A stretch of 63,636 nucleotides of DNA, counting the filler, from Hyphochytrium catenoides (Eukaryota; Protista; Hyphochytriomycota), in the NCBI GenBank assembly GCA_900088475.1. It is 8 parts of 8 records of this genome, joined end to end, with 100 filler letters (N's around TTAATTAATTAA, not from the genome) between each part and the next. Parts side by side here need not be neighbours in the genome. Positions count along the whole stretch, not along the records: positions 1 to 10,649 come from FLMG01003310.1; 7 more parts are not named here. One strand, written 5' to 3'. Made by a program: the position numbers and the translations under genes. The notes beneath the pieces were generated by a model. The model was not told the DNA's origin, did no database searches, and saw nothing but the letters and a program-made list of their open reading frames with translations. Shown here one piece after another: positions 1-63,636 of the stretch. Within the stretch, counting starts at the first letter, position 1. The number at the start of each line of letters is the position of its first letter.

Positions 1-306
1 TTGGTGAAGGAAAGTCCAGTAGTCATCCATCAGAGGTGATGACCGATGACAGAAAAGAACTACCGGGCTTTTTGCCGCCCGCGTCAGCATCGCACAGCTC
101 GTCCTGATCATCATCAGCGTGAGTGCCATGAGGGACTAGGACGAGGAAGATGACGCTAGAACTCGATGTTGCTCTTCTTCCAAGATAGAGTTTAGCGCCG
201 GTTGACACCCAACAGAGGCTTCCGAATCCTGACATCGCCATATTGGTTGTGCGGCAACGACCCGAGGTCTCAGTCAGCAAGGCTGGGGTGATATCTGCGC
301 GAGAGG

Positions 307-3300
307 ATGGTGAAAACAGTCAGGGAACCGAGAACAGGAAAGGAGTTCCCAACATTAGTAGAGCATGGAGACCTTTTGTGCGGTACAGGAGCTCGTGTCA
401 AGCGAATTGGCTTCGTTGACGGTGAGATATGATTTGCCCTCTTGTATGGCGTAGCTCGCATCTATCTATACTTTTTAACTCGGCCTATCTCCCCTATACC
501 TCGAGTCGGGACTTCCGTTAGTTGCGGCTATCCTTTCATTCTATGCCACTTGCTTCCCCAAAAGTTAAGGAACCTAACGTAGCCTCGCTTACATATGTTC
601 ACCTTCCAGTCAACGTTTACGGGATGGCCCTGTATGTGGACCCGGTGGGAGCATGGGCACACCTGAAGGAGTTTGAGGGACTTCCGGGGAGCGAGCTGGC
701 GTCTCGGGTGGACTTCTATTCGAAGCTCATTGCAGCGCCGTTCAGGAAAACTATTGTCCTGACAATTGCCAGATATCTTTCAGACTCACAGGTGTCTGGT
801 GGTTTCTCAGAGAGCTTTATACCTCGGCTGGGCGAGCACAAATACATCTTTGATTCGCTGAGCCGCTTGTTGCTGGGCCAGCTGTTCACGAATGACACTC
901 AGGTTATGTTTATCATGGATAATGGTACTTTTACGCTAAAAATCAACGACAAGACTCTGGGAACTATTGAGTCATCCGAACTTGTGACTGCAGCCCTCAG
1001 TAAGTCCATTGCATAAGCAGAGTAGCACAAAGATATGCGAGCTGCTAACAAAGGGGTGGTACCTCCGCAGGCGTTTATCTGGATGACAACCCTATCTCTC
1101 CCGAAGGAAAGAAATCTTTAGTGGCAAGAATGCCCAAAATCCTTGCCCTGGGAGCTGCGGCTGAGGCCGAGAATGCTAGGGGGGTGAGTCACAACCTGGA
1201 AGCGGCAAGTTCTGCTGTCCCTCAGCTAAACGGGCCCAGTGCTGGCAAAAGTGAGAAGGGGGCGGCCTCCAATGGAGCCCTACCTCGGAGCCTTACCGAG
1301 TACGGAGAACCCGATATATTTCCTGCCTTCAAAGAGCGCATTCGTAGGGCGGAGAAAGACTTCTTTGACGAGGTGTCTGAGACCGGGAACTGGGTTTTTC
1401 AGGCTGAAAAAAGGGGAATTCAGAGCTACGCACATATCAAGGGCGATGGCACAATGATGGGAAAAGGTGTAATCCCGTACAGCCCTAGGCATGTCCTGAA
1501 CGTCATTCTGGATGTGGAAAAGAAAGGTGAGCTGGCCTACTTCTAGATATTGCTTTTTTCCTCTTCCAATTGTTTGCCCGTGGAGTCCCTCTCCATCCCG
1601 TGTTGCCAAGTGTTTATTGCGACAACCTGATCGCTTGTAGCTGCGCTTATTAGAAGTTCGCGCTACCATCCTTGGCATGTTCCTATGCTGCTTACATTTG
1701 CACTCGTAACCAACAGGAGAGTGGGACTATGATTTGGACCATGGCAAACGTGTCAAGGTCTTTAACAAGCAATGTAACCTGGACTACCTTTGTTATAAGG
1801 CAGTCTGGCCCACGGCTGCCAGAGATTTTGTGTCCATTGTCCAATGGTTTACGAGGCCGCATGATGGCTCTGTCCTAGTCATCGCACTACACCACGAGGA
1901 CGGGGCGGTGCCAGAAAAGAATGGGAACGTAAGAGGGCGTTGCCTACTTGGTGTCTGGCACATTATCCCTAGGGAGGAGAACACCCAGTCCCACGTTACC
2001 TTTCTTGTAAGAGCTGACCTAGGCGGAAGCATTCCCAAGTCAATTGCTGCTAAAGCACAAGGCAACCAGCCATTTTTGATCTACAACATTTGGAAAGTCC
2101 TAGACAAGACCCTCCAGGGCAAGAATACTACCACTGAACCTGTGGTTAATTCTCCGGAGTCCTCGGCATCTGCGGCACATGCCACTCCACAGCTGCCAAG
2201 TATGTCGAATCCCAAGGAGCTAACCATCTCAAAAGGCCCTGTGAAAGCAGCCTCAGATTCTTACGGGACCCCTATCTATCCCCCTCAATTTGAGACCAAG
2301 CTCCGACAGGTTGAAAAGCAGTTCTATGAGGAGGTTAGCCGAGAGGCAGATTGGACGCTAATTGGAGAAAAGGACGGTGTCAAGGGCTGGTCTCGCGCAG
2401 ACGGGGCCACATTAGGGAAAGGTGTTATCCCCCATAGCCCCAATGCAATTTTTTCTATATTAGCTGATCCCAGCAAGAAATGCCTGTACGATACGGATCT
2501 AGACTTGGCAAAGACACTGAAAAGAGTCAGCCCACAGTGCAACATTGACTACTACCTCTACAAAGCTGTATGGCCTACAGCCGCGAGGGATTTTTGCTGT
2601 GTGGCATTCTGGAAGGTCCTTGATAACGGCACCATTCTCTTCCTCTTCGGAGAGCATGAGGATCCAGATTGTCCCCCGGTTAAGTCGAATGTGAGAGGTA
2701 AAGTAACTATCGCTGTGTGGGAGCTGGTACCTCAGAACGATTATAAGGCGACACATGTTACATTTATGGTAATCAGCGAGCTTGGGGGTTCCATACCGAA
2801 GGCTATCCAGAACAAAGTAGCACAGAATCAGCCCTTCCTGATGAACGGTATCTGGGGAATCTTAGACAAAGAACCGTCATATGAGGCCCAGGCACGAGGC
2901 AAGTTGGTAGTGAATCCTAACGCAGCGAGTCCCGAACCAGCTGCGACTCCTAGCGGCAGGCAGACGCGGGCGGATTCAACTCGTAGTGTAGATTCCAGTG
3001 TTTCTCAGATGCAAAAGGTTGATCTAAGCGGGATGGACCTTTCTCCTTTGACTGAACCCAACACTAGCAAAGTGTTCCCTGGTTCTCTGCCGAATGGTGA
3101 CATCCTCCTTGGCACTGCATGCAGAACCAAGACTATTGGATTCATCAGCGGTAAGGATTGTGCGGCCAGGCTGGGACTCGCAAGATAACTCCCCTATCAT
3201 TTCACCTATGCATGGAATTGATTTGTCTGCGTCCCAGATGTATTCCTTTTATGGTGCATTTCCCTTCGTTCTTCTGCTTGCTCACCTGGTTTATCACTTC

Positions 3301-4825
3301 TTGCGCAGTTCGCGTGTACGCACTGGGTCTCTACGTCAATCCTGCTCAGTGTTGCTCTGAGTTATCGCGCTATCAAGGCCAATCCCTTGGCGCGTTGCAG
3401 CGTGACGAGAAGCTCTATCAGGACCTGATCAACGGCTACTTCCGTAAAACTATCGTCATTATTCTGGCGAGAGATTTGACGGAAGACCAATTCTCGGGGG
3501 GTATTTCCGAAGCTCTCATGCCCAGACTTGAGCAGAAAGAGGAGTGCTCCAAGTTCGTAGCCCTGTTTAAGGGTCAAAGCCTTAAGAATGACTCCGTACT
3601 AGAGTTCTCGATCAGTACAGATGGTGAGCAGATGTTTCTCTGACCTTCTTGCCGTCGAATCCTTATCAATCAGTCAGCGCGCAGCGTTTTGATTCGCCTA
3701 CATTCTAGTGGTTTGCTCCGTACCTTGTTCTATGCTTTTCCGTCTGTTCTTTGTTTGTCGAGGAAGGCCGATGGTAGAGGCGTCGTGTACGTTTGTTATT
3801 TGTTGTCGAGGAAGGCCGATGTCAAGGCGTTGAAACCCAATTCCATGATGCGTAATGTAGGGTTACTGGAGTACACCTTGAACAAGGGAGATTTGCAGAA
3901 CCTGTGGAGCGAAGATTTGGGCCATGCTTTTATGAAGTGCTTTTTCGACCAGGCCTCCGCTGTTGGGCCTGAAGGCAAGAAGTCTCTCATCTACAAACTA
4001 CCACAGCTGCTTGATCAAGCACCAGCTGATGAGGGCCACACTTTAGCGGACGAGCTGGAGAGCATGCGAGACAGTCTGGAAGACCAAGAGCCTGGAACCA
4101 AGAGGAAGAGAGGGATTCTTTGGAAGTTCAATCCATACGCACAAGGCATTCTTATCCCGACCTGGACCAGGAGATATTGCGACTTGGACAGGACGATGTT
4201 TGGCATGAAGAAAAGAAAGACCGATCGCGTGTTCAAGAGGAAAGTGAACCTACGATACTATACAATTGAGGGTGAAGGCATAAAGACCGGGAAACAGCTC
4301 ATGACTGGCAAAAGAGGAACGTTCTTCACGTTTACGCTTAAGCCGCAAGAGAAGTACAGGGCGAAAGATCTGCCTACATTTCGACTGAGTTGTGAAAGTG
4401 AGGACGAAGGCAAGGAGTGGTTTGACCTGATCCGTGAAGCCATCAACGCAGATGAGCTGAAAGCACAATGGCTTGCCCGGCGCCAAGCCGCGATCCTTAA
4501 AGCTCAAACAGTAGTCAATGAAAGGAGTGGGGACTCCACTGTTGGCGGGAGTGAGGTTGGAGAACCCAAAGCTTTCAACCCATATGGACCTCGTACCAAC
4601 GATGGCAGCCTGGACTTCACCTCTCTGCTTAATCTAGTAGAGAATTTGGAGATGAAGGACAAGCTGATTCTACTCTTCGCTGTTCTCATCGGAATCCTGA
4701 TTCTGCCTTATTTATCGACGATCGTGTGGGCACTGCTTTCTTGGGTCCCATTCATCATTGTGTGTGGGGCGGTGGTTGCTGGCCTCTCCCACTATCAGCA
4801 GACTGTCACAAGTAAAACGCACTAG
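307..4825 (+). CDS. Multidomain putative lipid-binding/transfer protein: CHI-like fold, START, START, CHI-like fold, PH, C-terminal TM hairpin (1224 aa, 6 exons)
   Basis: Exons 307-421, 610-999, 1071-1526, 1717-3150, 3309-3623, 3861-4825, all GT-AG and phase-consistent, 3675 nt in total. CHI-fold motifs: VREPRTGKEFP...GTGARVKRIGFVDVNVYGMALYVD...VYLDDNPISPEGKKSL, and a second copy LTEPNTSKVFP...GTACRTKTIGFISVRVYALGLYVN...GPEGKKSL. Both START domains contain YKAVWPTAARDF and (D/E)LGGSIPK. PH: RGILWK...WTRRY...FRLSCESEDEGKEWFDLIREAI. The C-terminus is hydrophobic. Confidence 0.88.
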
Positions 4826-5090
4826 TTCTAGTGGATAGGATGGGGAATAAATAGTCTAAAGGAGTTCGAGAGGGGACTTTTGGGCGGGACAGGGACAGTA
4901 GGAGCGACAGATTGCTGGGGATGATAGTTGATTGGGAGAGGAAGGGAAAGAGAGAGAAAGACTAAGGAAGAGTGATGAGGACATGTGCAAGTAGTGGCGA
5001 GGCAGAGTAGGTTAGAGGACTTTGGGTAGGTATATTGGTAATGGCTTTTTATAAAAAGGTACTATGTGCCCAGAGTTAGAGTGACATCCC

Positions 5091-6636
5091 TTAGACAGAC
5101 CTCAAAGTGTCTAGCACTGCATATAAGCCATCCACACAAGAGGCCCCAAGTCTTTTACACCGTTCAATACTCCATCCACCCTCCTCATCGGGCATCTCAA
5201 TATTGTCCTTAAAGGGCATCTCCTGGGTCATTGAGAGACAACCAAAAGTTTCAGCTGCCCAGGCTGAGAGGATACTGAGGTTGGCTGTTCCTGCAGCTTC
5301 TTTGGGATAACCGTGTATTCGTTGGAAGTCAGGGTTGGCCATCCTGAGAGCTTCTTCATACCTAAGCCACGATTCATAAGCCCCTAACCGCCAGATGCTA
5401 TGTCAGGGTTGTCTTACCTATCCTGGCGCTTGTGTCGCGCCTCGGTAGCACTGGGTACTGCCCTCGGTGTCCAGGATACAAAGACGTAGGGCAGCTCCTC
5501 ATCAGAATGCACATCAAGGCAAAAGTCGACCCCGGTGGCGAACATGTATTGCTGAACTCTATACACCTCAGGGCTCTTCTCCAATGACGGTTGAAGCCAC
5601 TCACGGTTTAGGTTAGATCCTGAAGTTAATAGTGAGACAACAGCTTAGGAGTCCAGTGAAACTTCTGAAGCTTCGCTGCATAAGCGTACCTGAGGAATTC
5701 ACCCTCAGGTATCCTCTTCTAGAGCCGTCTGGATTCATATTCGGTACTATAAAGACATCACCCTTGGACAGAACTTTCCGCACGACGGGGTCAGCCGGAT
5801 CAAGCAAGCGCTGAACGAAGCCTTCCATCCACCAGCTTGCTTGTGTTTCTCCTTTATAAAAGAAAACTAAATAAGATCCAAGGGACAGAAACATAGCCTT
5901 TCCTAACTACTACGCAATACCAGGGTGTTGTCGTCCAACAACCCACAGTGCCAGCTTTTCTCGGAGCTGGGATTTCTCCATGCTTCCTGGTAGCGTCTTG
6001 ATGGGGGACGGAAGTGTTGGGGCCTTGTCTCCAACAAGAAGGGCATCAATAGTGTTGCCGTCGAGGGTCTCTCCCAGAACTGCAAGCTGATGGATGCCAT
6101 CAGTCCATATCAGGAAGAAAGAAAACAGAAGGGAAATTCCACCTTGCATCTGCCAGTGCGAGAAGTTTGGCACTTGGAAAGGAAGTCTAGGTGCCGTTCC
6201 TGAGAGTAGGGCGGGTAGTAGGCGAAGAAAATGGAGCTATACGAGGGAGTCAATGTCCAAGAAAGGGAGGTCCCGTCGTAACTAGTGCTACTCAAGCAGA
6301 ACCATGATTCACGATTATAGCTTGCATAGACCCGATATCCTGGCCAACCATCTGGATAGGACGTCTTGCCTGTAGCACGGAGACGGTAGAAAGTCTAAAA
6401 AAATTGTTTCACCGATAAAAGGCCAAAGGCATCTATGTCTACTCACTGGCGTTGCAGAGCCTAAAGGTGTAGTTATGTCCGGTGGACATCGCTGCTACCC
6501 TGAAGTGGAACCACTGCAGAAAGGGCTTGCCGCAGTCCGGAGCGTCGTAAGGAACATTGAGGAGTGCTTCCCGCTTGTCCTGGTCAATACTTATGACTTC
6601 TATAGCTCCAGAGTCGAAGTTTGCATTGATCTTCAT
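5091..6636 (-). CDS. M14 zinc metallocarboxypeptidase, cytosolic carboxypeptidase (Nna1/CCP, M14D) of the short bacterial type (405 aa, 6 exons)
   Basis: Exons 6636-6447, 6369-6143, 6086-5921, 5851-5690, 5619-5418, 5361-5091 (1218 nt). Motifs NFDSG, QWFHF, FAYYPPYS, RQHPGE (Zn), PNMNPDG, NLNREW, SPEV, LDVHSDEE (Zn His), EMPFKD (catalytic Glu). Confidence 0.92.
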
Positions 6637-6994
6637 CGTCCTAGCCGTTCACTTTGTCTGGTGCTGTATGGTGTTAAGACGATGGCAAATAAAAGGTCCA
6701 AGTGCAGTTGTTTCGTCGTGACTTCTTTCGATATGGACAACGCTGCTGGATGTCTAGGGTGGATGACTGACTCTTGATCGAACTGAAGCCACGTGCTGGC
6801 ATACAGATGAACGTCCTTGAGCTGGCACTCTTGGAAGGGGTGGTCCCCCTTAGATAACTCGATGACTCAGATGTCTGCGAGTGGATGGCGCTCGTAGAGA
6901 AGAGTCGCCCCGCCGCTGGAGCCTCTGGACATCTGGACAATCGTGATGATGGTGCGAATCCAGCAGAATAACGGCTTTCCCCTCAATCGCCCTG

Positions 6995-7016
6995 CCATTC
7001 CTGACGTTAGCGGCTC
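6995..7016. promoter_or_regulatory. Putative promoter element, copy 1 (CCATTCCTGACGTTAGCGGCTC)
   Basis: 20/22 identical to 9946-9967. Lies mid-way in the divergent intergenic region between the carboxypeptidase (ATG 6636) and bL21 (ATG 7351). Confidence 0.5.
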
Positions 7017-7350
7017 CTGGGGTGCTTTATTAAAGCGTGGTTGTAGATTCGGTAATTATGTTTAAAGCCCTAGGGGTGTTGGGTGGTCAACAAACCCCAG
7101 AAGTATTGACGGCACAAACTCCAGACCATCGCTGCCTTCAGAAAGTCACTTGCTGGCAGAGTTGAGACTCTGCCCTCATCAGTTCCGGCTGCTCCTCAGA
7201 AAGAGACATCCTTGACAGGATTTGGGAGAAGTGCCAGAGTCTGCTACTGGAGCAGCAGCAGGACCTTGTGAAGACTGGATGGGCGCTGGAGCTATCAGAC
7301 CTTAGAGACTTTGCTATTGCTGTCGCCCATCGGGCTCTTGGGGGAGCATC

Positions 7351-8176
7351 ATGTCACTGTTCCGGGGCCTTCAGGCTCTATCTCACAGCCTCCTTGTACC
7401 AAATAGAGGGACATCACTGTTAAGAGGTGGCCAAGTTTCTCAATCTAGCGTCCTATCAATTAGAGCACTGTCCCAAGGGGCAGAGGCTACCGCCGCTGTC
7501 TCTCTACCAAATGCACAGCAGAAGCTACGACACCATCCGCCACCCCTGTCCAAGACATGGAAGCAGCCTAGAAGTAGTATCGTGGTGCACAAGCAAGACA
7601 GGGCGAAGCTAAAGAAAGAGGAAGCGGCAGCCGCGCTTTTACCGGTTCCGCCTGAGCCCGTCTTTGCGGTAATCAAGCTCGCAGGAAGTCAATATAAAGT
7701 GACGAAGGTTGGTACACTTTGAATATGATGGGTTTCTTCTCTCTCTAATCCGACTCATTAGGGCGACACACTTTACGTCGAGAAAATCAAGGGAGCAGAG
7801 GTGGGCACAGAATTTACTATTGACGAGGTAACAGTACTACTGCCGCGATGACTCTCCCCATAGAGTAACGACAGTGTTCATAGGTGTTACTCCTCGGATC
7901 CAAAGCAATGACCGTAGTGGGTCGGCCACTGATTCCTGAGGCCAAGGTAAGGACTATTGCTGTCTTCACTGCGACCTTGTCAAAGTTTAAGGGGTTCGAA
8001 TTTAAAATGTTTCTCGACAGGTCACAGTATTCGTAGAGGAACAGACCCTGGATCAGAAGGTCATAGTGTTTAAGAAAAAGAGAAGAAAGGGCTACCAGAG
8101 GAAGCAAGGTCACCGCCGACAGGTGACCATTCTTCGTGTCCAAGATATCCATACCACAGGCATCTTAAAAGTGTAG
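7351..8176 (+). CDS. MRPL21: Mitochondrial ribosomal protein bL21 with N-terminal presequence
   Basis: Exons 7351-7707, 7762-7827, 7884-7946, 8021-8176. FAVIKLAGSQYKVTKGD...VGRPLIPEAKV...KVIVFKKKRRKGYQRKQGHRRQVTILRV. The N-terminus is Arg/Ser/Leu-rich and acid-poor. Confidence 0.93.
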
Positions 8177-8330
8177 AGGCTCTTCCGACGTGCCCATACC
8201 CTTTCCGCTGACGTTCCCATCACAGTTGGGAAGTACGGTGAGCTTTGTTTCTGCTCCTAGCAGGTGTGGACTAGGGCCAGACCTCACAGCCCTAGCAGCA
8301 GGATTGTTATCTTAGATTGCCTGGAAACTG

Positions 8331-9702
8331 TCACCTTGAGCTAGTGTGTGGCTTTCCGTTAGGGGAGTTACCTCCGTCTCTCTTGTCGCTGTGACAAGCA
8401 GAAAGTAAGGCTCACCACATAAGGACTTATATATGCTGAGTACTAAACACTTCTAACCTGAAGACAAGGGGCGCTATAAGCTTGCTCGCCTGACTTTTCG
8501 CAAGCTGCTTGTCCTGCGTGACTGTTGAACTTCGCTTCATCTGCCGGAAGACCTCAGGGTTTCTTTCGGCGAGATCAATAGCATACTTTGAAGTCAGGAT
8601 GCGTGTGCCTGCTACTTAGAGTAAGCAGTCAGCTTCAGAGTTAGAGGGACGATTGTAATTCTGGCAATGCTACCTCTTGAAGGGCCAGTGCCGCCTCCGT
8701 CAACTCTGCCGAGCGAACGTCCATCTTCTAGAGTGTCAGACAAAGGCGCTGCATCCATACTTGGTAGGCCCTTGAGGTCACTGCCGAAGTCTATCTCAGC
8801 AGTTGAGCCTGACATAGGACTGGTTTGCATGGCGCTATGGGTTTCCCGCATAAAGCTCCTCACCAAATTTGGAGAGCTAGGTGGCAAGGGTTAAAGATGG
8901 TAGCGACCATGAAGTTGCTGCAGCTCACTTACTTGCTACGAATGACTGCTCTCGTCTTCCTTACAGGCTTCTTCATCCCCGCCTTGTTTGAGTCCATGGT
9001 ATTATTGCCCTTACCGATTTCCAACCATTGCTCCAGCTGCCGAACCTGCAGACCAAGGTTACGATTAAACATGACCTTTGGTCCACTGCGTTCACCCTAC
9101 GCAGTCTTTTTAACCGTTGCTTCTCACCTCTTCCACAGACCGTCTCGAGTAGTGAACGTAGTTTGGATCTCTATACTCATCCGGAAGATTTTTCATCAGT
9201 TTCCGCCTCTCAAAGGCTTGAATGCTCTCCTTGGTTATTCGTAACCTACACTTCTTTTAGCATATTCCTTCATCATGCTTGTAAAGGGCATAAAATATTT
9301 CTTACCCTGTTTTCTTGGTTGCATGAGGCTGAACATGAAGAAAAGGATTCTCCCATTCTCGCCGCCGTCGATAGGGATCGTCGTACCCCGAGTCCGCAAA
9401 GAGCTTCGACATTCTGACAAGGATTGACTTGGTAGACGCGAAACCTTTACTTTTACGTGTTTCGTAACCTATGAGAGATCTCCATCCAGGATTGGCTACT
9501 TTCTAGAAGAGTTTGACGTCCATGAGTAGTGTGATATCCTACCCCGTACACCGGAAGGTGCTGGTCTTAGTCGCGGAAGACATGGACAATGAAGACGGCC
9601 CCTAGCCTCTTTTAGACGGGACCTGCAGTCCCTGGCCGCACCTAATGGGTTCAACCTTGGAGCCGGACCTTCCAATGGTCTCTGTGCATAGCTCTCAAGT
9701 TG
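8331..9702 (-). CDS. Hypothetical spliced protein (about 7 exons; start codon not resolved)
   Basis: Successive short exons join in frame across GT-AG introns: ...RMSKLFADSGYDDPYRRRREWENPFLHVQPHATKKTG|LRITKESIQAFERRKLMKNLPDEYRDPNYVHYSRRSVEE|VRQLEQWLEIGKG...|SPNLVRSFMRETH...|GTRILTSKYAIDLAERNPEVFRQMKRSS.... No recognisable domain. Confidence 0.5.
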
Positions 9703-9945
9703 CTAGGTGAAATAAATGCCGTAGAGTGAGCCACCGCCTACGAGCCGCATAAGCGCGATGAATGGGAAGGGCACGAAGGGCTTGACTTCCTGGTAGCTTG
9801 CCTTCTGAGTCTTTGACTACTGTTATTATGCTCCGCGCAGGCGAAAGGGCATCATCCTTCCTCGTTCTATAAATAGTGATCGGGCGTGATGATGATGGGC
9901 AGAGAGCTGCTAACGCTCATCACTTATATTCTTATTTTCGGGGAT

Positions 9946-9967
9946 CCATTTCTGACGTTAGCGCCTC
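9946..9967. promoter_or_regulatory. Putative promoter element, copy 2 (CCATTTCTGACGTTAGCGCCTC)
   Basis: 20/22 identical to 6995-7016. Lies between the orphan minus-strand gene and EMC6 (ATG 10226). Confidence 0.5.
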
Positions 9968-10225
9968 TTGCCGATACCGTCATCGCCAGGAGTGGTCTTT
10001 GGATTGATGTGTGAGAGTGGAGGGATGAAGACAACAGCAGCAATAACGAGCAATGAGCTGCGAAGTCACAGAAGTTCATTGGAGACTATAAAGTTTCTTC
10101 GCTGTGCGTCAGAGCGTATTGGACTGCGGAAGTCGAGCATTGACTGAGACGACCACGTTTGACGGTTGCCAACAGTCAGCGAGTCACTAGAAGAGCTACG
10201 GAGCTAGCAGTCCTGGACAGGAAGC

Positions 10226-10549
10226 ATGGAAGAGAACCAGAAGAAGGAGTATTTCTCAGCTGAGAACTTCAAGAACAACATGCTTCTAGTGGATTATGTG
10301 CGCTCCTTCATGGCCATCATCTCAGGGTCCATTGCTGGTGTTTGGGGCTTCACAGGCATCCGAGGATTCGTTTTCCTGTTTATCACACACCTGCTTACGT
10401 CTGCGGGACTATTGGTGAAAATGAGCTTTGGGTCCAAGGATTACGTCCACCAAAGCCCGATCGCCTTCATCATCAACGGACTAGGGTCGCAGTTCCTATC
10501 CTTCGTGCTGTTCTGGACTCTCTTTTATGCCCTTATACACTTGTACTAG
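10226..10549 (+). CDS. EMC6: ER membrane protein complex subunit 6 (TMEM93/Rab5ip family)
   Basis: Single exon, 107 aa. NNMLLVDYVRSFMAIISGSIAGVWGFTG...GF...SFVLFWTLFYALIHLY matches the EMC6 consensus. Confidence 0.93.
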   Translation: MEENQKKEYFSAENFKNNMLLVDYVRSFMAIISGSIAGVWGFTGIRGFVFLFITHLLTSAGLLVKMSFGSKDYVHQSPIAFIINGLGSQFLSFVLFWTLFYALIHLY

Positions 10550-10649
10550 CACTTTGCTATCGGCTCGAAGTAGGTTGGAACGCTTCAACAGGGAACTGGA
10601 AGCTACCATCAGCGTCAACTACGAAGCGGGAGAGCAGATGTGGCTGCAG

Positions 10650-10749
10650 NNNNNNNNNNNNNNNNNNNNNNNNNNNNNNNNNNNNNNNNNNNNTTAATTA
10701 ATTAANNNNNNNNNNNNNNNNNNNNNNNNNNNNNNNNNNNNNNNNNNNN
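10650..10749. other. Artificial contig-joining spacer
   Basis: 44N + TTAATTAATTAA + 44N. Identical spacers occur at 29302-29401, 39560-39659, 51856-51955, 55517-55616, 60646-60745 and 61923-62022. Confidence 0.98.
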
Positions 10750-11163
10750 CGCGGAGATTAAGAGAGGGGAAGTGAAAGAGAGAGAAAGAGAGAGAGAGAG
10801 GTGTGAAAGGGGGGCGAGAGAGACTGGGAGAGAAAAAGAGAGAGAGAGAGAGGCGACTGTTCGAAGATGCGAGGAGCCGGTTCGATAGTGCTGGGAACAG
10901 TTTTCATCTCCTGAAAGCACTAGACAAAGGGACAGCCCGAAGTAGTCCATATGCAGAATATATAGCTACGTTATTCTACATAAAATCGATAATATGCAGA
11001 ATGAGTAGAGTATGTAACGACTAATTGACCTGGGTTTCCATACCCGAGAGGTAGGTTGACCTTGATTCCATACAATTTTCAGGGGTGGTGGATATTATGG
11101 GTAACATGGCTAGACTGGTGTGAGTGGCTTGGATCATGTGTGTATGTCCCTCATCTTTCCTCT

Positions 11164-11215
<52 letters not shown>

Positions 11216-12265
11216 CATTCATTGCCCTGCTTTTTTATGGAGAGAGTTCTCCTACACTCGCTTCTCACATCTAAGACAACTCTTTTCCTCCATCGCTCTC
11301 TCTGCTCATTTCCCTTCTTCATCCCTCTTTAAAAACCTACACTTCCCTTACCTTTTTTTTCCTATCTCCTCCTATCCTCCTCCACTTCCAATCACTCTCT
11401 CTCTCTTCTCTCATCGCTTTGTACCTAAACTTTTTACCTTCTTCCCCCACGCACCGGCTTCTTCCAATAGGAAACTTCTAAAAGAAAGATGGGGGCCGAG
11501 GAGACTTGTGACTAGCGATTAGCCCAACGCTTTAGGGAGAGAGAGATGAGAGAGAAAGAGGGACAGAAAGAGAAGAAGAAAAAGGGAGAGAGAGACACAC
11601 ACAGAAGGCAGGGAGAAAGCCAGGAGGAGAGAACAAGAGTTAGAGAGAGAGTTAGAGGGGCTTCCAGGGTAATGAGCCATAAATAGATCCTATTTTCATC
11701 TCTAGACAATCCTTTTCTCTCTCTTTCTCTCCATCTTCTCTCTCTCTCATCTCTTCCCAAACGATTCCCTGTCTTCTTCCTTCTCTCTCTTTCTCCTCTT
11801 TCACTCTCTCCTTCTAGGGAGATGCAGCATTGTAAGAGAAGGAAAACAGACGATAGACGGTACATACGCCGTGAGATTAAGCTAAAAACAGACTCCGCAC
11901 TCCCGCATTTGGAGCTCCACTCTCTCCCTTCTCTTTCCGTTCACTCATCGCCCCGTACAGTGTGCAGTCAACGCCTCTCATCTTCTGTTCCCTGCAATTT
12001 CTCTCTCTTTCTTTCTCTCTCTCTTTCTGCCGATCAGTGTCTCTGAAGATATATACACCTCGCGATCTCTCGTCGCGTCTCTATTTCTCTCTTTCCTGAT
12101 GTGTGTGTTCCTCTCTCCCTGTCAATCGCTGGGAATGTCCTGACCCACTTTATATCTTCCGGAGCATTGCCTTCTCTCTCTCAGCGTTGCGTCTTTTCAT
12201 GTTTCTAGCTGTGTCTCTCTCTTTCTCTCCTTATTAGAAGAGAGCAACAGAGATTGAGAGGACAG

Positions 12266-12692
12266 ATGGGAGGCCTGGATACCGAGAGTAATGAAAGAGA
12301 GAGAGAACGGAGAGAGAAGAGAGAGATTAGACTTAAGGGCTATCTTTTCAAGCAGGGACATGTCATCAAGAATATGAAGAAGAGATACTTTGTTCTCTCT
12401 TTATCGTCTCTCTCCTACTACACAGCTGCTAACGGAGGCTTCAAGGGCCAGGTAAGAGAGGATGGTGGATAGAGAGAGAACGAGGAGAGAGAGAGAAAGA
12501 GAGACTCAAAGAGAGGTATTCTAGAGAGAGAGAGAGAGAAAACGAGAGAGAGAGAGAATGAGAGAGAGAGAGAGAATGAGGCACACTTTTGTCCGCTTTT
12601 CATGGGCAATCAGCCTCGCACATGCCCCTCTCTCTCTTTTCCCCATCATCAGCTCTTCAAGGTTCTAAGACCACGATCTCTCTCTCGATCGA

Positions 12693-12723
<31 letters not shown>

Positions 12724-15700
12724 ATTTTCCCCTTCTCGTCAATTCTTGTATCTCCTCCCGGCACAGGTGCCCATGTCGGGACGGGCGCGAGTATATCGAG
12801 AGGGAAGAGACAAACGATCCCTTCGCTTCTCTTTGACACAGCCAGACATCAGAAGCAAGGACGGGCGGCCTTACACTCTCGTCATGCAAGGTAAGACTCT
12901 CTTGTTCTCTCTCTCTTTCTCTGTGTCGATCTCCCACACTCTCCTTACGGTCTCCCACTCACTCTCGGTCAGCCTATCTCTCTTTGTGTCAGTCTTTCTC
13001 TCTCATTTTCTCTCTCTGTCTCTCTCTCTCTGTCTCTCTCTCTCTCGTGCCTTCTCTCTCTCTCACTCTCCTTCCCTTTTTCTGTTTCTCTGTCTTTTTC
13101 TCTCTCTATCTCTCTCTCCCTCCCTCTCTCTTTCTCTGTCTCTCTCTCTATATATCTCTTTGTCTCTCTCTCTCTCTGCATCTCTCTCTGTCTCTGTGTC
13201 TCTCTCCCTTCTTCCTTTTTCACAACTGCATTCTTTTGTCCCTTTCTCTTCCCTTAGCTTCCTCTCAAGAGGAGATAGATACCTGGGTGACGGCCATTCG
13301 CGAGGTGATCTGGCAGCTTCATGGGGAGACAGAGAGAGCAAGCAAAGAGGGAGAAGGAGAAGAAGAGAGAGGAGAGAAGAAGCTGTTCTCTCCTTCTTCC
13401 ACATACTCTTCCTCGACGTCTACCACCTCTTCCTCTGTCGCTTCGTCTGCTTCCTCCTCGTTCAAGAAAAGGCTAGACATCGGTCTCTTGAGGAGAACGA
13501 ACAGCTCTCTCTCTTCTATCATGTCGGTTCTCTCTCCTCAGCAACAGCAGCAGCCGTTTCCTCTTCCTCCAAAGCGAGCACAAGAGAGAGGCTCGAAGGG
13601 AGAGACAGAGAGAGAAAGTGGCAGCACTCACAGCCGTCCGCTTCTCTCTTTCTCTTCCAAGAGAGGCTACATCATGTCTCTCCAAGAGAGAGAAGAAGAA
13701 GAAGAGGAAGAGTCCATGCTTCAGTGTCTAGAGATAGAGAAGAGGTACACGACCGAGCAAGGGAGAAAGAGTCTCTACGACATCCTAGGATCCGAATGGA
13801 GAGACCTAGGAAAGAAAGAGAGAGAGAAACCAGAAGAACCATCGTCTCTCTCTCTCTCTCCCTCTCCTGACGAGAAGCTGGACCAAGACATCTCCTCTCT
13901 TCTCCTTCAGAACTTCTTCCGAGGGAGCCGCTATGTCCGCTTGCCCTTCGGAAGCGGAATCCTCCTGGCAGAATCAGGCAACTTTTCGGAATCTCGCTAT
14001 GAAAATTCTGTACATCGCATCTGCTCGGACCTCCTCAGTCGAATGTGCGAGACAGAGAAGTGCCAGGCCCTGATCTGGGTGGGGCAGCAAGAGGGAGGAG
14101 GAGAGAGAGAAAAGAAAGAGAGAAATGAAGAGAGAGGACAAGCTGAGTTCTCTTCTCTCTCGTCTTACTCGTTTGCGGGTGTGACCGCACAGTTTGTCGG
14201 TCTCTTTGATATCCACTCTCTCTCTTCTCTCTCCGACGACAACCAGCAGCATGAAGGGGACGAAAAAGAGGAGAAGGAGAGAGAAGAGAGAAGGTATAAG
14301 GAAGAGAGAGAAGCCCTACCACGAAAGCTGCTAGCGGCACTGCATCTCATTGACGTCATGGGAAGAATCCATTCTTCTCCCTCGTCTCTCTCTCCTGTCT
14401 CTTCTCTCTCCCGCCTCTATCAGGAAGTCCGGGTGAGAGTGAAGAGGCTGAAGGGAAATTTTGGGACCTTCGGTAAGTCGAACAGCCTCGGGGCATTATC
14501 TCGTCTCTTCTCTCTTACTTTTCTGTTCTTTCTCCCTCGGTCTTTCCTTGCTCCTGTCCCAGCACTTTCCTGCCTCAACCTATGTTGTCTTAGATGAGCT
14601 CATTCTGGAATGTCCCTAGGACTGACCAAGGTTTCTCTCTCTCTTTCTCTCTCTCTCCTTCTCTCTCTCTCTTTCTCTCTCTCTCCTTCTCTCTCTCTCT
14701 TTCTCTCTCTCTCCTTCCCCTTATCTTTACCCTCTTTCACTAGGTGGCCAAGCCCTGCACTCAGTAAGGCTCACAGCTGAACTGCTGGATCCTTGGAGAG
14801 TTGTATGGGCCTCTCAGCGAACAGAAAGAGAGAGAGAGAAGAAAGAGAGAAAGAGTGAAGGAGGAGAAGAAGAGATAACCTTTCAGATCTTTTACCTTCT
14901 CCAGAAGGCAGCCGAGAATGGAAACAGGCAGATAGCCGACTATCTCTCTCTCCCTAGCGGGCTCTCTCCCCGACACTGGAGAAGAGCCACTGGGAATGAA
15001 GAGAAAGAGAGAGACGAAGAAAGGAGGACAGCAAGGGACAATCATGAAGAGAGAGAGCGGGAGATATTTGAAGAGAGCCTCGAGCTTCTCTCTCTCTCTG
15101 AAGAGGAGCTCGGCTTCTTCTATCGGACTTTGTGCGCGATTCTCTGGCTTGCGGAACTTCCACTTCTCTCTCCTTCCTCTCGCCCTTCTCTCTCTTCTTC
15201 TCCTCTCTTCCAAGAGGTCAAAGAGAAGATTGCGTCTCTCCTTAGCGTTTCGATTGGAGCTCTAACGTCTGGAGAGGCAGAGTCTCTGGCTGTCTCTCTC
15301 TACCACAAGCTCTTCTCCTGGGTGTTAAGCAAGGCAAACGCGGTTCTCTCTCTCTCTTCCCTTCCGCCATCATCTTCTAACAGACAGTCAGATGCTGATG
15401 GTAGAGAGGATGGAGAAGAAGAGAGAGAAGACGAAGAGAGAGAGCTGGACGCTCTCTTTCTCTCTGTCCCATCCACGAAGCGAAGCTCTAAGAGTTCCGT
15501 TGGCCAGTTCGCCACGAACTTTCTTCTGGAAGAGTTCTCCAGGCTTGTTCTCTCGGCCGCCAATGAAAATATAGAAGAGAGAGGTACCTTTAGACTTGCT
15601 CTTTATCTCTCTTTCCTTCTCCTTTGGCTTTCTGGACTGTTTTGTTCCTCTGTCTCTCCTTATGGTGTCTCCCTCGCTGGTGCGCCTGTCTCTCTCTCTT

Positions 15701-18700
15701 TTCCTTTTCTGATCTAGTCTCTCTTCTCTGCCAGGCGCTCTCTTGACTTTATACACTGTCTTTGCTCTTTTTCTCTTCAGTGTTGGCCTTGTTTCTCTCT
15801 CGTTTGCGCTCATTCTCTGGAACCATGGACTTGTGTCTCTCCCATCTCAAGGCAATTCCCAGCTTTGCTTTCTCCTTGTACCATCTCTCTCTCTCTCTCT
15901 GCCTCCTCTTCTGTCTTCCTGCGCGTAGTTCTGCTCTCGACTGTCTCTCATACACCGCCTTCTTCGCTTTTCATTCTCTTTTGATCTATTTCTCTCTCTC
16001 TGTATACGCTTCCTCTCACAACTTTCCTCTCTTTTCCTTCTCTTTCTAATCCTCTCTTTCTTTCTATCTCTCTCTCTCTCTCACCCTCTTCCTTTCCCGT
16101 GCCCGTACTTGTGCCGCGCAGACTCTCTCCCCCCCTCACTTCTCCTCATTCGGGAACTTCAAGCTTTTAATGCCACGTCACGGTATCACAATGGAGTCAA
16201 AGACAGAGCGCAGCAGTTCTACTCCCGTCTCCTCTCTTGTCTCCAGCGCGAGAGATCTGGGAAAGAGCAAGAAATGGAAGAGAGAGATAGAAGAGAGAGA
16301 AGGTCCAGAGGCTCTCTCACTCCTCCGTGTCTCTCTTCCTTCAAGCTGCGAGAGGGACAGGCAATCGTCGATCACTCTGTGCACGAGGTGCCAGAGCTGG
16401 TCAGCTATCGACTCGACGAGGCATTTATAAGAGAAAACGAAATTTCTCTCCCACCTTCTCTTCTCTCTCTTCTGTGCTCGTCCAAGGATGACCATGTGCA
16501 GGTAACCGATAGCTTTCTTTCTCACTCTTCTCTCCCATATTCTCTCCCTCACTCTCTCGCTCTCCTATTCTGTCGCTCTCTCTCTCTCTTTCTTTCTCTG
16601 TCTTGTCTCTCTCTTTTTCCTTCTCTCTCTCTTTCTCTCGGCTTATCTTTCTCTCGGCTTCTCCTACTCTCGCTTTCTCTTCTCTCTCTCTCTCTTTTCT
16701 CTCACTCTTTGTCCCTCATATTTCATACACACCTCATCCTCTCCTTCTCTTTCCAAGCCTTTCTCTTTGTCGTTTCTCACTCTCCCTCTCATAGACGTCC
16801 TTGGAACTATGGACTAACTTGCTTCTCTCTTCTCTCTTCTAGTCTCTCTTCCCTCCCTCTTCAGTCGATGAGGATCTTAGTGTGGTTGTCTCTCTTCTAG
16901 AGAGAGTGAGGCGGCTGATAGAGAGAAGGAGAGAAGAATTGAGAGACTTTACGGTCAAGAGTCTCTATACACTCACAATTGACGCGGACAATGAACAATA
17001 CAAGGTGAGAGACTCTCTCTCTTCCTCTTTCTCTCGGTTTGTCTCTTTTTGCTTTCTGTCTTTTCATTCTTCCCTACTCTCCTTCCTTATTTTGCGCCTC
17101 TCCGCCTCATGGCCCCTCTCACTCTTCCATCTTTCTCTGCTTTTCTTTCTCTTCCTCTTCAAATCTCTTAATCTTCTCTCTTCTTTCTCTCTTTCTTTGG
17201 GTCCTCTCTCTTTCTCTCTCATACCCATTCAACGTTGTGTTTGTAGTATGGTGCGTCCCTTATCTTTGCTCTTTCTTCTCCTTGTGTATGCTCTGTCCCA
17301 GCTTACCTCAGCTAATGAAGCCCTCTTCTCTCTTGTCCCCACCTCTCTCTCTCTGTGTCTCTCTCTGTCTCTCTCTCTCTGTCTCTCTCTCTCTGTCTCT
17401 CTCTCTCTGTCTCTCTCTCTCTGTCTCTCTCTCTCTGTCTCTCTCTCTGTGTCTCTCTCTCTCTCTCTCTCTGTGTCTCTCTCTCTTCCTCTCTCTCTCT
17501 CTGTCTGTCTCTCTCTCTCTCTCTCTCCCTCTCTCTATCTCTATCTCTCTCTACTCGTTTTTCCTATCCTGCCTCTCTACCTTATCATAGCCCTCCCTCT
17601 CTCTTTCTCTCTCCGTAACACGCCTTGGTCTGCGCTATTTCTTTGACAGCCACAGCGCAAGCGCCTACATCTGCAAGAGAGAAGCCTTCCAGAAACACTT
17701 CCGTTGTCTTCTCTGGAAAGACGAAAGAAGGAAGAGAAAGACGGACAAAAACGAATCGAGAGAGAAAAGGCGGGAAAGAGAGGAAGAGCAGTGGAGAAAT
17801 TTTTTGGAAGAGGCTATTTGCTGTGCCTCCACGCCTCGGGACTCGGAGAGAGAGGTGCTGGAGGGCATCATTCCTCCGCGAGACTTTCTCTCTCTCTCTT
17901 CTTCTTCTCTCTCCATCCGCCTGTGCTATGGCCTGGAGCGTCTGAGGAGAGAGAGACTGGTCATCTTGCAGTCTCTCCTTGTCAAGTTCCAGTCTCTCTG
18001 GCGCGGCCATCAGGCCAGAAAGTCTATGAAAGAGTATAGAGAGAGACTGGAGCAGTATCGTCTGCAGCTCAAAGCTTTCTATTCCCATTTCAATCCCATG
18101 AACGTCAAGAACGTAGACAGGATCTTGGCCAAGTTTCGAGGGAGAGAGACTGTCCTCTTCCGCAAGCTGTAAGTGTCCTACGTTCACTCTCTCTCTCTGT
18201 GTCTCTCTCTCTTTGTCTCTTCCTTGCCCATATGCTGTCTGTTTCACCTCTTGTCTGGCGTATTGCTGGAAAAGCAGGAAGAGACAGTGGACTTTGTCTT
18301 TCAAAGGAAGGGAGACAATCGTGAGAGAGAGAGAGAGAAACAGCGACAAGAGACCTAGAAGAAACACTGGACTCGGAGCGTGTGCCTGAGAGAGAGAGAG
18401 AGACAGAAAAAAGAAATATATATATATAGAGAAAGAGAGAGAGAAAGGAAGAAAGAGAGACTAGCTCAAAACTCAACCTTGTTTACCTGATGTGTCGCGT
18501 CGCTAAGGTTCCTGACTGATTTGTCACTTGTTCTATCTTAGGTACGAGAAGTATAATCCTCAGAAGACAACCGGCGGAAGAGAAGAGAGAAAGTCTGCCA
18601 CTGCAGACGAGGACAAGGTCTCTACGTGGTATCATCACTTAGAGGAAGAGTTCTTTCAAGAAGAGGAGTCTCTCTCTTCTCTTCTTCACTGGTGGGACAG

Positions 18701-20417
18701 TGCAGAGCCCTCTGCTCTACACAGAGCCTTCGAGTCTTCCCTTGTGTCGTCTCTCTCGGCCTCTTCTCCAGAGATCTGGAACTTCATCGAGCTCTTCAAT
18801 GTCATCGGTGGAACGCCTGAAGAATTCAGAGATTTAATAGAGAAATCTGCAGAATTGCAGAGATTTTTGCAGATTGTGAAGCAGAGATTTGCCTATGGAG
18901 ATTTCTTGAGCAATGGCGTGTACGTGGAGGACTGGGTAGGAAGAGTTGTGAGAGGAGGCGCGCTAACGGGAGAGAAGGTGGAGAGACTGAAGGACATTCC
19001 TCGCTTCAAGAAGCTCTTGGACATAAAGAAGGTTCAGGCTGGAGTTAGTGAGGTGAGTCACTCCAGAGAGACGGCTATCGAAGCTAAAAGAGAGGAATGG
19101 AGGAGCAGCTGCGAAAGAAAGAGAGTGAGAGAAAGAGAGAGAGAGAGAGAGAGACACGGAGAGAATGGAAACGGAAAGCGAAGAGAACAAAGTGACTCCG
19201 CTTCTCTGTTTTGTCTCACATCTATCAATAGACCTTTCTTCTCTCTCTTTCTGTCTCAGCTAGATTCCATCTCACAGTCCTACTTGTCTTTCTTTCTCTC
19301 TCTCTCTCTCTCTCTCTCACTCTCTCACACACACACACAGATCATCTCTTGCCCCAACCTGATCCGCGCCTACCTGAAAGACCTGGAAGTGAACGGCTTC
19401 TTCAGTGCTCTCTATGAGCTGTACCAAGAAGAACGGATAGAAGGCAAGGAGAAGGTGGTCGTCCCTCTTCCCTCATCCTCTCCTCCTTCTCTCTCTCTTC
19501 CTCCAGAGAAAGAGAAAGAGAAGAAGATGGAAGAGCGTCCCGAGAGAGACACAGAAGACGGGGAGGAAGAAAGAGAGCTACGGTCAAGAGTCGAGTCTCT
19601 CTCTGTCGGCTGCGCTCTGATGGAGGCGCTGCTGGGGTCCAAGCAGCTGATGGCGCTTTATAATAAACCTGAAGTACAAAGAGCATTTGAACAGGTGAGA
19701 CAGACAGAGAGAGAGTGTTGATATTGTGAGAGACAATAGAGGAGATGGAGAGAGACACAGAAGGAAAGATACACAGAAGGAGAGAGACACAGAAGGGAAG
19801 AGAGGGAGGAAGAGAGAGTGGGAGACGTGGGGAGAGAGTGTGTGGGAGAGATGAAAAAGAGATATACAGCGATAGAGAGTGGCACGAAGAGAGAGACTGT
19901 ACTTACAGAGAGAGCAGAACAAAAGGAAGTGCACGTATGAGAGAGAGAGGGAGAGAGGGGAGGGGAAAGAGAGGGGGAAGCGGAGAGAGAGAGAGGAGAG
20001 GAGAGAGAGAGGGAAGAGAGAAGGGAGGGGAAAGACATGAAGAAGAGGAGGCCGGGCCAAGAAGTGGAAAGAAGAGGAAAATGGCAAGGAGCGCTTCTAG
20101 GCCTCAATGAGGAGACAGGAAGAGAGAAACAGCTCTGGCCTAAGCTCTATAACTCTGAGCAGAGGGAGAGAGAGAAGGTTCAAACGAGTCCGTCAGTCTC
20201 TTATGTTAAGCCCCCTTTTTGTCTCTCACCTGTTTCTTTCTCCCTCTTTTCGTAACAGATCTGCGATGACCCGAGCTTAGCTTGGAGTCTCTCCTTTACG
20301 AGTGAGGTGAAGACTTTTTTCTCTGCGCTTCTCTCTCTCTCTGACGAGTTAGAAGCTTCAGGGCTCGACTCTCCCTCATCGTCACGAGGAAGCTATGCTG
20401 AGATCATTGAAGTTTAA
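12266..20417 (+). CDS. PH domain + highly divergent myosin-head-like domain + IQ motif + helical tail protein (about 10 exons)
   Basis: PH: LKGYLFKQGHVIKNMKKRYFVL...ASSQEEIDTWVTAIREVI. Myosin-head landmarks in the correct order: LLDPWRVV, TFQIFYLL, LSEEELGFFYRTLCAILWL, SLAVSLYHKLFSWVLSKAN, QFATNFLLEEF, VSYRLDEAFIREN...LLSLLCSS. IQ motif: FQSLWRGHQARK. Resolved exons include 12266-12451, 12767-12890, 13258-14472 and one starting at 14744; stop TAA at 20415-20417. Confidence 0.75.
17343..17551 (+). repeat. Intronic (TC)n/(TCTG) compound microsatellite, representative of many such arrays
   Basis: About 200 nt of near-pure CT dinucleotide with TGTC interruptions. Similar arrays at 13010-13210, 29580-29745, 36170-36550 and 54400-54470. 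Confidence 0.95.
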
Positions 20418-20867
20418 AAACACACTTTCTCTCTCTCTCTCTTGAATGACATTTTGGGTTAAGAGGAGCCCAGGACCTAAGACTGTGACTCTCTCTCTCT
20501 CTCTCCATGGAGAGGCAGGTGGGCTTCCCTTCCTCGCCACAACGGGGAAAGACTCGATCTCTCTCTCTTTCTCTCCCACGTAGGCCAGGGGGCCACTCCC
20601 AGCAATTGGGGCAATGATTCTGCTCAATATGAGATCTCTTTCTCTCTCTCTCTCTCCCTTGCATTCTCTCTCTTCTCTGGTTAGTGACCACTCGCAATGC
20701 TCAGTCTTCCACCGCCAGGGGCTTTTTCTAAAATTATCTCTTTCTTTCGATAAATTGTTCAAATAAATAGAAGTTCGACCCATAGCTTTCTCTCTCTCTC
20801 TCGACTCTCTCTCTTTCCTGTGCCTCTCCCTTCTCTCTCTCTCTCTTCTATGTACTGAGATAACTAG

Positions 20868-22472
20868 TTAAAGGCCCGGGGGCCGGGAGACAAAGCCTGG
20901 AGGAGCGCCCACCGATCGCCTTTCCTCTTCGACTACTTCCTTTCTCTCTTTCGCAGCTCCGTCTCTCGCGTGTCTCTCGCTATTTCTTTTCTTTTCAACT
21001 CCCTCTCTGACTATTGCGAGAGCTTTTCTTAAGACGAAAGTGTCTCTGGGAGAGATGGGAGAAGGCGTAGTGCCTACCCATGTCTTCCCTTCTCTCTCTC
21101 TATTATGTCTCTCTTCTTCCGGAAGAGAGGCAAAAGCCGAGAAGAAACCTCTAAAGTCCTCCTGGAGAGAAAGAGGGAAGGAGAGAGCGGCGCTTGCTAT
21201 CCACTTGCTCTCTTCCATGTCTGAGATTTCCATGGCTTGGACTTCGTCTAGAGAGAGAGAGACAAGAAGATAGAAGAAAAAAAAAGGATTGCAAGTATAA
21301 AATGGCGCAAGAAAGAAAGGTTGCAAGGCAAGAGAGAAAAAAAACAGGCAAAGGGAGAGAGTATGAGAGAGAAGGGCGGAGGACGAATCAGTTTCCTGTG
21401 AGTCATTGGGTCTCTCTCTTTAGTTCTTTCTCTCTCTCTCTCTCCGAATTCTTCCGTAACGTCCAGTTCCTCTCTCCACACAGGGCTAGTCTCAGTCTTC
21501 CACCTTCCTCTTCGCTCCGTTCACTTGTCACTGTTCTTCTATAGGTACATTCTCCCTCTCTCAACCTTTTCCTCGTACTTCTTCTCACTCCCGCCGCCTT
21601 CGCCCTCTCTCTTACCTCTAAACTTCCGCTCTCTCTCTTTCGTGAAAGAGAAAGTGTCTGACGCTATGGATGCATCAGCGTAAAGCTGAACCAGCCGCTG
21701 ACCCACAGCCTTGATCTCTCTATCTAAAAACCGCAGGAGAGACTCACTCCCTTCTTTCTCTCTCTCTTTCTCAAGAACCTCTTTCCCTTTCTTGTTCCCT
21801 CTTTGCTCCCTGGTTGTGTTAGCGGTTATAGAGGTGGAGGACACTGGGTTTGTCTCTCTTCTCTTTTCGCCGTTGATGCCTCTCATTTTCTCTTCTTCAC
21901 CAGTAGTACCGTCCGACCTCTCTCTCCCTGCAGATTGCGTCTTTTCCTTGTATTTCTTCTCTTTCTTTCCTTTTCTTTGGGTCTCTCTCTCTCTGCCATT
22001 AGCCTGCACGGCTTCTCTTCTATCGGTTCTCGCGGAAGAGGAAGGACGAGCAGAGGGAGGAGGCTTTTCTTCTTGATCCCCTTCTCTCCTCTCTTCATCC
22101 TTTCTGTCTTTCTTTCCTCCTTCTTTTTCTCTTTTACTGCGACTAGGAGGTGCATCTCCACCTCCTCTTCCTCCTCTTCCCTGGTCCGTTCTCCTCGTAT
22201 TCCCTCTCGCTTCCGCTTCCTGGTTAATCCTTCTTCGAAAGACTAAGTAAACTTGCTGCCTCTTCTCTGGATCAGGAAGAAGAGAGATCAATCTTACGAA
22301 GAGTTGTTTGACTCCGTCTTCGCTCTGTTTTCCATTGTTTCTGGTGCGAAAGAGAGAAAGAAAAGCGTCGAAATAAGCTTCAGAAGACAAGTCTCCTTCT
22401 CTGAATTGTTGTGAGAGAGTCTTGAACTCTTGAAACTGCGAGGAGAGAGAGAGAGGAGGAACAAAGAAAGAT

Positions 22473-22507
<35 letters not shown>

Positions 22508-25294
22508 CGATAGAGACAAATTAGAGCAGAACAAGAAGAGAAAGAGCGAGAGAGCGGGGGAGGTATACCAACGGAGAGATGAAAGGAGAGGGAGAGACGA
22601 AGCATAAGAACTACTGGTGACTTCACGTGTTAAGGAAAATAAACTAACCCAGAGTAACAAGAGGCAAAAGTGTGAGCTAAGGTAAACGCTTGACATAAGA
22701 CTGAACCGTCAGAACGCGAGAGATCTCATATATCTCTCTCTCTCCCTCTCTCCTCTCTCTCTCTCTCCTTCTCTCTCTCTTAGCTATCTCTCTGACTTGC
22801 ACTTGCCTTGTCCTCGTCTCCTCCGAGAGAGCTCTTTATATCGGCAATCAGTTCCTTATTCCTCCTCCGCAGCTCCTCCGGAGCAAGCTTCTCCAAATCC
22901 AGATTGAGCGTCAGCTCCGATTGGGAGAGAGGACCAGAAGAAGAGATACTGAAACCTTGAAATGAAGGAAACTGTGAAGAAGAGGAAGAAGAGAGAGAGG
23001 GGAAGTCACTCTCTCGGGAATCAGAAGAGCGAGAGGAAAGAGGGGCTTGGCCTCTTCCTCCTCTGGGACCTCCCTCTCTCCTCCCTCTTCCTCTCCCTTC
23101 TTCGTTCTGAGAGACACCAAAGTTGAGCTGCAACTGTCGCGCTGATCGCTGCTGGGAGCTGAGAGGAAAGAGAGAGAGACAGAGAGAGAGGAGAGTGGGG
23201 AATAGTTGGTAACGATCTGAGAGAAAGAGAATAAAGGTTGATAGACTAGAGAAATAGAAATAGCGATAGGGAGAGAGTGAGATGAGAGAGAGAAGGACAA
23301 GGGGAGAAGGTGTGGCACAGAAAAGTGAGAGAAAATAACATTGAGAAACAGAAATGCAAGTGCGGAAAAGACGAAAAGGGACGTGTCGAGAAAGAGCAGA
23401 AATAAAGGATAGGAGCGAGAAAAGAGAGGGAGAGACTTGAGGAACTTACCGTGAGAACTTCTCTCCTTTCATGTGCTGCTTTAGTGTGTGAGCCTTCAGG
23501 TCCATCTCGGTGCTGAAGACAATGAAGCGTTTCTCTAGACACTCAGGCTCCAGACACGGAAAATGATTGCGCTGAAAGTGGCTTTGTACTTCGCTATAGT
23601 TCCGGAAATACTGAAGCAAGCGGTTGATGGAGAGAGAGCCCAAAGGAGTGCAAAAGGAGTGATGAGAACAGAAAGGCAGAAAGAGGAGAGACAAAGAGAG
23701 ATAATAAGGAAAGTATGAAAAAGGCAAGCGAGCCAAGGGTGAGCGGGTGAGCAGAGAAAGAGGTCAAACAAGGGAGGACCGCATATTTATGCTGTTCGCA
23801 AGGACTAAACGCACTTTTCATGCCCTAGTACAGGCTAGCGAAAAGAGAGAGAGCCAGAAAGAAAGAGAGAGAGAGAGAGAGCGCCCCGCGAGAGAGAGAG
23901 AGAAAAAGAGACAAAAAGGGGGAAGACCTCCTCTGTACCTGCTCGGTAATGCCTCTTTGGTCACAAAGATGGCAAGAAAAGTGTTCTTTGTGCATGTGTT
24001 CCGCCAGCGCTTCCTTATCATAGAGCGTGACCGAGCGGCAGAAGCGGCAGCGGCAGTGCGGACCCACAGGAGCTTCAGAATCCGTGGCGGGATCACCTTG
24101 GGAGATGTGCTTCTCGAAGGACTGTGAAGAGAGAAGATGTGAGGCGGAGGGTGAGAGAGAGAGAGAGAGAGATCGAAGGAAGCTAAGAACGACAGAGAGG
24201 GAGAGAGAGCGCGCGTCCAAGAGGGAGATTATGGGAGCGGAGGCAGGAAGAGCAAGAGAGACTACCCCGGAGATGGAAACTGTTGGAGGCATAGGAAATA
24301 GATCCTCCAAGTAGATTTACCACTCCTAAGAGACATTGGGAATGCGAAGTTTCGGGCAATAAGAGAAGGAGAAAGAGGAAGGGGAGAAAGTCAGTTGAGA
24401 AGGTAAGAGGGGAATGACCTTGAAAGAGTAAGTGCGTTGCTCGGTAGGGAACACTTTCCTGCTCCTGAGACAGACGTCGCACATCTCCTTTCTGGCCCCA
24501 AGAGAAGAAATACCACAGTGAGAACAGTGGGAAAAGACGTGTGTATGAGAGAAAGAAAGAGAGAGAGGGACTGGAGGGGAGAGGAAAAAAGAGAGAGAGA
24601 GAGAGCGAGAAGGAAGGGAGTGATAGAGAAGGGGGCTGGAGGATTGACGCCCACGGGAGGGACGGACGGAGCGGAAAGAAAGAGAGGTGCTCAATAAAGA
24701 AGGGACCCCACCAGTGAGATGCAGTCAGTAGGAAGTAGGGGAATAAGAGAGAAACAAAGAGAGAAAGAGAGAAGGAGGTAGTAGGGACCCTACCCGTGCA
24801 CTTTTTTCACATGGTCTTTGAGGTCTAATGGGCTCTTGAAGTGTCTATGCTGCTCTTTCGTACTCCGATCCAACCCCATTGCACCGCCCGGCAGCAGGAG
24901 AGGAGGACAGCAGATAGGGCAGACGAGGGAAGAGAGAGAAGGAAGGAGAGAGAAGAGATCTGCGGACTCTACATAAAGGTCTAGGTGTTTATCAAAGTGC
25001 ATGCCCTGCCTCTCCAGACTGTCAAACGCCTTTTCTCTGTCCGAAGTAAGGATCACCTGCACGAGCTCCTCCTACAACATAGAGATGGCAAGGTTAATTG
25101 ACATTGTACGTGGGTGTGATCAGGAGGGAGGGAGAGAGAGAGAGAGAGAGAGAGAGGAAAGAGAGAGATGGAGAGAGAAAAGAAAAAGGAGAAGACGAGG
25201 AAGAGAGACTGAGGAGTAAGAAGGAGAGAAGAGCCACGAAGAGAGACACCAAGAGCTAAAGAGAGAGTGAGGAGTTCGGGAAAGAGAGTGACAT

Positions 25295-25339
<45 letters not shown>

Positions 25340-25788
25340 CAGAGAGAGAAGAGCACAGAGATAGAACGAGAAGTGGCTCCGTACGGAGACAAAGAGCTCC
25401 AGACCTGAGAAAGGCTAGAAAAGAGGAGGAGAGAACCACGGAGAGAGAAGAAGGATATCAATAGCGTAGACAGCGGATGCAAGCGGCGAGAACCTTATAC
25501 AAGGGAGAGAGACAGCAAAAGGACAAGGCTCCATCACAGGAGAGATGCGGATGGGCCACTTCCCACTATCGAAGCTTGCTCCACACTTTTTCATTACGCT
25601 ACCCTTACCTTGCACATAGGGCACTTGCTGTCCTTGAACAGAAGCTTACTTCTCAGCGCACAATAGGCGCAAGCGACGCGATGGCTACACTTTCCAACAG
25701 CGAAGATGCGAACCTCTGAGCAGCAGATAAGGCAGTCAATGCCCTGTCCAAAGGAGCTTGATCTTCGGGCTCTGGATGGCTGCTTCAT
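20868..25788 (-). CDS. ZNF598: E3 ubiquitin ligase ZNF598/Hel2 (RING + C2H2 fingers; ribosome quality control)
   Basis: RING: CLICC...GKCSH..ACAYCALR...CPMCK. Further motifs LKDHVKKVH, CDVC...RKVF, CRFC...HMHKEHFSCHLC, YFRNY...HF...HFPC...C...FIVF..EMDLKAH...H. C-terminal RRRNKELI...FQEFKTLSQQFREG...LLPDPEKRQ segment. Confidence 0.88.
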
Positions 25789-26194
25789 CTTGTAAGGCTT
25801 GATCAGGTACTAGGCGCGAATGCCTGCGCGTTAACTCAGTCGCTCTTGCACCGAAATTCGACTTCGCCAGGCAGACATGCGCTCCTCCTATTCTTAGCTC
25901 AATGACGTCTCAATTGATGCTTTCTACTGTCTGAATGGTTCATTCCTGCTGTCCTGTCTATCGCCTAGGGCCCATGCTATCGAAGCTCTGTCAGATCTCT
26001 GTCTGAAGATTTGTGAGGCTCTGAAAACGAATCTCGTTTTCCAGATTCGCAGCTGTTCGGAGGCCATCAAGCCATCAACACTGTACCCTCACATCTCTGA
26101 TAACTATTGAAGTAACTACATAATTGATAATCTATATGGGATAAGGTAGGAGCCCACCCATCCTATGGTTCGGAANNNNNNNNNNNNNNNNNNN

Positions 26195-26238
<44 letters not shown>

Positions 26239-26879
26239 GAGAGACAGAGAAAGAGAAGAGAGAGAGAAAGGGAGAGAGAGAAGAGAGGAAGAGCAGAGGA
26301 CATCAGAGAGAGAAAGGAGAACAGTCCAAAACCGCTTCTTACCCGAAGATCTCTTGGAACAGCCGTGATGGTGCGTGGTGGCGTGGTGGCTGGTGGCTCT
26401 CCTCTCTTCTTCTTCGTCCTTCGTCCGCTTCATCTTTCTCTTTATTTTCTGTTGCATCTCTACAGTAGAAGAAGGGGAGAAGGCATGATCTCTGTGTCTC
26501 CCTGCTACGAGGATAGAATTTCCCTCTGTCTGCCATCAGTTTGACACCCTTTTGTGCTTTGTTCTTCTTCTGAAGTTCCCCTCCTCTCGCAAGCATCTTC
26601 TTTCTTTCTCTCACACACGGGTTACGCCATTTGTTTCTCGCTCTTCCCTCCTCTCTTTCTCCGTCTCCTCCTCTTTCCGTTGCCTGTTGCCTGTTTCCTC
26701 CCTTGCTTGCCTGTTTTGCCCTTGTTTCTTCCCTCTTCTCTCTTTGTCTTTGACGCTTCATTTCTTCGTTACTTATCATTGGCACCGGACCTTGATGGTC
26801 AGCTGCAGGCTTGTGAGATTCTCTTTGCCAGATCTCTCGTTCCTGACGAAGGATCCAGGATGTAGAACTCGGCGCTCTA

Positions 26880-26912
<33 letters not shown>

Positions 26913-27088
26913 AAGAGAGAAAAGAGGGAAGATATCGAGAAAAAAGAGAAGGCAGTCCTCTCCCTCAAGCTTCATAATAGAAAACGCCATCCACTTGGCA
27001 AACTTCTCGCTTTGATTTGAATCATCTATCTCCTCCGCATTCTGTCTCTCTGTTTTCTCTTCTCATCTGCACAAGATCCTCTTCTACC

Positions 27089-29003
27089 ATGGCCAGTCCT
27101 GCTATCTCTTCCACTCTGTCTCCCACGTTCTCTTCACCGTTTTCCCCCAATCTGCATCTCTCGCTGCAGAAACTCCATATAAATGACGAGGAAACGCTCA
27201 CTCGATTTCGTCAGGCCGTAGAGGCCGAGATCCCGTCTATAAAGGCGCAGCAGCGGGCGGCCAACTATCTCTCAGCAGCAATGCTTTATCTTAAGGACAA
27301 CGCGCTGCTGGAGGCGCCGCTGGCAGCGGAGCAGATCAAACCTCGGCTGCTGGCGCACTGGGGAGCCTGTCCCGCCATCAACATGACATACGCGCATGTC
27401 AACAGGTAGATAGACATGGAGAGGAGAGACTGCTGATGTCATCCTCTCTTTGCTCCCTTGGTCTCCAAATCTCTGCATTATTTCTTCTGTCTCTCCTTTC
27501 TCTCTCCCCTCTCGCTTCTTCTCCTGTGAGGAGCGCTTCTGTTTCTCTCTCGCCACCCGACCCTTCCCATTTTTGCGGTTGTTCTTGCGTCAGCCTCATC
27601 TTCGAGCTAGCTCTCTTCTTTTTCTTTCTCTAGCTCTCTCTCTTTTTGTTTTTGATGTCTAAGACTACCTCTCCGACCATATAGCCTGCCTTCAATGGTA
27701 AAGCCTTTCAAACAATGTGAGCTAACCTTTGTCTCTCTGTGTTTTTTTCATGTCCTCTCTCTCTCGTTGTCATCTCTTCCTCTCTCCTAGGCTGATCCGC
27801 AGCTACCAGGACAGGACCTTCATCTACGTCACGGGCCCAGGACATGGCGCTCCCGCTGTTATCGCTAACTTATATTTAGAAGGCTCTCTCGGGCACTTCT
27901 ATCCAGAGTACGATCTCTCTCTTTCTGGCCTCCAGCGCTTAGTTTATAGATTTTGCATGCCAAAGGGCTTTCCGAGCCATGTAAATTCAGAGTATCCAGG
28001 ACAGATTCACGAGGGAGGAGAGCTGGGTTACGCTCTCTCTGTCGCCTTCGGCAGTGTGTTGGACAGGCCTAACACCATCTCTGTCTGTCTGGTTGGGGAC
28101 GGAGAGGGAGAGACAGGGCCCACAGCCACGGCCTGGCACTCTTACAAGTTCCTAGACCCGAGAGAGAGTGGCGCTGTTCTTCCCATTTTGAACGTCAATG
28201 GCTATAAAATAGCGGGACGGACGATCTTTGGCTGCATGCACGATGATGAGCTCGTCGCTCTCTTCTCTGGCTATGGATATGAGGTGAGGATTGTCTCTTG
28301 CGGGAGAGAGAGAGAGGGAGAAGAAGGTGATGTTGATCTGGACATGGCGTGCTCCCTTGAGTGGGCCATGGAGAGAATCCTTCAGATCCAGAGAGACGCC
28401 CGTCAAAAGGGAGAGAGAAAGACTCATAGCAAGCCACGCTTCCCCCTTATAATACTTCGGAGTCCTAAGGGCTGGACCTGCCCTGCGAGAAACAAGGAGG
28501 GAGAGACACTGGCAGGGACCATCAGAGCCCATCAGGTCCCGCTGAAGAACGTGGCAAAGGACAAAGAGGAGCTGTCTCTTCTCTCTCAATGGCTGGAAGG
28601 GTACAAAGTAGAGGAAGTGATCAACAAGAAGGATGGAAAGCCGACGTCTCTTGTCTCTCGGAATCTTCCTTCTCCTGAACGGCGGATGGGAACCCAGATA
28701 GAGACATATGCTGCGTACATTCCTCTCTCTCTCCCATCTCTCTCTCCTCTTGTCTCTCCTCTCTCGACGGATAGCAGAGAGCTCACAAGCGCCATGGAGA
28801 AAGTAGGAGAGTACCTCAAAGAGGTGATCAAGGCAAATCCTCACTCTTTCCGCATCTTCTGTCCAGACGAGATGACTTCAAACAAGCTCCAGTCTGTCTT
28901 TTCCGTCACGAGCCGCTGCTTTCAATGGAATCCTGAGGAAGAGAACAAGGGAGGAAGAGTCGTGGAGGTCTTATCTGAGCATCAATGTCAGGGTTTCATG
29001 CAG
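27089..29003 (+). CDS. xfp: Xylulose-5-phosphate/fructose-6-phosphate phosphoketolase, 5' part (cut by contig end)
   Basis: Exons 27089-27405 and 27791-29003. RAANYLSAAMLYLKDN, KPRLLAHWG, GPGHGAP, PSH, IHEGGELGY, TPP motif VGDGEGETGP, GAVLPILNVNGYKI, PKGWT, AHQVP, FRIFCPDEMTSNKL, EVLSEHQCQG. Confidence 0.96.
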
Positions 29004-29413
29004 GTGAGCTCTCTCTCTCTCTCTCCTCTCTCTCACTCTCAGTCTTGTTCTCTTGGTCGTCAACATTCGGATGCTCTCTTTCCTTAGCCTGTCAGCTTCT
29101 TTCTTGGGCTCTTTCTCTTGGCCCATATACTACGCAAGAGCATGTTTTACGCTGCCCTCTCTGGTCATTGCTCTTCATTTCTGTCTACTCTCTCTCTCAC
29201 TTTCTCTTTCTCGCTCATCTCTTTTCCCTTCTCTCCCTGGGAATATCACCTTTCAGCTGCACTCTCGCTCTCTTTACTACCCGTTGTCACTTTTAGTCTC
29301 TNNNNNNNNNNNNNNNNNNNNNNNNNNNNNNNNNNNNNNNNNNNNTTAATTAATTAANNNNNNNNNNNNNNNNNNNNNNNNNNNNNNNNNNNNNNNNNNN
29401 NAAGGCGTCTCAC

Positions 29414-32379
<2,966 letters not shown>

Positions 32380-33250
32380 TAACTTTCTATCTATCTCTCT
32401 TTTTCTTCTCTCTGTCTCTCTGTCTCTCTGTCTCTTCCTGTTTCTGGCTCACCTCCCCCCTGCTCTCAATTCTCTTCTCTTCCCTTTGCTTCTTTTCTCC
32501 TTTCTCGCTCTTTCTAGACCGCGAGACATTGATCCATGAGCCTGCCAACTCTGGGGAAACGAAAGCCAAATCTTTTGTCCTCTCTCCCCCTCTCTTTGGG
32601 TCTCTCTCTCTCTCTCTCTATTCCTCTCTCTCTTCACTCCTCACTCTTTCGAAGCCGTAGTGCCGCCCCTTGCTCTCGTCAAAGCTGGCTACGAAGCCCC
32701 GGACTGCGCTTGCTCTTCGTAGCTTTTCTAGTCTCTGATGTTACAGGGGCAAACCAACAGATGCAAAGGTTCTCTTCCTCTTTCTTTTCTGTTGTAAGTA
32801 GTGCCTTTGTCTTTCTCTCTTTCTTCTTTCTCTCTCTCTCTCCTCTCTTGCTCTTCTGTCTCTTCCTATCTGTCTCTTTCTCTCTGTCTCTCTCTCCCTT
32901 TCTCTCTCTCTCTCACTCTCTCTCTGCCTCTCTCTGCCTTTCTGTCTCTCTCTCTCTCTCTTCTCTCCCTCTCCAGGATTCTTATTGACAAGAATCATAT
33001 GCTTGTGATAATCACCTCTCGCTTCCTTACCTCTTCTATCCTATCATATGTTGGACAAGCCCATCTGAGATCTATATGTCGGTAATCATATCGGTGTGGG
33101 TCTGATAATCATGAGGTGGAGTTACAATTGTTTCCTTTCACTTTTCTGATCCAAGGGGAGGCAGGTCACTTATCATGAAGGGAGACTAAGAGAGAGAGAG
33201 AGAGAGAGNNNNNNNNNNNNNNNNNNNNNNNNNNNNNNNNNNNNNNNNGA

Positions 33251-33285
<35 letters not shown>

Positions 33286-33737
33286 GAGGAGAGCAAACAA
33301 ATGGAGAGTTGCATAGGGAAAAAAGAGGGAGAGAGCAGCGACCAAGAAAAAGAGGCGTCGAGGACAGGGAGAAGGACTGACTGGAGAAGGAGGACAGCAC
33401 CACGCAGAAGCCCAAACCACGATTGAGGCAAAGCAGGAAGAGCAACAGGAGAAGGAACTCCAAGTGGCGAGCCTTGATAACCTCTGGCCCGACTCCGCTT
33501 CAGGGTTCTCTCTCTCTCCCCCTCTGTCTCTCTCCCTTTGTTTCTCTCTCTCTCTGTCTTCTCTACCTTCCCGGCTGCTCTCGCTCTGCTGGTGAGTCGA
33601 CTGTATTTGTTGGTACTACTACTTCTGAGAGGGAGGAGGAGCCGGGAAGACAAAGACAGAGAGAGAGAGACAAAGACGAAGAGAGAGAGGTTGAAAAGAG
33701 AGAGAGAGGGAGGAGGAGGGGAGGAGGACGTGGAGAG

Positions 33738-34523
33738 ATGTCCTCTCTCTCACGAGAAGAGAGGGTCCTTGCCCTCTGTGAGAGGACGGGAAGCCCAGAG
33801 AGAGTGGGTCCTGGATCTTATGATCCGTCTCTCTCTCTCTCCTCTTCTCTTCCCAAGCCTCGCCGGGCCCCGCCCTTCAATGCCTCCGCGGAGAAACTCT
33901 CTACGTTTTCTCAGTCACAAGTCCCAGGGCCAGGTCAGATGAGTCGTTTGTCTCTCTTCTAATTCTATCTTCTGCCTCTTCTTTCTCCCTTCTCTCTAGC
34001 TTGGCCCCGTTTTTCATTTCTCTCTCTCTGTTTCTTCCCCTCTCTCTCTTTCTCTCTGTTGCGATCTTTCCACTTTGCGGCACTCACCTTCTTCTTTCTT
34101 TCTCATGTCTGAGCTCTCTTCTCTCTCTATATATATATATGATCTCTCTCTCTCTCCTCTCTTTTCTTCTCTCTTTCTCTCTCTTTCTCTCTCTCTCACT
34201 GCCGCCCCTCTTCTTCATCTGCTTTCCCTTCAGGCGCCTATTCTCCTGCAACGAGAAGCTCGTCTTCGCCTTCTCTCTCTCGAGCCCAGCGCGCCGCCTT
34301 CGGGTCGTCGAGGGAGAGAAGCTTCAGTCCACAGCACAATGATGTCCCTGGTCCAGGCTTCTATGAAGGGTGATCTCCACACACACCTCTCTCTCTTTCT
34401 CTCTCTCTCTTCTAGTCTCTCTCTCCCACATCCTCCCCTACACTGTGTCTCTCCTCCATTCCTTTCCTTCCACCCTCCGTTTGCCCATCCCTTTTTTTCT
34501 CTTTTCCGTCTCTTCCTTTTTCT

Positions 34524-34567
<44 letters not shown>

Positions 34568-35045
34568 CTCTCTCTCTCTCTTCCTCTCTCACACTTTTTG
34601 TTTACCTCTCTCTCACTCTCTTTCGGCTCTTCCTAACCTGTACTTCGTCTCCTCGTTAGGGCCGGAGCACGCACGGGTACGGGGAGGAGAGAGAGAGAAA
34701 CAAGACCGCGAGCAAGCACCGCGCTCCTCTTGACCAACCGGAGAAACGTCCCGTCTATTCCTTCCACCGCGCAGTCCTTCGGCTATCTTCATACTCCTGA
34801 TGGAACGATTCTTCCCAGAGAGGCCGTGCACCTTGGTCATAAGGGAGAGAGAGGAGATCTACCCGGACCAGGTCTTTGTTTTTCTCTCTCTTCCTGTCTT
34901 TTTCTCCTTCTCTCTCTCTCTCTCTCTCCCGTATCGTTTTTCACAACTTCTGTTCCTGCCCTCCTTCCTTTCCTCGCGTTTGCGTTCTGTCCTAAGACTC
35001 CAGTCTCTTGAAAACATTCTCCCTTCTCTTCTTTCCCGTATCCTT

Positions 35046-35084
<39 letters not shown>

Positions 35085-35392
35085 CACACTCCCCCATTTT
35101 CTCTCTGATGGCCTGCAGGCAGCTACAATGTTAGACTTACTGACACTGCCACTGCAGCGAAGATTGCAAAGCCGACGGTTCAGATCTACTCTTTCTGTCT
35201 CTCTCTCTGCTTCTTGTTCTGGTCAGATCTCTCTCTCTCACTTTTCACTCTTTTGTCTTCCTCATCTTCAACTCTCTCTGTCTGCCCTCAGTCCTCTGCT
35301 ATTGGCTTCTCTCTCAGCGCTTTGTCATGCTTCCCGTATTGTCACAGTTCTCTCTTCTCTCTCTGCTAATCCTTTCTCTCTCTGTCTCTGTT

Positions 35393-35441
<49 letters not shown>

Positions 35442-38400
35442 CAGTGCAACCACCGCAAGCTGGAGTCAACGACTCCCGGTCCTGGCTCCTACGTCTCTGA
35501 CAGCGAGAGAGCTGCACAGAATAAAGAGTAAGTCTCTCTTCCTCTCTCTTCTGCACTTTCTGTCTTCTGTAGGGATCCCTCTCAGTCTCTCTCTCTCTCG
35601 CTTAGCTGTAGACTCGACTGACTTCTTTTACTTTTTCTTTTCTCTCTCTCTCTCTCTCTCTCTTCTTATATATTAAAAAACCCCTCTCTTCTTCAGCTCC
35701 TTATCTTTCCCTCTCATTTCCTATCTCCTTTTTGTGTCTCTCTCTCTCCCATTTCCTATCCTACTTCCCTGTTCTCTGTCCTAGTTATTCTGCTTCTTTT
35801 CTCCTTTCTCCCTTGCTTCTTTCCTCCTTTGTGTTTCTCTCTTTCTCTTTCCTCTCTCCACTTACGTGGCGCCTGGTCAGGATCAGGACACCATTGAAAG
35901 GAAATCCAATGGAAGCATTTCTCTCCAGAGCTCTCCCTCTTCTTGGGGAAGAGGAGAGCAAAAAAGTGATTGTCCCCGCCCATCTTCTTCAGAGTATGAC
36001 CAAAGAGAGAGAGAAAGGCTCTCTCTCTCTCTCTCCACGTCCTGGTCCCGGCGCCTACTCTCTCCCCTCAACGTTGGACGTGCAAAGAGCCGAGACTCTG
36101 AAGGCTCCATTTGGGTCCACAGAGAAGAGATTTGGGACTGAAGAGTAAGCTAACTCGTCTTCCTCACTCTCCTCTCTCTCTGTCTGTCTCTCTCTCTCTC
36201 TCTTTCTCTTTCTCTCTCTCTTTTTCTCTCGCTCTCTTTCTCTTTCTCTCGCTCTCTTTCTCTCTCTCTCTTTCACTCGCTCTCTTTCTCTTTCTCTCGC
36301 TCTCTTTCTCTCTCTCTCTCTCTCTGTGCCTCTCTTTCTCTCTCTCTGTGTCTCTCTTTCTCTCTCTCTGTGCCTCTCTTTCTCTCTCTCTGTGCCTCTT
36401 TCTTCTCTCTCTGTGCCTCTCTCTCTCTCTCTGCCTCTTCTTTTCTCTCTCTGTGCCTCTTTCTCTCTCTCTCTTTGCCTCTCTTTCTCTCTCTCTCTCT
36501 CTGTGCCTCTCTTTCTCTCTCTCTCTCTCTGTGCCTCTTTCTCTCTCTGTGTGTATCATTTCTTCTCCCTTTTCAAGGGTCAATATCCTTCTTGGATTTT
36601 GCCGCCTCTCGCTTTCTGTCAAGTCTCTTACCTCTTCTATAGCTTCTCTTTATCTTTGCCTTCTTTTTCTCACTTCTTGTCCTTTGGTTCTCTTTCTTTC
36701 TCTGTCTCTCTCTGCCCTTTCTCTCTTCCTTCTGACTCGACGTTCTCGCTATGTGGCACTCTCTTTTCCTGAGCTTACTCTTTCTAGTGCGATCCTGTAC
36801 CTTCCTATGGACTACTAACATTGAATATTTGACTCTCTTCCTCTTCTCTCTCTTCTCCCGTCCTTTCTCTCTGTCTCTCTCTGTCTCCGCTTCTGTCCCT
36901 CTCTTTCCCTGGCCTTCGCTTTCTCTTGATGTCGCTCTCTCTCTCTCTTTTTGCTCTCTTACCTTACTGCTCTCTTCCAAAATCTTAAGGGCATCGAGCG
37001 CTGCACAGTCAGTAGAAGAGATATCCGTAGTTCCTCTCTCTCCTTTCTCTCCGCCAACTCAGTCTGTAAAGAAAGAGAGAAGGGCAAAGCAGCAAGGGAG
37101 AGACACACGCGCACCTTTCTCCACTTCGGCGGAGCGCCACTGTTTCCCAGCAAAGAAAGAAGTCTCTCCTGCCCCTGGAGACTACGTCATACAAGGCTCC
37201 TTCTCTTCTTCTCCCGGAAAAGTATGCTCCAGCTGTTCTTATTCCGCTCTCTCTGTCTCTTCATGTCTCTCGCTAATGAGCCTCTACCTGTCTGTCTCCT
37301 CATGCTCTCATGCTCTCCCTCTTTCACTTTCTCTCTCTCTTTCTCTTCTCTTCTTTTCTCCTCTCTTTCTCTCTCTCTCTCTCCCTCTCCATCTATCTCC
37401 CTCCCTTTTCTCTCTTGTGTCTCTCTTTCTTGTTAACGTGTCTTGCTTCTCCCTCTTGCTCTTTCCACAGTTCTCTCTTCGTCATCCATCCTTTACTTTC
37501 TCTCTCATTTCTAACTCCCGGTTGGTCCATTTATGTCTGTCTCTCTTTGTCAAGAGCGGTCCCGATCTAGTCCTCTTCTTGACTTTCTCATTTGCTGATG
37601 CTCTCTCTTTCTCTTGTTCTCTCTCTCTCTCTCTCCCTCTCCATGTAGACTGATCTCTCTCTTTCTCTCTTTCTTGTCAGGGTCCCAAAGGAGGAACCTT
37701 TGGCCACGGTAGCGTTCGCTTCTCCGAGAAGAGAGAAGAAGAGAGCTCTTCCTCCTTTCCTGGACCCGGAGCATACGAGACAGAGTCTCTCCCTCCGTCC
37801 CAGCAATCCGCCACCACATCTCTTCTCTCTCTCTCTCGCCCGCCCACAAAGACTCACGGACTTTCCTCTCTCCAATCAAAGAGAGCCCGCTTCCAAGAAG
37901 AAAGGTCGAAAGAGAAAGAACTCTGTCCCTCTCCAGGATCTTATGAGCTTCTCTCTCTCTGGGAAGAGGGACGGAAGAAGAAGAAGGGCGCAGTGTTTAT
38001 GAAAACCAAGAGAGAAGACGTGACCGACAAGGAGAAAATCTCAGTGCCCGTAAGATAGATAAACTCTTTCTCTTCTCTCCGAGAGGCTATTCCTCTCTGA
38101 GTCTCTCCCTCTCTCTCCCTGTTTTGTCTCTTTCTCTTTATCCTTCTGCTTCTCTGTCTTCCCTAGTATAGCCTCAATCAGCTCTTCTCTTCATATCTCT
38201 CTCTCTCTTTTCCTGCTTCTTCTCTTTCTCCATGGTCTCTCTTTTGTCTCTCTGTCTGCGTCTCTCGCTCACTCTCTCTACCTTTTCTGTCTCTCGCTTT
38301 AGGGTCCGGGCAGTTATAACGTCGAGGTAGCCGAAGAAAAGATGCAAAAGAAGATGGCTCTCAGTTTCTCTTCTCCCTCGAGAGAGAAGACAACTCTTTC

Positions 38401-38850
38401 TCGACCGGCATTTGAAGTGCCAGTAAGTTTCTGAAGACCTTGAAATCACTTGTCATTTCTCTCTCTTTCTTTCCTCGGTCTTCCTCTAGTCCTTCACATT
38501 ATGTTTCTTCTTATCTCTCTCTCTCCATCTCTCTTCTGTGGTTATGATTCTTTCTTTCTCTCTCTCTCTCTCTCTCCCCATTTGTACTGGTGCCCTGATA
38601 TACCAGATTCTTTCTGTTTCTTTTCTCTCTCTCTCTGTCTTTCACTCTCTCTCTCTCCACCTATCTTCTTGCCATTTCCCCTTTGTCTCTCCTCTGTCTC
38701 ATACAGCAATCTCTCCTCTCCTTGATCACGATTGAGTCTCATCCTCTCTCCCTCGTCGCTCAGGGTCCGGGCAGCTACGATGCGATAGATCCTTACAAGA
38801 CGCTCGTGCACAAGACCTTTAACATGTCAATCGTAGAACAAGACTTTTGA
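33738..38850 (+). CDS. SHIPPO / sperm-tail PG-rich repeat protein (STPG/ODF3-like, axoneme-associated)
   Basis: About 11 PGPG(S/A/F)Y-type repeats over many exons, with APFGST..RF and AFGSSRER elements, VPSIP...SFGY, and C-terminal HKTFNMSI. Confidence 0.85.
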
Positions 38851-39661
38851 CAAACGCTGTCTCTCTTTCTCTCTCTTCCCCTTCCAAAATCTTTGCTCCT
38901 CAAGTAGAACTCTCTCTCTCTCTCTTCCATTGTCCTCTCTTAAGAAGAAGCGCTCTGGCTACTTTTGATCCTTCCCTGACCTCTCATCGTCTCTTCTCGG
39001 TCGCTATTCCCCTGCGAAATCTTTCGGTTCTTCGCCTGTCCAACCACCTCTTCGTACTTCTCTCTTTCTCTCTCGCGCCTTGCTACCTTTGCGACACCCT
39101 CTCTGCAGCTTTTTCTGGGTTTTCTCTTTCTTACTGGAGAGAGAGAGAGAAAAGGGAGAGAGAGAGAGAAAGAAGGGAGAGAGTCAGAGAAGGAGAGAGA
39201 GAGAGAGACAGAGGATCCAGTGTGCGATGGGCCAACCCATATGTACTGAAGACACGTCCTTAGCCCTTTCACTATCCCCCGGCAGACTCTCTCCCATTTG
39301 GGGCTCCGAGGGCGGGGAGAAATTATGAAAAACATAGACGGGCAGTAGTCTTTTCCTTTTTCTAGCCTTAGACTATGCCCCGGAGCGTGTACTTTCTCTC
39401 TGTTGTTTCATTCCCTTTCTCTCACTGCCTCTCTTTTCTCTCTGCCTCCTCCTCTTTTTTCCACAGCTGTCTCTCTCTCTCTCTTTTTCTTTTTTGCATA
39501 GCTCTCTCTCTCTCAGGTTGGTCCAAGACCGTGTATGCTTCTCCCTTTTGCTGTTACTANNNNNNNNNNNNNNNNNNNNNNNNNNNNNNNNNNNNNNNNN
39601 NNNTTAATTAATTAANNNNNNNNNNNNNNNNNNNNNNNNNNNNNNNNNNNNNNNNNNNNCG

Positions 39662-39693
<32 letters not shown>

Positions 39694-40359
39694 TTGTGTG
39701 AAGAGAGATGAGTGAGAGAGAGAGAGCGTTCGTGTGAGAGCGAGGGAGAGCAAGAGAGAGGAGAGAGAGGAAGAGAGGGAGAGAGAGAGAGAAAGAAAGA
39801 GAGAATGTATGAGGAACAGAATACGCAGAGGTACAGCGAGAGAGAAATGAATTGAAAGACACAGAGGGAGAGAGAAAAGGATAAGAAGAGACACAAAAAG
39901 AGAGAAAGAGAGGAGAGAGACCAAAACAGACCAAGAGACGCGAGAGAGAGAGAGGAGAAAGAGGAGAGAGAGAAGGAGTCATGGCAAGGACATCCTCTTG
40001 TGATGACCTACGTACCTTCCCCTGGAGGAAGAAGGCGCAGAAAGAATCCGGTCGAGAGCTGTTACATTCCTTCCGCGCACTGGACACAAAGAGGCACAAG
40101 ACAGGCAGAGGAAGAGAGAAGCAAGAGAGAGAGAGAAGCCTTCTAGACAAAGATCAGAGAGACCGAAGGGATCCGTGGGGGAGAGGGAAAAGGATAGAGA
40201 GAGAGAGAAAGAATGAAAGACGGAGAAGAGAGCAGGTTTATGGCACAATTGAGGAACAGACGGCGGCGTGGGCCGCGTTAGATTACCGTCAAGAGCGCGA
40301 TAACAGTAGCTTTTGCTGAGTACGCGACGCCTCCTCTCTCTCTTTGTTCTCTTCCTTTT

Positions 40360-40423
<64 letters not shown>

Positions 40424-43400
40424 GTCTGTCTAGGAACTCTCTTTCTCTCCCTCTCTCTTTATTACTTAACTCTTTCTGTCTTCTGTCTCTCTCTCTCTCT
40501 GGGGTCTGCAGAGTACGAAGGTCGCCAACTCTCTTCTCTCTCCCTTCGTGCCCCATGGGTCAGAGTCAAAAGAGAGAGACAGCACACTCTGTCCTTTGGT
40601 AAGGAGGCTATTGGTGCAATGCGTCCTCTCTCTTCCTCACGAGCAGTGACATGCTTCTTGCTGTTGATTGCTTCGAACGTAAGAAGAAAGATCCTCCTCT
40701 CTCCCTGCCTTCCAGAGGAGCAGGAATCTTCATGTACCCTCTGAGAGGAAGACACAGAGAGAGAGAGAAAGAGAGAGAGTGAAAAAGAGAGAGAAAGAGC
40801 GGTAGGCAGGCAGACCGATAGGAGGGAAGACAAGAAGGCGGAGAAGAGAGCAGAGAGCGTCAACAAAGTATAGCAAGAAGAGAAAGAGAGAAAAGAAGGG
40901 AAGCAAGATGAGGAAAGAAACCTCTAGTAAAGAGACAAGTAAAGAGAACTTGGGATCCAAGAAAGTAGGGAAGAGAGAGGCTGACCGAGAAGAGAGAGAG
41001 AGAGAGAGAGAAAGGCACGGGTGAGAAAAGCAAGAGAATCTATTAACAAACAGCAAAGTATCTCCATTGAACATGATATCCTCGTTCGAACTCTGATGGC
41101 AGACGCCATGCCAATGTGGTTGAGGGCAAACCTTCACGAGCCGTAGATCCAGACGACAAAGCTTTGTTGTCCTCTTGGAGGTGGTGGAAGTGCCACCCCG
41201 CAAGAGGCGACTGCTTCTACTACTTCTGCTCGGCATTCTAGTAGGTGAATGCCTGCCATCGTCAGAAGTCTGCTAAGCAGCAAAAAGCGTGCATTCGTCT
41301 CTCTGGCACAGAGAAGAGACAACATCGGCCATACTTTCATGGGCTCAGACGAACGACGACCAAGGTGGGGCCGACACTAAGGACAATATTAGGGAGAGCC
41401 AGTCTTTGATCATTGGGGCACAGCAGGTGCCTACTACGGCGAAGGAGAAGAGGAAGCGGGGCAACGCGAAAGGGCCGAGCGAAATAGGCGGCCCTCGACG
41501 AGAAGGCAACAACGACCTCCAGCAAGAGTAAGAAGAGTCCGTGGTCCCAGTAAGCCTCAACAAGGTTATGAACTGGCTCGCTGATGAGCAAGGGTATACT
41601 ATAGACCGAGGTTATTTATCTGTGCCACCGCCCTGGCCACGTACACCAATGAAGAGCTAAAGCAGTTGTGCTGGAGCCTTGCCTACTCTGTTAGCTGTGT
41701 CCATCACCCAGCGGGCCATAGGATGAGCATTTTCTCATGACATGCAGGTTCTTGCATGTAGCGCCCGAGGCAGCACTACTCAACAATGATGTGCCACGGA
41801 AGCCAGCCTAAGGCGCCCTCTTCTTCTTGCTTATTGATCCATATGTCATCACGAGTGGTCTCTATCTTCCTTGAGACTACTATCAACCCTCCTGATATCT
41901 TTGCCACAGATAATAACCGCTCGAGCTTCTCTCTTGTCTCGAAGGCTCTTCCCTTTTCTTCATCATAGCGGCTCTGGGATCATCCACCACTATCGGCGTC
42001 CTCCTTCCAAGTTGTAGTCATCAAAGCTGAGACTTGAAGAAGATTACAACCGGACTGCTGTCCTAGCCGCGGCAATTCGGACTTATTAAGCCTTCATACG
42101 AGAGTCTCCTTGGCCACCATGAAGAAGGATACGCTATACGCTTCTCTCATCATCAGCAGTTGGGACCGTGCTCTTGCTTGTTTTCTGACGATGCAAGGGC
42201 TGTGGAGCCAGGCGAAGACGAGACTGAAAGCGACGACCAAGACCTTGTAGCGCTTTCTTGCTTCCTTTCCTTCTATTAGATGATTTATACGTTATATCAT
42301 GCACTCGCTACTACTGCTGCCGATCAGAAGAAGAAGACGGAGGGAGAAGAAGAGGAAGAAGAAGAGGAACCACGAAGAGGAACAAGAGGAGGTAGAAGAA
42401 GAGACAACAAGAAGAGCTACAAAGCCTTGGTCTCATCTACATCGACTCTATCCGCTCCACACACCTCCTTATCATCACAAAAGGCATTTTATTATCAGAG
42501 TTGACTTCCTCCTCCGTCCGTGTTAACAAGAGATGGGGGGAGAAGTAGCAGCAGAAGATCAATCGCCGACGACATTGTCATCATCATCATGTTCGATCAG
42601 GAAAGCAAGCAGAGGGTCCAGGTGGTTAAAGAGAGAGTAAGCTTCAAAATCTGAAGCGAATTTCTTCAAGAAGAGCTAATAAAGAGACTAACTCTGGCAT
42701 GAACGCATAAAGCCATTGCCAAGCGATACCATTGACCATCATGCTGTTGAGAAGCATCATCAAAAGCAGAGCGATCACTCTGAAGCTCCAGCAAAAAAGC
42801 AGTAGCAGGTACTGTGCTTCATAATAGGCCTAGCCATGATGAGGGCTGCTGCTGCTTTTGATCCCCAGCAGCAGAGAAAGAGTGTGCACGCACTTCGACA
42901 TTACTGTCTTTGACATCGTCGCTGCAGCAACCCAACACCTGAATTCAGGCAGCGGTTTAGACATCGCATCCGCATAATAGGGGGAAAGTCGCCCTCTGGT
43001 GGGCTGATAAGGAGTGCGCGGCTCAATGCTACGGTTTTCGTCCCTTAGCGTGAAGGTCCTTTGGCGGGGCCACAGAGACGGACGGTTAATTTTACACTGA
43101 AGAATGATGGTCAAGGGCTACCTCCTCTGACAGGTGTGGGAGAGTGGAGTTGAGCGTGAGTCGACCTCTCACTATTCTAAGGCTACCACCAACAGACGAA
43201 TCTCTGTCTTCCTGGACCGATGCAATGCTTCAGATGGGATTTCATAGTATGCCCCCAGCCTGCGCAACTGGCGAATGGAATCCTGCTGGGGGTCCGCTCC
43301 CAGGAGCTGTGTGTTTGAGGTCTTCGTCTCTTTCTAGTAGCGTCGCCAGAAGTGGTGAGGCTTCTCAGCTGTCGTTTCTATTGCTTGTATAATAGTCTTA

Positions 43401-44635
43401 GCGTAAGAGTCGGCCGTGCATCATTACTTCTCTAGATGTTACTGCCACTGATGAGCTGATGACTCGTAGAACTAGTTACCCGCACTAATGATCACATAGC
43501 GTAGTACTTCGCTTCCTGGTCACGGTGGACTTTATTATAAGGCCTTATTACTACGAGGAAGAAGCAGTAACAAAAAAAGAAAGAGATTTATTGAGAAAGA
43601 AAAAGGAGAAGGAGGAAGATGGAGAAGAGGAAGAAAAAGAAAGAAGTGAAGAAGAGACAACAAGAGCAACAAAGCTCTGTGACTCTGCTTCAGCGCCCGC
43701 GATTCTCCTGTTGTACCATCATATTCATCGGCAACACAGGAAGAAGAGACACTGTTGAACTCTTCGGCAACACCGATAGGAGACGGAGAAGGAGAAGAGA
43801 AGAAGAGGGCGTAGCGTCAAGACTCAAGACCATCATCATCATCATCGCGCTCAATCAGCAGGGGCAAAGCTAGGGCGGCGTCCAACTGCTGAAGAAGAGG
43901 AATGAATATCTTCAAACATTTGTAGGCCTTCTCTTCTCTCCATCCACCGCAAAGAAAGAGATTCTGCAAAGAAGAGTCAGAGCTTTCTTTCTCAAGCGGA
44001 CCACTGACCTTTATTTAAAGGTCGAGGCGTCGAGGCACCTCTTTCCTTCTCTTCTTCTTCTTCTTCTTCTTCTTCTCTTCTTTTTCTCCTTTACGCCTTA
44101 TTACATTATTACATGCAACTTCTCTCCGAGGATAATAAATCATAACAGTAGTCTACCCCGCTTATTGTTGCCCTTGTCCGAATCTATCCTGATTCAATAC
44201 GGCCTTTCTACGAAAACTAAGACTCCTCCAGTATTAGAACTACTGCACAGGTTCTACAGTAGCACTACTTTTATTATCCTACTGTCCGATTGCTGATGTA
44301 GAGCACCCAAAAAGAAATGCCGAGTTTAGCAGAAACAAATACGGAATGAGTGATTACTTAGGACAAGCCAGTAGGTTCTAGTACTGTACTCTACTTTATT
44401 ACTGACTTTAGAAGAGAACAGTAGTTCTATAGAACCCACTGAGGAAAAATGAAAAACAGTAACTAACTAGCTATCTGGAACCATGGACTGTACTCTTCTG
44501 TACGTCAAACAGTGATAGTCGTTCTATAGCAGTCGCTTTGTTTCCCTCAGCTTCTAATAACCGTCTTATGAGCTACTACTAGTTCTATATAAATACAGCT
44601 AACTAACTTTATCGATGAAGTGGTAGTACCAAGTT

Positions 44636-44878
44636 CTATCGTAGCTCGCATTGTATGGTCAGGTACGTCCAGAAGAAGAAGAAGAAGAACAGCTTCCAAG
44701 AAGAAGCGATGCAGGCCGTGAGGTCGTGGCCGTTGCGCGATGGAGTGGGTGAACCACTTCTTGTGCGCTGTTCTTCTTTATAAAAGTAGTAGAGGCTGCC
44801 ACAGCCACTGAACCTGCCCTTTCTCTCCTCCTCTCTTAGGACCGGACCGCAACTACTGCAGCGGAACTGCTCCGGCAC
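44636..44878 (-). pseudogene. Possible decayed MYND-type zinc-finger sequence
   Basis: RCSSCG...GRFSGCGSLYYFYKEEQ...GHDLTAC follows MYND spacing but several Cys ligands are lost. Confidence 0.3.
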
Positions 44879-45456
44879 ACGATAGAAGAATATACCATGA
44901 GTGATGACTGAGGAGCTGCGAAAGCGTATAGTCTTATTATTGTCTTAGTTCTATAGCTTTCCTAGTTCATCTCTGCCCTCAATCCTCGCTCCCAGCTCCC
45001 AGCAGGTGCACCGGCTCTTATCCTGCAGTTTCTCTTTGTGTTGTCAGCGGTCAGCGAACAACGTCCTTTTGATACAGTGGGGCTCGCTTTGGTTAACTGC
45101 CTAAAAGACTCCTTTTTATAGCTCTAATCGCGCCGACAGCAGCTGCTCGTCCTGAACGACGCTCTTCTTACGAAATATGCGAAAGCTGACCGACCGACTC
45201 ATCTCATCATCCCAGGGTAGGAACACTTTCTAACTTTCCAAGAGCAAGCAAAGCAGCGTAGACAACAATCACCTGCCCGCTAATAGAACATCGCTAACCC
45301 AGGACGGGCCTATCTGAGCGGAGTTGACACTTTTTCAGCCATTGCACTGCTGGTGGGGCTTGTTACTACTAGGCTTACCCCTCGTCGTCGCTCCTAGCAG
45401 TGAGGTGGACCGTCACTTGCCCTTCCCACGACGAATACGTTATTTAGGTGTAAATC

Positions 45457-46173
45457 ATGCCACTACGGTGCTTCAACTCCAAGGTGATGGTCAGCTATTT
45501 GATGCTGAATGGTTGCTTTTCATGGCTGGTCGTACTGCCGTACCTCTACTGCCTACTACGTGTGGATGTTGGAGCAATGCCTGTCGTTGTTGGTGCCGAT
45601 GATAGCAGTAATATCATCACTAGCATTGCTGCCCATCGGGCTGACTCTTCTAGCGTTCCAGGCCACCTAAGAAGGTCACTGGTGGATAGCTTTGTACCGC
45701 CTGGCAAGGCTGTAGCCTGCCTCTTCGCCGACGGGGTCGGTTCTAAGCCGCAGAGGTGCATGTGGACCTCCGATAAAATATCCATTCCACGGGAGTATCC
45801 TGGCCAAGCTTCGTCTTTTCCTCGTTTAACACAGGTCCAGTACGGTTCATTTCCGCGTATCGAAGCGCGAACGGAGGCAAATATCCGGGGTGCAGGAAGA
45901 CAGCGCTTTGAACCTCAGTTGGAGAATGACTCAATCTCAAGTGTTTGGGTGAAGCAAGGATGTCGGTTGTGGACCTTTGAACATGCTGATTTCGAAGGAA
46001 GAAGGCAGGACTATCGCCCGGGCCTTTCTGAGCCCTTTCCACCCGATTGGAACGACAAGATCTCGTCCGCCATTGTCATTTGTAGCGACGATCTTAATGA
46101 TGACGCTTTTGCTTCTTGTGCTTCGTTAATTGTTCAGCGGTGGGCTTTTGCTCCAAGGTCGTGCAGCCCCTAG
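45457..46173 (+). CDS. Intronless, possibly secreted beta/gamma-crystallin-domain protein
   Basis: NDSISSVWVKQGCRLWTFEHADFEG...WNDKISSA: Greek-key motif with two N/D-N/D-x-x-S-S Ca2+ fingerprints. Hydrophobic N-terminus followed by HLRRSL. Confidence 0.75.
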   Translation: MPLRCFNSKVMVSYLMLNGCFSWLVVLPYLYCLLRVDVGAMPVVVGADDSSNIITSIAAHRADSSSVPGHLRRSLVDSFVPPGKAVACLFADGVGSKPQRCMWTSDKISIPREYPGQASSFPRLTQVQYGSFPRIEARTEANIRGAGRQRFEPQLENDSISSVWVKQGCRLWTFEHADFEGRRQDYRPGLSEPFPPDWNDKISSAIVICSDDLNDDAFASCASLIVQRWAFAPRSCSP

Positions 46174-46196
46174 TTCTATACTGTCCGCAAAGAAGA

Positions 46197-46459
46197 CTGC
46201 TATCTTAAGCATATTATGAACTAGCTATGGCAAGAGGAGATGCGGATTCTTGCTGCTTGTACTAGCGAGGCTGTTAAAGCACTTCGATGGAATCATCCTC
46301 TACCGTCGAGTTGCGACGACTACAGATCCTAAACTGCCCGCAAACAAGATGATGATGTACTCAGAGCTGCTGGTTAGAGATCATAACGCCTCGTCGTAAG
46401 GTACTGTTATCCTAAGAATCATAATATGAACTAGCTATGGCAAGAGAAGAACATGCGGA
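46197..46459 (+). repeat. Imperfect direct repeat of about 50 nt (46197-46246 and 46404-46459)
   Basis: Shared core TATGAACTAGCTATGGCAAGAG, flanked by CTG(C/T)TATC(T/C)TAAG and ATGCGGA. Confidence 0.8.
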
Positions 46460-47171
46460 GAGAAATCGGCATAACGCTCAAGATACAAAGTAATCTAATT
46501 GACGGTAGGAGAAGGATTGTACGTATTGGAAGAAGACCGCTGACGGGTCTTCTAGAAGGAGAGTAAATAGGTGCTTTGACTGTTTGTACCTCACAGGCTG
46601 GCCACCCTCCGTTCAGAGATGCATACGCCGAGGAAGAGTTCGCGGATGTGCAGGCAAGTGAAGACCACCTTCTACTCCGGGAGAAGCTTATTGTTGAATG
46701 AATGTAGAGGTGAAGAAGAAGATTCTTCCTTGCATGGGAAGAGGCAGACTACTAGGGAATGCAAAGGTAGAAATAGTAACATGCAAAAGAAGGGATTGGC
46801 TCAGAGGAGGCTAGAGGGCAGAAAGGAAGAAAAAGAAGAGAGTACATCCTTCATCAGAGCCATTCGGTCGTTTACTCCTCTGTCAGAACTCATCGGTACC
46901 GTCCTGAGAAAAGAACTCTTAATTAAATAGCAACATGGAGGGGAGGCTGCATCCCCTACACCACTCCGGCCGGTCCTCATTCCGCGGTCGGCCAGGTGGT
47001 CAGAAGAGGCAGTAGTTGTTGGAGAAAGTGCACGTAGGAGATGCATCTCCAAAAAAAAGAGAGGAGAGAGCGAGGAGCAGATCAGAACTTCATCGCATCG
47101 CCGAAAAGATGAAGTTGCCACGTCATCAGTGTTGTCCTCTTCAACCCAGATGAGTCGCAAGATACTATTTG

Positions 47172-47420
47172 AGAGCTCTTCATTGCCTTGGAGGAAGCAC
47201 TCATCTTCTACCCTTTCTCCTCCCAGCCAGTTTCTTTACTTTGCGTTCTTCTGCTGCTGCTGATTAGGGTTAAGAAGCTCTATCTCTCCATGCCTTGGAA
47301 TCAATAAGCTCTAGGCTACGTTTCCTCCTAGCAAACTCGTTAGATTGCGTTCTTCTTCTGCTGCTGCTGCTTAGAGCTAAGCTCTTCATTGCCTTGAGCA
47401 AGAAGCTCTCTTCTACGTTG
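47172..47420 (+). repeat. Degenerate tandem repeat, unit about 105 nt, about 2.4 copies
   Basis: AGCTCTTCATTGCCTTG-like segment three times; TTGCGTTCTTCTGCTGCTGCTG-like segment twice. Confidence 0.7.
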
Positions 47421-47951
47421 CTTCAAATCCAAAGGTGATGGTCAGCTATTGATGCTGAATGGTTGCTTTTCATGGCTGGTCATATTACCGTCGTTGGTGC
47501 TGCCGATGATAGCAGTAATTTCATCACCAGCAATGCTGCCCATCGGGCTGATTATTCTACTAGCGCTCCAGACCACCTAAGAAGGTCATTGGTGGATAGC
47601 TTTGTAGTGCCTGGCCAGGCTGTAGCCTGCCTCCTCTTCTTCGCCGACGGGTACGGTTCTAAGCCGCCGCAGACGTGCATGCGGATAGCGCATGTAATAT
47701 CTCTTAATAATCTGTATCAGAATACTGCTGCCTCTACTATCAGTTCGGACAAAACATCATCCTCGCATGTACCCTCATCAGTAGCGGTCCACTACTAAGG
47801 CTCAATTGCAAGTTTTCCAGCGCCACCACCAGAAGAGGCAATTCTTCTACAGCGCTCTGAACCTCTGTTGTTGGAGGATGACTCAATCTTCTCAAGTGTT
47901 TGGGTGAAGCAAGGATGTCGGCGGCTGATGACCTTTGAACATGCTGAATTT
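47419..47951 (+). pseudogene. Decayed, 3'-truncated paralog of the beta/gamma-crystallin gene at 45457
   Basis: Colinear nucleotide similarity to about 45470-45990 (for example GATGCTGAATGGTTGCTTTTCATGGCTGGTC and CAAGTGTTTGGGTGAAGCAAGGATGTCGG), with frameshifts, a deletion in the signal region and a stop. Confidence 0.85.
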
Positions 47952-48200
47952 GGTTGATTGTGCCCTTTTGCTTTGAATCGCTGCTCAAGACGATGCCTGC
48001 TTCTATCAATTCCACCGCTTCCTGGGTTTTGCTCCTTCTGTTCCCAAAGGCTGTCCTTCGCCGGTCTCCTCCCGTCCGAGTTAGTGGGATACAATCGCCT
48101 TGCCACCGTGATGATGTTGTTGAACCGTCTCTCTCGGTGGCAAGGCGGTGATTACTGGGCTCTTTGGGACGAGGCTCGGGCGGCTTGTCGTCCGTCTTCT
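47952..48200 (+). mobile_element. Possible frameshifted fragment of a CRE-like non-LTR retrotransposon ORF (region upstream of RT)
   Basis: WVLLLLFPKAVLRR, then in a shifted frame LNRLSRWQGGDYWALWDEA. This resembles from memory the pre-RT segment of CRE-type elements. No RT motif is visible. Confidence 0.3.
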
Positions 48201-50064
48201 CCGCTATCTGCCTTCCCATGGACCCGCTACTTCCCTCTTACCTCCACAACGGACTCCCCCACACTGTCAACTTGAAATAGTTAGCGTACTCCTGGCTAAG
48301 CCAGGTCACTACCAGTGGTTCAGATATGGGGCAGCTTTCTCCTTTCTTCTGCGCCATTTCTTGAAGTTGCGGACAACAGTCCTTGAACTGTTTTGTTTGT
48401 TTTCCCTGCACGCCGTAAGGCTTGACATCATGTCATGGAACATGTAAGTGTCGCCTACGGAGCTTGGCAGCTCACGATTCGTCGTTAATCGGCCTGGGCA
48501 AATGACTGGGGCTTCACAGCAGCAGGAACGCGTTCAGGTGATTCAGTATGTAGGATACCAACCAGATAGCAGCTCCTGCCGGGAGCAATGGTTGAGCATA
48601 ATGTTTGAGAGAACCCACATTGTGCTTTGAGAGCTTCAAAGCGATGTTCTGGACAACTGGAAAGTAAAATGTGGCTTTCAGTAGTTGATACGTCTCAGCA
48701 CTCTTTCTTCTCCTCCTTCCATATTTTGGTTGGGCCCTTATTGGGCTTCAATGGTCACTGCAACTCCGACGTCAATATGGCGAGCCTTCATGGCAGCTCT
48801 AGTGCTTGTCTCATACAATTCGAGGAGCTTGAGAGTGAGTGTCATGTCTGATGCAGATTGGAATAGCGTGTCGGTCAACGGCGGCGCCTATCTCAGCGGC
48901 ATCGGCCAGTACTGCACTGCCTAGTCGTCTTAGGAATAAGACATCTTAAGGTCATATCAACGCTCGTAACGCTATCTGATTTGGGCATGTGGACCATCTT
49001 CAGCTTGTGAGGGGAAGGGAGGTAGTCCAAGGATATAGTGCATCTCCTAATCTGCTTACCGGAGTACCGGCGGTGACCGCCTGAGAGGTGGACAGAAGGT
49101 TCAGCCAACGAGGAAGATGCAATCTCGGCTGTCGGGTGGGCAAAAGCCAGGTGCTGCCGACAAGGGATCCTGCTGCTGAGCAACAATGCTATGTTCAAGG
49201 AAGACTGTGAGCAAGCATTGAAGATCAGAACTAAGAAGGAGGAGGGATGCTATAATAATTCATTGGCAGAAGATGTTCATAAGAGAAGGGAGACGAGGCC
49301 CGTGAGACACGGAGAGAACAAGAAAGGAGTAGAAGAGGATCAAGAAGAGAGAGAAGAAGCGCCGGTTCGGAGAGAGGCAGGAGAGGACTCCTCATCGACC
49401 AGGGGCACAGATACGGAGAGAAAGAAGAGGAGAGTGGAGGAGGAGTTCTAGGGGCGGGAAGAAGAGGCTTCCAAAGGAGGGTGATCTGCCTGGAGATCCT
49501 CAGGATGATAGCGGGCGAAGTGACCCGCGATCCAGTTGTGCCTGACTAGTGGTCTTGCAGGTCAGGATACGCCCACAACTAGCAGGTCGTGGACAGAGTC
49601 GGTGGCTCTCCTGCTGCTTGCCCGCTGATGAGTCAGGAAGAAGGAGAGGATGCCGCGCGTGAGCGGTTCTTCCCTTTCCATGCAACTTCTCAACAGAAAC
49701 GATAAATCATAACAGTAGAAGAAGCCTTCTAATAATAAGACAGAGAAAGACGTCTGTTTGGTTCTTGTAGCATTATTCAGGATATTCGTCTGAATTGACG
49801 ATAGATAGGTGATAGCCACCGTTCGGTTCTTGAATATGTCTATTTCAATCAGGTCATGAAAGATGATTCTGATCCTCCTGTCGCACAAGGGAGACAGAGA
49901 GAGAATGCGTGAGACAGAGAGAGAGAATGCGTGAGATAGAGAGGGAGAGAGACAGAAGATGCGTGAGACAGAGAGAGAGAGTGAGAGAGTGAGGCAGAAA
50001 GAGACAGGGGGAGAGAGAGTGAGAGTGAGAGTCAGAGAAAGAGACGCAGAGAGACAGTGAGTGT

Positions 50065-50115
<51 letters not shown>

Positions 50116-50405
50116 GAGTGAAAACTGCAGAAAGAGAGCCAAAATATTCCTGCTTCGATGGAGAATCTGCAACATAAGAGAGAGAGATTCTAGGATGACG
50201 ATCGACGCAGAGCCTGGATAACCGCTGGAATGAAGTCTTAAGCTGCGGCGCTGGCCTAAGGCCTGGCGCTTGTCCACGCCTCTCTATCTTGTTTTCTCTC
50301 TTCATTTCATTCATCTTCTCTCTCTCTCTTTCACTCTCTCTCTCTCCCTCTCTCACTCTCCCGTGCTGTTCCTTCGCCAAAGTTTTCTCCCTCCTCTTTT
50401 TAGGT

Positions 50406-51209
50406 ATGAAGACTGGAACCCGAACCTCTCTTCTCTCTTTCTCCCCTTTTCATCCGCGTTCTCTCTCTCTTCGCAGCTTTTCATCTGCCGGTAGGAGGTT
50501 GACTCCTCGGCCTCCTCTCTCTCTCATCGTCGGGCCCCAGCACTTCCAATGGCGAAGCCGCATAGACCCTAAGAAGAGAGAAAGAAGGGGTGAAGAGAGA
50601 GAAAGAAGAGAAGAGGAAGAAGGTGTGCTGTCCATTCCTCGTTCTTCCCTCTTCCATGTCCTGTCTCTCTCTCAGAGGTTGAGTGCTGCCTCTTCTTCTT
50701 CTCGCCCGCTCTTTCTGTCTGCCCTTTCCTCTATCTCCTATCCTCTTTCTTTCTTCCTCTTCTTGGTTCCGCGTCACATGTTTCTCTCCTTGGACTTGGT
50801 CTAGCTTGGGTCTCTCTCTTTCTCTCTCTCCCTCTTGACATAAAAGAGAACTCTTCTCACTCTCCCCAGTCATATATTCCTTTTGCCTTTTCTCTCTGTT
50901 GTTGGCAACTCAGTAAGTGACTGTGTCTCGTTCCTTTTGCTCTCTCTGTTTCTCTGTCTTCCTCTCTCTGTCTTTCTTTCTCTCTTTCTCTCTCTCTCTC
51001 CCTCCCACCGTCTGTCGCTCGATATCGCTTTCTGTCTGGCTTCTATCGCTGACTCTCTCTCCTTGCTGTCTGACTGTCTTCTTAAACCTTGGGTCTGTCT
51101 CTCTCTCTTGAGCAGATTGCCTTCCTCTGCTATCTCCTCAGCTCCAAGCGGCATTATCCTCAGGAGCCATAGACATTCTGCAGCTCAGACTATCCTCTAG
51201 CGCTCTACC

Positions 51210-51242
<33 letters not shown>

Positions 51243-51517
51243 CTTCCCCAAGTCCCTCTCTTCGTCAAGCTCCATGTTGGGCCTGATACAGACACAGAGA
51301 GAGAGAGACGCGCTTGTTCTTATGGGACTGGCAGTCCAGAACTTTCTCTCTTCCTCTGCCTTTAAAGAGAGAGAAGAAGGAGCAAAAGAGATGAAGCGAG
51401 GAGATGGACAGAGAGAGAAGAGACGGCGGCGTCCTCTCCTTCTTGTTAACAATTCAGTGGAAGCAGCAGTCAGGCTCGGTGCGGCAGGAGTCCATCTGCC
51501 AGAGAGGACATGGAAAG
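50406..51517 (+). CDS. Thiamine-phosphate synthase (ThiE)/TenI-family TIM-barrel protein, 5' part (cut by contig end)
   Basis: Exons 50406-50622 and 51116-51517. PPLSLIVGP...AALSSGAIDILQLR...LLLVNNSVEAAVRLGAAGVHLPE. The N-terminus is presequence-like (RSLSLRSFSS). Confidence 0.75.
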
Positions 51518-51526
51518 GTGAGAGCG

Positions 51527-51578
<52 letters not shown>

Positions 51579-54406
51579 GAGAGAGAGATGGGTGTAATGC
51601 AGAAGGAAGAGAGTGTTAATTTAAATTGATGATAGGGCGAGAGCGAGAGAATGGTACAGGAAGAGAGAGAGAGAGAGAGACAGTTAGAGAGAGAAAGATA
51701 TGGGAAAGCAAAAGTTGTGCTGTCCCAGCTCTTCAACGGCTCATTGTTGGCTAAAGCTGACGCTCTTTCTTTCTTAACATCGATCCTTTCTCCTCTTCAT
51801 TTGTTTGCCTCCTCCCTTCCTTTTCTCTCTTACCTTTGCCCTCTCTCTCTCTCTCNNNNNNNNNNNNNNNNNNNNNNNNNNNNNNNNNNNNNNNNNNNNT
51901 TAATTAATTAANNNNNNNNNNNNNNNNNNNNNNNNNNNNNNNNNNNNNNNNNNNNATATCTCTCTCTCTCTCTCTCATTCTCTCTCCCTCTCTCTCTCTC
52001 TCACTCTCACTCCCTCCCTCTCCATCTTCCGCTCGTTCCGTTTTGTCGATACTTAGCCTTCCCTAATTCTCTCGCTCTCTACTACTGTACATCTCCTCTG
52101 TCTTGCCCCACCAGCGCCTGACAGTCCTGCCTTTGGCCTTTGCTCGGCCACGCTGACTACGTACTGTTGTGAGCACAACAAGGCAAGTACCGTCTACTTC
52201 TATCCTCAAAAGTCACGAGTAGGGATTCCCCAGCAACTTTTAGGCTTTCTTTCACGAGAGCCCTGCTGCAGGGTACAAGTAGCTTGTTAGCTTACGAGAA
52301 GTGTGAAGAGCGGACAAATTCTTTTGCCACTTGCTTGGAAGAAGGGCTAAGCCTCCTCCTTGCAGTCCTTGCACGTACGACATCTGTATTATGTTAGGCT
52401 CATCGCATGGAATGGGCCTAACTCAAACAACAAGCTACGCCGTTCTACTAGGCAATGCCAAGTCAGCGGCAATATTAGGCGGCCAACAGTGGGGAAAAGT
52501 CAGCAGCAGCAGCAGCAGCATCTGCATTCAGCGACAGCAGCTATGCGTAGGAAGTACTCCTTCCCACTTTGACTGCCTGTTGCACCTTTCGATGCGATGA
52601 TCTGGACATTCGCGCTGGTGTCCTAACAGGGATATTGATTGCTAGCAGCGGGCAGGCAATGCCACTTCGTTCTTCTTCTTCCTCGTGTCCCGTTGCTGTT
52701 CTTGCTAGTAGTACTAGTAGTAGTAGAAGAAAGGTTAGCTTCCTCTTCCGAGTCCTCATCATTATCATCAGTGGATTGCCTCCTGCATCATGCAGCAGAA
52801 GGGTTATTCTCGAGAAGATTGAGCTAAGGGATGATGGGTGAAGATGGTGCTCCTCCTCTCTGTCTCGATGAGATAAGGCGTTGCGCTTTATTTCCCTTTG
52901 TCTATGACGCTCTATATCGCGAATTCTTCACGAAGCCGTCTTCCTACTGCATTGCTCTGAACGAGGGTATGCACCATCCTCGCCGTTGTCTCGTCATCAA
53001 CGGAAACCCGTTGTCTCTGCCAGCCTGACGCACACTCAGTAGCTCACTAAGTGGTGAAATAGAACTACATTCTCTGGCTCTCTCTTGTCCTCTTCTCTCT
53101 TTTGCAGGGATGCCTTAGCGCGGCTAGGAGTGTGGGCGACCGCAGGTCTCGGTCTGTCTAGCTATCATCATGAGGGCAGGCTATCCTATTACAGGGCACA
53201 GCTGAGGCCAGAGGCCCTGGCGAGGAGGAGAAGGAGCTAGTGCTAACGAGGCGGCAAGAAGTGCTCCTCTGGATATAGCAACAGATGGGTGATCGGGGTG
53301 CTGGAAGGGTTCAGCGCAGACAGACGTGTAAGCTACCAATAGTCCAACCTTATGCGTGACTGATTGATGCCAGCGATACGGAAGCAACAGCCTCCTGAAA
53401 GGAAGGAGCTCCATCCCCAATCGGGCAGTTAATGACGATACAAGGAATGGTGTCCACGGAGAGAGACAGAGAGAGAGAGAGAGTTGATAGTAAAGCAGCT
53501 GCACGCGGTCAGTATGTTCCCTATTTATGGCACTGGGACGATGTCAGGGTACTCTATACGCTCCAAACTTCGTCTAGGAGAGCGCAACACCTAACAAGCT
53601 TATGCAGCAGGCAGAACTGCCTGTCCAATGTGCTGCCACCAGTCCTCTGACTGTAACCTATGATGAGGCTTTGGAGAGACATCTTTGGTGGGTTCTTTTT
53701 CTATCTGCCTATTAAGTTATGTGGGCAAGAGGGAGAAAAGAGGAACTTCCTCTCGACTCGCAACCCGTCGACCGGGGGTGTCGGTGCTGGTCCAGGGTTG
53801 AGACGCTTAAGAGCGTAGAGCCCTGAACCTAGTGCTTGTCCTAGGGGACAAAAGAGACCGGCAGCTGTGACAGCAGCAGGAGGAAGCGGTGCTTGATGCG
53901 GCTTGAAATGGGCGCAATCGGTACTAGACATAGCCAGGATATATTAGGAGGGAGAAATGAAAGCAGTGCATCGAAGGGAGGAGGGAACAAGGCGAAGAGG
54001 GGCAGAGTGAGGAGAGAGAAAGAGAGCTAAGAGAGAGAGAGAGAGAGAAAGAGAGGGAGAGACAGCGGACAGAGAGGGAGACTGACAGAGAGAGAGAGAG
54101 AGAGAGAAAGAAGGAAAGAATATTTGACGAATGACGGTTTGTAACGATCTTGCGCATTATGTATAAGGTCTAAAAAGCGGAATCCTATCCTTGATCATGG
54201 TTTGTGTCATTCGGAATATGATGTTAGAGTGACGTTTCAGGTGCTTTTTTGCTTGTTTCGGTAGGCGGGCACCCAGTGTGCCAGAGAGAGAAGGCGAGAG
54301 AAAGTGAGAGCGAGAAAGGTGAAAAAAAGAGACGGGAAGCAAGACGGAGAAAGATAGAGAGCAAGAATAATAGAAAGAGAGAGAGAGAGGAAGAGCCAGA
54401 GAGAGG

Positions 54407-54471
<65 letters not shown>

Positions 54472-54982
54472 TCGTACATTGAAAGAGAACATGTATCAGG
54501 GAGTGAACCAGCAGACCAATCTATAATAGAGTGCGGTAGGTCAAGAAAGAGAGGGAGAGAGAAAGAGAAAGGGAAGAAGAGCACAGGCAAAAGGAATGAT
54601 GGCAGAACCCTGGTTGCCAGCTAGATAAATATCCATGAGACGGAGAGACAGAGAGAGCGAGAGGGAGAGAACGGGTGAGAGAGAGAGAGTAGCTCCACGG
54701 AGAGAGACTGTAAAGCTTCTCTTATACCTCAACAACTCCGTGGACGGTTGATGGTGAGGCTCGCGCAGCGCGGACATGGCTCGGCTCTCTATTCAAAAGC
54801 TGCGGTATATATTGGTCCTCTCTCCTTTTCTCTCTCCTCCTCTTCTTCTCTCTCCCTCTCTTTCTCTCTCTCTTTCTCTCGCCTCTTTGATGTGAGCACG
54901 GAAGGAAAGAGAAGCGTTTCCTTTACCTCCTCCTGAAGAGGGAAGGCGAGTCTCTCTCTCTCTTGTCCGCAAATCAGGAAAG

Positions 54983-55282
54983 ATGTCTCTCCCTCCCGTT
55001 CCCTATGACGACTATAAGAGAGCCAGACAAAAAGCATATGCCGAAGGTGTGTCCCTTAACCAAGAGACTATAAGTTCACCTGTTCTCTGTCCTTTCTCTC
55101 TCTTCCCCACNNNNNNNNNNNNNNNNNNNNNNNNNNCTCTCTCGCTTTTTTCAGGGCATGTTCTCTTGCTCTTTCTCTGTACCATCTCCTTTCCGCCGGC
55201 TAAGCAGAGACTCTTTCCACTTCTCGTCTTCACAGAACTGGACAAGCAGATTGAAGAGAAGAAGACGATGATCCGCAATGAG
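54983..55282 (+). CDS. 5' fragment of a hypothetical coiled-coil protein
   Basis: MSLPPVPYDDYKRARQKAYAE|ELDKQIEEKKTMIRNE joins in phase across a GT-AG intron. The KAYAEELDKQIEEK motif recalls ciliary/centrosomal coiled-coil repeats (CSPP1/CCDC66-like). Confidence 0.45.
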
Positions 55283-56654
55283 GTTCTCTTCTTTCTTCTC
55301 TCCCGGTGGCATCGAGCCATTCTCTCCTTTTCAACGCATCTCGCCCTATCTCTCCCTTCTTTTCCTCCCTTACTCATCCCCTCTCTAGCTCCCTCGCATC
55401 GTTTCTCAGCCTCTCTCTCTCTCTCTCTTCGTGTCTCTTTCTCCCCCTACACACACAGACAGAGAATATCTACCTCTCAGCAGTCTTTCTTTGTGGATTG
55501 ATCTCTTCTATTTGCCNNNNNNNNNNNNNNNNNNNNNNNNNNNNNNNNNNNNNNNNNNNNTTAATTAATTAANNNNNNNNNNNNNNNNNNNNNNNNNNNN
55601 NNNNNNNNNNNNNNNNTCGGGGTAAGTTACTTCACACTATAGCTTAGTCCGACAGAACATATACATATTTATTACGGAGTAGATTTTCCGTTTCCAGATA
55701 CAAAAAAGAATGTAGCTTTCTCTGTACCAGAACTCAAGAAGAAGGAGGAAGACGAAGAACTCTTTGGTCCAAGGCAATTTGTCCGTCGATCACGGGAGAG
55801 TCGTCGCACTGATGATGGAACTCGGATTCTTCGTGCTGACTTCTCGTCTCGGCGGAGGAGACTGATTGATGTGATGAGAGCGCCGTGTGCGTGGTCAGGA
55901 GATCTCAGAGAGAAGAGGGACGAAGAGCATTAAGAAAAAGACAGAGAAAGAAAGAGGGAGCTGATGATGGTGGGGTCACACCACGGAGACAACACTAGAG
56001 AAAGAATGATGAGGGAGCCGGAGGAGAGACAGAAGTCTTGATTAGACATCTTCTACGCGAGGACGATAAATGGGCGGAGGGGGAGACGCCAAGCAGACCA
56101 ACAGAACTTTCTCCACGAACTGAATGGAGAGATGATGGTTGAGCCCGCCCAGTAACGTAATGGGACTGTAGAAGCAGGAACAAGGAAAGGAAAGATACGG
56201 AAAACTCACGTGCGAATGAGGAGAGAGAGGTCGGAGAGAGGTCTGAGAGAGAGAGAGAAAAAGAGAGAGAGGGGAAGAAGATCAGAGAGAAGAAAGAGCA
56301 AGAGAGCAAAGAGGAAGGACAGAGACTTTGAACATGACACGAAAGACCTGGAAAGAGCGGAAGCGATAGCGATTGCGGAGGGTGATAAACGCTTGTCATC
56401 ACACACCCTGCTTCCTCCACGTTTATTGTGGCTCTCTTTCCCTCTTCCTTTGAGATGGCTTTTTCTCCCTCGATCAGCGGCAGACGAGTCATTGTCCTTC
56501 ATTCTTGATTTTGACGCTTCCGTCTCAGGTCGATCCGGTGCTGCGCCATATCTCGCTCTCGCTTCCCCTATTACTACTTCCATCTATATTCTCCAACACT
56601 TTAGGATTAACGACTTAGCAGCTACTGCCTCGTAGCTTTCTCTTCGCAAAGATC

Positions 56655-56981
56655 ATGAGCCATACACGACCATTTGGAGAGGGAGAAAAGAGCAGAAGGC
56701 CAACAAGGCGCCCACGCCTTATTTTCCTGTCCCTTCTCATTCTATTCCTCGTGTACTTCACTGAATCAATTGCTGCTGCTCCTCGTTTTGTCCGCGTACG
56801 TCGTGGCACGCCGCCCAAAGCTGCTAAAAAAGATCCTCAAAATAGAAGAGGAAGGCAGTATGATGATGCTGAAAAGCTTCAAGATCGAAGAGCCGCCCGG
56901 CAGCGGACATATGAGCTGATTCAAGCCCGAGTAAAGAAAGCACAAGAGCAAAAACAAGGACTTGGTGATCCCCAACAATAA
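56655..56981 (+). CDS. Hypothetical small basic protein with signal peptide
   Basis: RRPR-LIFLSLLILFLVYFT-ESIAA n/h/c-region pattern, then an Arg/Lys-rich mature part. No domain recognised. Confidence 0.35.
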   Translation: MSHTRPFGEGEKSRRPTRRPRLIFLSLLILFLVYFTESIAAAPRFVRVRRGTPPKAAKKDPQNRRGRQYDDAEKLQDRRAARQRTYELIQARVKKAQEQKQGLGDPQQ

Positions 56982-59942
56982 GTGAAAGATGGGAGACGAC
57001 GCCAAACAGAGGCAACAAGGCGACAAGCGCAGTAACATGTATTCGAGAAGGAGAAAGAAGGCGCCCGTAACTCGCTGCAACAAGAGTCTGAAGGAAAAGA
57101 AGGCGCCTCCTGTAACTCGCTGCAACAAGAGGCTGTCGAAAGCCGTTGAGACCGCTAAAACGCGAGGAAGCCGTGACGGAGCAGGCTGAGACTTTCGAAG
57201 GCGGCCGCTGGTAGTGAACGATGCTATTCTTGGGCCTGCTGTACTAACAATTGAAAGAAAGGGAAAGGAGAGGAAGAGCGCCACTCCTCTTACCAATAAG
57301 AAGATTGTCTAATAGATACTCCTGCCTGACCTCTCTTGTCCTACTGAGACTTCTTCTTCGTTGGCGAGGTGTATTCGTGTGTGTGCCCGCAGCTGCTCAT
57401 ATAACGGCCAAACCCATCTCTTCCCTGGGTTTTGCTCTTCCAATGGACGCTGTCCATGGGCGAGCGCCACTGAATCTGTGGAACCGCACGAGATATTATC
57501 CTCGAAAGCAGCAAAGTAGTACTGTACGGCAGCACCACATCGCTCCTGGATTTTGTCTGCTTTGATTAAGGGGCATCATGATGACCACCATCGTGACACG
57601 AAGATTGCTTTCCGCGCCTTGTTAGCAGTGGCATTGTTTGTTGAAGCCGCCGATGATGGAGGAGGTGAAGCTCCTGGCGTACGTACAGAGCCTGAGATTA
57701 TTTGTTGCACCTGATGAGCTGCTGGCTAAGCGGTAGCTCATGGCTTCTTCATTCCGTGCATCAGTAGATGTTTTGTGGACAAACTTTCAGCCCATCCCAG
57801 GCTATGTCCGCCCAGGTCAGTTGGCGGCATTGGCCCCGATGCCATACAAAATATAGGATGTAGGTCATCAATTGGAAGATTCATCTGCCGTCATGGGGCT
57901 TGCGTAGCTGTAACGACGTTTCCAACGCTTGCCTGAGCAATAGTCGAATGAGGCATACATGTATCAGAACTGCGCGCGTCTGTTGGCCCCTACGCCTCGT
58001 CGTTCCTGCGTGAAGGGAGTTGGCTGCTGCTGCTGCTTGATGTTTTTACTCACAGTGCCTGGTGCCACGGTTGTCATAGTAGCCTTTGCGGTGACTGCAT
58101 CGTCAGTGGTGTTCCGTCGGAGAAAGCACCTCTCCTCGTAGAATTTCTTGAGACTCTTCACAGCCTCAGTGGCAGCAAAGGCCAGTTGTTTAGCTAATGT
58201 AGGTGGTGGTGTTGTCAGGCCGGTGCCTATTGGCAAACTGATGTTGTTTGATGGAAGCCATTGGACCAGCAGCTAGCTGAGATATGCGCCGTCAGACATC
58301 CTCGGTCGCGTCGTAGGTCGTGAATGGCATGTCTGTTCGATGACGCTCTACCCTCCAATAAAGAGCATATAGGTCGACGACGTGATAGGCTCGCCAGGTG
58401 TCTCCTGCCTAGATGCCTACAAGATGCCGTCTCGCCCCCTCACAATCAGGTGAGCCTGTATCAATCAGGTGAAGCTGTATCGAGGTCTCTGATCGCAACA
58501 GTGCTTCTTCAGGAGGAGCTGCTGGCTTTCATACATCTACTTTGCTCGCTATCACCCTGGCCCATTGTCTGACTCCCTCCGACCACTGAAGAATTTTTTG
58601 TCTGGAGATAGAATGCTGACTGCGGGACCGTCATTAGTGTCGGCCACCATAGAGAGCTTCCCCGTCGCGGCACATCATTATCCCTATCCCGCCTTGGTCG
58701 GATCATGCTATGCTGGAGGCTCCCTAGGTATTAACTTATGTAGCCCCTCAGATAGGTGATAGTACCGTTAGTCAAGATGGTGGGAAGGAATCTGTGCTTT
58801 CTTTCTTTGCTCTTCGTTAGTTAGTGAGCTAAAACACGGTCATTACTTATGCGCGTGGGGCCAAGTGCCTCCTTCTACTTGCTCCAGCTAGGCAGCCAAG
58901 AAAGCTCTTAGACTAGTGATGTCATGCGCCGGTCTGATACCCAAGCCAGAGCCTTATCCATCCCGTTGCTCTTATCCATCCCGGTGCTCTTGTCACAGCG
59001 GGGTGAACAGAAGGGAACTTGTACTGCAGTTTTGAAGATTGTGTGTAGGAAGCTCTAGTACCGCTGCTGCTGGGTATCATTCTTCTGGCGGGGCAAAGTG
59101 ACGAAGAGAGAAGATCGATGAAGAAGGCGGCGAAAGTCGTATGATAATAATGATGATGTTGAGATGAGCTGAAGAAGAGTGTTTGTAGTAGGGATGATAT
59201 CGGGAGAGCAAGGAGTAAGAAGATGTAGCTGGTGGTGCCTTGCCAAGAGTAAAGCAGCTGCCGTTTGATAGGTAGAATCTGTATTATCGTGGCATGTCCC
59301 GCACTTCTTGTTGGCGATCAGGATTGTGTGATGGTGGCGGCTATTAAGTCCTTCATCATGTGTCAATTGTAGAGGATGACTCGCCTACTCTTTTGAGAAA
59401 AGGCTTTCTTCATCGATCTTTCTGCTATTCTCCGTCGTCTCGAGTTCAAAAACAACCCTTCCCTCCCTCTACTTCAGTGTCTCCCCCTCTTCTTACGCTG
59501 CCCAAGGCAATAAATATTGATAAAGATGACAGCTTTCAGACCTGTCGACCCTACGCCAGAACGGAGTGGACCACAGTCGTCACACTCATTAAGATAAAGA
59601 CTAGCTTCAAAAAGCCAATACATATTAGTAAGCCACTATCAGCAGCCATAGCGCTCCAGGTCTAAGGGTCTAGAGCATCTCCTGGACGCTTATCTCTATG
59701 CATAGGGAAACACTTTCTATCGACTCTTCTCGTCTGTTTCAAAGCTTCTCGACTGCCGGTTAAATTCTCTAATCTCAGTATCCTTATAAAGCTGGGCCAG
59801 ATCCTTGCTCGAGCCGTTCTACAGGCTGCGCCTGTTCCCTTTCTTCTACTGAAAAGTGTCCCTGTGTCCTCCTCTTATTGACACTCTTTAAAGGTAAAAG
59901 CTCGTGTCCAGCAGGGGTGACGGCTATCTATTAATCCGGGCG

Positions 59943-60645
59943 TCAAGGGTTTGAAGAGGGAGAAGATGCTACGGAAAAGGCGTCGTCCTCTTCTTCTTCC
60001 TCGTCGGAGTATACTGCCACGGCGGGGATGGCCTCGCTGACCATTACAGCTCTGATGGGGCTTGTAGCTACCACGGCTTCTGCAGTTAGGGGAGCTCTCG
60101 TGCCGCAAATAGTGCAGAAGCTAGCATTAACCAGCAATCTAGATCCACACGCAGAACAATGGCTCACATCCCCATAGTTCCTAGGTACTGGCGACGAAGG
60201 ACAAGACTCCTCAGGTGATGATGCAGGCGGGGCGCTAGGATGCATCCCAGAAGGGGCAGCTGGGATAGACCTGGGTTGAAGGCCATTATTTCCTATCTGT
60301 GCAGCAGCAGAAGCAGCAGGAAGTAGAGAGACTCCTGCACCCGCATTTGGCACGAACAGAGAAGAACTAGCAGCGCTTATTGCCGCTTGGCCCTGGGAAG
60401 AGGAAGACGAGGAGAAGGCAGGAGCATAATTGAAGGGATGAGAGGAGGAAGTAGAGGTAGAAGGAGGAGGACGAGGAAATGGCGCTGCGGGAGGCGTCGC
60501 ATGAAGAATATGAGCTACATCTTCGAGTCCTTCCTTCTGCGATGGTCGTCCTCGTCTCTTGAGCTTATAGACAATCAGAACGACGAGCACAATGGCCACC
60601 ACAGCCGCCGCTAGAGCGATGCCAATGATCGTTGCCAACGACTTT
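59943..60645 (-). CDS. C-terminal part of a single-pass membrane protein with Pro/Ser-rich tail and zinc ribbon (5' cut by contig end)
   Basis: TM IIGIALAAAVVAIVLVVLIVY followed by KLKRRGR stop-transfer; zinc ribbon CSACG...ASFCTICGT. Confidence 0.75.
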
Positions 60646-62269
60646 NNNNNNNNNNNNNNNNNNNNNNNNNNNNNNNNNNNNNNNNNNNNTTAATTAATTA
60701 ANNNNNNNNNNNNNNNNNNNNNNNNNNNNNNNNNNNNNNNNNNNNCTCTCTCTCTCTCTTTCATATCTTTGGAGGAGCTGCAACTCGCTGCAAGTTGTTA
60801 TAACTCTTGATTGTAAGTACAAATATTTGTAGAACCTCAATCCGTACTTGTACTTGCAGAACTATCTAAATAGAGCGGCTAGTAGAATATAACAACTTCG
60901 TTAAAGAAGAAGACAAGATTTGGCACCAAAACTGTATTTTCGTCAAAGCGACATAGGTTATAGCCCTTTCCAACTTCTTGCCTATGAGCCGAACCTAAGT
61001 TATATTTCTGAAGCTTCGTTCTCTTATAATTCCTAGAACACTAGGAAAGTCAAACTTAGGTCTCTTGTTCTGTGAAAGAGGGCTTATTAGAAAGGGCAAT
61101 TCTCGGCTTAATCTAGGGTGGCGCGCCTTCCACCTAACACGGGCAATGGAGCGAAAGTAGAACGCAAAACGGCGCGCCCTCGAGGACATTCATTCTTCAG
61201 CTTAAAAAAGTTCCGCTGCGAGGCGGCGGTGGAGCAGCAGCAAATGCTTTCTTCTTTCCTGGGAGCACGGAGAAGGAGGCGGCGATGTAGGGGCTGTAAG
61301 AAGATGAAGAAGAAGGAGGTTCTGGGGATGATGAAGATGAGTGTTCAGTGGCTGCGGGAAAGAGAAGGAAGGTCCAAGAAGAAGGCAGCTGCGTCGCCAC
61401 CGGTGGAATGTGGTTGACTCAGCAGAATGGAGGACAGAGGGAGAGAGAGTCTTCTTCCTCCTCTGACACTGGCAGTTCATCAGCAATAAAGCTTCTTTGT
61501 CTTCCTTGGTACATTGAGACCTAGTCCTTCTTACCGGTGGCCAGCAGGATGGGGGCTCTGTTTCTGCCTTCCGTAAAGACTGTGATCATCTTTTCATCGT
61601 CATGCCTCATTATATGTATGGAGAGTGGATAGGCGCCACATCGTCTTCCACTCCTGCTCCGCTGGCGGTTGCCTCTCAGAGGGGACCTGCTTGCTACTTC
61701 GTGGCTCGGTTAGGAAACCAAAGAAAGAAGGAAGATCGAGGCCAGCATAGTCCCTTTGCCCTGGCGTCATCTAGCTCTCAGTCATTCACTTTCTACGAAC
61801 CACACAGCCCGGTCTAACCTCTCTGGCTCGTCTTAGATCCGTAGCCAAAGTAGCCCTGACACAGAGCTCTTAGCACAGCGATTGTTCCTGACCTTCCATC
61901 TCTTCAAGGATGCAGGTTGAGGNNNNNNNNNNNNNNNNNNNNNNNNNNNNNNNNNNNNNNNNNNNNTTAATTAATTAANNNNNNNNNNNNNNNNNNNNNN
62001 NNNNNNNNNNNNNNNNNNNNNNGAGAGAGAGAGAGAGAGAGAGAGAGAAAAAAACACAAACAGAAACAGAAAAAAAGTGAGAGAAAGAGAAAGAGAAGAG
62101 AGAAAAGGAAAACAGAGAGAATAGGAAAAAAGAGAGAAAATGAAAGGAGAGAGAGAAAATGGAAGAAGATAGAGGAAAGGGAGACAAAGTGAGAATAAAG
62201 AGCCAGAAAGAGAAAAGGAAAGAGAAAAGAGAATTTTGAGAGCGACGGAGAGTGAGCACGCGCGCGCGC

Positions 62270-62316
<47 letters not shown>

Positions 62317-62341
62317 AGGGAGAGAGAGTGTGACTGCGCAC

Positions 62342-62547
62342 CAGTTTGATGGCCAAGCAGTTGGTAGAGAGTCCCAGGTCGATGCCCATCACGTCCTTCA
62401 CGCGCCTAAGATCCTGAGTGGAGCGCTGGTCCGCTCTCTTTCTTCCTCCTTCTTCTCTCTCTCCTTCTCTCTCTCCCTCTTCCTCCTCCAGCCCCAGCTC
62501 CCGCCGCTTAACCCTGTTAGAGGCATGGACAATATATCTCGCAGCTG

Positions 62548-62591
<44 letters not shown>

Positions 62592-63500
62592 GAAGGAGGA
62601 GACAGAGACAGAGCCACGGAGAGAGAGAGCGGGGGGGAACAAGGGAGAGAGGGAAAAGGGAGATAAGAACGTTAAATGAGAGAAATAAAAAGAGATAGGG
62701 AGAAGAGAGAGAGAGAGAGAATTTATTAAGAGGAGAGAGAGGAAGTCAAAAGAGAAGAGAGGAAGAGCATCAATTGAGAAAGAGGCAAAGAAATACAGAG
62801 AAAGAAAGCAAACTGAGACAGGGGAGAGGAAAGAGAGAGAAAGAAAAGAAGGAGAAAGAGACTTACTGAGAGCCACACCCGCGACACCCAAAGCTACTAA
62901 TAAAGGCCTGTCAAACGCAAGAGAGAGAGAGGAAAGAGGGAGAATGGAAGAGAAGAAGAAAGATACGATTAAGAGAGAGAGAAGGGGAGAGAAGGAAGGA
63001 GAGAGAGAGAAGAGAGAGAAGGTAGACGAGCAGGAGGGAAGGGAGACGGCACGTTAGAGGAGATAGAGATCAACAACAAGGAGCTTTGTAAGGAAAGAGA
63101 AAGAGAAAGAGGAAAGAGAGAGAGAGAGAGGGTGCGAGAGAGAGAGAAAAAGAGAGAGAAGGGGGGGGGGCGAGGGAGGGAAAGGGAGAAAGAGTGAGAT
63201 AAGAGAGTAAGAGTGGAGCGGGATACAGCCTGCGAGGAAAAGAGGAGAGAAAGATGAGAGAGGAGAGAGAGAGAGAGTGAGAGAGGTCAAGCGGGCGATG
63301 GAGAGAGACAAAGCGAGTCACTCCCACCATGCCTCTCTCCTGTTGGAGAGATGGTATTCCCGGTAGCCATGCACCGCCTTCGCTCTCTTCTCTTCTTCTT
63401 TCTCTCTCTTTCTCTTCCCCCAGGAGAGACCCACGCCCCGGCCAAGCAGCGGACGGCGGATGGCCGGAGACAGAGCTCGGAAGGGGCTCAGTCCAAGCAT
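62342..63500 (-). CDS. 5' part of a putative mitochondrial, membrane-anchored Hsp70-like protein (cut by contig end)
   Basis: MLGLSPFRALSPAIRRPLLGR...REYHLSNRREAWWE|PLLVALGVAGVALT|ARYIVHA...DVMGIDLGLSTNCLAIKL, with splice phases consistent. GIDLG is the Hsp70 phosphate-1 motif. Confidence 0.55.
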
Positions 63501-63636
63501 TTGAGAGAAGAGAGAGGGAGAGACAAACAGAAAAGAAAAGAGAGAGAGAGAGACACCACCGAAGAGCAGCTTCTACTGTTTATATAGTGAATGTATGGGA
63601 ATGGAGCAGCGGTCCAATGGAGAGAAGAAGCTGGTG

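Follow-up and report, generated by a model that had tools for sequence, protein, structure and literature searches.

Structure of the Gene and Order of Its Domains

The window analyzed here is a stretch of 63,636 nucleotides, filler included, from Hyphochytrium catenoides (assembly GCA_900088475.1). Positions 307 through 4825, within the part taken from FLMG01003310.1, hold a predicted six-exon gene on the plus strand whose product combines two chalcone isomerase (CHI)-fold domains, two START domains, a PH domain, and a C-terminal hydrophobic hairpin. Analysis of this gene established its predicted structure, the families of its domains, its internal duplications, and the absence of CHI catalytic residues. 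Direct splicing of the sequence joins the six exons into 3675 nt, corresponding to 1224 codons and a single terminal stop. Only five fragments of this frame appear in the ORF list (522 through 1016, 1121 through 1546, 1734 through 3188, 3158 through 3643, and 3689 through 4825); exon 1, with its 38 codons, falls under the ORF-listing threshold and is therefore missing. Exon joining thus bears out the original prediction that the five fragments and an unlisted first exon make up one frame of 1224 residues. The start ATG has A at −3 and G at +4, and an in-frame TGA lies six codons upstream (289 through 291). All five introns are bounded by GT..AG, all interrupt the frame in phase 1, and they range in length from 71 to 237 nt.

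Exon 1 (307 through 421; residues 1 through 38 and the first base of codon 39) supplies the start codon together with the N-terminal strands of the first CHI-fold domain (CHI1), and is separated by intron 1 (422 through 609; 188 nt, GTGAGA..CAG) from exon 2 (610 through 999; residues 39 through 169), which encodes the CHI1 core. After intron 2 (1000 through 1070; 71 nt, GTAAGT..CAG), exon 3 (1071 through 1526) completes CHI1 (to ∼1165) and continues through a 45-residue low-complexity linker into the N-terminal third of START1 (from ∼1301). Intron 3 (1527 through 1716; 190 nt, GTGAGC..CAG) lies within START1. Exon 4 (1717 through 3150) holds the remainder of START1 (to ∼2120), a linker, the whole of START2 (∼2268 through 2885), a further linker, and the N-terminal strands of CHI2 (from ∼3045). 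The CHI2 core is encoded by exon 5 (3309 through 3623; residues 799 through 904), flanked by intron 4 (3151 through 3308; 158 nt, GTAAGG..CAG) and intron 5 (3624 through 3860; 237 nt, GTGAGC..TAG). Exon 6 (3861 through 4825) finishes CHI2 (to ∼4024) and then, after an acidic linker, encodes the PH domain (∼4103 through 4450); a 65-residue linker leads on to the hydrophobic hairpin (∼4646 through 4792) and a 10-residue tail, and the exon ends with the stop codon (4823 through 4825). An AATAAA on the same strand (4846 through 4851), 21 nt past the stop codon, reads as a possible polyadenylation signal. The product of the neighboring gene is EMC6.

The repeats within the protein provide an internal check on the splicing model. 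Introns 1 and 4 occupy a homologous position, matching in place and phase, in CHI copies 1 and 2. Junctions 2 and 5 are spanned without gaps by the alignment of CHI1 with CHI2, and junction 3 by that of START1 with START2; junctions 1 and 4 keep Arg and Tyr 12 residues apart, as expected from the offsets of the alignment to Medicago sativa CHI (1eyp). Exon 3 alone links CHI1 to START1, exon 4 links START1 to START2 and CHI2, and exon 6 links CHI2 to the PH domain and the hairpin. Because the domain boundaries all fall within exons and the introns all fall within domains, the fusion is independent of the splicing model. The proposed order, CHI-START-START-CHI-PH followed by a C-terminal hydrophobic hairpin, is upheld by Pfam and PDB matches, the internal repeats, and hydropathy.

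Two CHI-Fold Domains without Catalytic Residues

The two CHI-fold domains align with each other at 38% identity (E = 1e-41, internal repeat alignment). Separate exon pieces served as queries in the Pfam, PDB, and fold comparisons of these domains, and since each domain is divided among three exons, the Pfam Chalcone scores are subthreshold, at 16.9 bits for the exon 2 piece (E = 0.0043) and 22.9 bits for the exon 5 piece (E = 6.5e-5) against a gathering score of 27. Significant sequence similarity in PDB phmmer searches nevertheless places both copies in the CHI superfamily: the best match of the exon 5 piece is AtFAP3 (4dol, 4.1e-9), and the exon 2 piece matches ancCC (3.2e-6) and CHIL (4dok, 2.9e-4). 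The nearest Atlas cluster to the exon 2 piece is Chalcone_3 (0.95). The two short N-terminal CHI pieces by themselves gave no PDB match, and a search of NCBIfam gave no match. The model obtained for exon 2 (129 of the ∼200 CHI1 residues, from a two-row alignment) was poor (pLDDT 53); its top Foldseek matches were AtFAP1, CHIL, and the CHI family, at nonsignificant values (E = 0.009 to 0.05, TM ∼0.3).

The active-site residues of CHI are Thr48, Tyr106, and Asn113 in M. sativa numbering. The 1eyp and ancCC offsets put Tyr at position 48 of both copies, Val or Phe at position 106, and Ser or Ala at position 113; with the catalytic residues absent from both copies, identity as a catalytic chalcone isomerase was rejected. 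The beta-3 LxGxGxR motif with its conserved Arg (as defined in PMC9996372) reads LCGTGAR in copy 1 (residues 24 through 30; positions 376 through 396) and LLGTACR in copy 2 (residues 784 through 790). In AtFAP1, an Arg-Tyr pair tethers the fatty-acid carboxylate (PMC5984530). The claim that this Arg and Tyr are intact in both copies proved correct: the pair is found at R30/Y42 in copy 1 and R790/Y802 in copy 2, the arginines corresponding to position 36 and the tyrosines to position 48 by the 1eyp offsets. In the AtFAP3 alignment, Y802 falls on the Tyr of the KVY stretch, and the Tyr of the CHI copies is probably the equivalent of Y116. The domains resemble the type III CHI-fold proteins AtFAP3 and AtFAP1 (4DOL, 4DOO) in the LxGxGxR motif, the carboxylate-tethering Arg/Tyr positions, and the loss of CHI catalytic residues. 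The plant proteins, however, are single-domain, whereas here two copies are built into a chain of 1224 residues that also bears START domains, a PH domain, and a predicted membrane anchor; the N-terminal targeting extension is missing here, and in the copy 2 motif the second Gly is replaced by Ala.

A Tandem Pair of START Domains

Pfam identifies START in two stretches of exon 4 (E = 6e-22; 78.5 bits against a cut-off of 22). START1 and START2 share 44% identity over 206 residues (E = 2e-66) and are sisters in a phylogenetic tree (support 100/99); the two domains are the product of a duplication within their own lineage. The earlier assignment holds up in a per-domain model of START2, which displays a complete helix-grip fold (pLDDT 95.4) and for which Foldseek returns STARD10 as the nearest PDB structure (1.2e-14, TM 0.77), with STARD10, StAR, STARD4, and CERT together spanning E = 1e-14 to 1e-12. 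STARD10, a phospholipid carrier, is also the nearest solved relative by sequence (6ser, 3.3e-7). The fit of the START2 model comes out almost the same for START structures of sterol, ceramide, and phospholipid type (TM 0.75 to 0.79), so that the ligand class is not assignable from these matches. Relative to the STARD10/START family (PCTP, CERT, STARD3/4), the present protein differs in having two sister domains in tandem and in its identity to solved members of merely 14 to 23%; the nearest START structures in the AlphaFold DB are 31 to 32% identical. A candidate FFAT motif at residues 265 through 271 was rejected as functional, being located within START1's first helix.

PH Domain, Hydrophobic Hairpin, and Linkers

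The PH domain is a marginal Pfam match (E = 5.9e-6; 27.2 bits against a cut-off of 25.1). An Atlas feature search with the PH region returned PH clusters (0.92), and the domain has no sequence match in the PDB. It is strongly basic, with a net charge of +13. Toward the C terminus, residues 1166 through 1214 are hydrophobic and produce two hydropathy peaks, corresponding to two short hydrophobic segments with a four-residue, proline-containing turn between them. The distance from the PH domain to this anchor is only ∼65 residues, a spacing that would serve attachment to the same membrane no less than bridging to another. Linkers between domains are 26 to 65 residues long and mostly of low complexity. 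The predicted protein begins directly at the CHI-fold N terminus, with no N-terminal targeting extension; with the C-terminal hairpin as the predicted anchor, the remaining domains would face the cytosol.

Relatives and Distribution of the Architecture

The combination of two FAP-like domains, two START domains, a PH domain, and an anchor appears to be present nowhere else in the searches made. A CHI-like domain is absent from all 150 of the nearest START representatives, and the Chalcone family was found in none of the 15 START relatives scanned with Pfam. These proteins were reached via START, the CHI-seeded homolog searches having all come back blank, and the architecture search is to that extent incomplete: word-indexed searches for CHI relatives with exon 2 and with the two-copy CHI alignment gave nothing, nor did a word-indexed search with exon 6, and the CHI alignment used as a locus scan of metagenomes and of prokaryotic genomes found no match. 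A degenerate DNA search of metagenomes with a 12-residue motif common to both START copies recovered one contig (L001), which encodes a protein with a TM and a single START but no CHI domain. Among the START relatives and the metagenome scans there is no ortholog with a matching architecture, so conservation cannot be used in support of the role proposed for the protein. We found no description of a CHI-START fusion in the literature searched. That such a fusion is undescribed, as had been suggested, stands across the 150 START representatives, the two metagenome scans (CHI repeats and START motif), and the literature searched.

The closest START relatives are uncharacterized multi-START protist proteins (28 to 33% identity) with two to five START domains. 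They often carry PH, MENTAL, or Pex24p-type membrane modules (Pfam, 15 scanned), similar in this respect to the present protein, and differ from it in that none has a CHI-like domain. These membrane modules would fit the theme of an anchored carrier.

A Candidate Membrane-Tethered Carrier or Sensor

Several known proteins of membrane contact sites are built from comparable parts. Ysp2/Lam4 and GRAMD1 consist of GRAM, StARkin, and a C-terminal TM; ORP5/8 of PH, ORD, and a C-terminal TM; CERT of PH, FFAT, and START; and STARD3 of MENTAL and START. Contact-site carriers of this kind share with the protein described here a PH-like membrane binder, one or two lipid-carrying domains of helix-grip or other fold, an anchor or tether, and disordered linkers. 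In none of them is there a CHI-fold domain, and homology to them is restricted to START and PH; here, moreover, the PH domain adjoins the anchor rather than occupying the far end, and the anchor is a two-helix hairpin. The predicted domains do supply an anchor, a lipid-carrying domain, and a second membrane-binding module, the three elements by which an anchored lipid-transfer protein is recognized.

From this likeness and the domain content, we propose that the six-exon gene encodes a membrane-tethered carrier or sensor of hydrophobic ligands, a reading to which we assign a probability of roughly 0.55. The C-terminal pair of short hydrophobic helices would hold the protein in a membrane, while the START domains would take up membrane lipid and the CHI-fold domains would hold a carboxylate amphiphile, such as a free fatty acid, with the conserved Arg and Tyr as its contacts. 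Being cationic, the PH domain would bind an anionic membrane surface, either that of the anchoring membrane or that of an apposed one. Anchored lipid-transfer proteins of membrane contact sites are built on this logic, and by domain analogy the protein may be a contact-site tether linking the handling of fatty acids or heme to the transfer of glycerolipids or sterols. A bolder version, in which the CHI fold is itself a cytosolic lipid-carrying module of an anchored transfer protein with several cavities and the movement of free fatty acid (by CHI) is coupled to that of membrane lipid (by START) between organelles, is tentative and, in our estimate, rather unlikely.

The CHI fold has so far been encountered in enzymes, plastid fatty-acid binders, chalcone-synthase partners, and fungal hemoproteins. 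To our knowledge, nonvesicular lipid transport relies on a limited set of domain folds, the CHI fold not among them, and the cellular role of nonplant FAP-like proteins is essentially unknown. By guilt by association, the fusion suggests that FAP-like CHI-fold domains take part in cytosolic lipid trafficking or sensing, and it provides an actual protein for testing the binding of fatty acids or heme beside lipid transfer. Were the CHI lipid-transfer reading true, a new fold would join the eukaryotic lipid-transfer domains; were the domains inert or the gene silent, this would be merely another lineage-specific domain shuffle.

Alternative Readings and Haplotype Variation

The same protein might work at just one membrane or at lipid droplets, its four cavities buffering or sensing fatty acids and lipids or handing them to local enzymes with no shuttling between organelles. 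Monotopic hairpin anchors have short hydrophobic segments joined by a proline-containing turn, as do the segments and four-residue turn here, and a hairpin of this kind would sit monotopically in the ER or in the monolayer of a droplet. The nearness of the PH domain to the anchor points the same way, as do the Pex24p-type ER-shaping hairpin modules of some START relatives and the fact that plant FAPs act in fatty-acid metabolism, not transport (PMC5984530). We nonetheless give this arrangement only a minor share of the probability, as the combination of four domains on long flexible linkers with a distinct PH domain for membrane binding is characteristic of bridging carriers. A different ligand is a further alternative, in which the CHI-fold domains bind heme or another molecule, as the yeast CHI-fold proteins Aim18p and Aim46p do, and the protein is no fatty-acid handler. 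Those two proteins also have a noncatalytic CHI fold, the conserved Arg, and a membrane anchor (predicted here), and they retain the Arg and four of the five AtFAP1 site residues, yet bind heme, not fatty acids (PMC9996372); Arg-Tyr conservation is for that reason insufficient to conclude fatty-acid binding, and the ligands of CHI-fold proteins are diverse (PMC5984530). Their anchor, however, is N-terminal and in the mitochondrial inner membrane, whereas here it is a C-terminal hairpin, and a fungal-specific loop separates their helices alpha-1 and alpha-2 (PMC9996372). No extra loop is evident here: past strand beta-3b, CHI1 aligns with plant-type proteins for 72 residues without a gap. Among the PDB matches of the exon pieces are AtFAP3, ancestral CHI, and CHIL, while the Aim18p and Aim46p structures (8EW8, 8EW9) are missing from these matches even at E up to 10. 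Lacking the fungal loop, an N-terminal TM, and a sequence match, the protein was rejected as an Aim18/46 ortholog. The START fusion also points to lipid chemistry, and we consider heme or another ligand in place of fatty acid improbable.

Misjoining of two or more neighboring genes in the model, or an untranscribed relic, could in principle account for the locus; no RNA run is listed for it, the runs that contain it being DNA contigs with introns present and no joints, and no ortholog was found. Either is very improbable given the position of the domain boundaries inside single open exons, the splitting by introns of domains that need both halves, and the 1224 codons without a premature stop. 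The variation between two DNA haplotypes argues in the same direction. All five indels, at 1053 (1 nt, intron 2), 1570 (intron 3), and 3662, 3802, and 3840 (intron 5), fall in predicted introns, which make up 19% of the gene; inter-haplotype SNPs include five in intron 1 and three in intron 4. Among the listed variants, exons are less variable than introns (6.3 vs. 15.4 SNPs per kb), and the exonic changes comprise 11 synonymous and 12 nonsynonymous substitutions, with 5 of the latter 12 located within one linker.

Exon Structure of the Gene at 307-4825

The plus strand of this region carries five long ORF fragments in alternating frames. When exons 307-421, 610-999, 1071-1526, 1717-3150, 3309-3623 and 3861-4825 are joined, the resulting 3675-nt frame comprises 1224 codons with a sole, terminal stop; this bears out the original prediction, which had spliced the fragments and an unlisted first exon into a 1224-residue frame. 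All five introns (188, 71, 190, 158 and 237 nt) are phase 1, with GT(A/G)AG at the 5' end and (C/T)AG at the 3' end. The ATG at 307 is flanked by A at -3 and G at +4, with an in-frame TGA six codons upstream, and AATAAA lies 21 nt 3' of the stop codon. On the DNA evidence, the protein is real.

A search for RNA runs listed none. The sequence data that cover the locus, from three runs of this organism plus a wastewater metagenome, are DNA, and their contigs continue through the introns without joints. The DNA runs show two haplotypes. Among the variants listed, all five indels (1053, 1570, 3662, 3802 and 3840) fall in predicted introns (19% of the gene's length), and the 40 listed substitutions (22 further variants lie outside this count) have a density of 15.4 per kb in introns versus 6.3 per kb in exons. 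Exons hold 11 synonymous and 12 non-synonymous listed substitutions, and a low-complexity linker (residues 202-215) contains a cluster of five non-synonymous ones. This partial evidence fits a constrained coding gene. A 235-nt wastewater contig matches window 1875-2109 (exon 4) at 97% identity, so this species or one closely related to it is present in wastewater. Contigs in two of the DNA runs match only a 45-nt stretch of exon 2 (window 850-895), with unrelated sequence on either side, which suggests that this stretch is also present elsewhere in the genome.

One Protein with Chalcone-Isomerase-Fold, START and PH Domains

The fusion is independent of the splicing model, because all domain boundaries fall within exons and all introns within domains. 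Exon 3 joins the end of the first chalcone-isomerase-fold domain (CHI1), a linker and the beginning of START1; exon 4, a single open frame of 478 codons, completes START1, contains START2 whole and opens CHI2 with its initial strands and Arg motif; exon 6 completes CHI2 and adds the PH domain and the hydrophobic hairpin. Comparing the repeats within the protein also serves as a check on the junctions. CHI1 (residues 1-200) and CHI2 (764-958) share 38% identity (E 1e-41) with three 1-residue gaps, START1 and START2 44% (E 2e-66), and junctions 2, 3 and 5 each lie opposite unbroken exon sequence of the sister copy in gap-free alignment. Junctions 1 and 4 are identical in position and phase between the CHI copies, and the Arg-to-Tyr spacing of 12 residues, as implied by alignment offsets to M. 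sativa CHI (1eyp), is kept across both. Introns 1 (422-609) and 4 (3151-3308) thus cut the two copies at the same residue; their position is either older than duplication of the CHI module or an old one in the CHI family.

Pfam Chalcone scores on exon fragments were under the cut-off, because each CHI domain is spread across three exons. Against solved structures, exon 5 matched AtFAP3, a plant fatty-acid-binding protein (FAP; 4dol, 4.1e-9), and ancestral CHIs (1e-8 to 1e-6); exon 2 matched ancCC (3.2e-6) and CHIL (3e-4) and, in an Atlas feature search, adjoined Chalcone_3 clusters (nearest 0.95, mainly diatom). A CHI1 model from exon 2 alone, built on a two-row alignment, reached a pLDDT of 53; Foldseek ranked CHI-fold proteins highest for it, at non-significant scores. 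Both copies contain the family's beta-3 motif (PMC9996372), as LCGTGAR in CHI1 and LLGTACR in CHI2. In plant FAPs, the Tyr of the carboxylate-tethering Arg-Tyr pair occupies M. sativa position 48 (PMC5984530). By alignment offsets, the conserved Arg is R30 or R790 and position 48 is Y42 or Y802, the latter aligned to the Tyr of AtFAP3; both pairs are intact, as predicted. At enzyme position 106 the copies have Val or Phe, and at position 113 Ser or Ala; the domains are therefore not catalytic isomerases, and that role was rejected for both copies.

Pfam detects START in two stretches (6e-22), and the closest solved sequence is STARD10 (3.3e-7). The START2 model (84 related segments in the input; pLDDT 95.4) has the full helix-grip fold and matches STARD10 best (1.2e-14); a ligand class is not assignable, because STARD10, StAR, STARD4/5 and CERT all match at TM 0.75-0.79. 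The two domains are sisters (100/99) in a maximum-likelihood tree built from 85 START segments, which points to a tandem duplication that took place in this lineage. D-F-F-D-E-V-S (residues 265-271; window 1099-1119), an FFAT-like string flanked by acidic sequence, sits inside the first START1 helix and is unlikely to serve as a free VAP-binding motif.

The PH domain scores 27.2 bits in Pfam (cut-off 25.1), joins PH clusters in the Atlas search (0.92) and is strongly basic (27 Lys/Arg per 116 residues; net charge +13); it has a W-T-R-R-Y strand of the kind typical for PH beta-2. Residues 1166-1214 form two hydrophobic segments separated by P-Y-L-S and followed by a 10-residue tail. Linkers span 26-65 residues, the two longest low-complexity ones being 80% small or polar. 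The predicted order of CHI, START, START, CHI, PH and hairpin was right.

Searches for Related Architectures

Searched exhaustively and without a profile, 1.84 billion representatives yielded nothing above 33% identity to exon 4. Its top matches are multi-START proteins of 1000-2200 residues; a Pfam scan of 15 found PH, MENTAL, Pex24p, 2-oxoacid dehydrogenase and beta-lactamase modules and the Chalcone family in none. Phmmer and an HMM from both CHI copies detected no CHI-like domain in the 150 nearest START representatives, CHI-seeded searches, including metagenome and prokaryotic genome scans, gave no match, and the literature searched linked no chalcone isomerase with START domains in one protein. 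The claim that no such fusion had been described thus held within these searches, and the apparent uniqueness is absence of evidence within them. A metagenome scan with the START motif returned solely a single-START protein of 408 residues (683-1909, minus strand, of high-GC contig Ga0308021_10005033), with an N-terminal TM segment and Gly/Ser-rich low complexity; its START domain has Y-K-A-V-W-P-T-A-A-R-D-F (12 residues) in common with START1 and START2.

Possible Function

A membrane anchor, a cationic PH domain and lipid-binding domains strung on flexible linkers give the protein the design of anchored lipid carriers. This likeness favors a tethered lipid carrier or sensor, to which we give a probability of about 0.55. 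The main alternative, the same protein acting at a single membrane or at lipid droplets, appears distinctly less likely. A separate and smaller doubt concerns the CHI-fold ligand: the yeast hemoproteins Aim18p and Aim46p have four of the five site residues of FAP1, but their ligand is heme and they do not bind fatty acids (PMC9996372); such residues therefore do not settle the ligand here. Against a heme-binding parallel, no fungal-type loop is evident in the CHI-fold domains, and Aim18p and Aim46p were absent from the structure-sequence matches of the CHI pieces. An artefact or a dead gene is very improbable beside the tethered carrier or sensor.

Neighboring Genes

Upstream, an 85-codon ORF on the minus strand (window 23-280; no Pfam match) has an internal ATG merely ~66 nt from that at 307; the two would be head-to-head across a very short intergenic spacer. 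Downstream and tail-to-tail lies a multi-exon M14 carboxypeptidase gene (5091-6636, minus strand), with a cytosolic carboxypeptidase N-terminal domain at 6439-6636 (2.1e-11) and a weak Peptidase_M14 match at 5613-5894. Single-exon EMC6 (ER membrane protein complex subunit 6) is found at 10226-10549 on the plus strand (Pfam, 1.6e-18).
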